NCBI GenBank assembly: GCA_016840165.1
Contig: JAEOSU010000023.1
Location: 1-35,979 of the forward strand
Length of the DNA: 35,979 nt
Origin: Promethearchaeota archaeon
GTDB lineage: Archaea > Asgardarchaeota > Lokiarchaeia > Sigyniarchaeales > SOKP01
Reading direction: 5' to 3'
The translations under genes were made by a program, and so were the position numbers. This document shows positions 1 to 35,979 of the stretch, piece by piece; positions within the stretch are counted from its first letter, which is position 1, and every line of letters starts with the position of its first letter. The notes under the pieces were generated by a model. The model did not search any database, was not told the origin of the DNA, and was given only the letters and a program-made list of their open reading frames with translations.

Positions 1-2114
1 AGGAAGAACCTGAATCAAAAGATCTACTCATTCATTATGAAAATTTAAAAACGGGAGAATTTGACAATTTTCATGCAAATTTAGTTGTATTAGCTACTCC
101 TTTAGTTCCCTCTGAAGGATCTATGCAATTAGCCAAGATTTTAGGGATACAACGGGATGAATATAATTTTTTCCAAGAACAAAATTATTATAATAAATCG
201 AAATCAACTAAAGATGGGATATATTTATGTGGATTTTGTCAAGGCCCAATGGATATACCAGAAACTGTAGCAGATGCTAGTGGTGTTGCGGGTCAAGTTG
301 CTGCTCTTTTAAATTCTGTTAAATTTGATCAAATTAAAGAAAAAGAAATCGAAGTACCAGAATTGGAAATTAAACCTACTGATGAACCTAGAATTGGAGT
401 CCTTATTTGCCATTGTGGAATTAATATTGGAAAGTATGTTCATGTACCATTATTGGCAGAATATGTGAGAGCTTTACCAAATGTTGTACATTGTGAAGAT
501 AATTTATATTCATGCAGCTCAGATTCTCAAGCAAGAATTAAAGAACTGATTGCCAACCATAAATTAAATAGATTCATTGTTGCCTCATGTACTCCTCGTA
601 CCCATGAATCCTTGTTTCAAGAAACCTGCCAAGAAGCAGGACTAAATAAGTATCTATTCGAGATGGTAAACATTAGAGATCAATGTTCTTGGGTGCATAT
701 GGATGATGCAGAAGCTGCCACTCAAAAAGCTAAAGATTTAATACGAATGGCGGTTGCAAAATCACGATTGCTCAGTCCATTAAAAGAAGAATTATTAAAG
801 ATCACTCCCACAGCATTAATTATTGGGGGTGGTATTGCTGGAATGACCGCAGCTCTAAATCTTGCTAATCAAAACTTTAAGACATTTATTATTGAAAAAG
901 AAGGATTTTTAGGGGGCAATCTTAATTATTTAAATGTTCTCTACCCAATTGAAGAAAATGCTTCAGACTTCCTTGATCGCACTATTAAAGAAGTTAATTC
1001 TAATGAGAACATTCAAATCTATCTGAAAGCAAAAATTCAAGAGATAAAAGGATATGTTGGTAATTATATCGTTTCAGTTATTGATTCTAAGAATAAGTCT
1101 CAAGAATTGAGCATCGGAACTATAATAGTAGCAACCGGAGGTCAGGAATATAAACCTAAGGATTTATTTCAGTATAAAAAAGAAAATGAAAATGTAATGA
1201 CCCAACTGGAATTAGAACAGAAACTTAAGGAAAAAGGAAAGTCTTGGCTTGATGGTATAAAGAGAATTACAACAATTTTATGTGTTAATGCGAGACAACT
1301 TGAAGGAATAACTTATTGTTCAAATATATGTTGTGGAAATTCTATTAAAAATGTTGGACTCCTGAAAAAGCTAAAACCAGAATTAGAAATTATCGTGCTC
1401 TATCGAGATCTTCAAATGGCTAAAAAGAGATATGAAGATTATTATCGAGATCGTAGAAAGGATGCTATATTCCTAAGATATGATTTAGATAACTTACCAA
1501 TTATTAGCAAAAAGAAAAAATCCCCAGAAGAATATAATATCAAAGTTTTTGATACAAATCTTCAAGATTTTATTGAATTTAACACTGATTTAATTGTATT
1601 ATCAACACCCATTGTACCAGCAGATAATCTAGAAGAACTCGCCAAAATGCTTAAAGTTCCTTTAGATAAAAACGGATTTTTCTTAGAAGCTCACGTAAAA
1701 TTAAGACCATTAGATTTCGCAACGGATGGAATATTCTTATGTGGATGTGCCCAGTGGCCAAAAAATATACAAGACACCATTTCTCAAGCTAATGGAGCGG
1801 CGGCAAGAGCGAGTAGATTTTTAAGTGCAAAAGAGATTACTACTTCGGGAATTGTTGCAGAAGTAGATCCAATTAATTGTATAGGATGTGGAAAGTGTCA
1901 ATCTGTTTGTCCTTATAATGCTATAGATATTTTAGAATCGACTAAAGATTTTGAAGATATTTCTCTAGTCGTTAAAAAATCGTTTATTAATTCAGCACTT
2001 TGTAAAGGCTGTGGCACTTGCGCTGCCACATGTCCGAATGGAGCTATATCCATAAAACAATACGATTTCGATCAAATAACCGCAATGATTGACTCATATT
2101 TATTAGAAACATAA
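1..2114 (+). CDS. hdrA: Heterodisulfide reductase subunit A-like polyferredoxin flavoprotein (double-HdrA/HdrL type), 5'-partial
   Basis: The frame is open from base 3 (EEPESKDLLIHYENLKTGE...PLVPSEGSM), so the gene starts before the window. Motifs: CGFCQGPMDIP, RIGVLICHCG, CSSDSQ, VASCTPRTHE, NIRDQCSWVH, GGGIAG FAD motif, YCSNICC, EAHVKLRP and two C-terminal CxxCxxCxxxCP. Confidence 0.93.
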   Translation, partial: EEPESKDLLIHYENLKTGEFDNFHANLVVLATPLVPSEGSMQLAKILGIQRDEYNFFQEQNYYNKSKSTKDGIYLCGFCQGPMDIPETVADASGVAGQVAALLNSVKFDQIKEKEIEVPELEIKPTDEPRIGVLICHCGINIGKYVHVPLLAEYVRALPNVVHCEDNLYSCSSDSQARIKELIANHKLNRFIVASCTPRTHESLFQETCQEAGLNKYLFEMVNIRDQCSWVHMDDAEAATQKAKDLIRMAVAKSRLLSPLKEELLKITPTALIIGGGIAGMTAALNLANQNFKTFIIEKEGFLGGNLNYLNVLYPIEENASDFLDRTIKEVNSNENIQIYLKAKIQEIKGYVGNYIVSVIDSKNKSQELSIGTIIVATGGQEYKPKDLFQYKKENENVMTQLELEQKLKEKGKSWLDGIKRITTILCVNARQLEGITYCSNICCGNSIKNVGLLKKLKPELEIIVLYRDLQMAKKRYEDYYRDRRKDAIFLRYDLDNLPIISKKKKSPEEYNIKVFDTNLQDFIEFNTDLIVLSTPIVPADNLEELAKMLKVPLDKNGFFLEAHVKLRPLDFATDGIFLCGCAQWPKNIQDTISQANGAAARASRFLSAKEITTSGIVAEVDPINCIGCGKCQSVCPYNAIDILESTKDFEDISLVVKKSFINSALCKGCGTCAATCPNGAISIKQYDFDQITAMIDSYLLET

Positions 2115-2131
2115 AATTTTAGTGAAAAAAA

Positions 2132-2569
2132 ATGCCAAAAACGAAAACCAAAATTAAACAACCAGATTTCAATCCTGAAATCTTAGTATTCTGTTGTAAC
2201 TGGTGCTCATATGCAGGAGCAGATTTGGCAGGTGTTTCTAGGTTTCAATATCCTCCTAATATGCGGATCGTAAGAGTAATGTGCTCTGGTAGAGTCGATC
2301 CTGCCTTTATAATAAAAGCATTGAAGGATGGCGCTGATGGTGTCTTAATTACAGGATGTCATATAGGAGATTGTCATTATATCTCTGGAAATGAATACGC
2401 AAGAGAAAGGTTCGGTCGGTTGCATGAGATTATTATAAAACAATTAGGGATAAATGAAAAAAGAGTTCGATTGGAATGGGTCAGTGCTTCCGAAGGCAAA
2501 AGATTTGCTGAATTAATCACAGAATTTACAAACGAGATTAAAGAGTTAGGACCTCTTAAAGTCTTATAA
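2132..2569 (+). CDS. mvhD: Methyl-viologen-reducing hydrogenase delta subunit ([2Fe-2S] MvhD/FlpD), Cys form
   Basis: FCCNWCSYAGAD, RVMCSGRVDP, GCHIGDCHY and WVSASEG motifs. Lies 17 nt after hdrA. Confidence 0.95.
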   Translation: MPKTKTKIKQPDFNPEILVFCCNWCSYAGADLAGVSRFQYPPNMRIVRVMCSGRVDPAFIIKALKDGADGVLITGCHIGDCHYISGNEYARERFGRLHEIIIKQLGINEKRVRLEWVSASEGKRFAELITEFTNEIKELGPLKVL

Positions 2570-2739
2570 TTTATTGATCTTTACTTAGTTACAAATAATT
2601 TTTCTGATTTTTTTGATAAAAAAATCTTTTTTGAGGATAAAATTTAAATAATAATATATCTATTTTGTACACAATTATAAATCTTTTTGATAACGAAAAG
2701 TAAATCCTGAATATTAGTTATAAAAAACTTAAAAAAAGG

Positions 2740-3720
2740 GTGAGATTAATTTCTATAAATGAAAGGACTCATTCAAAAAAAGTCAACGATAAAAAGAAAG
2801 AAAATAGAATTTTGAATGAAAATCTACAGTTCATTTATAATGATAAGCAAATTCAACAACTTGGATTAAGTAAAGAATTGCTTAGAGACAAACAAATAGA
2901 ATATGAAAAAGAAACAGGTAAATCTGCTGTATGGGAAGGAAGGACTACAAGAACCTTTTACAGATATTTAACTGGTCAAAAAATATATGAACGCTCAAAA
3001 GACAGAATTTCTTTGTATATTTCTCCTCAAAAGAAGAGAAAATGGCATAAATTTATAGAAAACAATGAAAGTATTGCATCCTTTTCAAAATTAATTAGAG
3101 TTGGTGTTGATTATTATATAAAGCACCATTTAAATTCATTATTTGTCGAATCTAATATGGATAATAAAGACTTTTCCAATGTTCTGCTTGAGGTGAAAGA
3201 ATCTCTTACTGCGATAAAAGGATTTTCACAAATATTACTATTACAAGAATATAAAGAAGAGCTAAGTAATAAAGTAGCAAATGCTATTGAAAATATATAT
3301 GAACAATGTCAACTAATTGAATCGAAAATTTCAAATAGTAAAGGAGGAAAAAAAATCGATGTTTTATTGATTGAAGATTCTCCACAAACAGTCCTCCTTT
3401 TCGAAGAAATTTTTAAAAAAAAAGGTTATTCATACAAAACTGCTACAACAGGTCAAGGAGGATTAAATGAATTGAAAGCATCAATACCAAAAGTAGTATT
3501 ATTAGATGTAATGTTGCCCGATATTGATGGTTATGAAGTATGTAAGCAGATTAAAAAAAACAATAATTTAAAGCACATACCTGTTTTCTATGAAACAGTT
3601 ATACCTGAAGAGACAGTAAAAAGTAAAATTGAGGAAACGAGTGTAGATGGATACATCTTAAAACCTTTTGATATATCAGCTGTTATTGAACTATTAGACT
3701 CTATAATCTTATCTAATTAA
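2740..3720 (+). CDS. Response regulator: N-terminal putative DNA-binding region, degenerate HisKA-like helix and C-terminal receiver domain
   Basis: REC motifs LLIEDS, LLDVMLPDIDG and ILKPFD. The segment EVKESLTAIKGFSQILL resembles a HisKA H-box without the His. GTG start is uncertain. Confidence 0.8.
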   Translation: MRLISINERTHSKKVNDKKKENRILNENLQFIYNDKQIQQLGLSKELLRDKQIEYEKETGKSAVWEGRTTRTFYRYLTGQKIYERSKDRISLYISPQKKRKWHKFIENNESIASFSKLIRVGVDYYIKHHLNSLFVESNMDNKDFSNVLLEVKESLTAIKGFSQILLLQEYKEELSNKVANAIENIYEQCQLIESKISNSKGGKKIDVLLIEDSPQTVLLFEEIFKKKGYSYKTATTGQGGLNELKASIPKVVLLDVMLPDIDGYEVCKQIKKNNNLKHIPVFYETVIPEETVKSKIEETSVDGYILKPFDISAVIELLDSIILSN

Positions 3721-3806
3721 AGAATAATTTCCTTTAAAAGCGAAAAATTCAATATATAGATTTATCCTACTATTTCTCAAAAATTTTTACAAATTTGATC
3801 GCCAAT

Positions 3807-3907
3807 TATGATCATATCTTCGGTTATCGGACAAGAAACACTAGAATATTTCCGATTTCCATCACTAAAAATCAGAGGATTACTGTTTTTGATCAAAACA
3901 TTTAAAT
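3807..3907 (+). promoter_or_regulatory. Putative promoter/operators of the second hdrA
   Basis: Palindromes TATGATCATA (3807-3816) and TTTTGATCAAAA (3887-3898). The second abuts TATA-like TTTAAAT (3901-3907). Confidence 0.4.
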
Positions 3908-3957
3908 GCGTGATTAACTGATTTTGATAATAAAACTTTTAGTGGGTTTTGAAATTA

Positions 3958-6720
3958 ATGGAAGGTAGTGTTTTAGTTATTGGAGGTGGAATTGCGGGTA
4001 TTCAGACGTCATTAGATTTAACTGAATTAGGATATAAAGTATACTTAATTGAAGAAAAGCCTTCAATAGGCGGTCATATGGCTCAATTTGATAAATTATT
4101 TCCAAATAATGATTGTTCTCTATGCGTACTTGCTCCCAAAATGGTTTCGGTTTATAGAAATCCCAATATTGAATTATTAACTTTATCTAAGGTAATAAGA
4201 GCCTCCGGTACTGCTGGAGATTTTAATGTTACGATTTTAAAACATCCTAGATATGTGGATGAATCTAAATGTAGAGGTTGCGGAGATTGTGCTGCGCGCT
4301 GTCCAAAAATAGAAGTTCCAAATCTATTTGATATGAATCTTGGGAAGAGAAAATCTATTTATATTCCCTTTCCACAGGCAACACCTCCAGTTTACGTTAT
4401 TGACCCAGAATTATGTTTATTCTTAAATAGAAATGTATGTGGAGTTTGTCAAAAAGTATGTAAAGCTGAGGCTATAGATTTTGAACAACAATCGGAAGAA
4501 ATAAACATTAAAGTTGGAGCAATAGTAGTTGCGACTGGCTTTGATATGCTTGGAAAAGAATTAGGATCAAAATGGAGTTATAACTCTAAGAATGTAATTA
4601 ATGCTTTAGAATATGAACGTATGTTATCTCCTACCGGACCATTTGGTACACATATATTGCGACCAAGTGATGAGAAAGAACCAAAACATCTAGCTTTTAT
4701 TCAATGTGTCGGTTTAGGATATTCAGAGGACAATATCCCTTACTGTTCCCGAGTATGTTGTATGTATACCGCAAAAAATGCAAAATTAACGAAAGATTAT
4801 GCTGAAAATATTGAGATTACAGTTTTTAGACATAATATTCGTGTTTTTGGTCGAGATTTTTATGAATATACAAAAACTGCCGAAGATGAGTATGGGATAA
4901 ATTATATTAATAGTAAGATCCTCAGTATTGAGGAAGATCCTGAAACCAATGATTTGATAATAAATTATAAAGATATGACATCTAGAAAAGAAAAAAGTTA
5001 TAAAGCAAATCTTTTGGTTCTTGCAGCACCTTTAGTTCCTTCGGAGGGAACAAAAGAATTAGGAAAAATCTTAGGAATCGAATTAGATCAATACAACTTT
5101 TTTAAGTCCCACTCATACTTTAATAAATCTTTATCTACTAAAGAAGGGATATATTTAAGCGGTTTCATTCAGAGCCCAATGAACATATCTGAGACGGTTA
5201 CTAATGCTAGTGGAGTAGCGAGTGAGATAGCGACTTTATTGAAATCAGTAAGATTCTCACAGATAAAACAAAGAGTAATTGATATACTGCCAGAAAAGCA
5301 GATAATTAAAATCACTCCAAGAGCATTAATAATTGGTGGGGGCGTCTCTGGAATGACTGCTGCTCTAAATTTGGGTAATCAAGGATTTGAGACAATAATT
5401 TTAGAAAAACAGAATCAATTGGGAGGAAACCTCAATTATATTAATTTACTATATCCTACCAAGCAAAGCGGTTCTGATTTCCTTTTTAACATTGAGGAGG
5501 AAGTACGGAACCATCCTAACATTAAAGTCTTCCTTAATTCAGATATAGAGAGTATTACGGGGTCAATAGGCAATTATAATATTTCATTTTTGGATATAAA
5601 TAGTAAAGTTCGAAATTTTGTAGTTGGTATTATAATTATTGCTACAGGAGGTCAAGAATTTAAACCAGTTGATCTATTTCAATATAATCAAGTCAATAAA
5701 AACGTTTTGACGCTATTAGAACTAGAGAATAAATTAAAAAACAAGAAATATTCTTGGATAAAAAAAATTAAACATATAACATTTATCCTATGCGTTAAAG
5801 CACGACAAAAAGAAGGTTTCTCATATTGTTCCAATGTATGCTGTAGTAATTCAATAAAAAATATGAGAATATTAAAAGAGATTAATCCAAATATTAATAT
5901 CCACGTTTTATTCAGAGATCTTCATATGGCTAAGAAAGAATTTGAAGAAATTTTTAGTGAAAGGAAATATGTAGCTGATTATGTTAAATACGATTTAAAA
6001 AATATTCCTGAGATTATCAAAATCAGGGAAAACCCCGAAAAATATTTAATTAAAATCTTAGATGAGAGAAACCCAAATAAATTTATTGAATTTAAATCCG
6101 ATTTAGTGATATTAGCCACACCATTGATTCCGCCTGATGATTTACACCATTTATCGGAGATGCTTGATCTACCGCTCGATGAGAATGGATTCTTTATTGA
6201 AGCACATAGAAAATTGCGTCCCTTAGACTTTAAGGGACAAGGAGTATTTGTCTGTGGATCTGCCCAGTGGCCTAAAAACATTCAAGACTGCATCTCAGAA
6301 GCAAATGGAGCAGCAGGAAGAGCAAGTAGATTCTTGAGTTTAGAAAAAATATCAACAACAAAAGTAGAATTACTCTCATTTTTACTCTCTATTGAATGTT
6401 TCTTCAAGGATATGGAGGTAAATATTGATAAATGTAATGGATGTGGAAGGTGTGTGGAAGTATGCGAATTTAAAGCTATCTCCCTTGTTGATGCAAAACA
6501 AGAATATGAGGATGTGAGCGTACCCGCTAAAAAGGCTTACATTAACCCTGCTATATGTAAAGGATGTGGCAGATGTTCAGCTACATGTCGGTTAAAAGCA
6601 ATAAATCCAAGACATTATGACTTTAATCAAATATCCGCTATTATTGATCCATATTTTCTGAGTGGAATTAAAGCTGAACAAGAATTACAGAAAGATGGAC
6701 AAATGCCTGTTTTACATTAA
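3958..6720 (+). CDS. hdrA: Second double-HdrA-like flavoprotein (paralog lacking the internal Cys-rich linker domain)
   Basis: VLVIGGGIAG, GGHMAQFDKLFPNNDCSLC, inserted ferredoxins, YCSRVCCMY, a second GGGVSG module and C-terminal ferredoxins. ATG 3958 is preferred over TTG 3949. Confidence 0.9.
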   Translation: MEGSVLVIGGGIAGIQTSLDLTELGYKVYLIEEKPSIGGHMAQFDKLFPNNDCSLCVLAPKMVSVYRNPNIELLTLSKVIRASGTAGDFNVTILKHPRYVDESKCRGCGDCAARCPKIEVPNLFDMNLGKRKSIYIPFPQATPPVYVIDPELCLFLNRNVCGVCQKVCKAEAIDFEQQSEEINIKVGAIVVATGFDMLGKELGSKWSYNSKNVINALEYERMLSPTGPFGTHILRPSDEKEPKHLAFIQCVGLGYSEDNIPYCSRVCCMYTAKNAKLTKDYAENIEITVFRHNIRVFGRDFYEYTKTAEDEYGINYINSKILSIEEDPETNDLIINYKDMTSRKEKSYKANLLVLAAPLVPSEGTKELGKILGIELDQYNFFKSHSYFNKSLSTKEGIYLSGFIQSPMNISETVTNASGVASEIATLLKSVRFSQIKQRVIDILPEKQIIKITPRALIIGGGVSGMTAALNLGNQGFETIILEKQNQLGGNLNYINLLYPTKQSGSDFLFNIEEEVRNHPNIKVFLNSDIESITGSIGNYNISFLDINSKVRNFVVGIIIIATGGQEFKPVDLFQYNQVNKNVLTLLELENKLKNKKYSWIKKIKHITFILCVKARQKEGFSYCSNVCCSNSIKNMRILKEINPNINIHVLFRDLHMAKKEFEEIFSERKYVADYVKYDLKNIPEIIKIRENPEKYLIKILDERNPNKFIEFKSDLVILATPLIPPDDLHHLSEMLDLPLDENGFFIEAHRKLRPLDFKGQGVFVCGSAQWPKNIQDCISEANGAAGRASRFLSLEKISTTKVELLSFLLSIECFFKDMEVNIDKCNGCGRCVEVCEFKAISLVDAKQEYEDVSVPAKKAYINPAICKGCGRCSATCRLKAINPRHYDFNQISAIIDPYFLSGIKAEQELQKDGQMPVLH

Positions 6721-6762
6721 ATACAGTATTAAAACCTAATTAGTAAAATTCTTTTCTTGATT

Positions 6763-7962
6763 TTATTTATAATTAGACATTTTATATAATAATCCTAACA
6801 CGATAATAAGAAATAAAGAAATTATCAATACTGTGTAATAGACTGCTTGAATGCCTCCAAAATGAAAAAAATAATCATAAGTTATTGGTATAAGTGCAGT
6901 TCCAATAAATTGGCCAAATGTAGCGAGTCCTGCCAAGGTCCCTCGACTTTTTATTGATAAGATTTGACTATAATACATGACTGTGGATATTAAAGTTCCG
7001 CCTGAGATTCCTAATAACATATAGGCAATTGAGACAAATATTAAGACTTCCATCCTGGTAATATCCCCTAAAGATAATAAAAGAATTAGTGCAATGAATA
7101 AACTAAGAATACTTGTAAGAATAGCACTCAATATCCCATATTTCTTTATTAAAAAACCGAAAATTGCGCTAGAAATTGCCCCAAATATTCCCGCAAATCC
7201 AATAATGAAACCTGAAAGATTTTCAGGAACAACACCTGTGAATGCTCTTGAAGTCCAAGTTATAACTGCGAGATAGGTCTGAGTTGCTAAAAAAACAGAG
7301 AGAATCATTAAAATAACAATAGATCTATGTAATTCGCGAGATAACTGTTGAAAAAAGGAGGAAATACTTTTAAATTCACTTTTATCGATTATAGGTTGTC
7401 TTAAAAAATATAAAAATCCAAATGCTATTACAGTAATGATTATGAAAATTATATACAAATATCTCCAACTAATTGTGACAATTTGACCAGCGATGATTGG
7501 TCCCAATCCGACCCCGAGATTAGCTATAGCTACTAGTAATCCTAATTTTTTTGAAACACTTGGTTCAGGAGTCATATCAGTGAGTAATGCAATCAATACG
7601 GGGTTTACAAAACCAAACCCAATACCTCCTAAAATATTCGCAATCGCATAGGAAACCAATGAAAAGGAAAATATGGCAATTACAGTCCCACAACCAAATA
7701 TTATAAGTCCAAATAGGATGACGGGGAACCTTCCTTTGACATCACTTATTGCCCCTGAGAATAATTGGACAAAAGCGAATGGAAACATAAATGCAGGAAT
7801 CGCAATTAAAATTTCAGTCGGTGAAACACTAAAATCTGCAGATAGAACTCCAAACAGCACCAATATAACATTTCCGGTAAGCGGGCCTAGCCAAAATAAT
7901 AAGTAAATAATAATCTCTATTAAAATCGAGTTTTTTATCTTCGGAGTGTTATTGATTTCCAT
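6763..7962 (-). CDS. MFS transporter (DHA1-like)
   Basis: About 12 hydrophobic segments, motif A GAISDVKGR, GPIIAG motif, WRYLY. Confidence 0.85.
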   Translation of the reverse strand: MEINNTPKIKNSILIEIIIYLLFWLGPLTGNVILVLFGVLSADFSVSPTEILIAIPAFMFPFAFVQLFSGAISDVKGRFPVILFGLIIFGCGTVIAIFSFSLVSYAIANILGGIGFGFVNPVLIALLTDMTPEPSVSKKLGLLVAIANLGVGLGPIIAGQIVTISWRYLYIIFIIITVIAFGFLYFLRQPIIDKSEFKSISSFFQQLSRELHRSIVILMILSVFLATQTYLAVITWTSRAFTGVVPENLSGFIIGFAGIFGAISSAIFGFLIKKYGILSAILTSILSLFIALILLLSLGDITRMEVLIFVSIAYMLLGISGGTLISTVMYYSQILSIKSRGTLAGLATFGQFIGTALIPITYDYFFHFGGIQAVYYTVLIISLFLIIVLGLLYKMSNYK

Positions 7963-8017
7963 TTAATAAAAAAAAGGTAATTAAAAATAAGAATTTATAG
8001 GATTGAGATTAATAAAA

Positions 8018-9430
8018 TCAATAAATTATCTTCTTTGTTTTTCTCGTCTTAATATAAAAGTAGTACACATTTATAATTACGAAAACAACTATTAGAGCCC
8101 ATTGAAAAGGAGCCCAGTCTGCGATAATAGAAAGACCTAATAAGGTTAACAATAAGTTAGTTGTAATGTCCTTAATAAATTCACCCTTTTCCATGGAACT
8201 TTCCACTTTTTCTTGGATTATTCGGTCCGTATCAATTTCTTGCAAATATTCACTAATTAAATTCTTAATCTCATCATCTTTTTCAATATAGTTTATAGCT
8301 TTATTTGGATTTATAATCCAGTCTTTCAAGATCGCATTAGAGATGAAAGCTTTAGTTTGAAAATCACAGGCTTTCTCAAAAAATTTATAGAAATCCTTAA
8401 TATCGAAATCTTTATCATCTTCTTCTTTAGATATAGCAGAATATTTCCCATAAATTACTTTTTTATCAAATTCTTCGGGAAAGTCGTAAATACCTCTCAA
8501 GGCATTAGTAAATTTCGAGGAATAAAATGCATCTCGCTCCTTCGCTCTAAATATAGTCAAGAAGGGTGCAAACAATTTATTGTCTTGGTTAATGATGGTC
8601 AATGCTTCAGAGTATCTTAGATTAAGTTTTAATAATTCTTTTATTATAGTCCTTCCAATTTGGATGAGTTTATAGAGGGTTTTTGTTCTGTTTACATCAC
8701 TGGTAGTACATTTTAAGATTAATTTATCGTTATCAAAATAACCCGTTAATTTATCCTTATATATTGTAAAACCAAATGTACTCTCGTATTTTTTATCTAC
8801 TTTCAGGTAAAATTGTGATAGAGATGCTTCGGGATAGCAGCTGGATAGAAGATGATGGGTATTAACATCTCTTCCAGGGACTTTGAAAATTAAATAAATT
8901 TCATTATTTCCTTTGGGAATGGTATAGGACTTCCAATCGAATTCAATATCTTGTTCCTTCACTTTTAGCAGCTTTTGGTTAACATCTCTATAATATACAT
9001 GTGATCCATTGTTTACTGCAAAAAATATATTATGAGAAAATCGTAACTTTTTTAACACATTTCCAATATATGGGATCTCGGGTGTCAGCTTATTTTCAAT
9101 GAGATTTATCCTAAAATGATAATTTTGAATCCCATCCTTAATTAGTAGGTGAGTCAGCGAGAATTTCGAATCAACTTTTCCCTTCTTTAATGTTTTAATA
9201 ATTCGTCTCTCTAAATCTTCTTTAAAATTTTTTGCGAACTCTTCTTTTTGAGCTTTTTCTCTATTTTTTTTCTCTTTTAATGCTTTACTTTTCTTTATGC
9301 GCTCTTGAATTTCCGCTTCTGAAAGTTTTTCAGTTTCTTCTTCTCCCTCTTGTTCTTCTTGGGTAACTATTTCCTCTTCTACACTCTCATCATCAATTAA
9401 ATACTTTTCTTTAGGTGTCCTTTCGCTCAT
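8018..9430 (-). CDS. Hypothetical protein: acidic/coiled-coil N-terminus and two C-terminal TM helices
   Basis: 470-aa ORF with an EEE-rich start and a hydrophobic hairpin plus basic tail at the C-terminus. No recognisable family. Confidence 0.7.
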   Translation of the reverse strand: MSERTPKEKYLIDDESVEEEIVTQEEQEGEEETEKLSEAEIQERIKKSKALKEKKNREKAQKEEFAKNFKEDLERRIIKTLKKGKVDSKFSLTHLLIKDGIQNYHFRINLIENKLTPEIPYIGNVLKKLRFSHNIFFAVNNGSHVYYRDVNQKLLKVKEQDIEFDWKSYTIPKGNNEIYLIFKVPGRDVNTHHLLSSCYPEASLSQFYLKVDKKYESTFGFTIYKDKLTGYFDNDKLILKCTTSDVNRTKTLYKLIQIGRTIIKELLKLNLRYSEALTIINQDNKLFAPFLTIFRAKERDAFYSSKFTNALRGIYDFPEEFDKKVIYGKYSAISKEEDDKDFDIKDFYKFFEKACDFQTKAFISNAILKDWIINPNKAINYIEKDDEIKNLISEYLQEIDTDRIIQEKVESSMEKGEFIKDITTNLLLTLLGLSIIADWAPFQWALIVVFVIINVYYFYIKTRKTKKIIY

Positions 9431-9603
9431 TAATAATAACCAGAATCTAATTTTTTAAGGTAATAAAATAAGTAGATCGAATTTTTTAAAATAATAGTCT
9501 TGAATATTTTAAATTTATCTAAGTATACTATTTCTCCTTGACAAATCTGTACATTATATTATCCCAATAGGCTTTTGCATATTATCTTGAGATATATCTT
9601 TAA

Positions 9604-9704
9604 TCGTGAAAGGATGGTTTCACGAACTTTTATTTTAGTTTAACCTTAGAAAAGCTTGAAAGAAATGACAAGTAACTATTAAATAGTTTAATAGTTTTAT
9701 AAAA
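9604..9704. promoter_or_regulatory. Inverted repeats and TATA box in a divergent intergenic region
   Basis: TCGTGAAA-N6-TTTCACGA (9604-9625), AACTATT-A-AATAGTT (9674-9688), then TTTATAAA (~9696-9703) before the GPH transporter gene. Confidence 0.45.
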
Positions 9705-9741
9705 TCAATTTACCATTTAATAATAAAAAAATGTGAAATTT

Positions 9742-11142
9742 ATGTCTAATGTAGAAAGAGAGCAATTTTCTCTAAAGCATTCTTTAGCCTATAGTTCGGG
9801 ATTATTTTCGGATGTATTATCCTACCAATTTTTTACATTTCTGATTTTCACCTTTTACTATTCCGTTATTGGCTTACCCTCTGATTGGATAACACTAGCA
9901 TTTATTATTTGGAGCATCTGGAACGCTCTGAATGACCCAATGTGGGGCATTATTTCAGATAGAACTAACACCAAATGGGGAAGACGACGTCCATATATAA
10001 TAATAAGTTTTATTCCACTTTGTGTAATCACAGTACTTCTATGGACACCAATCACTACATCATCGATGACCACTTTTTTCTATTTCTTAATAATTATAAT
10101 TCTCTTTGACACTATCTATACATTATATAGTATTAATCAAACCTCACTCTTCCCAGAGATGTTTCAGTCACTTGCAATTCGATCGAAAGTTAATAATGTA
10201 AGGCAGATATTTTCCGTTATTGGACTTATTTTTGCTTTTATTTTACCAGCATTCTTTATTCCCGATTATACTTTATCCCAATATGCTCCTAATTATATTG
10301 TGACAGGGATTATCATGGCAATCGTTATGGCTATTGGAGCGTTAATCTTTATTAAATGGGGGATTAAAGAGAAAGCGATATTTGCTGTAGATAAGGAATC
10401 AAACCCATCATTTTTTAAATCGATGGGTTTTACACTTAAGAATCGAGCATTTATTTGTTATGCGTTAACAGCCCTCGCTAATTGGTATGTATTTGGAATG
10501 CTTCCAACAATTGTTCCCCTCTTTGGAAGATTTGCACTCGATACTCCGGAATCATTTCTTCAGTCAATTCTACTTGGATTAGCATTTATTTCCGCTATAA
10601 TTTTCATCTTTTTTTGGCGTTTTGTAACTCTTAAGGTCGGATTAAGGATTGGATTCATATTGTCTATGTTATCATTTATAGTTGTCTTAATTCCATTCCT
10701 ATGGATCTCTGATTTTATGTCAGGGTTAATCGCGTTTTTTTTTGTTGGTCTAGGATTATCTGGCTCCTTATTTTTTAGAGATCCTTTGGTTTCTGCTATT
10801 GCCGATGAAGATGAACTTAGAACAGGAGTCCGAAGAGAAGGAAGTTTTTATGGGGTTAATGCCTTGATTATAAGATTGTCTACTATATTTATCTTTGTTA
10901 CAATCAACTCTGTGTTTGTCAGTACAGGATGGAAAGTTTTTGCTCCAGAGACTGCTACTCCTGCGGAGATTATCATTTATGCAAATGGCTTACGAATGCT
11001 AATGTTTACTTTCCCAGCAATAGCGCTAGCTTTTGGAATTTTTATAATGTTCCTTTTCCCTCTTACTAAGGAAAAAATGGAAAAAGTTCGCGAAAAGGTT
11101 AATAAATTGCATGAAGAAAAACATGCGCGATTATCAAAATAA
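9742..11142 (+). CDS. GPH family (MelB/YihO-like, MFS_2) glycoside:cation symporter
   Basis: WNALNDPMWGIISDRTNTKWGRRRPY and DEDELRTGVRREGSFYG motifs. ATG 9742 is preferred over GTG 9733. Confidence 0.9.
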   Translation: MSNVEREQFSLKHSLAYSSGLFSDVLSYQFFTFLIFTFYYSVIGLPSDWITLAFIIWSIWNALNDPMWGIISDRTNTKWGRRRPYIIISFIPLCVITVLLWTPITTSSMTTFFYFLIIIILFDTIYTLYSINQTSLFPEMFQSLAIRSKVNNVRQIFSVIGLIFAFILPAFFIPDYTLSQYAPNYIVTGIIMAIVMAIGALIFIKWGIKEKAIFAVDKESNPSFFKSMGFTLKNRAFICYALTALANWYVFGMLPTIVPLFGRFALDTPESFLQSILLGLAFISAIIFIFFWRFVTLKVGLRIGFILSMLSFIVVLIPFLWISDFMSGLIAFFFVGLGLSGSLFFRDPLVSAIADEDELRTGVRREGSFYGVNALIIRLSTIFIFVTINSVFVSTGWKVFAPETATPAEIIIYANGLRMLMFTFPAIALAFGIFIMFLFPLTKEKMEKVREKVNKLHEEKHARLSK

Positions 11143-11209
11143 TAAGAATTATTATTTTTTTTTATTCTTTTTAATATATTGTAATTAAAAATTAAATAAT
11201 ATAATCAAT

Positions 11210-12520
11210 ATGACTATTAAAAATCAACCAAACATTATTTTATTTATTACCCATGATCAGGGGCAATTTCTTGGCTGTTATAACTCTGTCCAAACGCCAA
11301 ATTCTTTAAACACCCCTCACTTAGATGGACTTGCTAAAAATGGAATAAGATTTACAAATTATTTTTGTACTGCTCCACAGTGTAGTCCAAGTAGAGGTGG
11401 TATCCAAACATCTTTATATCCTCATCAAAACGGATTAATGGGATTAGTAGATCGTGGTTGGACGTTACCAGAATCGAATAAAACTCTTCCGATGTATTTG
11501 AAAGAAAACGGTTATAGTACTCATTTAATGGGATTTCAACACGAATCTTTTGATGCTCATACGTTAGGATATGATACTATTAGTAAAAGAAGGTCTGAAC
11601 CTCTTTATAATTGTCACAAGATGAATAAAAATTATCAACAATTTTTCAAAGAACATCAAAATGATAGGGAGCCCTTTTTTCTAAATATAGGCGTAGTTCA
11701 AGTGCATCGTCCTTTTGGTTTATGGGCTGGTACTCCTGTGAATCCAGAGAATGTAAAGATTCCACCTTATTTACCAGATAATGAAACAGTAAGGGAAGAT
11801 CTATCCCAATTTTATAAGGCAATTCAAGGAGTTGATGATTGTATTGGTAACATATTACAAATGTTAGAAGAATTTGGATTAAGGGATGATACTTTATTTA
11901 TTTATACAACTGATCATGGAGAGGCGTATCCTAGAGCAAAATGCACTCTCTATGACCCTGGAATCAAAACTCTCTTACTCATATCTCATCCAAATTCAGA
12001 CATTATCAAAAAGGGGACTGTGTATGAGCAAATGGCTAGCAATGTTGACCTAATGCCAACCCTCTTAGACTTAATAGGAGCGGAAATTCCTAAAAAGATT
12101 GAAGGGAGAAGTTTTTTACTACTTTTGAAAGGGGAAACAGAAACCTTTAGAAAAGAAATATATTCAGAAAAAAGCTTCCATGAAGTATATGATCCTATTC
12201 GTAGCATTAGAACTGATAGATTTAAATTCATTATAAATTTTGGAAAAAATCAAGATCGGTATCAGATAGCTGCTGATATGCGTCAAGATGCTTTAGGTAA
12301 ATATTTTTTGAATATTGTTGAGAAAAATAGACCTGATGAGGAACTTTATGATCTTAAAAGTGACCCAAATGAACAGAATAATCTAATTGATGAAATTAAT
12401 TATAAAGAAACAGCAAAAGAATTAAAAGATAAGTTATTGGATTGGATGAGAAGAACAGATGATCCACTTCTTAAAGGTAAAATTAAAGATCAAAGGTCTG
12501 AACCACCGATTAAGTATTGA
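11210..12520 (+). CDS. Formylglycine-dependent sulfatase (N-sulfoglucosamine sulfohydrolase-like)
   Basis: PNIILFITHD, CSPSR (CxPxR), YTTDHG, AKCTLYD, ELYDLKSDPNEQNNL. Confidence 0.92.
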   Translation: MTIKNQPNIILFITHDQGQFLGCYNSVQTPNSLNTPHLDGLAKNGIRFTNYFCTAPQCSPSRGGIQTSLYPHQNGLMGLVDRGWTLPESNKTLPMYLKENGYSTHLMGFQHESFDAHTLGYDTISKRRSEPLYNCHKMNKNYQQFFKEHQNDREPFFLNIGVVQVHRPFGLWAGTPVNPENVKIPPYLPDNETVREDLSQFYKAIQGVDDCIGNILQMLEEFGLRDDTLFIYTTDHGEAYPRAKCTLYDPGIKTLLLISHPNSDIIKKGTVYEQMASNVDLMPTLLDLIGAEIPKKIEGRSFLLLLKGETETFRKEIYSEKSFHEVYDPIRSIRTDRFKFIINFGKNQDRYQIAADMRQDALGKYFLNIVEKNRPDEELYDLKSDPNEQNNLIDEINYKETAKELKDKLLDWMRRTDDPLLKGKIKDQRSEPPIKY

Positions 12521-12595
12521 TTAATAACCATAAAGAATAAATTAATTTCTATTTTTATTCATAGTACCATAATTTAATAATTAGAAGGGATATTT

Positions 12596-13324
12596 ATGTC
12601 ATTTTTTTGTAAAGTTCAAGATAGGAATATACCACTCGTTTCTGTGGGTACGTCTACGTTTATTGGAGCTGGACAATTTGGAAAAAATGCTCGAGTTTAT
12701 CGCAAAAAGTTTCTCAATAATTCTGATGCGATATTAGAAATCCTTGAAGCTTGCTATCAAATTGGAGGGCGTGGAATTGAAGTTATACCCGCGGGTAAAA
12801 TATCCGAAGCTATTAAAATCTTTAGAGAAGCCCATAACGATTTTGTAGTGACAGGTTCAACATTTCCAGGCTCTGATCCACTCATTGATGATCTCGTTGA
12901 AATGAATGCCCAAATAATCTTTGTCCATGCTTCAGTTTCCGATCAGAAGAATGAACGACTCACACGAATATTAGACGAAGTTTCTTCGCGAGGAGTCATT
13001 CCAGGTATGGCTGTCCATAATCCAGTTTCCACTCTAAATTATGCTTTCGAAAACTTGCCAGAAATCAAGACATTTCTCATACCATTCAATGCTAAAGGAA
13101 TCTTTATGGGAAATCAGAAAGAAGTTGAAAATTTGGTTGATTCCCATAAGGACTGTGCATTTATGGCTATGAAGACCTTAGGTGCTGGAAAAATAGACCC
13201 AGAAATTGCTTATGCATATATAGCAAAGCATAATATTCGTTGTGCGACTATTGGAATGGTGAGTATTGAAGAGGTTAATATAACAACTAAATATGCGTTA
13301 AAAGGACTTAATAGGGGAAATTAA
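12596..13324 (+). CDS. Hypothetical TIM-barrel / aldo-keto-reductase-like protein
   Basis: GTSTFIGAGQFG, LIPFN and AMKTLGAG resemble archaeal AKR-like uncharacterised proteins. Confidence 0.6.
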   Translation: MSFFCKVQDRNIPLVSVGTSTFIGAGQFGKNARVYRKKFLNNSDAILEILEACYQIGGRGIEVIPAGKISEAIKIFREAHNDFVVTGSTFPGSDPLIDDLVEMNAQIIFVHASVSDQKNERLTRILDEVSSRGVIPGMAVHNPVSTLNYAFENLPEIKTFLIPFNAKGIFMGNQKEVENLVDSHKDCAFMAMKTLGAGKIDPEIAYAYIAKHNIRCATIGMVSIEEVNITTKYALKGLNRGN

Positions 13325-13493
13325 TAACACGATTAATACTTATCATTATTACTGTATTTTTCTAAAACTATGAACAGCATTGATTAATTGTTATTGATTT
13401 ATCATCACTCCTTATTACCAATAACAAAGCTTATAAGATTATTTTGGTTATTGGGTTATGAAATTATGAAAAACTTATAAAAATCTGAGTATC

Positions 13494-13685
13494 ATGAATC
13501 ACAGCAAAGACATTTTATTTTTTCTAATAATTATATGTTCAATAATGGGATTCGCTTCAATATTATTTGTTAATGGTATTGTATCATGAGGAGATAGGCA
13601 AAGAGGTTTTGATGTATCATTTGGTGTAATATCTATTATTGTTGCTTTCTTACTTGTAATATATTTTCAATTGGAAAGAAAATGA
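13494..13685 (+). CDS. Small two-TM membrane protein with in-frame TGA (candidate selenoprotein or pseudogene)
   Basis: Manual translation: MNHSKDILFFLIIICSIMGFASILFVNGIVS[TGA 13587-9]GDRQRGFDVSFGVISIIVAFLLVIYFQLERK[TGA]. Missed by the ORF track. Confidence 0.45.
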
Positions 13686-13706
13686 GTAATCTTAAAACTA
13701 ATATAG

Positions 13707-13742
13707 ATGATTCCTACGAGAAAATGGTAGTCATAGGATGAT
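13707..13742 (+). ncRNA. SECIS-like hairpin (AUGA...AAAA...UGA kink-turn-type core)
   Basis: AUGAU-UCCUACGAG-AAAA-UGGUAG-UCAUAGGA-UGAU. UCCUA/UAGGA and GA/UC pair above a UGAU/UGAU quartet. Lies 21 nt after the TGA-containing ORF. Confidence 0.4.
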
Positions 13743-13840
13743 AATCCTTGCAAAGGATAATATTATTAAGAGAATTGGTTAAGATTTCATCTTATTATAA
13801 CTTAGGGTTCCTTAAAAAAAAAGAAATTTAAAAAACAAGA

Positions 13841-15799
13841 TTATTCTTTAACATCTGCTAATTCTGAGAATAATATTTTAAATTCAGATTGTTTTCTGTA
13901 AAATACTGGAGGTTGTCCTAGTGGAGCCTCAACTTCAATCCAGCCATGTTCATATTCTTTTCCTGACCAGAGATGTATCCATGCATCATCTGGTAAATAG
14001 ACATTCCAATTATCAATTCCTGGTTTAATCACGGGTGCAACTAATAAATCTTGACCGAGCATAAATTGATATTTCAGATGATATAGTTCCTGATCACTTA
14101 CGTAATGCATAAAACATCCTCTCATTGGAGGGATGCCATACTCTTGATACTCATTAGAAAGATGCTTCAAATAAGGAGTTAAATAAAGATGAATTCTAAC
14201 CATTTTTGATAAGTGATCAAGCGTCTCATCGTCGGTATCAAACTGCCAATTCGCATCAGGGCGATTTCCTTCATGAGTGCGCATAAACGTAGAAAAAGTG
14301 GCAATCTCTGCGGATCTCATAAAAAGTTCTTTGGATCTTGTATAATTTCTATAGGTTGTATAGCATCCGATATCAAAATGATAATATCCAATTCCACACA
14401 AGCCCATATTAATACTTGAGGGAATTACTGAGGGAAGTCCTAATTTTTTATCCCAATCAACTCGCTGATCTCCCGAGAAGTGCATCATAGTATATTTTGA
14501 AGAGTGTGTAAAACCAGAGCGAGTGAAAAACATTACCTTATCGAGCAGGTTCTCTTCTTTAACTGCTTCAAAATTGAGTTTATTCCATAATGTTGGAGAT
14601 AAGTTATGAAATTCTTCTCCTGATACTCCTGAATTTAATAAAGCATCGACAGGAACATACTCGCCATAATCTACCATCCACCCATTCATACCGATACCAA
14701 TCATATTTTTCTTAATTATGGATTTAATCCAATCGACCGCATCTGGGTTAGAAAAATCAAGTTGTGCTGCGGGAAAATCCGTCATCATAACCAGATAGTC
14801 CTCTCCCTTATCATTTTTGATGCAATATCCCTTTTTTGATGCTTCTTTGTAAAGATCTCCTTCAATTGCAAGCATAGTATTGATGTATCCCATGAATTTA
14901 ATTCCTTTTGAATTTAACTTTTTAATATACTCGGGGAGATTAGGATATATTTTTTCATCATATTTCCAATCCCAGAATAATTGTTTTCCAAAAGAAGTAT
15001 ATCTTATACCTTCCCAATCTTGACACCAAACGCCCCCAACTTTAATATCATGTTTTAGTGCGGTTTCGATTTTTTTATCTACAATTTCAGGTCCTCCTTG
15101 AACTCCGAGCCATATTCCATCATAGATCCACTCTGGTGGCTTTGGTTGCAATCCGAGATATTTATTAAGCTTTTTGACTGTATCTAAAAATGTTTCGCAC
15201 TTTTCAAAATAAATTTGAGTTGGTATGCTCCAAATATATAATTCATTTTTATTATGCTCGGTGAAATCAAACTCAGAATAAGCATTAGTATCCACATGAC
15301 AGTAATAATTATACGATGATATAAAATTAGGTTGAGGATAATAAGTATGACTAGATCTTGTTGGAGGAGACGCATCTTCCACCCATATTGATATCATTTT
15401 GCCCTTTAAATTTAATTCTGAGAATTGTTCTCCACATCCAAATATAGCCTCATCTTCATCTGATTCTAATTTCACCCAAAAACGATTGATGGTTTTATCC
15501 TCACATTTAGGAGTAATGATTAGTTTATTTTCTTGAATATAAAATTCTATTACTATTGAATATTCATTATAACTAAATTCAATTATAATTTGATTATCCA
15601 ATTGAGATAAGATCTTAAAATCTTGAAGAGAAATCCTTTTTTTTAATTTGTCTTGTATATTAAAGGAAGAATGGTTTTGCTTAAATTTCCCAGTTCCGAT
15701 CCCCATTTCAAAACAAGGATTTTTTTTGGTATGAGAAAATACTTTATACTCCCTATAATAGATATTAAATCCTTCATCAATCGATTCTAATCGAATCAT
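13841..15799 (-). CDS. yihQ: Sulfoquinovosidase (GH31, YihQ/SftG-like)
   Basis: WLGVQGG, WCQDWEGIRYTSFGK..FWDW, WMVDYGE (nucleophile Asp), GDQ (acid/base), GCYTT and MRTHEGNRP. ATG 15799 forms an ATGA overlap with the isomerase stop. Confidence 0.88.
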   Translation of the reverse strand: MIRLESIDEGFNIYYREYKVFSHTKKNPCFEMGIGTGKFKQNHSSFNIQDKLKKRISLQDFKILSQLDNQIIIEFSYNEYSIVIEFYIQENKLIITPKCEDKTINRFWVKLESDEDEAIFGCGEQFSELNLKGKMISIWVEDASPPTRSSHTYYPQPNFISSYNYYCHVDTNAYSEFDFTEHNKNELYIWSIPTQIYFEKCETFLDTVKKLNKYLGLQPKPPEWIYDGIWLGVQGGPEIVDKKIETALKHDIKVGGVWCQDWEGIRYTSFGKQLFWDWKYDEKIYPNLPEYIKKLNSKGIKFMGYINTMLAIEGDLYKEASKKGYCIKNDKGEDYLVMMTDFPAAQLDFSNPDAVDWIKSIIKKNMIGIGMNGWMVDYGEYVPVDALLNSGVSGEEFHNLSPTLWNKLNFEAVKEENLLDKVMFFTRSGFTHSSKYTMMHFSGDQRVDWDKKLGLPSVIPSSINMGLCGIGYYHFDIGCYTTYRNYTRSKELFMRSAEIATFSTFMRTHEGNRPDANWQFDTDDETLDHLSKMVRIHLYLTPYLKHLSNEYQEYGIPPMRGCFMHYVSDQELYHLKYQFMLGQDLLVAPVIKPGIDNWNVYLPDDAWIHLWSGKEYEHGWIEVEAPLGQPPVFYRKQSEFKILFSELADVKE

Positions 15800-17112
15800 T
15801 TGATTACTTTCCACCCCTTAATTTTTGCGAAAATCTCAAATGGTCTAATAAAATCACCATAAACCACAGAAATATGATGGGCAATTCCGTTTTGAATTAT
15901 TTTATTTAAGACTTCTCTTACATGATCTTGAAATTCTACTTTCACATAGGTGCCTTTTAACTCCTTTTCCATAGGGATACCCTCTGCTTTTTGAAGAAAT
16001 AAACGATATTCGCCAGGGGTGTAATCTATTCTCAACATTGAGAGATCTCCTGGCTTCATTACGAAATCTGCCGTCACTCCTTTTCCTCCAGCAAAATAGG
16101 TATCAAGTGATCTGTTGCATACTCCATCCCAAAGATTACAAGCTGCAACTCCACAATGCCATAATAATCCAAAATCCTCGTTAAAATCTACCTGGGAAAA
16201 GTCAGATAAAAAGGGATTTTTGCCTCCTATTGCTTGATGAGCTAACATTGAAAGAGATCCTAAAATGTCTCCTTCACAGGTTAAAATTTTATTTTCCATT
16301 TGTAAGAATGACATTGCTGCACAGGGTGAAATTCCATAATTATTCGCAAATTCAGGCCAACATCGTATTGCAAGCGCATCAAGTTGGTTTTGTTCCAAAA
16401 ATTTCTCAAACTTAGCTGTCAAAGAGGCTACCAGATTCAATTGTTCCTCACTTATTCCTGATACATCGAAAATAGTTTGGATTTGTTCCCTTCTTTCATT
16501 TACTTGAACATGATTGACTTCTAATGAGAAGACTTCATTCAACTCGTAATGATCAATAAGAATTCCTAACTCTCGATAAAGATCTAACTCATCAACATCC
16601 AAATTAAGAAACCCTTTCGCTCGATAGCCAATAATACCTATATGACTCGAAGAAAATACCTTAAGTATTCGAATTGCATCAAGCCAGTCAACATCAATCT
16701 CTTTTCCTATAACCACATGATAATTTTTAACCCCTGCTTTATAGAGATTACTGGAATTTAAGTTGATTCCACATACCGAGTTAAGCCGTATTTTTCCACC
16801 ATCATATGGTAATTCCTCTAAACCCCACAATAAAATTGGTCTTTGAATTTTCTTATTCAATTCCAATATCAGATGGCCTAATGCAAAAGTTCCACTAATA
16901 CAGACTAACGCATCGACTTGTTTTGCTGTTAGATAAGCAGCTGCCTGCTGAGCTTCATTAATTTCAATTACCAAATGATCTATAAAATGCCACTCGACTT
17001 TTTCGATCTTTTTTAGATCATTTTTGATTTGAAAATAAATCTCTTCTGCTGCTTTATAATCAAAAGTTTTACGTGCAACACAAACTACACCTACTTTAAT
17101 TTCTTGTTTCAT
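15796..17112 (-). CDS. L-fucose/L-arabinose isomerase family protein; likely sulfoquinovose isomerase (SftI/SqvD-like)
   Basis: SGTFALG, RLNSVCG, AIRCWPEF, CEGD, LWHCG and IAHH motifs. RBS AGGAGG. Operon context. Confidence 0.82.
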   Translation of the reverse strand: MKQEIKVGVVCVARKTFDYKAAEEIYFQIKNDLKKIEKVEWHFIDHLVIEINEAQQAAAYLTAKQVDALVCISGTFALGHLILELNKKIQRPILLWGLEELPYDGGKIRLNSVCGINLNSSNLYKAGVKNYHVVIGKEIDVDWLDAIRILKVFSSSHIGIIGYRAKGFLNLDVDELDLYRELGILIDHYELNEVFSLEVNHVQVNERREQIQTIFDVSGISEEQLNLVASLTAKFEKFLEQNQLDALAIRCWPEFANNYGISPCAAMSFLQMENKILTCEGDILGSLSMLAHQAIGGKNPFLSDFSQVDFNEDFGLLWHCGVAACNLWDGVCNRSLDTYFAGGKGVTADFVMKPGDLSMLRIDYTPGEYRLFLQKAEGIPMEKELKGTYVKVEFQDHVREVLNKIIQNGIAHHISVVYGDFIRPFEIFAKIKGWKVIK

Positions 17113-17995
17113 TATTGAATCCTCCTATTTCTTTTTCTAAAACTTTAATTGTAGCAGAAAAATCTTCATCGGCATACTTATCAATACCATTATTATACAC
17201 ATCTAATACTCTCTTAGCGCCTGGTAAATCTAATCCTAACTTCTGAGCAAACTCGATGATCAAGTGCATGTCTTTATGCATGTTACGAAAGGAGAATTTT
17301 GGGGTGAAATCTCGTTTTTTAATGCTTTTTGCTTTTACATCCAAATAAAAATTTTGTCCTCCTCCCGCTGCAATTCCAGGAGCAATCTTATCATATTCAA
17401 TGCCTGCAACTTTTGCCATGAGAATCATCTCGTTGACTCCATTTTGTATATTTCCAACGAGCATATTATGGCACATCTTCATAGCTAAACCCTTGCCATT
17501 CTCCCCAAAATATATTATTTCCTCTCTCTTCCCCATATATTCTAATATTGGCTTAATCTTCTGAAATGTATCGAAATTTCCTCCAACATAAATACCTAAA
17601 TTACCGGCAATTGCGGCAGCTTGACTTTTCACTACAGGAACGTCCATCATGGTACTTCCAGCTTCCCTGACTTTCTCTGCCAATTCCATGGATAATGATG
17701 GAGAGATGGTACTCATATCGATATATATCGTCCCCTTTTTCATAATGGGAAGAAGCCCATTCACTACTTCTTTTACATTCTCATTTGTTGGGACCATGCT
17801 AATAATTATATTACAGAAATTTGCAACTTCTTCTAAGGTTTCGCAATTTATCGCTCCTTCACTAACCAATTTATCAATTTGCTTTTTATTAATATCGAAT
17901 ACATAGACTGAACAGTTTCCCTTCTTTATAATATTGCGACACATATGCTCTCCCATCGTCCCAAGCCCAATAAAGCCAATTTTCAATGATTCCAT
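17096..17995 (-). CDS. Beta-hydroxyacid dehydrogenase family; likely NADH-dependent sulfolactaldehyde reductase (YihU/SftR-like)
   Basis: IGFIGLGTMG, DMSTISP, DVPVVKS and KMCHNML. RBS AGGTGA precedes ATG 17995. Confidence 0.8.
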   Translation of the reverse strand: MESLKIGFIGLGTMGEHMCRNIIKKGNCSVYVFDINKKQIDKLVSEGAINCETLEEVANFCNIIISMVPTNENVKEVVNGLLPIMKKGTIYIDMSTISPSLSMELAEKVREAGSTMMDVPVVKSQAAAIAGNLGIYVGGNFDTFQKIKPILEYMGKREEIIYFGENGKGLAMKMCHNMLVGNIQNGVNEMILMAKVAGIEYDKIAPGIAAGGGQNFYLDVKAKSIKKRDFTPKFSFRNMHKDMHLIIEFAQKLGLDLPGAKRVLDVYNNGIDKYADEDFSATIKVLEKEIGGFNNETRN

Positions 17996-18006
17996 TACTA
18001 TCACCT

Positions 18007-18681
18007 TTATAGGGAACCTAGTTCCGTATCATCCCAGGCATCTTGGAAGATTTTTAATCCTTTATCAGTAAAAGGATGCTCAAAACTACTTTTATATACT
18101 TCGAATCCCGCGGTTACAATATCTGCTCCCATTATCGCAGCCTCAACTATCTGCTTGCCGTTCCTTACAGCAGCAATTATTATTTCAGTGTCAAAATCAT
18201 AATTACGATACATTGAGACAATATCTGACATCAATTGAGTACAATCCACCCCAGATGCTTCTTGCCATCCGATAAATGGCGAGCAGTAAGTAGCACCTAA
18301 TCTCCCTGCTTGTAAAGCCTGCGAAGCAGTAAAAACTAAGGTTACATTTACTTTAATTGAAGCTTCAGTAAGCTTTTTTGTTGCTATTAATCCTTTTTCA
18401 TTACAAGGAATTTTAATTACGAAATTATGAGATAGTTGAGCGATCTTCTTAGCTTGTTCTATCATTTCTTCAGCTTTGGTAAGGTGCGGATCGATTTCAA
18501 CTGAGATTGGGAATTCTATGTCATCAAATTCACTAGCAAATTCTTTAATTACCGAAAAAAACGGTTTCCCTGAATTTTTTACATGTTTAGGATTCGAGGT
18601 GACTCCATTAATCTTCCAATTTTCCAATGCATATTTTATCTCATCTATTTTAGCACTATCTAAAAAATATTTCATCTTCAT
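18007..18681 (-). CDS. Transaldolase/FSA family; likely sulfofructose transaldolase (SftT/SqvA-like)
   Basis: MKYFLDSA, GVTSNPKH..SGKPF, FPISVEI, FVIKIPC (Schiff-base Lys), SPFIGW (Trp where generic transaldolases have Arg) and AAVRNGKQIV. Confidence 0.88.
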   Translation of the reverse strand: MKMKYFLDSAKIDEIKYALENWKINGVTSNPKHVKNSGKPFFSVIKEFASEFDDIEFPISVEIDPHLTKAEEMIEQAKKIAQLSHNFVIKIPCNEKGLIATKKLTEASIKVNVTLVFTASQALQAGRLGATYCSPFIGWQEASGVDCTQLMSDIVSMYRNYDFDTEIIIAAVRNGKQIVEAAIMGADIVTAGFEVYKSSFEHPFTDKGLKIFQDAWDDTELGSL

Positions 18682-18831
18682 CTTCCGTTTTTGCTTTAAT
18701 TATATTTCTCAAGAAAGTAAAAAATCCATAAGATTTATGGTTTTCTTCTCTAATCAATTAACTCCAACTGCTCTTTATTTTATGATTAAAATTTAAATAA
18801 ATTTAATCAAGAGTAAACACAATTTCTATAT

Positions 18832-19338
18832 ATGATAACATTTCATGACAGTATGATTGAATATCAAAACCAACTAAAGAAAGGGATAATTCAGAAAGCT
18901 TATCGGGGATTAATGCAATATTTTGGATCCTTGAGATCATATTTTAAAAAGAATTATCCCGATTACTCTGTGTCAGGTAGTATTTATTTTGGATACATGG
19001 ATATGACATATTTTGCATTCAATCCACCTTTATTGAAAGATCGAAAATTAAAGATTGCGATTATATATTTGCATAAGGAATTCAGATTTGAAGTATGGTT
19101 GGGAGGATATAATAAAACTGTTCAGAAAGAATACTGGGATTTGGTTAGGGAAAGGGATTGGAATAAATACCATATTCCGTCAAGTATAGAAGGAATCGAT
19201 TCTATTGTGGAATATATTTTAGTTGATCATCCGGATTTTAGTGATTTAGATGCACTAACTATACAAATTGAAAGAGGAACAATGAATTTTGTAAAGGATG
19301 TTGAAGATTTCTTATCCCGTTTAAATATAATTGAATAA
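18832..19338 (+). CDS. Conserved hypothetical protein
   Basis: 168-aa ORF with YFGYMDMTYF and FEVWLGGYN. Resembles a widespread DUF; function unknown. Confidence 0.7.
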   Translation: MITFHDSMIEYQNQLKKGIIQKAYRGLMQYFGSLRSYFKKNYPDYSVSGSIYFGYMDMTYFAFNPPLLKDRKLKIAIIYLHKEFRFEVWLGGYNKTVQKEYWDLVRERDWNKYHIPSSIEGIDSIVEYILVDHPDFSDLDALTIQIERGTMNFVKDVEDFLSRLNIIE

Positions 19339-19383
19339 ACTTAATTAAAAATTAAAAATAGGAAAATATGAGTCTGAATAACT

Positions 19384-20160
19384 ATGCGAATCATTGACAG
19401 TCATGCTCATATATTTGATTCTCCAGGATATGTAGAGAATCTTATTAATGCAATGGATGAAAATAACATTGAAAGAACTTGTGTAAGTGGATTAGGGAAA
19501 AAATTTAAGTGTATGGACAATCAAGGGATAAAACAAATTCTTGGTCAATATCCGGATCGTTTTATTGGAGCCTACTATATTCGGCCTGGTTATAATAAGG
19601 TCGAAGAAGTTCAAGAGGCTTACACACAAGGGTTTAAGATGCTCAAAATTACTTTACCAAAAAAACCATATGACGATCTTAACTATTTTCCATTATGGGA
19701 ATCTGCGCAAATACTTAAAATGCCAATTCTCTTTCATACTGGAGTGGTCACCCTCCTAAAACCTGCAAAACAAGAATATATTTCTTCCTGGTACATGCAT
19801 CCTATGCGTCTTGAACCGATTGCAAATTCATTCCCCAAATTAAACATGATTATAGCCCATTTAGGTGTACATTGGAATGAAGATGCAGCAGAGGTGATTC
19901 GTATGAAAAAGAATGTATTTGCTGATCTCTCAGGGGCTCCAATGGGATGGAGGGTGAGAGCTGATAAAATCGGAATGGATCATTATTTATGGTGGAAAGG
20001 CGCGTTTAAAAAAATCGTTTTTGGAACAGATGTTTTTTACACCCAGATCACGCAAATTCTTAAGGAGGATATGGTCAGATTGGATAAGTTAAATATAGAT
20101 CATGAAACCCAAAAACTCATCTTTTCCGGGAATATATTAAAAATGTTAGGTGAGAAATAA
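19384..20160 (+). CDS. Amidohydrolase family 2 metallohydrolase
   Basis: IIDSHAH, ILFHTG, IIAHLG, FGTD. Confidence 0.88.
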   Translation: MRIIDSHAHIFDSPGYVENLINAMDENNIERTCVSGLGKKFKCMDNQGIKQILGQYPDRFIGAYYIRPGYNKVEEVQEAYTQGFKMLKITLPKKPYDDLNYFPLWESAQILKMPILFHTGVVTLLKPAKQEYISSWYMHPMRLEPIANSFPKLNMIIAHLGVHWNEDAAEVIRMKKNVFADLSGAPMGWRVRADKIGMDHYLWWKGAFKKIVFGTDVFYTQITQILKEDMVRLDKLNIDHETQKLIFSGNILKMLGEK

Positions 20161-21009
20161 TTGATTATAAGAAGCGATGAGATCCGAACATTATTAAACT
20201 TAACGCCAGAAAAGGTGATTGAAAAGGCGGGAGACCATCTTTTACTATGTAAGGATTTAGAAGAATTACATCATCATTTTGCTAAGAGTATTTTTGATGA
20301 AATTCAGAAAAACAATATTCAAAAAAAGCCTACAAGACTCATTCTTCCAGTTGGACCAACAGGGCAATATCCAATATTAACTACCATGATTGAAGAAGAT
20401 CAGCTTTCTTTAGAGCATTGTTGGTTTTTCTTTATGGACGAATATTGCGATGAGGATGGTTTTGCTCTTCCGACTACTCATCCTTTAAGCTTTAAAAGAA
20501 TTGCTAAAATGCTGTTTCTTATTCCTCTTAAAGATGGTTATGGATTAAATTATGAGCAAATTATTTTCCCTGACGAATTGAATATCCATAAGTTATCAAA
20601 GATGATAAGGGAAATTAATGGCATAGATACATGCTATGGAGGCATTGGAATTCATGGCCATGTTGCTTTTAATGAACCTTCTGCAAGGGTTTTTGATTCT
20701 GATTCTCGAAAGGTGCGATTGAATAAATATACCATAACTATGAACGCAATCCGCTCTCAAGTAGGTGGAAATTTGGTAAATTTTCCCAAATTTGCTTTTA
20801 CGTTAGGAATGAAGCAAATACTAAGAGCCAAAAGAATTCGCTTATATTGTCGAAATGGGAGCCCTTATGATTGGGCAAATACGATCTTAAGAATCGCGTT
20901 ATTTGGAAACCAAGGAGATGATTATCCTGTAACATATATCCGTAAACATCCTGACTATAAAATAATCACCGATAAAGATACTTTAGAATCTCCTAAAAAT
21001 GTTATCTAA
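20161..21009 (+). CDS. Glucosamine/galactosamine-6-phosphate isomerase-like (NagB fold)
   Basis: LPVGPTGQY, FMDEY, GGIGIHGHVAFNEP and TLGMKQI. TTG start directly after the previous TAA, RBS AGGTGAG. Confidence 0.82.
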   Translation: MIIRSDEIRTLLNLTPEKVIEKAGDHLLLCKDLEELHHHFAKSIFDEIQKNNIQKKPTRLILPVGPTGQYPILTTMIEEDQLSLEHCWFFFMDEYCDEDGFALPTTHPLSFKRIAKMLFLIPLKDGYGLNYEQIIFPDELNIHKLSKMIREINGIDTCYGGIGIHGHVAFNEPSARVFDSDSRKVRLNKYTITMNAIRSQVGGNLVNFPKFAFTLGMKQILRAKRIRLYCRNGSPYDWANTILRIALFGNQGDDYPVTYIRKHPDYKIITDKDTLESPKNVI

Positions 21010-21018
21010 TAAGTCATT

Positions 21019-23625
21019 TTATGAATGGTCTATTAAATCATACAAAGAATAGATATTAAAAGTGTCTTTATTGATAGTATGAGGCTGATTTTTTCCGTTA
21101 TTTCCCGGTTTAATATGATTAAGTTCTATAACACGCTCTTCTTTTGGTGCCATAGAGAAGAAATTATCGGATGCGATAAAATCGTATTTTTTTGATGTAA
21201 TGAATACATATAAAGCAATATTTTTTGTTTTAATTTTTATTTGATACTGTGAATGATCTTTACCTTCTTCAGTTTTTTTGAGATCCCATGCAATTTCTGG
21301 ATTTTTTAATTCAAATCTTTTAGGAGCGTCAAACAGTCTCATTCCATTTGTTAATGGTTGGCCCTCAATTCCGTAAAAAAGAACAATCGTTGGCTCCTTC
21401 GATTCAAATTGAAATTCTGAAATATCCACGTTCTCTAAACACTGTGAATAGCAGGGTGGCACTTGGACCTTATAAAAACCCTCTTTTAAGAGTTCTCCTT
21501 GATTATTATATAATTTCCAGAAATAAGTTCCAGAACGAGCTGAAGGATAGTCATTTGTAATCCACACTTCAAAAGCATTCTTGTCTTCTCGTACACTAGG
21601 TAATAATGGAGCATAAAATCTCCGGGCAAAATAATGTAGCGCTTTCCATCTTCCATAGTAATCAAAGGAAGACCAACTCGCTACTGGCCAACAATCATTT
21701 AATTGCCAATACAGTGACCCCATGCAATGATACTCATTTCGATTTTGCCTCCAATACTCAACTCCATATTGAATAGCTTCCGCTTGGGTGATTTGAGACA
21801 AAATGATTTGCTTTTCAAACTCTTTTGGTATGTTAAATCGCTTTCTCATATAGCGTAGGATTTTTTTATTTCCACCTTCATTTTTTTGGTGATTATTCAT
21901 TATTGGAGAATCAAGATAAAGTTCCTCCTCAGGACAAAAAGATCTTATGGTTTTTATTGAAGGGAAGCTTTCAAATCCAAATTCTGACATAAATCGAGAA
22001 TTAAACTTTCTATATGACTTAAATGACGCACCTCCATGCCAAACTCTCCAAAAGTGTGAGTCTCCGCTTTCTACATTGTTAGCGTTCGTAGAAAGCGATT
22101 TTGAACCGTCATAGTTATCCAAGGCAGAACTAGGCCAATACTGATGCCGAAGATCATATTTTTTAATTAAATTGGGAATGATCTCTTTAAAGAGCTTTAA
22201 ATATCCTTTTTCATATTCCTCGATTAATTCTGAGTCTTTTAGATTTGCATTGAAAAGTAGCCAATTCCATAATTGTTCTAATTCATTATTTCCACACCAC
22301 AGTGCCAAACTTGGATGATTTCTCAGCCTTTTTATGTTTTGTATCGCTTCTCGTTTGACATTCTCGATAAATTGCTGATGAATTGGATATATTGCACAAG
22401 CAAATGGAAAATCTTGCCAAACTAAGATACCATGTTTATCACATAATTCATAAAATCGGTCATCCTCATAAATCCCGCCCCCCCATACTCGTATAAAGTT
22501 CATATTCGCAGTAATGCAATTTTCGATGTTTTGTTCATAGAGCCCTAATTTCTTCCCACGTGGAATAAAGCTGTCAACGGGAATCCAGTTAGCTCCTTTT
22601 GCGAAAATTGGAATTCCATTCAACGTAAAATAGAATGACTCTCCCCATTTATCGAGTTCGCGATTTAATTTAACTTCTCGAATTCCAAACTTTGAGTGAT
22701 ATGAATCGATTAATTCATCCTTATAGTATAATGAAAGATTAAGATCATAGAGATTTGGCGTACCTAGATCATGTGTCCACCATATATAGGGGTATTCAAG
22801 ATTAAATTGTACTTTTGAATCTGATTTAGTAAGATCATAGTCCTTTTCATATGATATATCGTCTGGACCCTTAATAGAGCAAATCAATTTTAACAGACCA
22901 ATTTTATCGGGTTGAATCGCATCTGATAATTGAGTGGAAATTATTAGCTCCACATAATCAATATTTAAGGCGCTATATTCTTTCAGATTAGAAAAAGAAT
23001 CAACATCTTTATTATAGGTGAAGTTGTTATCTAGATAATACGATTCAATCATTAAATCATCATATGCCTTTATTTCCACGTCCTTCCATATTCCAATATC
23101 TGGCAATTTTGGTCCCCAATCCCAGCCAAAAGAATACTGTGCTTTCCGTATATAAGGCACTCCTGGTATACTGTGGGTCGTTTTTAGTTGTACACCATAT
23201 TGATCCACTAGTTCTTTTGCTATCTGAACTGGACTTCTGATAGATACTCTTAACGTGTTGTTTTTCTTTCTTGCGACATTTTTTATATCAAAGTCATACT
23301 TTTGAAACATATTTTCTGTGGTGCCTAACCGAGTTCCGTTGAGTTCAACTTTAGCAAAAGTATCTATTCCCTTAAATTCTAAAATAAGATGTTTATAAGA
23401 TAACAACTCCTCTTTAAGATCAAATTGTGTTTCAAATTCCCATTCACAATTAAAGATATCCTTGACATTATGTTCATTATCGCCATAAAATGGATCATCG
23501 ATAAGCTCATTATCTACTAATGCTTCAAAGACAGTTCCTGGAACTTCTATTTCTGTTATTATCTCATCAAACTTACTTTTCACGTTCCACTTTCTATTAA
23601 GAGAACAAACAATTTTTGGTTTCAA
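21019..23625 (-). CDS. Beta-mannosidase (GH2)
   Basis: RKAQYSFGWDWGP, KGANWIP, RVWGGGIYE, LWCGNNE, SEFGF and WQLNDCWP. Confidence 0.93.
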   Translation of the reverse strand: MKPKIVCSLNRKWNVKSKFDEIITEIEVPGTVFEALVDNELIDDPFYGDNEHNVKDIFNCEWEFETQFDLKEELLSYKHLILEFKGIDTFAKVELNGTRLGTTENMFQKYDFDIKNVARKKNNTLRVSIRSPVQIAKELVDQYGVQLKTTHSIPGVPYIRKAQYSFGWDWGPKLPDIGIWKDVEIKAYDDLMIESYYLDNNFTYNKDVDSFSNLKEYSALNIDYVELIISTQLSDAIQPDKIGLLKLICSIKGPDDISYEKDYDLTKSDSKVQFNLEYPYIWWTHDLGTPNLYDLNLSLYYKDELIDSYHSKFGIREVKLNRELDKWGESFYFTLNGIPIFAKGANWIPVDSFIPRGKKLGLYEQNIENCITANMNFIRVWGGGIYEDDRFYELCDKHGILVWQDFPFACAIYPIHQQFIENVKREAIQNIKRLRNHPSLALWCGNNELEQLWNWLLFNANLKDSELIEEYEKGYLKLFKEIIPNLIKKYDLRHQYWPSSALDNYDGSKSLSTNANNVESGDSHFWRVWHGGASFKSYRKFNSRFMSEFGFESFPSIKTIRSFCPEEELYLDSPIMNNHQKNEGGNKKILRYMRKRFNIPKEFEKQIILSQITQAEAIQYGVEYWRQNRNEYHCMGSLYWQLNDCWPVASWSSFDYYGRWKALHYFARRFYAPLLPSVREDKNAFEVWITNDYPSARSGTYFWKLYNNQGELLKEGFYKVQVPPCYSQCLENVDISEFQFESKEPTIVLFYGIEGQPLTNGMRLFDAPKRFELKNPEIAWDLKKTEEGKDHSQYQIKIKTKNIALYVFITSKKYDFIASDNFFSMAPKEERVIELNHIKPGNNGKNQPHTINKDTFNIYSLYDLIDHS

Positions 23626-23676
23626 AGTCTTATCTTTTTAGTTTTAAATATGAATGATAATTATAATTTTTCTTTT

Positions 23677-24480
23677 TTATTCTATTACATACTTGAACTT
23701 TCCATCATCCAGAATCCACGCGTCTAGGAATTTATCTTTTATCTTCGAATTCCATATGGTCTCAATATTAGAAATTCCACTCATTAAAGATTCCAGCAGT
23801 TCCGTTCCTACTGGAAATATTTCATGGGAGGGATATAACTCAGAAACACCACATTTTACGCAAATTTCAAGCATTTTATGCAAACTTGAGAGGATCATGG
23901 GGAATTTTTTCCTTTTTGGAAGGTATATTGTCCCATAATGAGCAGTATCACCTGTAAACAGCTCATTTTTATTTGATAATAATGATATTGAGCCCGAAGA
24001 ATGCCCTGGAGTATGAATAACTTTTAATGAGATATCTCCTAAATTAAATTCATATCCCTCCTCAATACTTTTAATACTTGTTGCTGGCTTTAAAATAAAA
24101 TTCTTTTTTGCATAATATTTGACAATCTCCTGTGGCGAATCTCTAAGAAAAGATACATCAAATGGTTTTGTAAGTTCTTTTGCTTCTAAAGAGTGAACAC
24201 TTATTTCATTGAACTCTTCATCTGCTCCACGATGATCAAAGTGAGTATGAGTGTTTACCACTATTAGCTTTTTCTCTCCTATAAGACTGTCTACTAAGGG
24301 TCTTAAAGGGAAAAGCCCACTTCCCGTATCGATTAAAAGTGCTCTTTCTTTTCCGACTAATAAGTATAGATTTATAATTTTAGTATAGAACCGAGGTTCA
24401 AGATTATCTAAACGTTCTCGAATCACATAAAGATATTTTTTGTGTTTTATTACCTCATACCAAGTTGTTCCTTCATCCAT
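23677..24480 (-). CDS. MBL-fold metallo-hydrolase
   Basis: LIDTG, THTHFDH, HTPGHS, FTGD, PSH. ATG 24480 is preferred. Confidence 0.88.
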   Translation of the reverse strand: MDEGTTWYEVIKHKKYLYVIRERLDNLEPRFYTKIINLYLLVGKERALLIDTGSGLFPLRPLVDSLIGEKKLIVVNTHTHFDHRGADEEFNEISVHSLEAKELTKPFDVSFLRDSPQEIVKYYAKKNFILKPATSIKSIEEGYEFNLGDISLKVIHTPGHSSGSISLLSNKNELFTGDTAHYGTIYLPKRKKFPMILSSLHKMLEICVKCGVSELYPSHEIFPVGTELLESLMSGISNIETIWNSKIKDKFLDAWILDDGKFKYVIE

Positions 24481-24608
24481 AGGAATTTTAATACACCTAA
24501 GGAAATAAAAATGATTACTCAACTGAAAAGTTAGAATCTTTTAAAATAATAAATACTATGAAAATCATATTTACTATTAGCAATAAAAATTCTTAGAGTA
24601 GAAGTATT

Positions 24609-26042
24609 ATGGTAGAAACAAATAAGAACCTTGAAGAAATGGACTTCCTTCCATATGAACCCCGTATGGAACCTTCAGCACCAGATTCTCTTTCTGTAAA
24701 AAGGACCATATTCATTTCTTTTGCCTTTTTTATCGTGTTGTTAGCTTGGTCATACTTTAATTTTAAAGTTCCACTTTTAATTAGTGATATTTTAGGTGAA
24801 GGCTATCCATTTCTTGATTTAATTAAAGGCTCAATAATGGCTATAGATAACATTGTTGCAGTTATCCTACAGCCTTATTTTGGAGATCTCAGTGATAGAA
24901 CAAAAAGTAGAGTTGGAAGGCGAATGCCCTACATCATTGTTGGCACTCTTATCTCAGCGGTATTCTTTATTACAATTCCATTCGTACAGGTTTTGGCTGG
25001 ATTTGTTTTAGTTATTTTTCTTTTTGACTTAGCTATGTCAATATATCGCTCTGCATCAATAGCTATTCTCCCTGATTACACCCCTCAGAAAGTCTATTCA
25101 AAAGGGAGTGCAATCCAACAATTCATTGCGAATTTAGGGGGACTCATCGGGTTCATCATACCTATTGTGGTTGGAGCAATTCCAGGTTTATCTGGTGTAT
25201 TGTTTGATGCATTAGGATTTATTATCGTAGGAATATTGATGGTTGTTTTACTTGGAGTTCTTATATTAACGGTAAAGGAAACGCCTACAGGGGATAAATT
25301 CTTGAAAATCTCAGATAAAAAGATCGATATAGACCCCATTTCTTATAAAGCAAAAATATCAAGAGAACCAATAAAAGAGGCGAAAATGAAAGGCAAGCGA
25401 TTCATCTCCTACCGCCAAACTGTAAAAATTCTCAGAAGCCACCGAGATTTTGCTTTCTTTGTTGCGACAGTCTTTTTTATGTATTTAGCTTTCGCTTCAG
25501 TTGAATCTTTCTTCTCAAGTTTTGCAATAGATTATATAGGTATCACCGAAGGAGAAGCAGCGACACTATTTATTGCTTATTCTGGGCCAATGATACTAGT
25601 TGCATATTTTGTAGGATTGTTGGGGCAATGGAAAAAAGTTGGAAGACGGAATGCAGTGAAGATATATTTACTATGGTTAATAATTTCTGTTTCTTTAATG
25701 GCATTCTTAATCGTACCGTCGATTTATAAAAACCATCAACCACTATTGGTTATGATTATGCTAGCACTGACTTCAATACCTTGGATGGGATTCATCGTTA
25801 TCAGTTTTTCTATATTATGGGCATTAGCTCCCGAAGGAAGGAAGGGAATCTATACAGGTATTTATTATACCTTTAACCAAGCAGCATATGCATTAGCTCC
25901 TGTGATATTTGGTGGAATTCTTACCTCAGTCTCATTTCTTTCAGATTATCGCTATATTGTAATGTTTCCCTTCATTTTAATTTGCATTGCTATTGCGTTC
26001 CTCCTATTTATTCCCATAAAAGGCGGCGAAGTAAAAGAATAA
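24609..26042 (+). CDS. MFS sugar transporter (SLC45/MalT-like)
   Basis: QPYFGDLSDRTKSRVGRRMPY and about 12 TM segments. Confidence 0.87.
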   Translation: MVETNKNLEEMDFLPYEPRMEPSAPDSLSVKRTIFISFAFFIVLLAWSYFNFKVPLLISDILGEGYPFLDLIKGSIMAIDNIVAVILQPYFGDLSDRTKSRVGRRMPYIIVGTLISAVFFITIPFVQVLAGFVLVIFLFDLAMSIYRSASIAILPDYTPQKVYSKGSAIQQFIANLGGLIGFIIPIVVGAIPGLSGVLFDALGFIIVGILMVVLLGVLILTVKETPTGDKFLKISDKKIDIDPISYKAKISREPIKEAKMKGKRFISYRQTVKILRSHRDFAFFVATVFFMYLAFASVESFFSSFAIDYIGITEGEAATLFIAYSGPMILVAYFVGLLGQWKKVGRRNAVKIYLLWLIISVSLMAFLIVPSIYKNHQPLLVMIMLALTSIPWMGFIVISFSILWALAPEGRKGIYTGIYYTFNQAAYALAPVIFGGILTSVSFLSDYRYIVMFPFILICIAIAFLLFIPIKGGEVKE

Positions 26043-26064
26043 TTAATTTTTTCCTTTTTTTAAA

Positions 26065-26733
26065 CTAAATTTTAGTGTAATTCTCTATTAATTGTTTGAG
26101 TTGTTCAGATACTTTAGAAGGGTTCTCTGCATTTGTAATAGCTCCACCCACAATGACAATACTAATTGGATATTGCATTATATTTTGAATATCAGTTGAT
26201 CGAATTCCCCCCGCAATCGCCAACTTTGGATGATTAGGGACTTGTACCATAGCTTCAATTTCGGATAAGGGAGCCCTCCGGGAAGATTGACGATCAAGTC
26301 CGCTATGAGCTAAAGCATATGTTAGTTTTCTCCCTTTATAGTGGAGCTTCATAATCTCTTTTAATCTTTTAATCGGTTTTCGTGAGACAATGAGATCTGC
26401 CATTACTTCCACTTTATAATCATAGGAAGCTCGTAATGCCTCTTCTATAGTATTGTCATATGCATCAGCTAGTATAGATATGATATCAGCATGAGCTTCA
26501 GCTGCCAATTGTACTTCAAGATATCCCGCATCTGCGGTCTTTAAATCCGCACATATTATTTTTTCTGGAAAATTCTTTTTAAGCACTTTAACAGCTCCAA
26601 TACCCTCAGACTTGATCAAGGGGGTCCCAGCTTCTATAATATCTACAAAAGAAACCACTTGATTTGCGATTCGTAATGCATCTTCAAGACTAATAACATC
26701 AAGAGCGACTTGTAATTTTGGTTTAGAGTCCAT
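26065..26733 (-). CDS. hps: 3-hexulose-6-phosphate synthase / OMP-decarboxylase-HUMPS family
   Basis: LQVALD, IEAGTPLIKSEG, ADLKTADAG, AGGI and VGGAIT. Confidence 0.82.
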   Translation of the reverse strand: MDSKPKLQVALDVISLEDALRIANQVVSFVDIIEAGTPLIKSEGIGAVKVLKKNFPEKIICADLKTADAGYLEVQLAAEAHADIISILADAYDNTIEEALRASYDYKVEVMADLIVSRKPIKRLKEIMKLHYKGRKLTYALAHSGLDRQSSRRAPLSEIEAMVQVPNHPKLAIAGGIRSTDIQNIMQYPISIVIVGGAITNAENPSKVSEQLKQLIENYTKI

Positions 26734-26753
26734 AATATAATCTATAATATAAT

Positions 26754-26821
26754 AGGCTTAAATACTTAATGCCGGCTTTTAATAGATTTGAAAGCAGTGT
26801 TAGATCAAGTGTTTTAAGCCT
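26754..26821. repeat. 68-bp nested inverted repeat / stem-loop
   Basis: Outer arms AGGCTTAAA/TTTAAGCCT, middle ACTTAAT/ATCAAGT, inner GCTTTTAA/TTGAAAGC. Confidence 0.6.
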
Positions 26822-27153
26822 TAAGGTATATGGTAGACTATTTTACTAGTCTTGGTTAATTTTTCGAGTAACGGCGATTTTTTCTCGATGTTTTCAGCTC
26901 CTATTAATATTCCATTGGAACTAAATAGATATACACGAACTTCTTCAACATATTCAGCAATAATAATATATTGAATCGCTTGACGTTGCTTTACAATGAG
27001 AGGTGGTAATACACCTTTCTTGAAGGTTGTAATATCCTTTATTCGCAAAATCTTGACCATGATAGGCCTTTTTTCTCGATATTCTCGCCTTCCAAAGCGA
27101 ATTAATTCTTTCGAAACTTTTCGTTGGCTCGCCATTTCCAAATCCTCAAACAA
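26821..27153 (-). CDS. Hypothetical protein
   Basis: 110-aa ORF filling the intergenic space. The start may be the ATG at 27135. Confidence 0.6.
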   Translation of the reverse strand: MFEDLEMASQRKVSKELIRFGRREYREKRPIMVKILRIKDITTFKKGVLPPLIVKQRQAIQYIIIAEYVEEVRVYLFSSNGILIGAENIEKKSPLLEKLTKTSKIVYHIP

Positions 27154-27221
27154 AATTTTATTTTTATCTATTTTTTAAAGCATCTCTATCTAAAGAAAAA
27201 TTGATTTGAAGATAGGGGGAT

Positions 27222-28301
27222 TTAAATTATATTCTCTTCAAACATTTTCTGGTTGACTTCTACGCCAAGACCTGGCTTTTCTAAAGCTTTCACTTTTCCA
27301 TTAATACATTTGATCGGTTCTTCTAATACCTGAAATTCATCTGGAATAAATGGAAATTCACACCAATCGCATCTTGAAGCCATAATGAAATGTATATTGG
27401 CTGCAAGTATATGACCAAAACCAAATATGTGGGGTATGCAACGAACACCCTTTACTTCCGCCATTGCATCAATTTTTTTAACTTGTAGAAATCCTCCGCT
27501 TCTACATACGTCGGGTTGTACAATATCATAACATCCTTTAGAAAGGATATCTTCAAATCGAAATATTCCCATATCATTTTCTCCTCCCGCGATCTCCAAG
27601 GAAGACTGTTGCCTCAAAGCAGCAAGTCCATTCAAATTATCTGATGGTAATGCCTCCTCAAGCCAAGTTACATTATACTTTTCACATATTTTTGCTAATT
27701 TTACGGCTTCATTAACAACTGTATATGCGGAATTGGCATCCAGCATGATGTCGATATCTGGAAAGTGATCACGGACTTCCTTAATGAGCGCCTCATCCTT
27801 TTTCAAACCTTTTCCAATACGTAGTTTGACTGCTTTAAACCCACCTAAATCAAGGGCAGCTTGAACCACTTTCGGAGCCGCTTTAGCTTTGTAGCTTCGA
27901 GGCATAGAAGCATATGCTTTTGCTTCTTTTTTCATCCCTCCAAGTAATTTATAAATAGGTTGGTTGGTAGCTTTTCCGATAATATCCCATAGGGCTACTT
28001 GAATAACGCTTGTGGTCATAGGAATCCCAAACATTATTCGGTTACTATTATGATAGACCGTATTAAATATTTCTTCTACCATAAAGGGGTCTTTTCTGAT
28101 AAGTAAATGTTTTAAAGATTCATCAATAAGGTTTTTCTGCCCCATATTGCTTAAATTCCAATGGGATAATGCCCATCCTTCTATATCTTCGTCTGTTTTA
28201 ATATTTAAATAAAAACCTGTAACGTTAAATGCGGGCATCGATCCTAGCTTCAGCTTAAAATCTAATTTTAATACATAGGTTTTAACATCAGTAATAATCA
28301 T
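27222..28301 (-). CDS. Mandelate racemase/muconate lactonizing enzyme family (enolase superfamily, probable sugar-acid dehydratase)
   Basis: ALWDIIGK, KAVKLR (KxK), MLDAN, WLEE, GGEN, QPD and PH. Confidence 0.9.
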   Translation of the reverse strand: MIITDVKTYVLKLDFKLKLGSMPAFNVTGFYLNIKTDEDIEGWALSHWNLSNMGQKNLIDESLKHLLIRKDPFMVEEIFNTVYHNSNRIMFGIPMTTSVIQVALWDIIGKATNQPIYKLLGGMKKEAKAYASMPRSYKAKAAPKVVQAALDLGGFKAVKLRIGKGLKKDEALIKEVRDHFPDIDIMLDANSAYTVVNEAVKLAKICEKYNVTWLEEALPSDNLNGLAALRQQSSLEIAGGENDMGIFRFEDILSKGCYDIVQPDVCRSGGFLQVKKIDAMAEVKGVRCIPHIFGFGHILAANIHFIMASRCDWCEFPFIPDEFQVLEEPIKCINGKVKALEKPGLGVEVNQKMFEENII

Positions 28302-28413
28302 ATTAGTAATTCACTCAAATTTTTAATATATAATTTTATATTTTTAATTAAACTTTTAGAATTAGATGTATTTAATTCTTTAGAACTCAATTATTAAGAA
28401 CAATTGGTCTCAA

Positions 28414-29451
28414 GTGTTTGATGCTCCGAAATCAAAATCATCGGATAAAAATCCTTTTGAAGAATTAGCCGTAGTTTATGTGCTCTATTTTGATGAAGAA
28501 CATGGGCATACTCCACTTTTAATTTATCCTGATGATAGATATAAAGACGATAAAAAATTTATGAGACCAATAAAATATCATCCTATTTGGTTTTTAGAAG
28601 GTTCTGATGCTTTGGATCATATCGATTTAGAATTTAAAGGATATACCTTCTTTGGGAAGAAATTTTTAACTAAATCGGAACGAAAGAAAAGAAGAGCGGG
28701 CTTAGAAGAGGAGACCCCAGAAACAATCGTTATCATTCTCTCATTGCCGAATAAATTGGAAATATTTGGTGATGATTTGATTCAAGAATTAACTAAAAAA
28801 GTTGAGAGTAATTATGGGAATAAATTATTCGAGATAATCGAATCAGAAATTGCCAGTACTAACGTTATAAAAACCCCAAAGACAGAAAAAATTATAGAAA
28901 AAGGGAATCAAATAAAAGATGAGCTTGAAGATACCATTGATCATATCTGCAATAATTTCTTTCAAAACGCAGTACGAGGTTCTGATCGCTCTTCTATTAA
29001 AATGCAAAAAGCAATTGCTTATCTCGCTCTAAAAGGAATCGATTTCTCACATATACAAAGTAGTGACTACAAAGATTCATTTTCTAGTGTTCAATTATTT
29101 GATCCGAGTACCGAAAATGATGTAGAATTATTAAAAAGTCGATTTTCCATCAAGCAGATTTACCTTTCTCAAAATAGTAATGAATTGGAGATTTTGGTAG
29201 AAAATAATACTCAAGAAGAAATTAATGGGATCAGGGTCGAAATAACTCACGTAAAAGAATTTTTTGAAAAAGAAATCATGACAGAAAATATTGATACATG
29301 GTTTCCAAAAGAGGAATTAGTATTCATCTCACCTGTATTCCCCCAAATAAATGAATATCTCTTTTTCATTATTGATAGAAAAACTAATGAACGACTTTTA
29401 TCGAAAAAAATTGATTTAAATTCTTTAAAAGAAAAGATGGTTGAAAATTAA
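28414..29451 (+). CDS. Hypothetical protein with longin/uDENN-like N-terminus and beta-sandwich-like C-terminus
   Basis: VLYFDEEHGHTPLLIYP and RRAG...ETIVIILS resemble uDENN/longin signatures. The C-terminus is beta-rich (ELEILVEN...IRVEI). Confidence 0.55.
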   Translation: MFDAPKSKSSDKNPFEELAVVYVLYFDEEHGHTPLLIYPDDRYKDDKKFMRPIKYHPIWFLEGSDALDHIDLEFKGYTFFGKKFLTKSERKKRRAGLEEETPETIVIILSLPNKLEIFGDDLIQELTKKVESNYGNKLFEIIESEIASTNVIKTPKTEKIIEKGNQIKDELEDTIDHICNNFFQNAVRGSDRSSIKMQKAIAYLALKGIDFSHIQSSDYKDSFSSVQLFDPSTENDVELLKSRFSIKQIYLSQNSNELEILVENNTQEEINGIRVEITHVKEFFEKEIMTENIDTWFPKEELVFISPVFPQINEYLFFIIDRKTNERLLSKKIDLNSLKEKMVEN

Positions 29452-29452
29452 A

Positions 29453-29941
29453 ATGTCAGATAAACATATAAGTAAAGAAGATATAATTATAAGGAATTAT
29501 CGAACTTCAGATTATAAAGCTACTTTAGATATTTTAAAGGACCTTCATACTCAGTTTGACATCGGTTTGGATGAAGAAAAATGGAAAGAATCCTCCGGGT
29601 TAAGGCAATTTAAGCCCAATTTAAAACGAATCACTTTAATCGCCGAAATCAAATCCACAGGTCAAGTTGTTTCCATGGGAATGTTAGAGGCAGTGAAGAA
29701 TAATATTGGGCAATATATTGGTTATTTGAATAACTGGGCTACGAAAAAAGAAGTTATTGGTAAAGGAGTAGGTAAAATCTTAGCAGATAAAGCTATCCAG
29801 ATACTCCAATCATGGGGTTGTGAAAGTGTGCGTATCAATATGGCCTATGAAGGCGAGAGAAAGCTTATTGATATTTTTGGGAAATTAGGATTTCATCCCA
29901 TTCTTATTGTTCTAGAAAAGAAATTTGATTTGAATGAATAA
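29453..29941 (+). CDS. GNAT family N-acetyltransferase
   Basis: IIIRNY, GKGVGKIL (motif A) and FGKLGF. Confidence 0.8.
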   Translation: MSDKHISKEDIIIRNYRTSDYKATLDILKDLHTQFDIGLDEEKWKESSGLRQFKPNLKRITLIAEIKSTGQVVSMGMLEAVKNNIGQYIGYLNNWATKKEVIGKGVGKILADKAIQILQSWGCESVRINMAYEGERKLIDIFGKLGFHPILIVLEKKFDLNE

Positions 29942-30059
29942 ATCTGAATAATTTTTTTCCTTATAGTTATCATTTTCTTCGCAAATTGGGCGAAAATTAT
30001 TCGCAATTTATATTCAGCTTCATAGTTCTCTCTTTTAGGAAAAAATAAAATATATTTAA

Positions 30060-30099
30060 TGTGAAAAATTGAACCTTATATAATTACAAATTTTTCACA
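30060..30099 (+). promoter_or_regulatory. TATA box bracketed by a perfect 11-bp inverted repeat
   Basis: TGTGAAAAATT (30060-30070), TTATATAA (30076-30083), AATTTTTCACA (30089-30099). RBS GAGGT precedes ATG 30141. Confidence 0.6.
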
Positions 30100-30140
30100 A
30101 CATAAATTAAATAGTAAAAAATTTGAGGTAAAAATACAAA

Positions 30141-31583
30141 ATGCCAATTGGTATAAAAAGTTATGGAGCATATTTGCCAAAATATTTGCTCCCAAGAGAT
30201 CTCATCTCAAACGCGTGGGATTTTCCAAACGTACCTGGCACTAAAGCATTTGCCCTGGCGGACGAAGATACTATAACAATGTCTGTCGAAGCTGGGTTAG
30301 ACTGCTTAGCGGGATTTGACCCAAAAACCGTTGATGGTCTATTTTTTGCATCGACGACTCAAGTATATACCGAAAAAGATTCAGCGTCACTCATTGCCAC
30401 TGTATTAGACATGAGAGAGAATATTATTACTGCTGATTTTACTGACTCCACAAAAGCCGCTACAACCGCAGTTGCACGAGCAGTAGATACTATAAAAGCA
30501 AATGACGATATTAAATCTATTCTTATTGTCTCTGCAGATACCAGAAAACCCGAACCCTCGACTATGTGGGAATTTGGATTTGCTGATGGCGCTGCAGCCC
30601 TTTTAATCGCCGAAGAAGATAATATCCCACTGTCCATCGAAGATTATTATTCGTTTTCTGCAAATGTGACTGGCCCATGGAAACGCGCTGATAAAGATGA
30701 GTTTATTCGAACATTTGAACCGAAGACTGATGCCATGTTTTATACACAATATATTACTAAAGCAATGGGAGAAATTCTTAAACGAAATAATCTCAAGCCA
30801 GAAGAAATTGATGTTGCAGCATATTATTATAACAATCCACGCATGCATGGAAGAATCTCTAAAATAATGAAGTTTAATCAAGGAGTTGCTCAAAATAGCC
30901 TCTTCTTTCAAATTGGGGATACAGGAACTCCTATGCCCTTCATGCTCCTTATCGCCGCATTACGACGACCTAAAGATGATGCAAAAATCATCATGGCCGG
31001 ATTTGGTGATGGTGCAGATGCTATCCTACTGCAAGTGAGAGATAGAAGTGCACTCCGAGACCTTGGAAAAACTCGATTAGGACTTATCGGTCACCAAAAA
31101 TCAATGATTGCCACTAAAAATTATAACAAACTTCTTGACTCAAAAGAGTTGCTCGAAAAAGATAGATATATCCGAAAAAGCTCTGCAGTGCTAATCTGGA
31201 GAGACACCGCCTCCGTTTATAGATGGTACGGTTTGAAATGTAAAAATTGCGGTGCTGTTCAATATCCTGACATGCTTCGTTCCTGTTATGTCTGTCGTGC
31301 TGACGACCAACTCGAACATGTAAAATTAGCGCTTAAAGGGACGATTTTCACTTACACATTAGACCATCTCGTTGGAGGTTCCTATCTGCAAACTCCCGTA
31401 CCTCGCTGTGTTATCGATCTTGATGGCGGAGGACGTGTGCTCTTGAATATGTCCGAAATTGAGAAACCCGAAGAAAATGTAGAAATCGGGATGCGAGTCG
31501 AGCTTACCTTCCGAAAAGAACATGAAGGTGCTGAATTTAAGAACTATTATTGGAAATGTCGACCCGAAAGGGGGAGACCATAA
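30141..31583 (+). CDS. HMG-CoA synthase-like thiolase-fold domain fused to DUF35 (Zn-ribbon + OB-fold)
   Basis: GIKSYGAYLP, DEDTITM, FFAST, GDTG and GFGDGAD. C-terminal CKNC...CYVC, GTIFTYT and VEIGMRVELTFR. The catalytic Cys position reads DSTKA. Confidence 0.85.
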   Translation: MPIGIKSYGAYLPKYLLPRDLISNAWDFPNVPGTKAFALADEDTITMSVEAGLDCLAGFDPKTVDGLFFASTTQVYTEKDSASLIATVLDMRENIITADFTDSTKAATTAVARAVDTIKANDDIKSILIVSADTRKPEPSTMWEFGFADGAAALLIAEEDNIPLSIEDYYSFSANVTGPWKRADKDEFIRTFEPKTDAMFYTQYITKAMGEILKRNNLKPEEIDVAAYYYNNPRMHGRISKIMKFNQGVAQNSLFFQIGDTGTPMPFMLLIAALRRPKDDAKIIMAGFGDGADAILLQVRDRSALRDLGKTRLGLIGHQKSMIATKNYNKLLDSKELLEKDRYIRKSSAVLIWRDTASVYRWYGLKCKNCGAVQYPDMLRSCYVCRADDQLEHVKLALKGTIFTYTLDHLVGGSYLQTPVPRCVIDLDGGGRVLLNMSEIEKPEENVEIGMRVELTFRKEHEGAEFKNYYWKCRPERGRP

Positions 31584-31597
31584 AGGAGGTTGAAAAA

Positions 31598-32811
31598 ATG
31601 AGAAAAGGAATTAAAGACCAAGTTGCAATAATCGGCTGCGATATGACCAAATACGGCGAGCGATGGGATAAGAACCAATATGACCTGCTCTTTGAAGCGT
31701 TCCAAAGCGCTCTAAAAGACGCAGGTGTTCAGAAAGATGACATAGATGCTTCCTGGTGCGGGATATTCTACTATTTCACAGGTCTCTCTGGAGCTATGGT
31801 GGAAGATATTTTACGTTTGGATGGTAAGCCTGCAACTCGGGTAGAAAATTACTGTGCATCGGGAATGGACGCTTTCCGTAAATAATTTCACATTTCGTGA
31901 ATAAGCGGAATGCTAGTTTTGCTGTAGCGTCCGGTGCCTATGATATAGTACTTGCTTGTGGCGTAGAGAAGCTCATGGACGAGGGCGGTAGTGGTCTGCC
32001 GGGATTTACGATTTTTGGTCACCCTGTTTATCCGACACCTTCCGCGCCGGCGATGTTCTCGATGGCTGCTACCCGAAGCTTTCACGAATATGGATGGACT
32101 AAAGAGGATCTGGCGAGAGTTGCGGTTAAGAATCATGATAACGGAGCCGATCACCCAAAAGCACACTTCCGAACTCGTGTTACTGTAGACCAAGTAATGA
32201 AAGCACCTATGATCGCAGACCCACTGGGTAGATTTGACTGTTGTGCGATGTCAGATGGAGCGGCTGCATTGATTTTGACGCGACCTGAGTTAGCAGAAAG
32301 TTATGCTCATGCGGACGATTATATTTTAGTTAAAGCTAATGCCATTTCCGCGCGAACTAACTTTCCATGGTACATCCCACCGAATGGTCCTGGAGCAGAC
32401 TTCACACACTTCCCAGCGACCACGAAAGCCGCAGAATATGCCTATAAAGAAGCGGGAATTACTGATCCTCGCAAACAAATCGATTGTGCGGAAGTTCATG
32501 ACTGTTTCACAATAACCGAGTTAATAAATTGCCAAGATTTACAATTCTGCGATCGAGGACAAGCTGCTGAGGAACTCAAGAATGGAACATTCAACTGGAA
32601 TGGAGAAACAGCCGTGAATCCTTCAGGAGGGCTAAAAAGTTTTGGTCATCCGATTGGTTCTACTGGTTGTCGTATGCTCACGGAAATTACCAAACAACTT
32701 CAGGGAAGAGCCGAGGGACGCCAAGTTCCGGACGCTAAGATTGGTTTATGTCACAATCTCGGTGGTGCGTTTAGTGTCTGTTCAGTTACCGTATTAGGCC
32801 AAAGAGATTAA
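31598..32811 (+). CDS. Acetyl-CoA C-acyltransferase (SCP2/archaeal-type thiolase), interrupted by a 29-nt insert
   Basis: RBS AGGAGGT and ATG 31598. The 5' part ends RVENYCASGMDAFR and the 3' part resumes RNASFAVASG...GVEK...EVHDCF...GHPIG..HNLGG in another frame. Deleting 31877-31905 gives a 394-aa ORF. Confidence 0.85.
31877..31905 (+). other. 29-nt intervening sequence in the thiolase gene
   Basis: CGTAAATAATTTCACATTTCGTGAATAAG. Contains a TAA stop and a TTCAC/GTGAA hairpin, and is bounded by a CG direct repeat. Confidence 0.8.
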
Positions 32812-32877
32812 ATTTATTTTTTCTTTTTTTTTAGCTCTAATTTAATAGAATATTAAATAACATTAGCATTAAATAAA

Positions 32878-33651
32878 TTATTTTGGGAGACTTCTTTCCC
32901 AATTAATTAGATGTTTTGAACGATAGTAAGAGATATTTTTATAGGTTAAAACAAAAAATGTGATTCTATATAATTTTAATTTCTTAAACTTATGGATTCT
33001 TGTTTCTATATGCTTATCATTATATGTAAAAAATACTCTTGATTCTTTTCTTTCAATAATACCTAACGAATATATTTTTGACGTAGAATCAGCTTTTTGA
33101 AGATCGACAAGTATAGAGTTCAAATATTCTGCATTAGATTTACCTTTACTTTGTATAAAATCCTCATTGGTTGCCGCTAATTCTTTTTCTTCTATTAAGT
33201 AAAATGCCAACTTCAATTTTAATCTACCATGACCTAAATTTTGCATTAAGAATTTAAGTTCAAAAGTGTCATTATCTAATCTCTTAAATTTCAAATCATT
33301 ATAAGGGTAATCCATAAAAGCAATAAAGTAGAAAAGAATAGAAAATATTGAAAATCCAAAGGCTACTAATGATAGTATATCTGAAAATGATGTTATTATG
33401 AGTGAGATTTTAAATAAGCAAATACAAAGTAAGATTATTAGTATAATAGAACTGCAAATAAGAATAATAAATTCAAGAATCTTCTTCCTCCTTGTTATAG
33501 ATAAATATATCTTATTCTCTACTTTTTTTAATCCAGTGTATTTAATACTTTTTGAAAAATTCTCTAACTTTTTAATCATTAATTCACGATCATCTTTCTT
33601 TGAATCAATTTGGTTCAAATTTGTAAAATCGCCCCCTGTTTTAGTATACAA
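32878..33651 (-). CDS. Hypothetical membrane protein (two TM segments)
   Basis: 257-aa ORF with two hydrophobic helices. Start uncertain. Confidence 0.6.
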   Translation of the reverse strand: MYTKTGGDFTNLNQIDSKKDDRELMIKKLENFSKSIKYTGLKKVENKIYLSITRRKKILEFIILICSSIILIILLCICLFKISLIITSFSDILSLVAFGFSIFSILFYFIAFMDYPYNDLKFKRLDNDTFELKFLMQNLGHGRLKLKLAFYLIEEKELAATNEDFIQSKGKSNAEYLNSILVDLQKADSTSKIYSLGIIERKESRVFFTYNDKHIETRIHKFKKLKLYRITFFVLTYKNISYYRSKHLINWERSLPK

Positions 33652-33806
33652 TTTAAAATAATATTATAAAGATCTAAATTTAAATTAATACAAATTTGTA
33701 TAAAAAATTTCTTGTTATGCTTTACATCTAAATTTCATTAGATATTTTAAGTAAAAAATCATACCTTACTAAATAGGGAAAAAGAAATGAAAAAATATTA
33801 TTAACT

Positions 33807-35051
33807 ATGAAGAACACTAAAGAACATACGAAATGGCGATTTTGGCCGGTAAGTTGTTTAGCTTTCATTTTCCCAATAAATGATTTTTTATTGACTATAA
33901 CAATTCCGATATACTTCTTCCAAAAAAGCATAACTACAGAAATAATTAGTTTTTTATTAGTAGGGTCCACAATAACCTATTCTTTTTCTCCGATTTTATT
34001 TTATAAACTCTCAAATAAAATTGGGCGAAGAAAGAGTATAATCCTGTCTATGGTTGGGGTATTTTTCTCTCAATTCATTTACTACTTTACATTAGAACCA
34101 ATGCCATTCTTTTTTTCAAGAGTAATTGAAGGTTTGTTTTTAGGATTTTTTTGGACAAGTTTGCAATCCACTATCTCAGATAACCCAGTTCATGTTCATA
34201 ATCGCTTTATGGCATACTATAATTTCTCTTGGAATTTAGGAGGGTTGACAGGATTTCTAATTGGTACAATAATTTTATCTATTGTCGCTATTCCTGGAAT
34301 TATTTTCTTCTTAGCCCCACTGCTAATTATTCTAAATATTATTATAGCAATAATGTTTTTCCAGGATCCAATAAAAGATTTTAGTGAAAATGTGGAATTG
34401 GAAATTAAGCCTAGAAAATCTAAATTTAATAACGTTAAAACAAAAATAGCAAGAATATTTGGGATGCAGAATGATCGCGATTTAGCAATGTACTATGTCC
34501 CAATAATAATTCCAGTTCTATGCATAGTCACCTTTAGTTTAGCCAAATCTATTGTGAATCTTTTATATCCAATAAAGTCAGAGATTTTAGGATTTCCAGA
34601 ATATACCGTATTCCTTTTTTCATTTTTTACAATTTTTTGTCAAATAGTTACTACTTCTTTAGTAAGCTTAAGAACAATGGAAAGTTTAAAAAAAATAACA
34701 CTTCTCTCTGTTTTGATTTTATCAATAACAATCCTAATATATGGAATTTCTACAAATTTCTTTTCCTTCTCAATTCTTTTCATTTCATTAGGGCTTTTTG
34801 GAGGCTTTCTATACGGAATAGGATTGAGATTTTTTATTATTCTTAATAAACAGAAGAATACAAGTAAATTCACTTATATTTTGGAGAGTTTATTAGGTAT
34901 CGTATTTTTATTCAACCCTATTATAGCAGGTTATATTGCCCTTTTTTCTTTAGACTTAGCTTTTATCATTCTATCTATCCTGATTCTTTTCATTTTAGCA
35001 TTAACATTTTTGTATATAAGAAAAATAAAGATAGCCATACAAAAATATTGA
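33807..35051 (+). CDS. MFS transporter
   Basis: KLSNKIGRRKS motif A, SRVIEG and about 12 TM segments. Confidence 0.82.
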   Translation: MKNTKEHTKWRFWPVSCLAFIFPINDFLLTITIPIYFFQKSITTEIISFLLVGSTITYSFSPILFYKLSNKIGRRKSIILSMVGVFFSQFIYYFTLEPMPFFFSRVIEGLFLGFFWTSLQSTISDNPVHVHNRFMAYYNFSWNLGGLTGFLIGTIILSIVAIPGIIFFLAPLLIILNIIIAIMFFQDPIKDFSENVELEIKPRKSKFNNVKTKIARIFGMQNDRDLAMYYVPIIIPVLCIVTFSLAKSIVNLLYPIKSEILGFPEYTVFLFSFFTIFCQIVTTSLVSLRTMESLKKITLLSVLILSITILIYGISTNFFSFSILFISLGLFGGFLYGIGLRFFIILNKQKNTSKFTYILESLLGIVFLFNPIIAGYIALFSLDLAFIILSILILFILALTFLYIRKIKIAIQKY

Positions 35052-35108
35052 AAAAAAGGATCCAGAGCAACCTTCTTCATTTCAACATTTCGATTTTTAA
35101 ATTTTTTC

Positions 35109-35129
35109 CCAATTTTCTGTGAAAATTGG
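35109..35129. terminator. Hairpin between convergent genes
   Basis: CCAATTTTC-TGT-GAAAATTGG, preceded by a T-run, between the convergent MFS and GT2 genes. Confidence 0.35.
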
Positions 35130-35190
35130 ATGGAAAGGTAAATTCAGCGTCTGATTTCAATGAAAAATTAATGAAAAATTCCAAGCAATT

Positions 35191-35979
35191 CTAAACATTT
35201 TCTAGTTCCTTATAAAGAGGCATAGCACTTATTCTTTTAATAACCTCCCATTTCATAGGATATTTTAAATATTGCTCTAATTGGCTTAAAATTCTGATTG
35301 TGTTAATCATGTATCCATAGAATAATTTATAACCAATTAAATAAAACAAAATTTTTGGCTTTTCCCTTACATCCATATATATCGCAAACATACTGATAAC
35401 TATTTCTATTATCAGAAAGAAAAGAAACCAGAAAAAATAAATTCGTATATATATAAGAAATCCAGAAAATGGATTAAATATAAGTATAAAAGTCCACACA
35501 CCTGCGAAAAAGTCAAACCAAGAAAAAATTAAACCATTCAAAGAAGTCCATGGAATTATAAACAATCCTGTAGTTCCATATTTTGGATTAAAAATCATGT
35601 CTCTATGTTTAATTATTACTTGTAATAATCCTCTATACCAACGATATCTTTGTTTAGCTAAATCAAAAACAGATACTGGAGCTTCTGTATATCCGATTGA
35701 TTTAGGTTCATATTTTATTTTATATCCTGCTCTTAATATTTTTAAAGTTAAGTCTGCGTCTTCTGCAAATGTATCTCCAGTATAGAAACCTACCTCTTTA
35801 ATTATAGATTTTCTAAAAGCTCCTAAAGGACCGGGAACTACTGTCACTTTTCTAAAAAATGCCTCACTTCTTCTTTGAATATTTAACTTAGAAATATATT
35901 CTAAAGCTTGTAATTTTGTAAGTATCTTTTCTCGATTTCCAACTTTTATATTCCCTGCTACGGCTCCAACTTTACTATC
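35191..35979 (-). CDS. Processive GT2 glycosyltransferase (PgaC/IcaA-like), 5'-partial
   Basis: The frame is open to the window end (DSKVGAVAGNIKVGNR...LQALEY). Motifs PGPLGAFR, AEDADL and QRYRW (QxxRW), with C-terminal TMs. Confidence 0.88.
   Translation of the reverse strand, partial: DSKVGAVAGNIKVGNREKILTKLQALEYISKLNIQRRSEAFFRKVTVVPGPLGAFRKSIIKEVGFYTGDTFAEDADLTLKILRAGYKIKYEPKSIGYTEAPVSVFDLAKQRYRWYRGLLQVIIKHRDMIFNPKYGTTGLFIIPWTSLNGLIFSWFDFFAGVWTFILIFNPFSGFLIYIRIYFFWFLFFLIIEIVISMFAIYMDVREKPKILFYLIGYKLFYGYMINTIRILSQLEQYLKYPMKWEVIKRISAMPLYKELENV

Follow-up and report, generated by a model that had tools for sequence, protein, structure and literature searches.

Identification of a Small ORF between Two Convergent Genes

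The window analysed here is a stretch of 35,979 nucleotides of lokiarchaeal DNA, and it corresponds to contig C103 of a 3.6-Mb assembly with a G+C content of 31.6%. Between a plus-strand gene and the 3' end of a minus-strand GH31 gene there is a gap of 516 bp (13325–13840), which appears empty but actually contains a 62-codon ORF and a downstream hairpin (Table 1). The opposite strand of the gap has no ORF of 30 codons or more. Direct repeats flanking the gap were looked for and none were found, so no insertion mechanism can be proposed. A comparison of the window with Rfam gave no family match, and ARAGORN found no tRNA in it.

Starting from ATG13494, the reading frame runs through 31 sense codons to a TGA (13587), through another 30 sense codons to a second TGA (13683), and after six further codons it reaches a TAG (13704). 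The ORF translates as MNHSKDILFFLIIICSIMGFASILFVNGIVS-UGA-GDRQRGFDVSFGVISIIVAFLLVIYFQLERK-UGA. An initial annotation, made from the sequence, had described it as a hidden ORF with two hydrophobic helices joined by a loop with an in-frame TGA, and its coordinates were confirmed. The same is true for the in-frame stops that were listed downstream of another ATG, ATG13458, namely the TGAs at 13467, 13587, and 13683 followed by TAG 13704. It is very unlikely that this upstream ATG serves as the start codon. ATG13494 was assigned as the start because TGA 13467 is the fourth codon after ATG13458, counting the latter as the first, and because the homologues and database relatives begin at the position of ATG13494. 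A tryptic peptide of the window protein, GFDVSFGVISIIVAFLLVIYFQLER, can arise by read-through of the UGA only.

TGA13683 aligns with the stop codons of the homologues, which are TAA or TAG, and it is situated only 21 nt upstream of the hairpin. It may be either the true terminator or a second, partly used selenocysteine (Sec) site. Upstream of the ORF, the letters of the BRE/TATA-like sequence AACAAAGC-TTATAA are present as claimed earlier, and this sequence is a possible promoter of the small ORF. The promoter region is AT-rich, and the homologues have no alignable promoter.

Table 1. Positions of the genes, codons, and RNA elements in and around the gap (window coordinates)
Feature	Position	Strand	Description and basis
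Left flanking gene	12596..13324	+	242 codons
BRE/TATA-like motif AACAAAGC-TTATAA	13423..13436	+	sequence present; ~58 nt upstream of ATG13494
Predicted small membrane selenoprotein CDS	13494..13685	+	62 sense codons including Sec32, plus terminator; ORF list and aligned homologues
UGA codon 32, predicted Sec	13587..13589	+	motif [A/S]-U-G closing helix 1; column conservation
Second in-frame TGA (13683-85), tail VILKLI, and TAG (13704-06)	13683..13706	+	homologues have TAA/TAG there
Whole SECIS domain	13694..13768	+	covariance model R2; encloses core and mini-hairpin by lower stem
Core lokiSECIS (type I eSECIS-like)	13707..13741	+	published layout, pattern scan, covariance model, family covariation
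3' mini-hairpin AUCCUU-GCA-AAGGAU (AUCCUUGCAAAGGAU)	13744..13758	+	present in 20/20 aligned family elements
GH31 gene, 3' end towards the gap	13841..15814	-	657 codons

The Downstream Hairpin Has the Layout of a lokiSECIS

The lokiSECIS consists of AUGA, a 9-bp stem, an 11-nt loop, and then GA (or AA); in the loop, A is preferred at the first five bases, and the last base is G, usually with A before it (Mariotti et al. 2016, PMC4989117). The hairpin in the window has the same 4+9+11+9+2 layout, with AUGA (13707–13710), UUCCUACGA (13711–13719), the loop GAAAAUGGUAG (13720–13730), UCAUAGGAU (13731–13739), and GA (13740–13741). AUGA is directly 5' and GA directly 3' of a stem of nine positions. 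The apical loop of 11 nt begins with G, has A at four of its first five bases, and ends in AG. The element is in the 3' UTR near the end of a CDS with an in-frame UGA; AUGA begins 21 nt past TGA13683, directly after TAG13704, and 120 nt past the predicted Sec UGA. The SECIS-like hairpin proposed in the initial annotation thus stood with respect to the position of AUGA and the presence of the core, but its register needed a small correction.

The element also agrees with the definition of a type I eSECIS-like structure, which has a GA_[G/A]A core, an upper stem of 7–15 bp with at most two mismatches, and an apical loop of 8–20 nt (Huang 2024, PMC11227280). Here the core is GA_GA, two of the nine pairs are non-standard, and the loop has 11 nt. 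The remaining seven pairs are standard. The first non-standard pair is a U.U adjoining the core, which is common to 19 of the 20 elements of the family described below. The second is a C.A mismatch (C13717.A13733) that had been raised earlier as a caveat. It is real and specific to the window copy, where a single U-to-C change has replaced the U-A pair that is found in 18 of the 20 elements.

The core is followed by a 3' mini-hairpin, and a comparable short hairpin is found 3' of most known SECIS elements in the same genome. The lower stem that encloses both is formed by approximately 13699–13704 with 13760–13765; its register is shifted in the window copy and was placed by eye. The minimum free energy fold has a z-score of -2.4. 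That the AUGA...UGAU motif belongs to a C/D-box sRNA was considered and rejected by eye, as there is no RUGAUGA or CUGA box.

A strict pattern of the lokiSECIS layout gave 13 matches in the 3.6-Mb genome versus two in reversed-sequence controls, and the hairpin at 13707–13741 therefore exceeds chance. The other matches include elements situated 3' of PrxL (UxxU), four VhuD genes, VhuU, and two one-helix ORFs with the motif ..G-U-GC... Of the rest, one follows an ORF with ..GC-U-U.., and two or three are probably false positives.

Covariance Models Link the Hairpin to Known SECIS Elements

Two covariance models were used, and the element of the window was excluded from both. Model R1 was built from five SECIS elements of PrxL, VhuU, and VhuD genes in the genome of the window; five rather than six sequences were included because one VhuD SECIS was misaligned by MAFFT. 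When R1 was run on the 36-kb window, a check that the initial annotation had suggested, the highest-scoring match was at 13704–13744 (23.1 bits, E = 0.01), followed by one of 14.1 bits. Genome-wide the result is borderline, with the candidate at rank 9 and an E value of ~1, for a narrow five-sequence model and 150 of 8826 candidates scored. A bona fide VhuD element (C9) is not among the 13 matches listed for R1, all of at least 18.7 bits, again with 150 of 8826 candidates scored. Taken alone, the R1 score is suggestive of a SECIS but not conclusive.

Model R2 was built from the elements downstream of 15 homologues. It matches the window at 13694–13768 over its full length (1–76) with 63.5 bits (E = 4.8e-14), and everything else in the window has an E value of at least 0.28. 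R2 also recognises the known SECIS elements of VhuD (55.4, 44.8, 34.0, and 16.7 bits), PrxL (49.5 bits), and VhuU (20.1 bits), which indicates that the small ORFs use the same signal class as established selenoprotein genes. The element of the window and those of PrxL, VhuD, and VhuU of the same genome are mutually recognised by covariance models, clearly with R2 and at a borderline genome-wide score with R1.

The same RNA is present 3' of each family gene or gene pair. Twenty of these elements align nearly gap-free, and the family RNA can be drawn with a lower stem, an upper stem of nine positions, and the 3' mini-hairpin (AUCCCCGCAAGGGAU) as its three helices. Compensatory changes are present in 12 of the 18 pairs, and 86.8% of the cells are paired. 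None of 500 shuffles reached the observed values, and slid controls were paired in 34–56% of cells. Of the four pairs counted in the mini-hairpin, two have changed in a compensatory way, and pairing holds for 96% of the cells. The lower stem covaries in the relatives (CCGAG/CUCGG, CUUGAG/CUCAAG). The copy in genome G020 lacks three bases in the 5' strand of the core and could be defective.

The Genome Encodes a Sec Machinery

Components of the Sec machinery were found in the genome of the window, a check for which the initial annotation had named selA, selB, and tRNA-Sec. They comprise SepSecS (371 bits), a SelB-type factor (246 bits), a SelD gene that itself contains an in-frame TGA (..KIHG-U-SCK..), and a tRNA-Sec. 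A direct search of the genome for tRNA-Sec with RF01852 and ARAGORN gave no match, and the gene was found by BLAST with the copy of a relative (G003) on contig C63, at ~16360–16485 of the minus strand. It contains two insertions that look like introns. The tRNA-Sec gene adjoins SepSecS, and in relatives too it is directly upstream of SepSecS. TGA closes 15.5% of the open frames of at least 300 codons, and it is therefore an ordinary stop codon in this genome and not reassigned. SepSecS was found in 129 of 135 genomes of the taxonomic family, so Sec use is general in this family, and the predicted small membrane selenoprotein gene is carried in a patchy manner.

The In-frame TGA Is Conserved in a Family of Small ORFs

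When the whole 516-bp gap was compared with 40 relatives at the nucleotide level, only the hairpin part was conserved. The match in G020 has 84% identity over 13710–13758 of the window, and upstream of it there is a 62-codon ORF whose codon 32 is TGA and which encodes two hydrophobic helices. A 15-nt pattern taken from the 3' arm revealed more copies, in a second genus. A protein profile of the family, made with stops read through, recognises the ORF of the window with an E value of 1.5e-15 and one TGA inside. In the order it gave 39 matches in 26 of 154 genomes, and 34 of these have an in-frame TGA. All carriers at the order level belong to two genera of one family, and no members were found in 266 further genomes of the phylum. 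With a tenfold stricter E value of 1e-6, a search of 400 phylum genomes was likewise positive in two genera of one family only (7 of 42 and 12 of 54 genomes), and TGA is present in 28 of the 30 matches.

In an alignment of 25 sequences, the columns of Met-1 and Sec are the only ones with a conservation of at least 90%, and the Sec column is TGA in 23 of the 25. The residue before it is Ala or Ser in 22 members, and Gly follows in 20. Three or four copies are non-Sec at this main site, and they have Gly, Met, or, in a distant copy, Leu. No Cys was found at the main site in the 400 phylum genomes or in a search of 5.8 billion proteins, and no Trp (TGG) among the homologues checked on DNA. The question of which residue the homologues carry, posed at the outset, was thus answered by an in-frame TGA in 34 of 39, with neither TGG nor Cys at the main site in any copy verified on DNA.

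The search of 5.8 billion proteins gave only four relatives, three of them from short ENA contigs. The three ENA relatives, known from protein records alone, carry Trp where the DNA-verified homologues have TGA. Two of these three, P0002 and P0003, share 87% and 81% identity with the protein of the window, were called through both TGAs, and have the tail VILKLI or VNLKLI. We interpret the Trp residues in the protein records as the probable result of table-4 gene calling on AT-rich fragments. The fourth relative is an NCBI "hypothetical protein" from a metagenome-assembled genome labelled Candidatus Hermodarchaeota, and it is identical to a non-Sec copy of genome G098. No relative turned up when JGI metagenome contigs were scanned with a single protein.

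These data bear on the idea that the locus is a pseudogene with a TGG-to-TGA change, a caveat of the initial annotation, or a chance ORF next to a chance hairpin in an AT-rich spacer. Hydrophobic ORFs arise readily in AT-rich DNA, but no codon of the family is better conserved than TGA in the two genera, and the homologues checked on DNA have no TGG there. The 516-bp gap is missing in the closest relative and the intergenic DNA shows no overall conservation in the 40 relatives, but the covariation of the RNA is far above both controls and the SECIS pattern occurs 13 times against twice. As the ORF, the TGA, and the RNA are conserved, the pseudogene idea is contradicted, and we regard an origin by decay of a Trp codon or by chance as hardly credible.

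Codons Downstream of the UGA Are under Purifying Selection in One Genus

Three orthologous pairs of genomes G098 and G106 were compared over the codons past the UGA. The dN/dS values are 0.05, 0.43, and 0.05, with dS between 0.3 and 1.6. These low values indicate that the post-UGA codons are translated. Within the window's own genus, the subgroup of G138, G008, G134, and G002 has a dN/dS of 0.3–1.2 on either side of the UGA, so that either the constraint may be weak or the estimates noisy. Sequence change is fast in this subgroup, where conservation is limited to the frame, the pattern of hydrophobic residues, and the turn motif, and the case for the window's own subgroup is weaker for it.

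One G098 paralog has a second TGA, situated in helix 2, which aligns with TGT (Cys) in G106. On the aligned codons, this pair reads as a classical Sec/Cys exchange. All other bona fide family ORFs that were compared end in TAA or TAG, and the window copy ends in TGA. With TGA accounting for 15.5% of the terminators among long frames, the TAA and TAG terminators would fit an avoidance of UGA as a stop in SECIS-bearing mRNAs.

It is conceivable that the gene is real but that its UGA terminates translation, giving a one-helix peptide of 31 residues, or is read by a near-cognate tRNA to give a Trp or Cys protein, the RNA being conserved for another reason. Such a reading would have to account for purifying selection on the post-UGA codons in G098 and G106, for ~40 copies in which the frame stays open and the second hydrophobic helix is retained, for a downstream RNA of the same class as that found 3' of PrxL, VhuD, and VhuU, and for the avoidance of TGA terminators together with the apparent exchange of TGA and TGT at the second site. 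In its favour are the failure to find a Cys homologue at the main site and the database relatives that are written with Trp. We consider it very improbable.

Predicted Fold and Membrane Topology

The structure predicted by AlphaFold2 on the family alignment consists of a helix (residues 3–30), a turn (residues 31–36, S-U-G-D-R-Q), and a second helix (residues 37–62), with a mean pLDDT of 80.3. Across the family, the totals of Lys and Arg are 61 for the N termini, 60 for the C termini, and 16 for the loop. Both ends are rich in these residues and the loop is depleted, which by the positive-inside rule would place both ends in the cytoplasm. The [A/S]-Sec-Gly turn would consequently be situated at the outer face of the membrane.

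The window protein has no match in Pfam. Weak matches to Phage_holin_3_6 occur in six relatives (best E = 0.002), and these were taken as compositional. A protein atlas search with P0002 gave generic helical hairpins only, all below 0.9. As to function, we can offer a guess that falls somewhat short of even chances, namely that the protein carries a selenol at the outer surface of the membrane, which would be redox-active or bind soft metals or chalcogens. Dimerisation may be involved, or, in some paralogs, a Cys or Sec of helix 2. The absence of a Cys form suggests a chemistry that cannot be replaced by Cys; alternatively, it could reflect a rapid turnover of the family.

The Gene Is an Accessory Element

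In the closest relative, G007, the flanking genes are 82% and 80% identical to those of the window, and they are separated by just 24 bp. No family member was found elsewhere in the 98%-complete genome of G007. The syntenic site is uninformative in other relatives, where the GH31 neighbour is missing. The absence of the cassette between the same convergent genes in G007 indicates that the ~500-bp cassette is accessory and was gained or lost recently. Other genomes contain the gene in arrays, of six or seven paralogs in G098 and four in G106, and some adjacent ORF pairs in relatives have a single SECIS, which follows the second ORF. The gene is thus accessory, being missing at the site of the closest relative, patchy in two genera, and often tandem-amplified. 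The gene neighbours vary by subfamily and include a PPIase with an RHH/NikR-like gene, a STAND NTPase, and an amidohydrolase. Across the subfamilies the neighbourhoods are inconsistent and give no functional lead.

The family may be real and the window copy nevertheless decaying or inefficiently decoded. In that case it would be an accessory gene of recent acquisition, in which the SECIS has weakened and the terminator is TGA. Its upper stem has the C.A mismatch where 18 of 20 relatives have U-A, and R1 gives its element just 23.1 bits; however, the R2 score of 63.5 bits exceeds that of every proven SECIS of the same genome, and the bona fide VhuD SECIS (C9) is below the window element with both R1 and R2. 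The terminator is TGA where the other compared family ORFs have TAA or TAG, the same-genus subgroup shows weak selective constraint, and the gene is absent at the site in G007. On the other hand, the frame is intact on either side of the UGA, and relatives of 81–87% identity retain the ORF in full, along with both special codons, according to their protein records. On balance, a copy in decay seems unlikely, and a functional gene with a decoded UGA is the preferred reading for the window as well.

Discussion

The results indicate that the plus strand at 13494–13685 very probably contains a genuine unannotated gene, which would encode a membrane protein of 62 residues folded as a helical hairpin, with the UGA at codon 32 decoded as Sec. 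The proposal of the initial annotation, an undescribed small membrane selenoprotein, is supported by the TGA of the homologues, the covariation of the RNA, and the presence of the Sec machinery. The checks that it had listed as possible refutations were carried out, and none of them spoke against the proposal. According to the mechanism that we propose, the 3' UTR of the mRNA would bear a SECIS of the eukaryote-like Lokiarchaeal type (core 13707–13741, domain ~13694–13768). Given what is known of Sec decoding and the elements present here, the SECIS would recruit the Sec-specific elongation factor with Sec-tRNA(Sec), and the UGA 120 nt upstream of it would be read as Sec and not as a stop.

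In Lokiarchaeota, lokiSECIS elements have been described for VhuU, HdrA-VhuD, and PrxL (Mariotti et al. 2016, PMC4989117). The window gene resembles these in its 3'-UTR layout, in the position of the SECIS soon after the stop codon, and in the short extra 3' hairpin. The use of one SECIS for a tandem pair, as seen in some relatives of the window gene, is shared with HdrA-VhuD. The protein itself is different, as it is an unrelated two-helix membrane protein of 62 residues with no Pfam match, no CxxU/UxxC redox box, and no Cys homologue at the Sec site. The number of families has been given as five (Mariotti 2016, PMC4989117), as seven for Asgard archaea (Huang 2024, PMC11227280), and as 11 for archaea (2026 review, PMC13188914). 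All families in those surveys are soluble redox or selenium-metabolism enzymes that were found by homology, either with selenoproteins already known or with Cys forms of these (PMC4989117, PMC11227280, PMC13188914). The two-helix family is not in the lists of these three publications (PMC4989117, PMC11227280, PMC13188914), nor in a paper of 2024 on Asgard genomes in which selenoproteins are reported. Within the surveyed literature, the two-helix membrane selenoprotein is therefore a new protein family, decoded by a known mechanism.

The same genome also contains ORFs of the form TM...GGG-U-G-C with one helix (C37:3243 and C82:26143). Like the window protein, their products are tiny, unannotated membrane proteins in which Sec is followed by Gly, and they use the same SECIS class. 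In these proteins, however, Sec is situated ~15–20 residues past the single helix, in a Gly-rich stretch that is followed by a Cys, whereas in the window family Sec is placed at the turn between two helices. An hhalign comparison of the two gave a probability of 2.6%, with only the N-terminal helix aligned. On this basis the two are treated here as separate families.

SelK and SelS are short membrane-anchored selenoproteins of eukaryotes that are decoded via a kink-turn SECIS in the 3' UTR. They are single-pass proteins of the endoplasmic reticulum, with Sec near the C terminus of a disordered cytosolic tail. The window protein shares with them a short membrane-anchored chain and a 3'-UTR SECIS, which is a resemblance of layout only; its Sec is in a tight turn between two helices at the predicted outer face. 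No sequence similarity to SelK or SelS was detected with Pfam or in the protein atlas search. To our knowledge, small membrane-anchored selenoproteins of such a layout have so far been regarded as a eukaryotic feature.

Cys-containing homologues exist for most selenoprotein families. As none was found for the two-helix family at the Sec site, it would be missed by homology searches that rely on Cys forms. With Sec at a predicted extracytoplasmic turn, the membrane-embedded protein would be a new setting for archaeal Sec chemistry. Searching for the SECIS first reveals such families, which have no Cys relatives and are cut at the UGA by gene callers. In Asgard genomes, such genes escape the annotation pipelines or, when they lie on short AT-rich contigs, seem to be translated with TGA as Trp. 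In addition, the ~20 further natural lokiSECIS variants, with their covariation, lower stem, and 3' mini-hairpin, can be used to refine the structural model of the element, whose type is regarded as ancestral to the SECIS of eukaryotes.

The broader interpretation has, in our judgement, an even chance of being correct. It holds that this is a founding family of Sec-obligate proteins with no Cys form anywhere, consisting of two-helix micro-proteins that would display a selenol on the outer side of the membrane in Lokiarchaeia and that are encoded in tandem arrays with a shared SECIS. If this is true, there are two consequences. Together with the other small membrane selenoproteins of this genome, the family would bring the Asgard selenoproteome substantially above the seven catalogued families. 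Small membrane-anchored selenoproteins, moreover, would already have been present in the archaeal relatives of eukaryotes.

Arrangement and Variation of the Two-helix Sec Genes

The two-helix Sec gene occurs in tandem arrays in two related genomes, with four paralogs on G106:C70 (locus L073) and six to seven on G098:C17 (L072/L112). Some neighboring ORFs in these arrays are spaced by only about 36–57 nt, and these pairs carry a single SECIS 3' of the second ORF. The HdrA-VhuD pair is similarly arranged, with one SECIS per ORF pair.

In the L126 copy, which is followed by a SECIS-like element, all three in-frame TGAs fall within the turn (..LQL-U-G-U-GG-U-YYR..). In the copies L082 and L072:2411–2605, Sec is replaced by Gly or Met, and the codon may have been lost recently. 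Three database relatives on short ENA contigs (P0002, P0003, and P0004) have a tryptophan in the public gene calls where DNA-verified homologues carry TGA; this is probably the result of translation table 4 having been picked for short AT-rich contigs.

The "PAIIC[Y/F]" subfamily (L075, L074, L128, L129, and L132; genus g22) adjoins a gene for a PPIC-type peptidyl-prolyl isomerase of 119 aa as well as a ribbon-helix-helix gene, whose 138-aa product shows a weak match to the NikR C-terminal domain, below the Pfam cut-off.

Features of the source genome (G000), the window, and related genomes
Feature	Location	Strand	Remark
tRNA-Sec gene (L003)	G000:C63, about 16360–16485	-	upstream of SepSecS
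SepSecS gene	G000:C63:14952–16109		downstream of tRNA-Sec
SECIS-like match	G000:C19:32038–32078	-	R1 35.5 bits
SECIS-like match	G000:C30:143841–143892	+	R1 23.3 bits
SECIS pattern match	G000:C54:283099	-	3' of ORF with ..GC-U-U..
GH31 gene	window, within 13841–18681	-	convergent neighbor of the window's two-helix Sec gene
Family member (L126)	G140:C121:12485–12697	-	three in-frame TGAs
Family member (L082)	G087:C22:124906–125094		no Sec codon, downstream SECIS kept
Family member	L072:2411–2605	-	no Sec codon, downstream SECIS kept

Selenocysteine Decoding in the Source Genome

The tRNA-Sec gene of the source genome was detected by neither Rfam nor ARAGORN, because it is split by what appear, from sequence comparison, to be two insertions. 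Relative to the intact tRNA-Sec gene of G003 (RF01852 score of 63.9 bits), one insertion of about 31 nt follows base 16–17, and the other lies in the T arm and measures about 30 nt.

Beyond the known selenoprotein genes, the source genome contains two further matches to R1, the covariance model built from five of its own SECIS elements, and one to the strict lokiSECIS layout. These matches on C19, C30, and C54 may mark additional unlisted selenoprotein genes.

Follow-up and report, generated by a model that had tools for sequence, protein, structure and literature searches.

Gene content and organization of the locus

The window (35,979 nt, the whole stretch of DNA analysed) derives from a marine-sediment Asgard archaeon of the Loki type. 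Its region 13841-18681 carries four co-directional minus-strand genes, encoding a transaldolase (TAL), a beta-hydroxyacid dehydrogenase (RED), an isomerase of the AraA/FucI fold (ISO) and a GH31 protein. The following features were identified in and around this operon:

9733..11142, plus strand: GPH-family (MFS_2) sugar:cation symporter, candidate importer of sulfoquinovose/glycosides (Pfam MFS_2, E 6e-58; TIGR00792 GPH, 151 bits)
11210..12520, plus strand: Cys-type sulfatase (Pfam Sulfatase and SGSH_C; CSPSR active-site motif present)
13841..15814, minus strand: GH31, YihQ-family, candidate sulfoquinovosidase, Arg301-to-Gln variant (Pfam GH31, three domains, E 3e-42)
15796..17112, minus strand: ISO, candidate sulfoquinovose-to-sulfofructose isomerase (Pfam Fucose_iso_C, 29.7 bits versus a cut-off of 29.3)
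17096..18004, minus strand: RED, NAD(P)-dependent beta-hydroxyacid dehydrogenase, candidate sulfolactaldehyde reductase (Pfam NAD_binding_2 and NAD_binding_11)
18007..18681, minus strand: TAL, sulfofructose-transaldolase-type (SftT/SqvA-like), operon gene 1 (Pfam TAL_FSA, E 2e-43)
18682..18831, no strand: A+T-rich divergent intergenic region between the TAL operon and the DUF7000-amidohydrolase-NagB-like operon (read from sequence)
18832-19338, plus strand: DUF7000 (family assignment), gene 1 of a divergent unit (18832..21009)
19384-20160, plus strand: Amidohydro_2 (family assignment), gene 2 of the divergent unit
20161-21009, plus strand: NagB-like deaminase/isomerase (family assignment), gene 3 of the divergent unit

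The first-pass annotation described four translationally coupled genes here. Their coordinates are confirmed and coupling is visible at every junction read: all operon ORFs overlap or abut, and each gene is preceded by its own Shine-Dalgarno site. TAL probably starts at ATG 18675 (MKYFLDS, as in BmSF-TAL), with ATG 18681 as the alternative, and the most likely start of RED is ATG 17995, 11 nt past the TAL stop (18009-18007) with AAGGTGA ahead of it. ISO and RED overlap by 17 nt, the ISO start (ATG 17112) being preceded by AGGAGG and the RED stop lying at 17098-17096. At the ISO/GH31 junction, ATG 15799-15797 overlaps the ISO stop codon (TGA, 15798-15796) as ATGA, with AGGGGTGG upstream, which makes ATG 15799, rather than GTG 15814, the most likely GH31 start. 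The intergenic region 18682..18831 presumably holds the promoters of both divergent operons. DUF4867 (SftX), a mutarotase and a TauE-type exporter were all absent from the window; as the operon itself includes neither exporter nor mutarotase, its earlier description as ‘complete’ is valid for the four enzymatic steps only.

Properties of the four operon products

TAL is ~60% identical to BmSF-TAL, the structure of which is solved (8bc3), scoring 308 bits against it versus 168 bits against the best generic Tal, and all catalytic and sulfonate-orienting residues are retained (D6, E61, K89, N111, S133, F135, W138, A170, R172; NPKH at position 30). The transaldolase signatures listed in the first-pass annotation (YFLDSA, NPKH, SPFIGW and RNGKQ) are all present. 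Genomes of this phylum contain two TAL classes, with 66-84% and 37-44% identity to the TAL of the window and both found in some genomes, which are cleanly parted by diagnostic positions (NP[KR]H/W138/A170 versus NP[ST]L/R138/S170). In the phylogenetic tree, the clade with W138/A170/R172 (W/A/R) is split from generic Tal with support of 100/100, placing this protein with the sulfofructose transaldolases, in agreement with its initial designation as SftT/SqvA-type. No other TAL-family gene was found in this genome by tblastn, so that TAL could also serve ordinary pentose-phosphate exchange. Cleavage of sulfofructose by a TAL carrying W138/A170/R172 is the best-supported step of the putative pathway.

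GH31 matches the YihQ equivalog model of NCBIfam (NF007746) with 773 bits (cut-off 553), far above the alpha-xylosidase (232 bits) and alpha-glucosidase (MalA, 131 bits) models. Solved YihQ-family GH31 structures, including the characterised SQases YihQ of E. coli (625 bits) and SftG of E. rectale (6pnr; 599 bits), gave 599-630 bits. QDWEGIRYTSFGKQLFWDW and RTHEGN, on which the YihQ-type assignment was originally based, are both present, and that assignment stands at the family level, but the motif contains Gln in place of the hallmark Arg301, a substitution previously overlooked. The published YihQ sulfonate pocket consists of Arg301-Trp304-Tyr508 (PMC8006165, PMC12780224); alignment gave Q262, Q288, K300, Q301, W304, D405, D472 and Y508 (E. 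coli YihQ numbering), so that the sulfonate-binding position Arg301 is Gln here. Each of the cluster-linked Asgard GH31s examined lacks either Arg301 or Tyr508. Of 121 sequences, comprising the query and the 120 database relatives that rank best, 46 share the identical motif, and others have Arg301 with Phe at Tyr508. Two bacterial clusters that encode a split transketolase and RpiB, one of them together with DUF4867, carry the Q301 variant as well; this combination is the Pfam signature listed for sulfo-TK (PMC11968277).

The sole NCBIfam match of ISO is SftI (NF048012; E 3e-68, full length), at 230 bits against a cut-off of 700 bits, and its AlphaFold model (pLDDT 89) matches L-arabinose isomerase (TMq 0.88) and L-fucose isomerase (0.79). 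ISO shares 61% identity, in an ungapped alignment, with the product of the gene preceding GH31 in one bacterial transketolase-type cluster, and only 24-28% with those of SftI-like genes in a Lactobacillus-family sft cluster and a SAR324 locus. It is a divergent relative of SftI/SqvD and a candidate for the conversion of sulfoquinovose (SQ) to sulfofructose.

The NCBIfam models for tartronate semialdehyde reductase, the best match, and for YihU (cut-off 348) give RED 197 and 152 bits, respectively, each below its cut-off. Identity to E. coli YihU is 29%, and the sulfonate residues N174/S178 of YihU are replaced by H179/V183, so RED is not of the YihU type and its earlier label, ‘SftR/YihU’, describes a role assigned by position. 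Orthologues (52-58% identity) follow TAL in five other archaeal clusters, four of them Asgard and one titled Bathyarchaeota, and this gene context makes RED a candidate sulfolactaldehyde reductase. From these comparisons, region 13841-18681 is likely to be a sulfofructose-transaldolase (sulfo-TAL/SFT) operon for sulfoglycolysis, which very probably enables this Asgard (Lokiarchaeia-type) archaeon to ferment SQ.

Flanking genes, possible alternative substrates and archaeal origin

The GPH symporter shares 22% identity with E. coli YihO, and in three other loci TAL has three to five members of this family directly upstream. Sulfatase orthologues adjoin TAL in five loci, and the DUF7000/Amidohydro_2/NagB-like unit, probably linked to the TAL operon, flanks TAL in five. 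The NagB-like protein retains catalytic D72/H143/E148, with the phosphate loop (41-44) shortened and K208 lost. In a planctomycete locus (L061), a W/A/R TAL is flanked by three sulfatases and by one gene each of the NagB-like and Amidohydro_2 families, the latter with no detected orthology to that of the window. Neither this locus nor L037, in which a W/A/R TAL likewise has sulfatase, NagB-like and amidohydrolase genes as neighbours, contains ISO or GH31. Flanking genes of these three types suggest that the island handles more than SQ.

A possible, if rather unlikely, reading is that the island serves a different or additional sulfur sugar, with the W/A/R TAL as a hub that would also, or instead, take a 6-sulfo or 6-O-sulfated ketose derived from a sulfated hexosamine. 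The NagB-like protein, amidohydrolase and sulfatase would be feeders, and the Q301 GH31 would act on some glycoside that is not classical sulfoquinovosyl glycerol. The intact catalytic residues of the NagB-like protein, combined with its missing phosphate loop and K208, would fit this reading, as would the intact CSPSR site of the sulfatase, the departure of the GH31 sulfonate pocket from the published motif and the gene content of L037 and L061 (the latter also with a PIG-L de-N-acetylase). However, TAL of the window is translationally coupled to RED/ISO/GH31 and not to the NagB-like unit, the Q301 GH31 is found with the same isomerase in bacterial transketolase-type sulfoglycolysis clusters, and the NagB-like family is present in two other contigs with no transaldolase within 7 kb. 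We also know of no such pathway in the literature.

Less probable again is an ordinary carbohydrate operon for non-sulfonated sugars, comprising alpha-glucosidase, sugar isomerase, housekeeping transaldolase and hydroxyacid dehydrogenase. Presence of a single transaldolase in the genome, the name ‘alpha-glucosidase’ given to relatives of GH31 in many database records and the scores of RED and ISO, under all curated cut-offs, are compatible with such an operon, but the generic Tal of the same phylum (R138/S170) forms a separate clade, GH31 scores far higher with the YihQ model than with the alpha-xylosidase and MalA models, and the W/A/R TAL is accompanied by ISO in 35/38 genomes.

Bacterial contamination of the metagenome-assembled genome, which would make the pathway non-archaeal, is very improbable: the bin is estimated to be 6.3% contaminated, the contig has no rRNA or tRNA and the pathway is otherwise known from bacteria only, but the tetranucleotide profile of the contig is mid-bin, TAL, GH31 and the NagB-like protein all have their closest homologues in Asgard-titled records from many independent studies, the backbone around the island (Hdr-like, MvhD, MR_MLE and other genes) shows synteny with a contig of another genome from this family, and the core genes are also present in a closed genome (6,035,313 bp) matching the cultured ‘Ca. 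Lokiarchaeum ossiferum’.

The Asgard origin of the contig, already suspected in the first-pass annotation, is solid. The closest relatives have records under the titles Promethearchaeota or Lokiarchaeota, with Hodarchaeota and Hermodarchaeota also among the named relatives overall. More than 20 Asgard loci, some of them on contigs of 504-672 kb, share the gene order TAL-[RED]-[AEC permease]-ISO-GH31. All three core genes are present in 33/400 genomes of the phylum. In the closed genome they do not form one contiguous cluster; their presence in a cultured relative makes the proposal testable. An exchange of this gene set with bacteria and a later spread among Asgard archaea are probable.

Proposed pathway and comparison with known systems

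SQ, a sulfur-containing sugar, is abundant in the membranes of plants and algae. To our knowledge, the sulfo-transaldolase route has so far been characterised only in bacteria, and a literature search found no paper describing it in Asgard archaea. In the sulfo-TAL reading preferred here, the GPH symporter, judged by its context, would import SQ or sulfoquinovosyl glycerol, and GH31, as a YihQ-family member, would free SQ. ISO may convert SQ to sulfofructose, as suggested by SftI homology and by a module common to transketolase-type clusters. TAL would then transfer the C1-C3 dihydroxyacetone unit of sulfofructose to glyceraldehyde-3-phosphate, yielding fructose-6-phosphate and sulfolactaldehyde. 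Fructose-6-phosphate would enter glycolysis (candidates for PFK and a class-I-type aldolase were found in the genome), while gene context suggests that RED could reduce sulfolactaldehyde to DHPS, regenerating NAD+, and that DHPS might leave the cell, perhaps via an AEC-family permease whose gene lies at another site in the genome. Excreted DHPS might support cross-feeding.

The sulfo-TAL/sulfo-SFT pathway is known from Priestia (Bacillus) aryabhattai SOS1, P. megaterium DSM 1804 and Eubacterium rectale, encoded by sftATXGIFDE/sqv genes (Frommeyer 2020, PMC7491151; PMC11968277). The Asgard locus resembles these systems in its set of GH31 SQase, FucI-family isomerase and sulfofructose transaldolase, in a beta-hydroxyacid dehydrogenase for the subsequent reduction of sulfolactaldehyde, a feature of the anaerobic Clostridia variant, and in having a GPH-family importer nearby; TAL shares the catalytic triad, sugar-orienting residues and W/A/R motif of BmSF-TAL. 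It differs in its archaeal host, in lacking DUF4867 (SftX), a TauE-type exporter and SLA dehydrogenase, in the Gln at Arg301 of GH31, in an isomerase from a distant SftI branch, in a reductase not YihU-like at sulfonate-binding residues, and in the exporter candidate of related Asgard clusters, an AEC-family (Mem_trans) permease.

Compared with E. coli YihQ and E. rectale SftG (5aed, 5oht, 6pnr), GH31 is similar over its full length and retains the nucleophile (D405), acid/base (D472), Q262, Q288, W304 and Y508, but lacks the only charged sulfonate ligand, Arg301. RED belongs to the same fold family as E. coli YihU, with the same catalytic Lys and the same place in the pathway logic, but has H/V at the sulfonate ligands N174/S178. 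Unlike the Asgard operon, bacterial sulfo-TK clusters (Clostridium sp. MSTE9 type) would cleave sulfofructose by a split transketolase, not a transaldolase, and include an RpiB-type isomerase, but they share the pair of ISO and Q301-GH31, with the same overlap of both genes in one cluster (L105).

Operon structure and host genome

The first-pass annotation placed four translationally coupled minus-strand genes at 13841–18681. ORF calls, Pfam assignments and inspection of the junctions bear this out, with two start codons corrected:

13841–15814, minus strand: GH31 (Pfam GH31, three domains)
15796–17112, minus strand: isomerase (Pfam Fucose_iso_C, barely above threshold)
17096–18004, minus strand: reductase (Pfam NAD_binding_2 and NAD_binding_11)
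18007–18681, minus strand: transaldolase (Pfam TAL_FSA)

As read from the sequence, the transaldolase starts at 18675 or 18681 and its stop lies 11 nt before the most likely reductase start (ATG, 17995; AAGGTGA upstream). The isomerase ATG (17112; AGGAGG upstream) is 17 nt within the reductase gene, and the isomerase stop is fused with the GH31 ATG as ATGA (15799–15796), with AGGGGTGG upstream. These junctions show tight coupling of the four genes in one operon. The components of a transaldolase-type sulfoglycolysis (sulfo-TAL) cluster, i.e. a GH31, a FucI-family isomerase, a sulfofructose (SF) transaldolase and a candidate sulfolactaldehyde (SLA)-converting enzyme, are co-located here, and the arrangement is kept in relatives. 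Downstream of GH31, a 516-bp stretch (13325–13840) is without a called ORF.

The window is an entire contig (G000:C103) of a 3.6-Mb genome bin (105 contigs, 99.7% complete, 6.3% contamination), and its tetranucleotide profile is mid-bin. The closest transaldolase relatives (75–84% identity) come from many studies, on contigs up to 672 kb, in records titled Promethearchaeota, Promethearchaeia, Promethearchaeum sp., Hodarchaeota and Hermodarchaeota, and the nearest relatives of GH31 and of a NagB-like protein encoded nearby likewise carry Asgard titles. Backbone genes on the island's flanks show synteny to a contig of another genome of the same family (L080, G174:C16). For taxonomy, the contig offers neither rRNA nor tRNA genes, and the genome contains no archaeal SSU. 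By composition, record titles and backbone synteny the contig belongs to an Asgard genome, as had been thought probable.

The island itself (6.7–26.7 kb of the window) is flanked by Hdr-like/MvhD genes on one side and by an MR_MLE-family gene on the other. In L080 only a GH31 and one other gene separate these flanks, and this nearly empty gap indicates that the site of the carbohydrate/sulfosugar island is a variable insertion hot spot.

Transaldolase, GH31 and isomerase

The case is strongest for the transaldolase, which reaches 308 bits against the solved SF transaldolase of Priestia megaterium (BmSF-TAL; 8bc2-4, score to 8bc3), compared with 168 bits against the best generic transaldolase (1vpx) and at most 77 bits against fructose-6-phosphate aldolases (FSA). 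For BmSF-TAL, PMC11659671 (citing Snow 2023) lists the residues D6/E61/K89, N111/S133 and the sulfonate-orienting W138-A170-R172. On alignment with BmSF-TAL, the D6/E61/K89 catalytic triad and sugar-orienting N111/S133, together with Phe135, are all identical in the window transaldolase, and W138/A170/R172 (W/A/R) is kept, where generic transaldolases (same phylum, Bdellovibrio) have an R/S/R phosphate site. At position 30 the window enzyme has K (NPKH) where BmSF-TAL has R and generic transaldolases have S or T, and 49 transaldolase sequences sort cleanly into W/A/R with NP[KR]H and R/S/R with NP[ST]L. A maximum-likelihood tree splits the two classes with support of 100/100, grouping the window enzyme with the SF transaldolase and apart from the generic type. 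Glu61 and Phe135, the mark of transaldolase chemistry, stand where FSA-type aldolases have Gln and Tyr, and direct cleavage of SF by an aldolase of that type is therefore rejected. The SftT/SqvA-type assignment of the first-pass annotation is therefore upheld: to judge from its sequence, this is an SF transaldolase, with a predicted activity of SF + GAP to F6P + SLA.

GH31 passes the NCBI YihQ equivalog NF007746 (773 bits; cut-off 553), and alpha-xylosidase and MalA models score it far lower. Solved YihQ-family structures match at 599–630 bits, including the characterised sulfoquinovosidases (SQases) E. coli YihQ and E. rectale SftG (6pnr), and both the nucleophile D405 and the acid/base D472 are Asp when aligned with E. 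coli YihQ. The published SQase sulfonate pocket is Arg301-Trp304-Tyr508(H2O) (PMC8006165, PMC12780224). Among the pocket positions (Q/E288, R301, W304 and Y508), GH31 keeps Q288, W304 and Y508 and has Gln at Arg301 (Q301), which a direct alignment to the E. coli K-12 YihQ sequence confirmed. The YihQ-type reading first given thus stands for family and catalytic residues and fails at Arg301 of the pocket; aligned in this way, GH31 is classed as a Q301-type variant within the YihQ family, and the Gln in place of R301 keeps it from being counted as a proven SQase.

In the query and its 120 best database relatives, the pocket motif is QQKQWDDY in 46/121 and QQKRWDDF in 26/121, with the canonical QQKRWDDY in only 12/121, and all GH31s found adjoining Asgard W/A/R transaldolases are without Arg301 or without Tyr508. 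Two bacterial Q301 GH31s are clustered with a split transketolase, an RpiB-type isomerase and, in one of the two, DUF4867, matching the Pfam signature listed for transketolase-type sulfoglycolysis (sulfo-TK; PMC11968277), which argues for an SQase-like function of the variant. As a control, a canonical-Arg relative was found in a cluster of sulfo-EMP2 type (PFK, class II aldolase and 2-hydroxyacid dehydrogenase). The candidate SQase of the window very probably functions as a sulfoquinovosidase, and the Arg-Trp-Tyr sulfonate signature published for these enzymes is not universal. Some Lokiarchaeota GH31 database records are auto-named 'Sulfoquinovosidase'.

The only curated family matching the isomerase is SftI (NF048012; E 3e-68, full length, residues 7–423), at 230 bits against an equivalog cut-off of 700, and PDB sequences gave no match at E 1e-3. 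An AlphaFold model (pLDDT 89, pTM 0.90) matched L-arabinose isomerase (TMq 0.88) and L-fucose isomerase (0.79) in Foldseek, and on this model an AraA/FucI fold is assigned. The proposed SftI/SqvD identity accordingly holds as full-length homology and predicted fold and falls short at the equivalog level; the isomerase is a separate branch of the SftI family, its role supported by context. In one of the bacterial transketolase-type clusters, the gene preceding and overlapping the Q301 GH31 matches it at 61% identity without gaps, so that isomerase and GH31 form a module paired with either transaldolase or transketolase. Since both of these enzymes act on SF, there is good contextual support for the isomerase as the candidate enzyme converting sulfoquinovose (SQ) to SF.

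Reductase and neighbouring genes

The reductase is a beta-hydroxyacid dehydrogenase, as first described; among curated models and solved structures, it matches tartronate semialdehyde and hydroxyisobutyrate-type enzymes best. Its identity to the E. coli SLA reductase YihU is 29%. In YihU the sulfonate is bound by N174, S178 and the backbone amide of R123 (PMC8006165). Neither N174 nor S178 is kept, being replaced by H179 and V183 in the window reductase, and R123 aligns with K126; likeness to YihU therefore does not extend to its sulfonate ligands. Five further archaeal clusters (four Asgard, one titled Bathyarchaeota) have an orthologue (52–58% identity) after the transaldolase, with an AEC-family (Mem_trans) permease downstream of the reductase in 4/5, immediately so in three. 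An AEC permease (43–47% identical) is on another contig of the window's genome. This position points to a candidate SLA reductase, with DHPS as the putative end product.

A DHPS-degrading glycyl-radical enzyme was also sought in the genome: six glycyl-radical enzymes are present (G000 contigs C27, C63, C8, C30, C6 and C36; L096–L101), and 0/6 reach the HpsG/HpfG cut-offs. One is HypD, a clear trans-4-hydroxy-L-proline dehydratase (1273 bits), and the gene on C36 adjoins a GPH transporter paralogue.

In two genomes of the same genus (L068 and L069; G260 and G264), the reductase slot between transaldolase and isomerase is filled by another gene (e.g. L069:11837–12889), whose product is a molybdopterin oxidoreductase with a membrane anchor (Oxidored_molyb + DUF4079, sulfite-oxidase-like fold family), a hint that sulfite may be handled beside the pathway.

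A GPH symporter, a Cys-type sulfatase (CSPSR motif) and a 242-residue protein are encoded convergently with the operon. The symporter is 22% identical to the E. coli transporter YihO; other Asgard loci have several such genes ahead of the transaldolase. Three genes are divergent from the transaldolase and form a conserved unit:

18832–19338, plus strand: DUF7000
19384–20160, plus strand: Amidohydro_2 protein
20161–21009, plus strand: NagB-like protein

In the third of these, the NagB catalytic residues D72/H143/E148 are intact and two phosphate-loop residues are missing; K208 of NagB is replaced, after a conserved PYDW insertion. This protein belongs to a large family (2500 matches at E<=1e-30) whose Asgard members are highly conserved. 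W/A/R transaldolases repeatedly have sulfatase, amidohydrolase and NagB-like genes as neighbours, also where isomerase and GH31 are both absent, which suggests a second feeder route, for a sulfated or sulfonated hexosamine. A Planctomycete (Fuerstiella sp. MAG; L061, 1804–10378) has an operon with no GH31 and no FucI-type isomerase, in which a W/A/R-type transaldolase and a NagB-like protein are encoded with three sulfatases, Amidohydro_2 and a PIG-L de-N-acetylase; it may represent a sulfated-amino-sugar route not described before.

It is conceivable, though improbable, that in Asgard archaea and some Planctomycetes the W/A/R transaldolase acts as a hub, supplied by the classical sulfoquinovoside route via GH31 and isomerase and by an undescribed NagB-like route. 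In the latter, a 6-sulfo or 6-O-sulfated hexosamine would be deacylated, then deaminated and isomerised by the NagB-like enzyme without a phosphate pocket. The resulting sulfo- or sulfated fructose would be cleaved by the same transaldolase, with the adjacent Cys-type sulfatase acting on product or precursor. On two further long contigs with the NagB-like family, no transaldolase lies within 7 kb, and this makes a hub less likely.

Distribution and relation to known sulfoglycolytic systems

The cluster had been proposed for a survey of Asgard genomes, and among 400 genomes of the phylum a YihQ-like GH31 was found in 55, a W/A/R transaldolase in 38, the isomerase in 47 and all three in 33, these counts being descriptive only, as related genomes are not independent. 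Transaldolases of the two classes occur in ~38 genomes (66–84% identity to the window enzyme) and ~130 genomes (37–44%). Some genomes carry both classes; the window's genome has the SF type only. In a single-contig Asgard genome (G138:C1, 6,035,313 bp; L078 and L079) the core genes are present at two sites: transaldolase, reductase, FKBP, aminotransferase, AEC permease and isomerase, in this order, at ~1.78 Mb, and a YihQ-like GH31 ~1.2 Mb away, at ~2.99 Mb. Twelve Asgard genomes, many of them incomplete MAGs, have the isomerase, mostly with a Q301 GH31, and no W/A/R transaldolase was found in them. A transketolase was looked for beside isomerase and GH31 in four loci (L070–L073; G270, G212, G271 and G235); the checked neighbours are unrelated (Glu dehydrogenase-CBS, luciferase-like and esterase genes). 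Alpha/beta-hydrolase genes near these clusters could be sulfolipid esterases. Window DNA was matched in marine-sediment metagenomes, from which it probably derives, and soil-labelled metagenomes share about half of the words; no RNA data sets were listed with the operon sequence.

The sulfo-TAL pathway appears common enough among Asgard archaea to matter ecologically. About 10 billion tonnes of SQ are produced each year. If Asgard archaea in anoxic sediments ferment SQ from sinking algal and cyanobacterial sulfolipid, they would have a role in the organosulfur cycle and would provide sulfite-respiring partners with DHPS or other C3 sulfonates, in keeping with the syntrophic lifestyle known for these archaea. 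Cultivation of these archaea is very difficult, and SQ would give a defined sugar with which to select for them. The non-universal Arg-Trp-Tyr signature bears on yihQ-based marker surveys, which are reported to perform poorly in marine sediment (PMC13219744).

Literature searches for sulfoquinovose, sulfoglycolysis or sulfoquinovosidase in Asgard or other archaea turned up nothing beyond N-glycan work and a note on GH188 in Hikarchaeia, in agreement with the initial statement that this pathway was not known as characterised in Asgard archaea. [quoted passage not shown] The operon probably encodes a bacterial-type sulfo-TAL pathway in a new domain.

Follow-up and report, generated by a model that had tools for sequence, protein, structure and literature searches.

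A predicted tRNA-type mini-intron in a mevalonate-pathway thiolase gene of a Promethearchaeota archaeon

We examined a 35,979-nt stretch of DNA from a Promethearchaeota genome (the window), in which a thiolase gene is read in two pieces on the forward strand. The gene upstream of it (30141–31583, +), identified from its open reading frame with Pfam and NCBIfam, encodes an HMG-CoA synthase-like protein fused to a DUF35/BbsA-type OB domain; Pfam OB_ChsH2_C covers residues 394–458, and the C terminus gave a BbsA-like match. Against the NCBIfam HMG-CoA synthase model NF003274 this protein scored 166 bits, under the cut-off of 244. The OB domain is part of the HMG-CoA synthase polypeptide here and a protein of its own in many archaea. 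HMG-CoA synthase and DUF35 proteins are presumably the usual partners of the archaeal thiolase in the first mevalonate steps (the archaeal thiolase/HMGCS/DUF35 complex).

The first piece of the acetyl-CoA acetyltransferase (thiolase) gene, denoted exon 1 (31598–31881, +), matches positions 1–91 of the Pfam Thiolase_N profile in a frame that can be read directly. It holds 94 codons, among them the catalytic-Cys motif CASG, and the first two nucleotides (AA) of an Asn codon. Exon 2 (31911–32811, +), assigned through NCBIfam NF004810 and Pfam Thiolase_C_1, extends from the last base of that Asn codon through the stop codon; by itself it matched NF004810 (acetyl-CoA acetyltransferase) over profile positions 98–398 of 400 with 387.8 bits. 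Pfam placed the rest of Thiolase_N and then Thiolase_C on this second piece. In the unspliced reading, the frame that opens at ATG 31598 runs into a TAA at 31883–31885, and the remaining 300 codons lie in another frame, which ends with the stop codon at 32809–32811 (+). An uninterrupted orthologue in a congeneric genome (G019) scored 510.7 bits against NF004810 and passed the cut-off of 403 as a full-length match. The initial annotation had described a 29-nt insert that splits a thiolase after the catalytic Cys and leaves both halves otherwise intact; frames and Pfam matches bear this out, and removal of the insert restores CASGMDAFRNASF. The genome that contains the window (G000) also encodes eight thiolase-like paralogues with 27%–34% identity. 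They are located on contigs C30, C54 (five places), and C4 (two places), such that five share one contig.

The insert was found in independent Logan contigs from three studies, all of which span it without gaps. Contig X3 (another sample, probably of the source study) covers 31598–31949 with 0 differences, X5 (a different study) covers 31598–31999 with 0 differences, and X9 (a third study) covers 31822–31992 with 10 differences. An allele lacking the 29 nt was not seen in the contigs of four runs, where rare variants are dropped in assembly. Most aligned copies from relatives, on the other hand, are empty at the window's site. The search for further copies within the genome came back negative, with no second copy of the 29-mer at up to three mismatches in 3.6 Mb.

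We located the insert boundaries using the geometry of bulge-helix-bulge (BHB) motifs, namely, a 4-bp exon–intron helix, a 3-nt bulge on each strand, an inner stem-loop, and a cut after the second bulge base, as stated for cbf5 (PMC2738675). This geometry predicts an intron at 31882–31910 (+). In its central helix H, the exon strand CCGU (31876–31879, +) forms four of four pairs with the intron strand GCGG (H'; 31905–31908, +). Next to the helix lie a 5' bulge AA|A (31880–31882, +; predicted cut 31881/31882) and a 3' bulge AA|U (31909–31911, +; predicted cut 31910/31911). The inner helix h' with its loop (31883–31904, +) begins immediately 3' of the first bulge and stops immediately 5' of H', with 31883–31891 pairing with 31897–31904 around a 5-nt loop (31892–31896). 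In the window this helix has 7 pairs, one mismatch (A31884/A31903, an unpaired A.A), and one bulged base (U31887), compared with 8–9 bp in two homologous introns described below (G017 and L071). The outer exon–exon helix h amounts to a single G.U pair. Joining 31881 to 31911 yields GCU UUC CGU AAU GCU, or AFRNASF, within a 394-aa frame that contains the invariant CASGMDAFRNASF. In DNA letters the predicted product reads TTC CGT AAT GC, with the junction ...TTCCGTAA|TGCTAG..., and the peptide spanning the junction would be …YCASGMDAFR / NASFAVASGAYDIVLACGVEK. The Arg codon is thereby the CGU of exon 1, and the Asn codon is split as AA|U.

The coding sequence alone leaves the register ambiguous: Because the 5' CGTAA|A mirrors the 3' CGGAA|T, all shifts from 0 to +5 encode AFRNA, and the intron at 31882–31910 corresponds to +5. 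The initial annotation had counted three equivalent registers where there are six, and had set the insert boundaries 5 nt too far 5' of the position to which structure and comparison point. Its three registers are those in which the Arg is still encoded by the downstream CGG, and the BHB fit was missed for that reason; a strict BHB, sought by hand in these three, had given no fit. In the +5 register, CGG 31906–31908 belongs to the intron strand of the central helix and does not encode the Arg. A CG target duplication and an empty site TTCCGGAA, both described earlier, are products of the register chosen. Both the TTCAC/GTGAA hairpin inside the insert and the self-complementarity of its flanks are present as described, and the flank palindrome turns out to be the pairing that extends the central helix in minimum-energy folds. 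An endonuclease-spliced micro-intron had been among the alternatives offered, qualified by the remark that 32 nt would be removed, and the Arg lost, in the only BHB-like register found. We find support for the mechanism but not for that register: The BHB whose central helix is paired 4/4 takes out 29 nt exactly and keeps the Arg. An insert that seemed noncanonical thus proves canonical once comparison has found the register.

How strict the motif is can be judged from the folds. Minimum-energy structures favor pairing of the AA of the 3' bulge with exon U31874–31875, which lengthens the central helix; in these models the 3' bulge may be relaxed and the motif HBh'-like instead of strict hBHBh'. 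A 1-bp h combined with the h' seen here is in keeping with the relaxed HBh' class, a type of substrate accepted by (alpha-beta)2 enzymes (PMC5829648). The plain minimum-energy fold of 84 nt (z = −1.7) has a different structure and is uninformative for a motif that is recognized by protein. An exon–exon helix taken from that fold (GGACGCU/AGCGUCC) was rejected, as it showed no covariation among orthologues.

We estimated how often such a structure arises by chance, using all genome positions and lengths of 29–31 nt. The combination of H 4/4 and an h' of at least 7 of 9 pairs occurs at a genome-wide rate of 2.9e-3, or ∼0.02 over the six registers of the window, and the rate falls to 6.1e-4 and 5.8e-5 for an h' of at least 8 and at least 9 of 9. 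The corresponding figure for L071 (8 of 9, one register) is ∼6e-4; these rates are rough, and the homologous introns are not mutually independent. The five further intron sites of the gene, described below, pass independently. Considered alongside the exactness of the predicted junctions, the rates make coincidence an unlikely source of the BHB fit. A genome-wide BHB scan (both strands, 3.6 Mb, candidates whose removal fuses two long open reading frames) showed no enrichment, with 1185 candidates observed versus 1206 expected under independence at lax settings, and 1–7 versus 1.4–5 per length at strict settings. The scan is underpowered, since its strict stem setting misses the very intron of the window, and we draw no support from it. 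One of its candidates, at window position 25715, lies inside an uninterrupted 477-aa open reading frame and was dismissed as a false positive.

Homologous introns of 29 nt occupy the identical site (site A) in G017 (L008, also L166) and in contig L071. The introns of the three carriers are identical at 17–20 of 29 positions. Pairing holds in 35 of the 36 cells of an alignment of the three sequences (A1), as against 25%–44% when the partners are slid by 1–3 columns as a control; changes are two-sided in two pairs and one-sided in another two. For the inner helix alone the count is 23 of 24, with one compensatory pair and two one-sided changes, in what is a small sample of three sequences for covariation. 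The pair C31876:G31908 is replaced by U:A in both G017 and L071, a compensatory change. The central helix of G017 is accordingly UCGU/GCGA, with an inner stem of 8–9 pairs, and L071 has an identical central helix.

The register is settled by L071. Its intron ends in CGAAU|U at the 3' side, so that only the BHB cut yields AFRNA, whereas registers 0 to +4 yield AFRIA; AFRNA is invariant, being present in 87 of 87 full-length orthologues. In L071 a UGA immediately following AAU closes the upstream frame, and a UAG 22 nt farther on precedes the point where the downstream frame opens, which rules out ribosomal frameshifting as a way of joining the two.

The exon bases at site A vary as well. The Arg codon is CGT in all three intron carriers and in 33 of 83 intron-less alleles, a difference that is not significant; as a pattern in sequence, the bias is suggestive of exon adaptation to helix H. 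A separate comparison involves G009 (L014), which is intron-less, and G017 (L008), which has two introns. The exon between sites A and B is nearly identical in the two, and they differ at the exon bases of helix H (AGG AAC vs. CGT AAT, and GGAA vs. GGAG). This pattern suggests either that conversion tracts are very short or that exon bases have been selected for their ability to pair.

We aligned the gene across 16 genomes of the same genus, 80 metagenome contigs, and 80 further species genomes (with Promethearchaeota or Promethearchaeia titles). BHB introns of 29–31 nt were found at five more sites, at reference positions 271 (L067, L096, L097, L102, L103, L163), 344 (site B; L008, L016, L064, L071, L082–84, L166, L177), 622 (site C; L015, L016, L029, L030, L042, L065, L082–84, L142, L177), 890 (L009, L016, L064, L065, L082–84, L148, L177), and 1034 (L089). 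This brings the intron positions in the thiolase gene across relatives to six, with up to three introns per gene (e.g., in G016). At the five further sites, H has 3–4 of 4 pairs and the inner stems 7–9 of 9, with the predicted cuts at the in-frame junction. The junction at site 622 is unambiguous, as a conserved Met codon is rebuilt from A|UG by RNA joining only. Every interrupted whole-gene copy, the three-intron genes included, gives a frame of 390–396 aa once the BHB introns are removed, compared with unspliced frames of 147–309 residues. Among the 87 full-length rows, ten are free of introns throughout the relevant region. Contig X9, from a relative in a marsh metagenome, has a site-B intron at window positions 31970–31972 that has no counterpart in the window's gene; this insert is 32 letters long, and its loop is unlike those of the G017 and G016 versions.

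Both thiolase exons are under purifying selection, judging from substitution patterns. Compared with orthologues, the window had a pN of 0.05–0.11 and a pS of 0.76–0.83 (synonymous sites are saturated) over both exons; against the closest relative, pN was 0.086 for exon 1 and 0.042 for exon 2. Intron-bearing relatives compared with their intron-less sisters had a dN/dS of 0.02–0.07.

From this evidence we infer, with a probability of roughly 85%, that 31882–31910 is an endonuclease-spliced mRNA mini-intron of the tRNA type (BHB) in a thiolase of the mevalonate pathway. The strongest competitor, though an unlikely one, is a pseudogene, in which the unspliced 29 nt inactivate the thiolase and one of the eight paralogues does the work. 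The very existence of these paralogues speaks for it, as does the inner stem of the window, the weakest among the three homologous introns; yet both exons are intact and strongly constrained, and the gene follows immediately upon that of its HMG-CoA synthase/DUF35 partner. The intron has, moreover, been retained with compensatory changes across three lineages that have diverged, the genes of relatives that carry two or three inserts are otherwise free of defects, and the insert geometry yields exactly the invariant peptide. We consider programmed bypassing, the second alternative in the initial annotation, to be very improbable. Here the ribosome would take off at CGU or AAA, skip the hairpin, and land on CGG or AAG. 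The layout has some appeal, with a stop two codons past the Phe followed by a hairpin, and in both the window and G017 a ribosome hopping 29 nt from CGU to CGG would produce AFRNA. But no take-off/landing pair is conserved: The equivalent CGU-to-CGA hop in L071 gives AFRIA (Ile for the invariant Asn), the AAA-to-AAG hop is not conserved, and CGU is in any case not identical to CGG or CGA. Sites 344 and 622 have no matched codon pair, the split Met codon at site 622 cannot be mended by a hop, and the BHB geometry common to the six sites is not needed for a bypass.

Two further readings are more improbable still. Splicing in the 32-nt BHB-like register, with a GCUU/AAGC helix and UCC and GGA bulges, would produce AFNASF; a 4-bp helix with flanking 3-nt bulges can indeed be drawn there in the window, but this register deletes an Arg that is invariant in the 87 orthologues, and its helix is only 3/4 paired in G017, whereas that of the +5 register is 4/4 paired in all three carriers. 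It also has no abutting inner helix, leaving a gap of 7–8 unpaired nucleotides between bulge and stem. We give similarly little credence to a DNA transposon footprint, or a repair or assembly artefact, with no role at the RNA level, even though the insert is short and has apparent 2-bp direct repeats as well as an imperfect internal repeat. The apparent CG duplication depends on the register, and an element remnant with a 2-bp target duplication, as proposed earlier, is at odds with both this and the lack of another genomic copy. The internal repeat, an imperfect one with a 19-nt spacing that had been cited for an artefact, is not kept in the two homologous introns (G017, L071). These introns of other lineages preserve structure and not sequence; their presence, together with that of the insert in the assemblies of three studies, excludes an artefact.

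If the insert is a BHB intron, the genome should encode the means to remove it, and we found two EndA genes (PF01974; in the C14:37158 and C4:49673 regions of G000) and one RtcB gene (PF01139). The first EndA paralogue has the Tyr, His, and Lys positions, and its best matches to solved structures include chains of crenarchaeal splicing endonucleases (3p1z_B, 3ajv_B, and 2zyz_B) that are presumably the catalytic subunits of heterotetramers. The second is 32% identical to the first and lacks the His, as would a structural beta subunit; the catalytic triad positions are presumed from the M. jannaschii enzyme. Asgard archaea have an (alpha-beta)2 EndA with an L1 loop and a broad substrate range (PMC5829648). 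ARAGORN called only 13 tRNAs in this genome, which is 99.7% complete, and eight of them have introns of 15–461 nt. Most tRNA genes of G000 are probably too interrupted to be called; the low count fits the many noncanonical tRNA introns and heavily interrupted tRNA genes described for Asgard archaea (bioRxiv 10.64898/2026.10.13.758758).

A plausible course of events can be outlined by analogy with tRNA introns and crenarchaeal cbf5 mRNA. The thiolase pre-mRNA can adopt a structure whose central helix is formed by exon CCGU and intron GCGG, with the bulges AA|A and AA|U and the inner stem-loop on its flanks; a heterotetrameric EndA would make both cuts, and the RtcB ligase would join the exons. 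Thiolase synthesis would thereby depend on the tRNA-splicing machinery. The intron itself may be a tolerated, possibly mobile genetic passenger with no known benefit.

Several known systems resemble this arrangement in part. Archaeal tRNA BHB introns, reportedly treated by Marck and Grosjean in 2003, and their rRNA counterparts are like the thiolase intron in motif, size range, and presumed use of EndA and RtcB, and differ in that the host RNA of the thiolase intron is an mRNA. The HAC1/XBP1 mRNAs undergo unconventional cytoplasmic splicing, with cutting by IRE1 and ligation by RtcB, and the XBP1 intron is 26 nt long. They share with the thiolase a tiny, frame-changing mRNA intron handled by an endonuclease and an RtcB-type ligase without a spliceosome. 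IRE1, however, recognizes paired stem-loops, and XBP1 splicing is regulated by stress, whereas there is no evidence of regulation for the thiolase. Bypassing elements are known from T4 gene 60 and as the byps of Magnusiomyces (yeast) mitochondria. They too are short noncoding gaps with a stop codon and a hairpin near the gap start, but the thiolase gaps lack matched codons or would give a wrong residue and have BHB geometry instead.

The closest parallel is the crenarchaeal cbf5 pre-mRNA (Watanabe 2002; Yoshinari 2006; Yokobori 2009, PMC2738675), whose intron is likewise short, interrupts a protein-coding region, and adopts a BHB or relaxed BHB fold. A hetero-oligomeric EndA cuts it after the second of the three nucleotides of a bulge, as we propose for the thiolase, and both introns are lineage-specific in presence and lost in some lineages. 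The thiolase case differs in gene and phylum (Promethearchaeota), in its six alternative positions with up to three in one gene, and in a patchy distribution among non-sister lineages; and whereas splicing of cbf5 was shown by cDNA, that of the thiolase is predicted. EndA-type splicing of a coding sequence is confirmed in print for crenarchaeal cbf5 only (PMC2738675), and our literature searches found no paper on BHB introns in Asgard coding sequences, including the six sites of this gene. If the prediction is correct, an Asgard archaeon must splice an mRNA before it can make a central enzyme of its lipid pathway, and an mRNA mini-intron ties metabolism to the tRNA-splicing machinery. Gene callers will list such genes as broken or split.

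The thiolase also offers a concrete setting in which the gain and loss of introns can be tested in the lineage nearest to eukaryotes. In a protein tree of the 87 copies, the site-A intron appears in three non-sister lineages, and their nearest relatives do not have it. Such patchy introns are either old, with many precise losses, or have moved between lineages into the same site. The site-B introns of G017 (L008) and G016 (L016) are identical at 29 of 31 positions and differ in the loop only, whereas their host genes show just 37% identity at four-fold sites; the version in L071 has diverged and includes compensatory changes. The likeness of the two site-B introns may reflect recent lateral spread. 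Together, the shared codon in non-sister lineages and the near-identity at site B may point to lateral gain, by homing-like transfer or reverse splicing, and not only to ancient gain followed by many precise losses. More tentatively, and with the odds against it, the 29- to 31-nt BHB introns could be mobile mini-introns that are actively spreading through protein genes of Promethearchaeota. If so, the closest archaeal relatives of eukaryotes would have a working and expanding system of split protein genes.

Finally, we noted that in one relative the complete thiolase gene is followed directly on its 3' side by an additional, incomplete copy corresponding to the 3' third of the gene (L138:2358–2732). 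The long match that it produces in the alignment was tried as an intron and rejected in favor of this partial gene copy.
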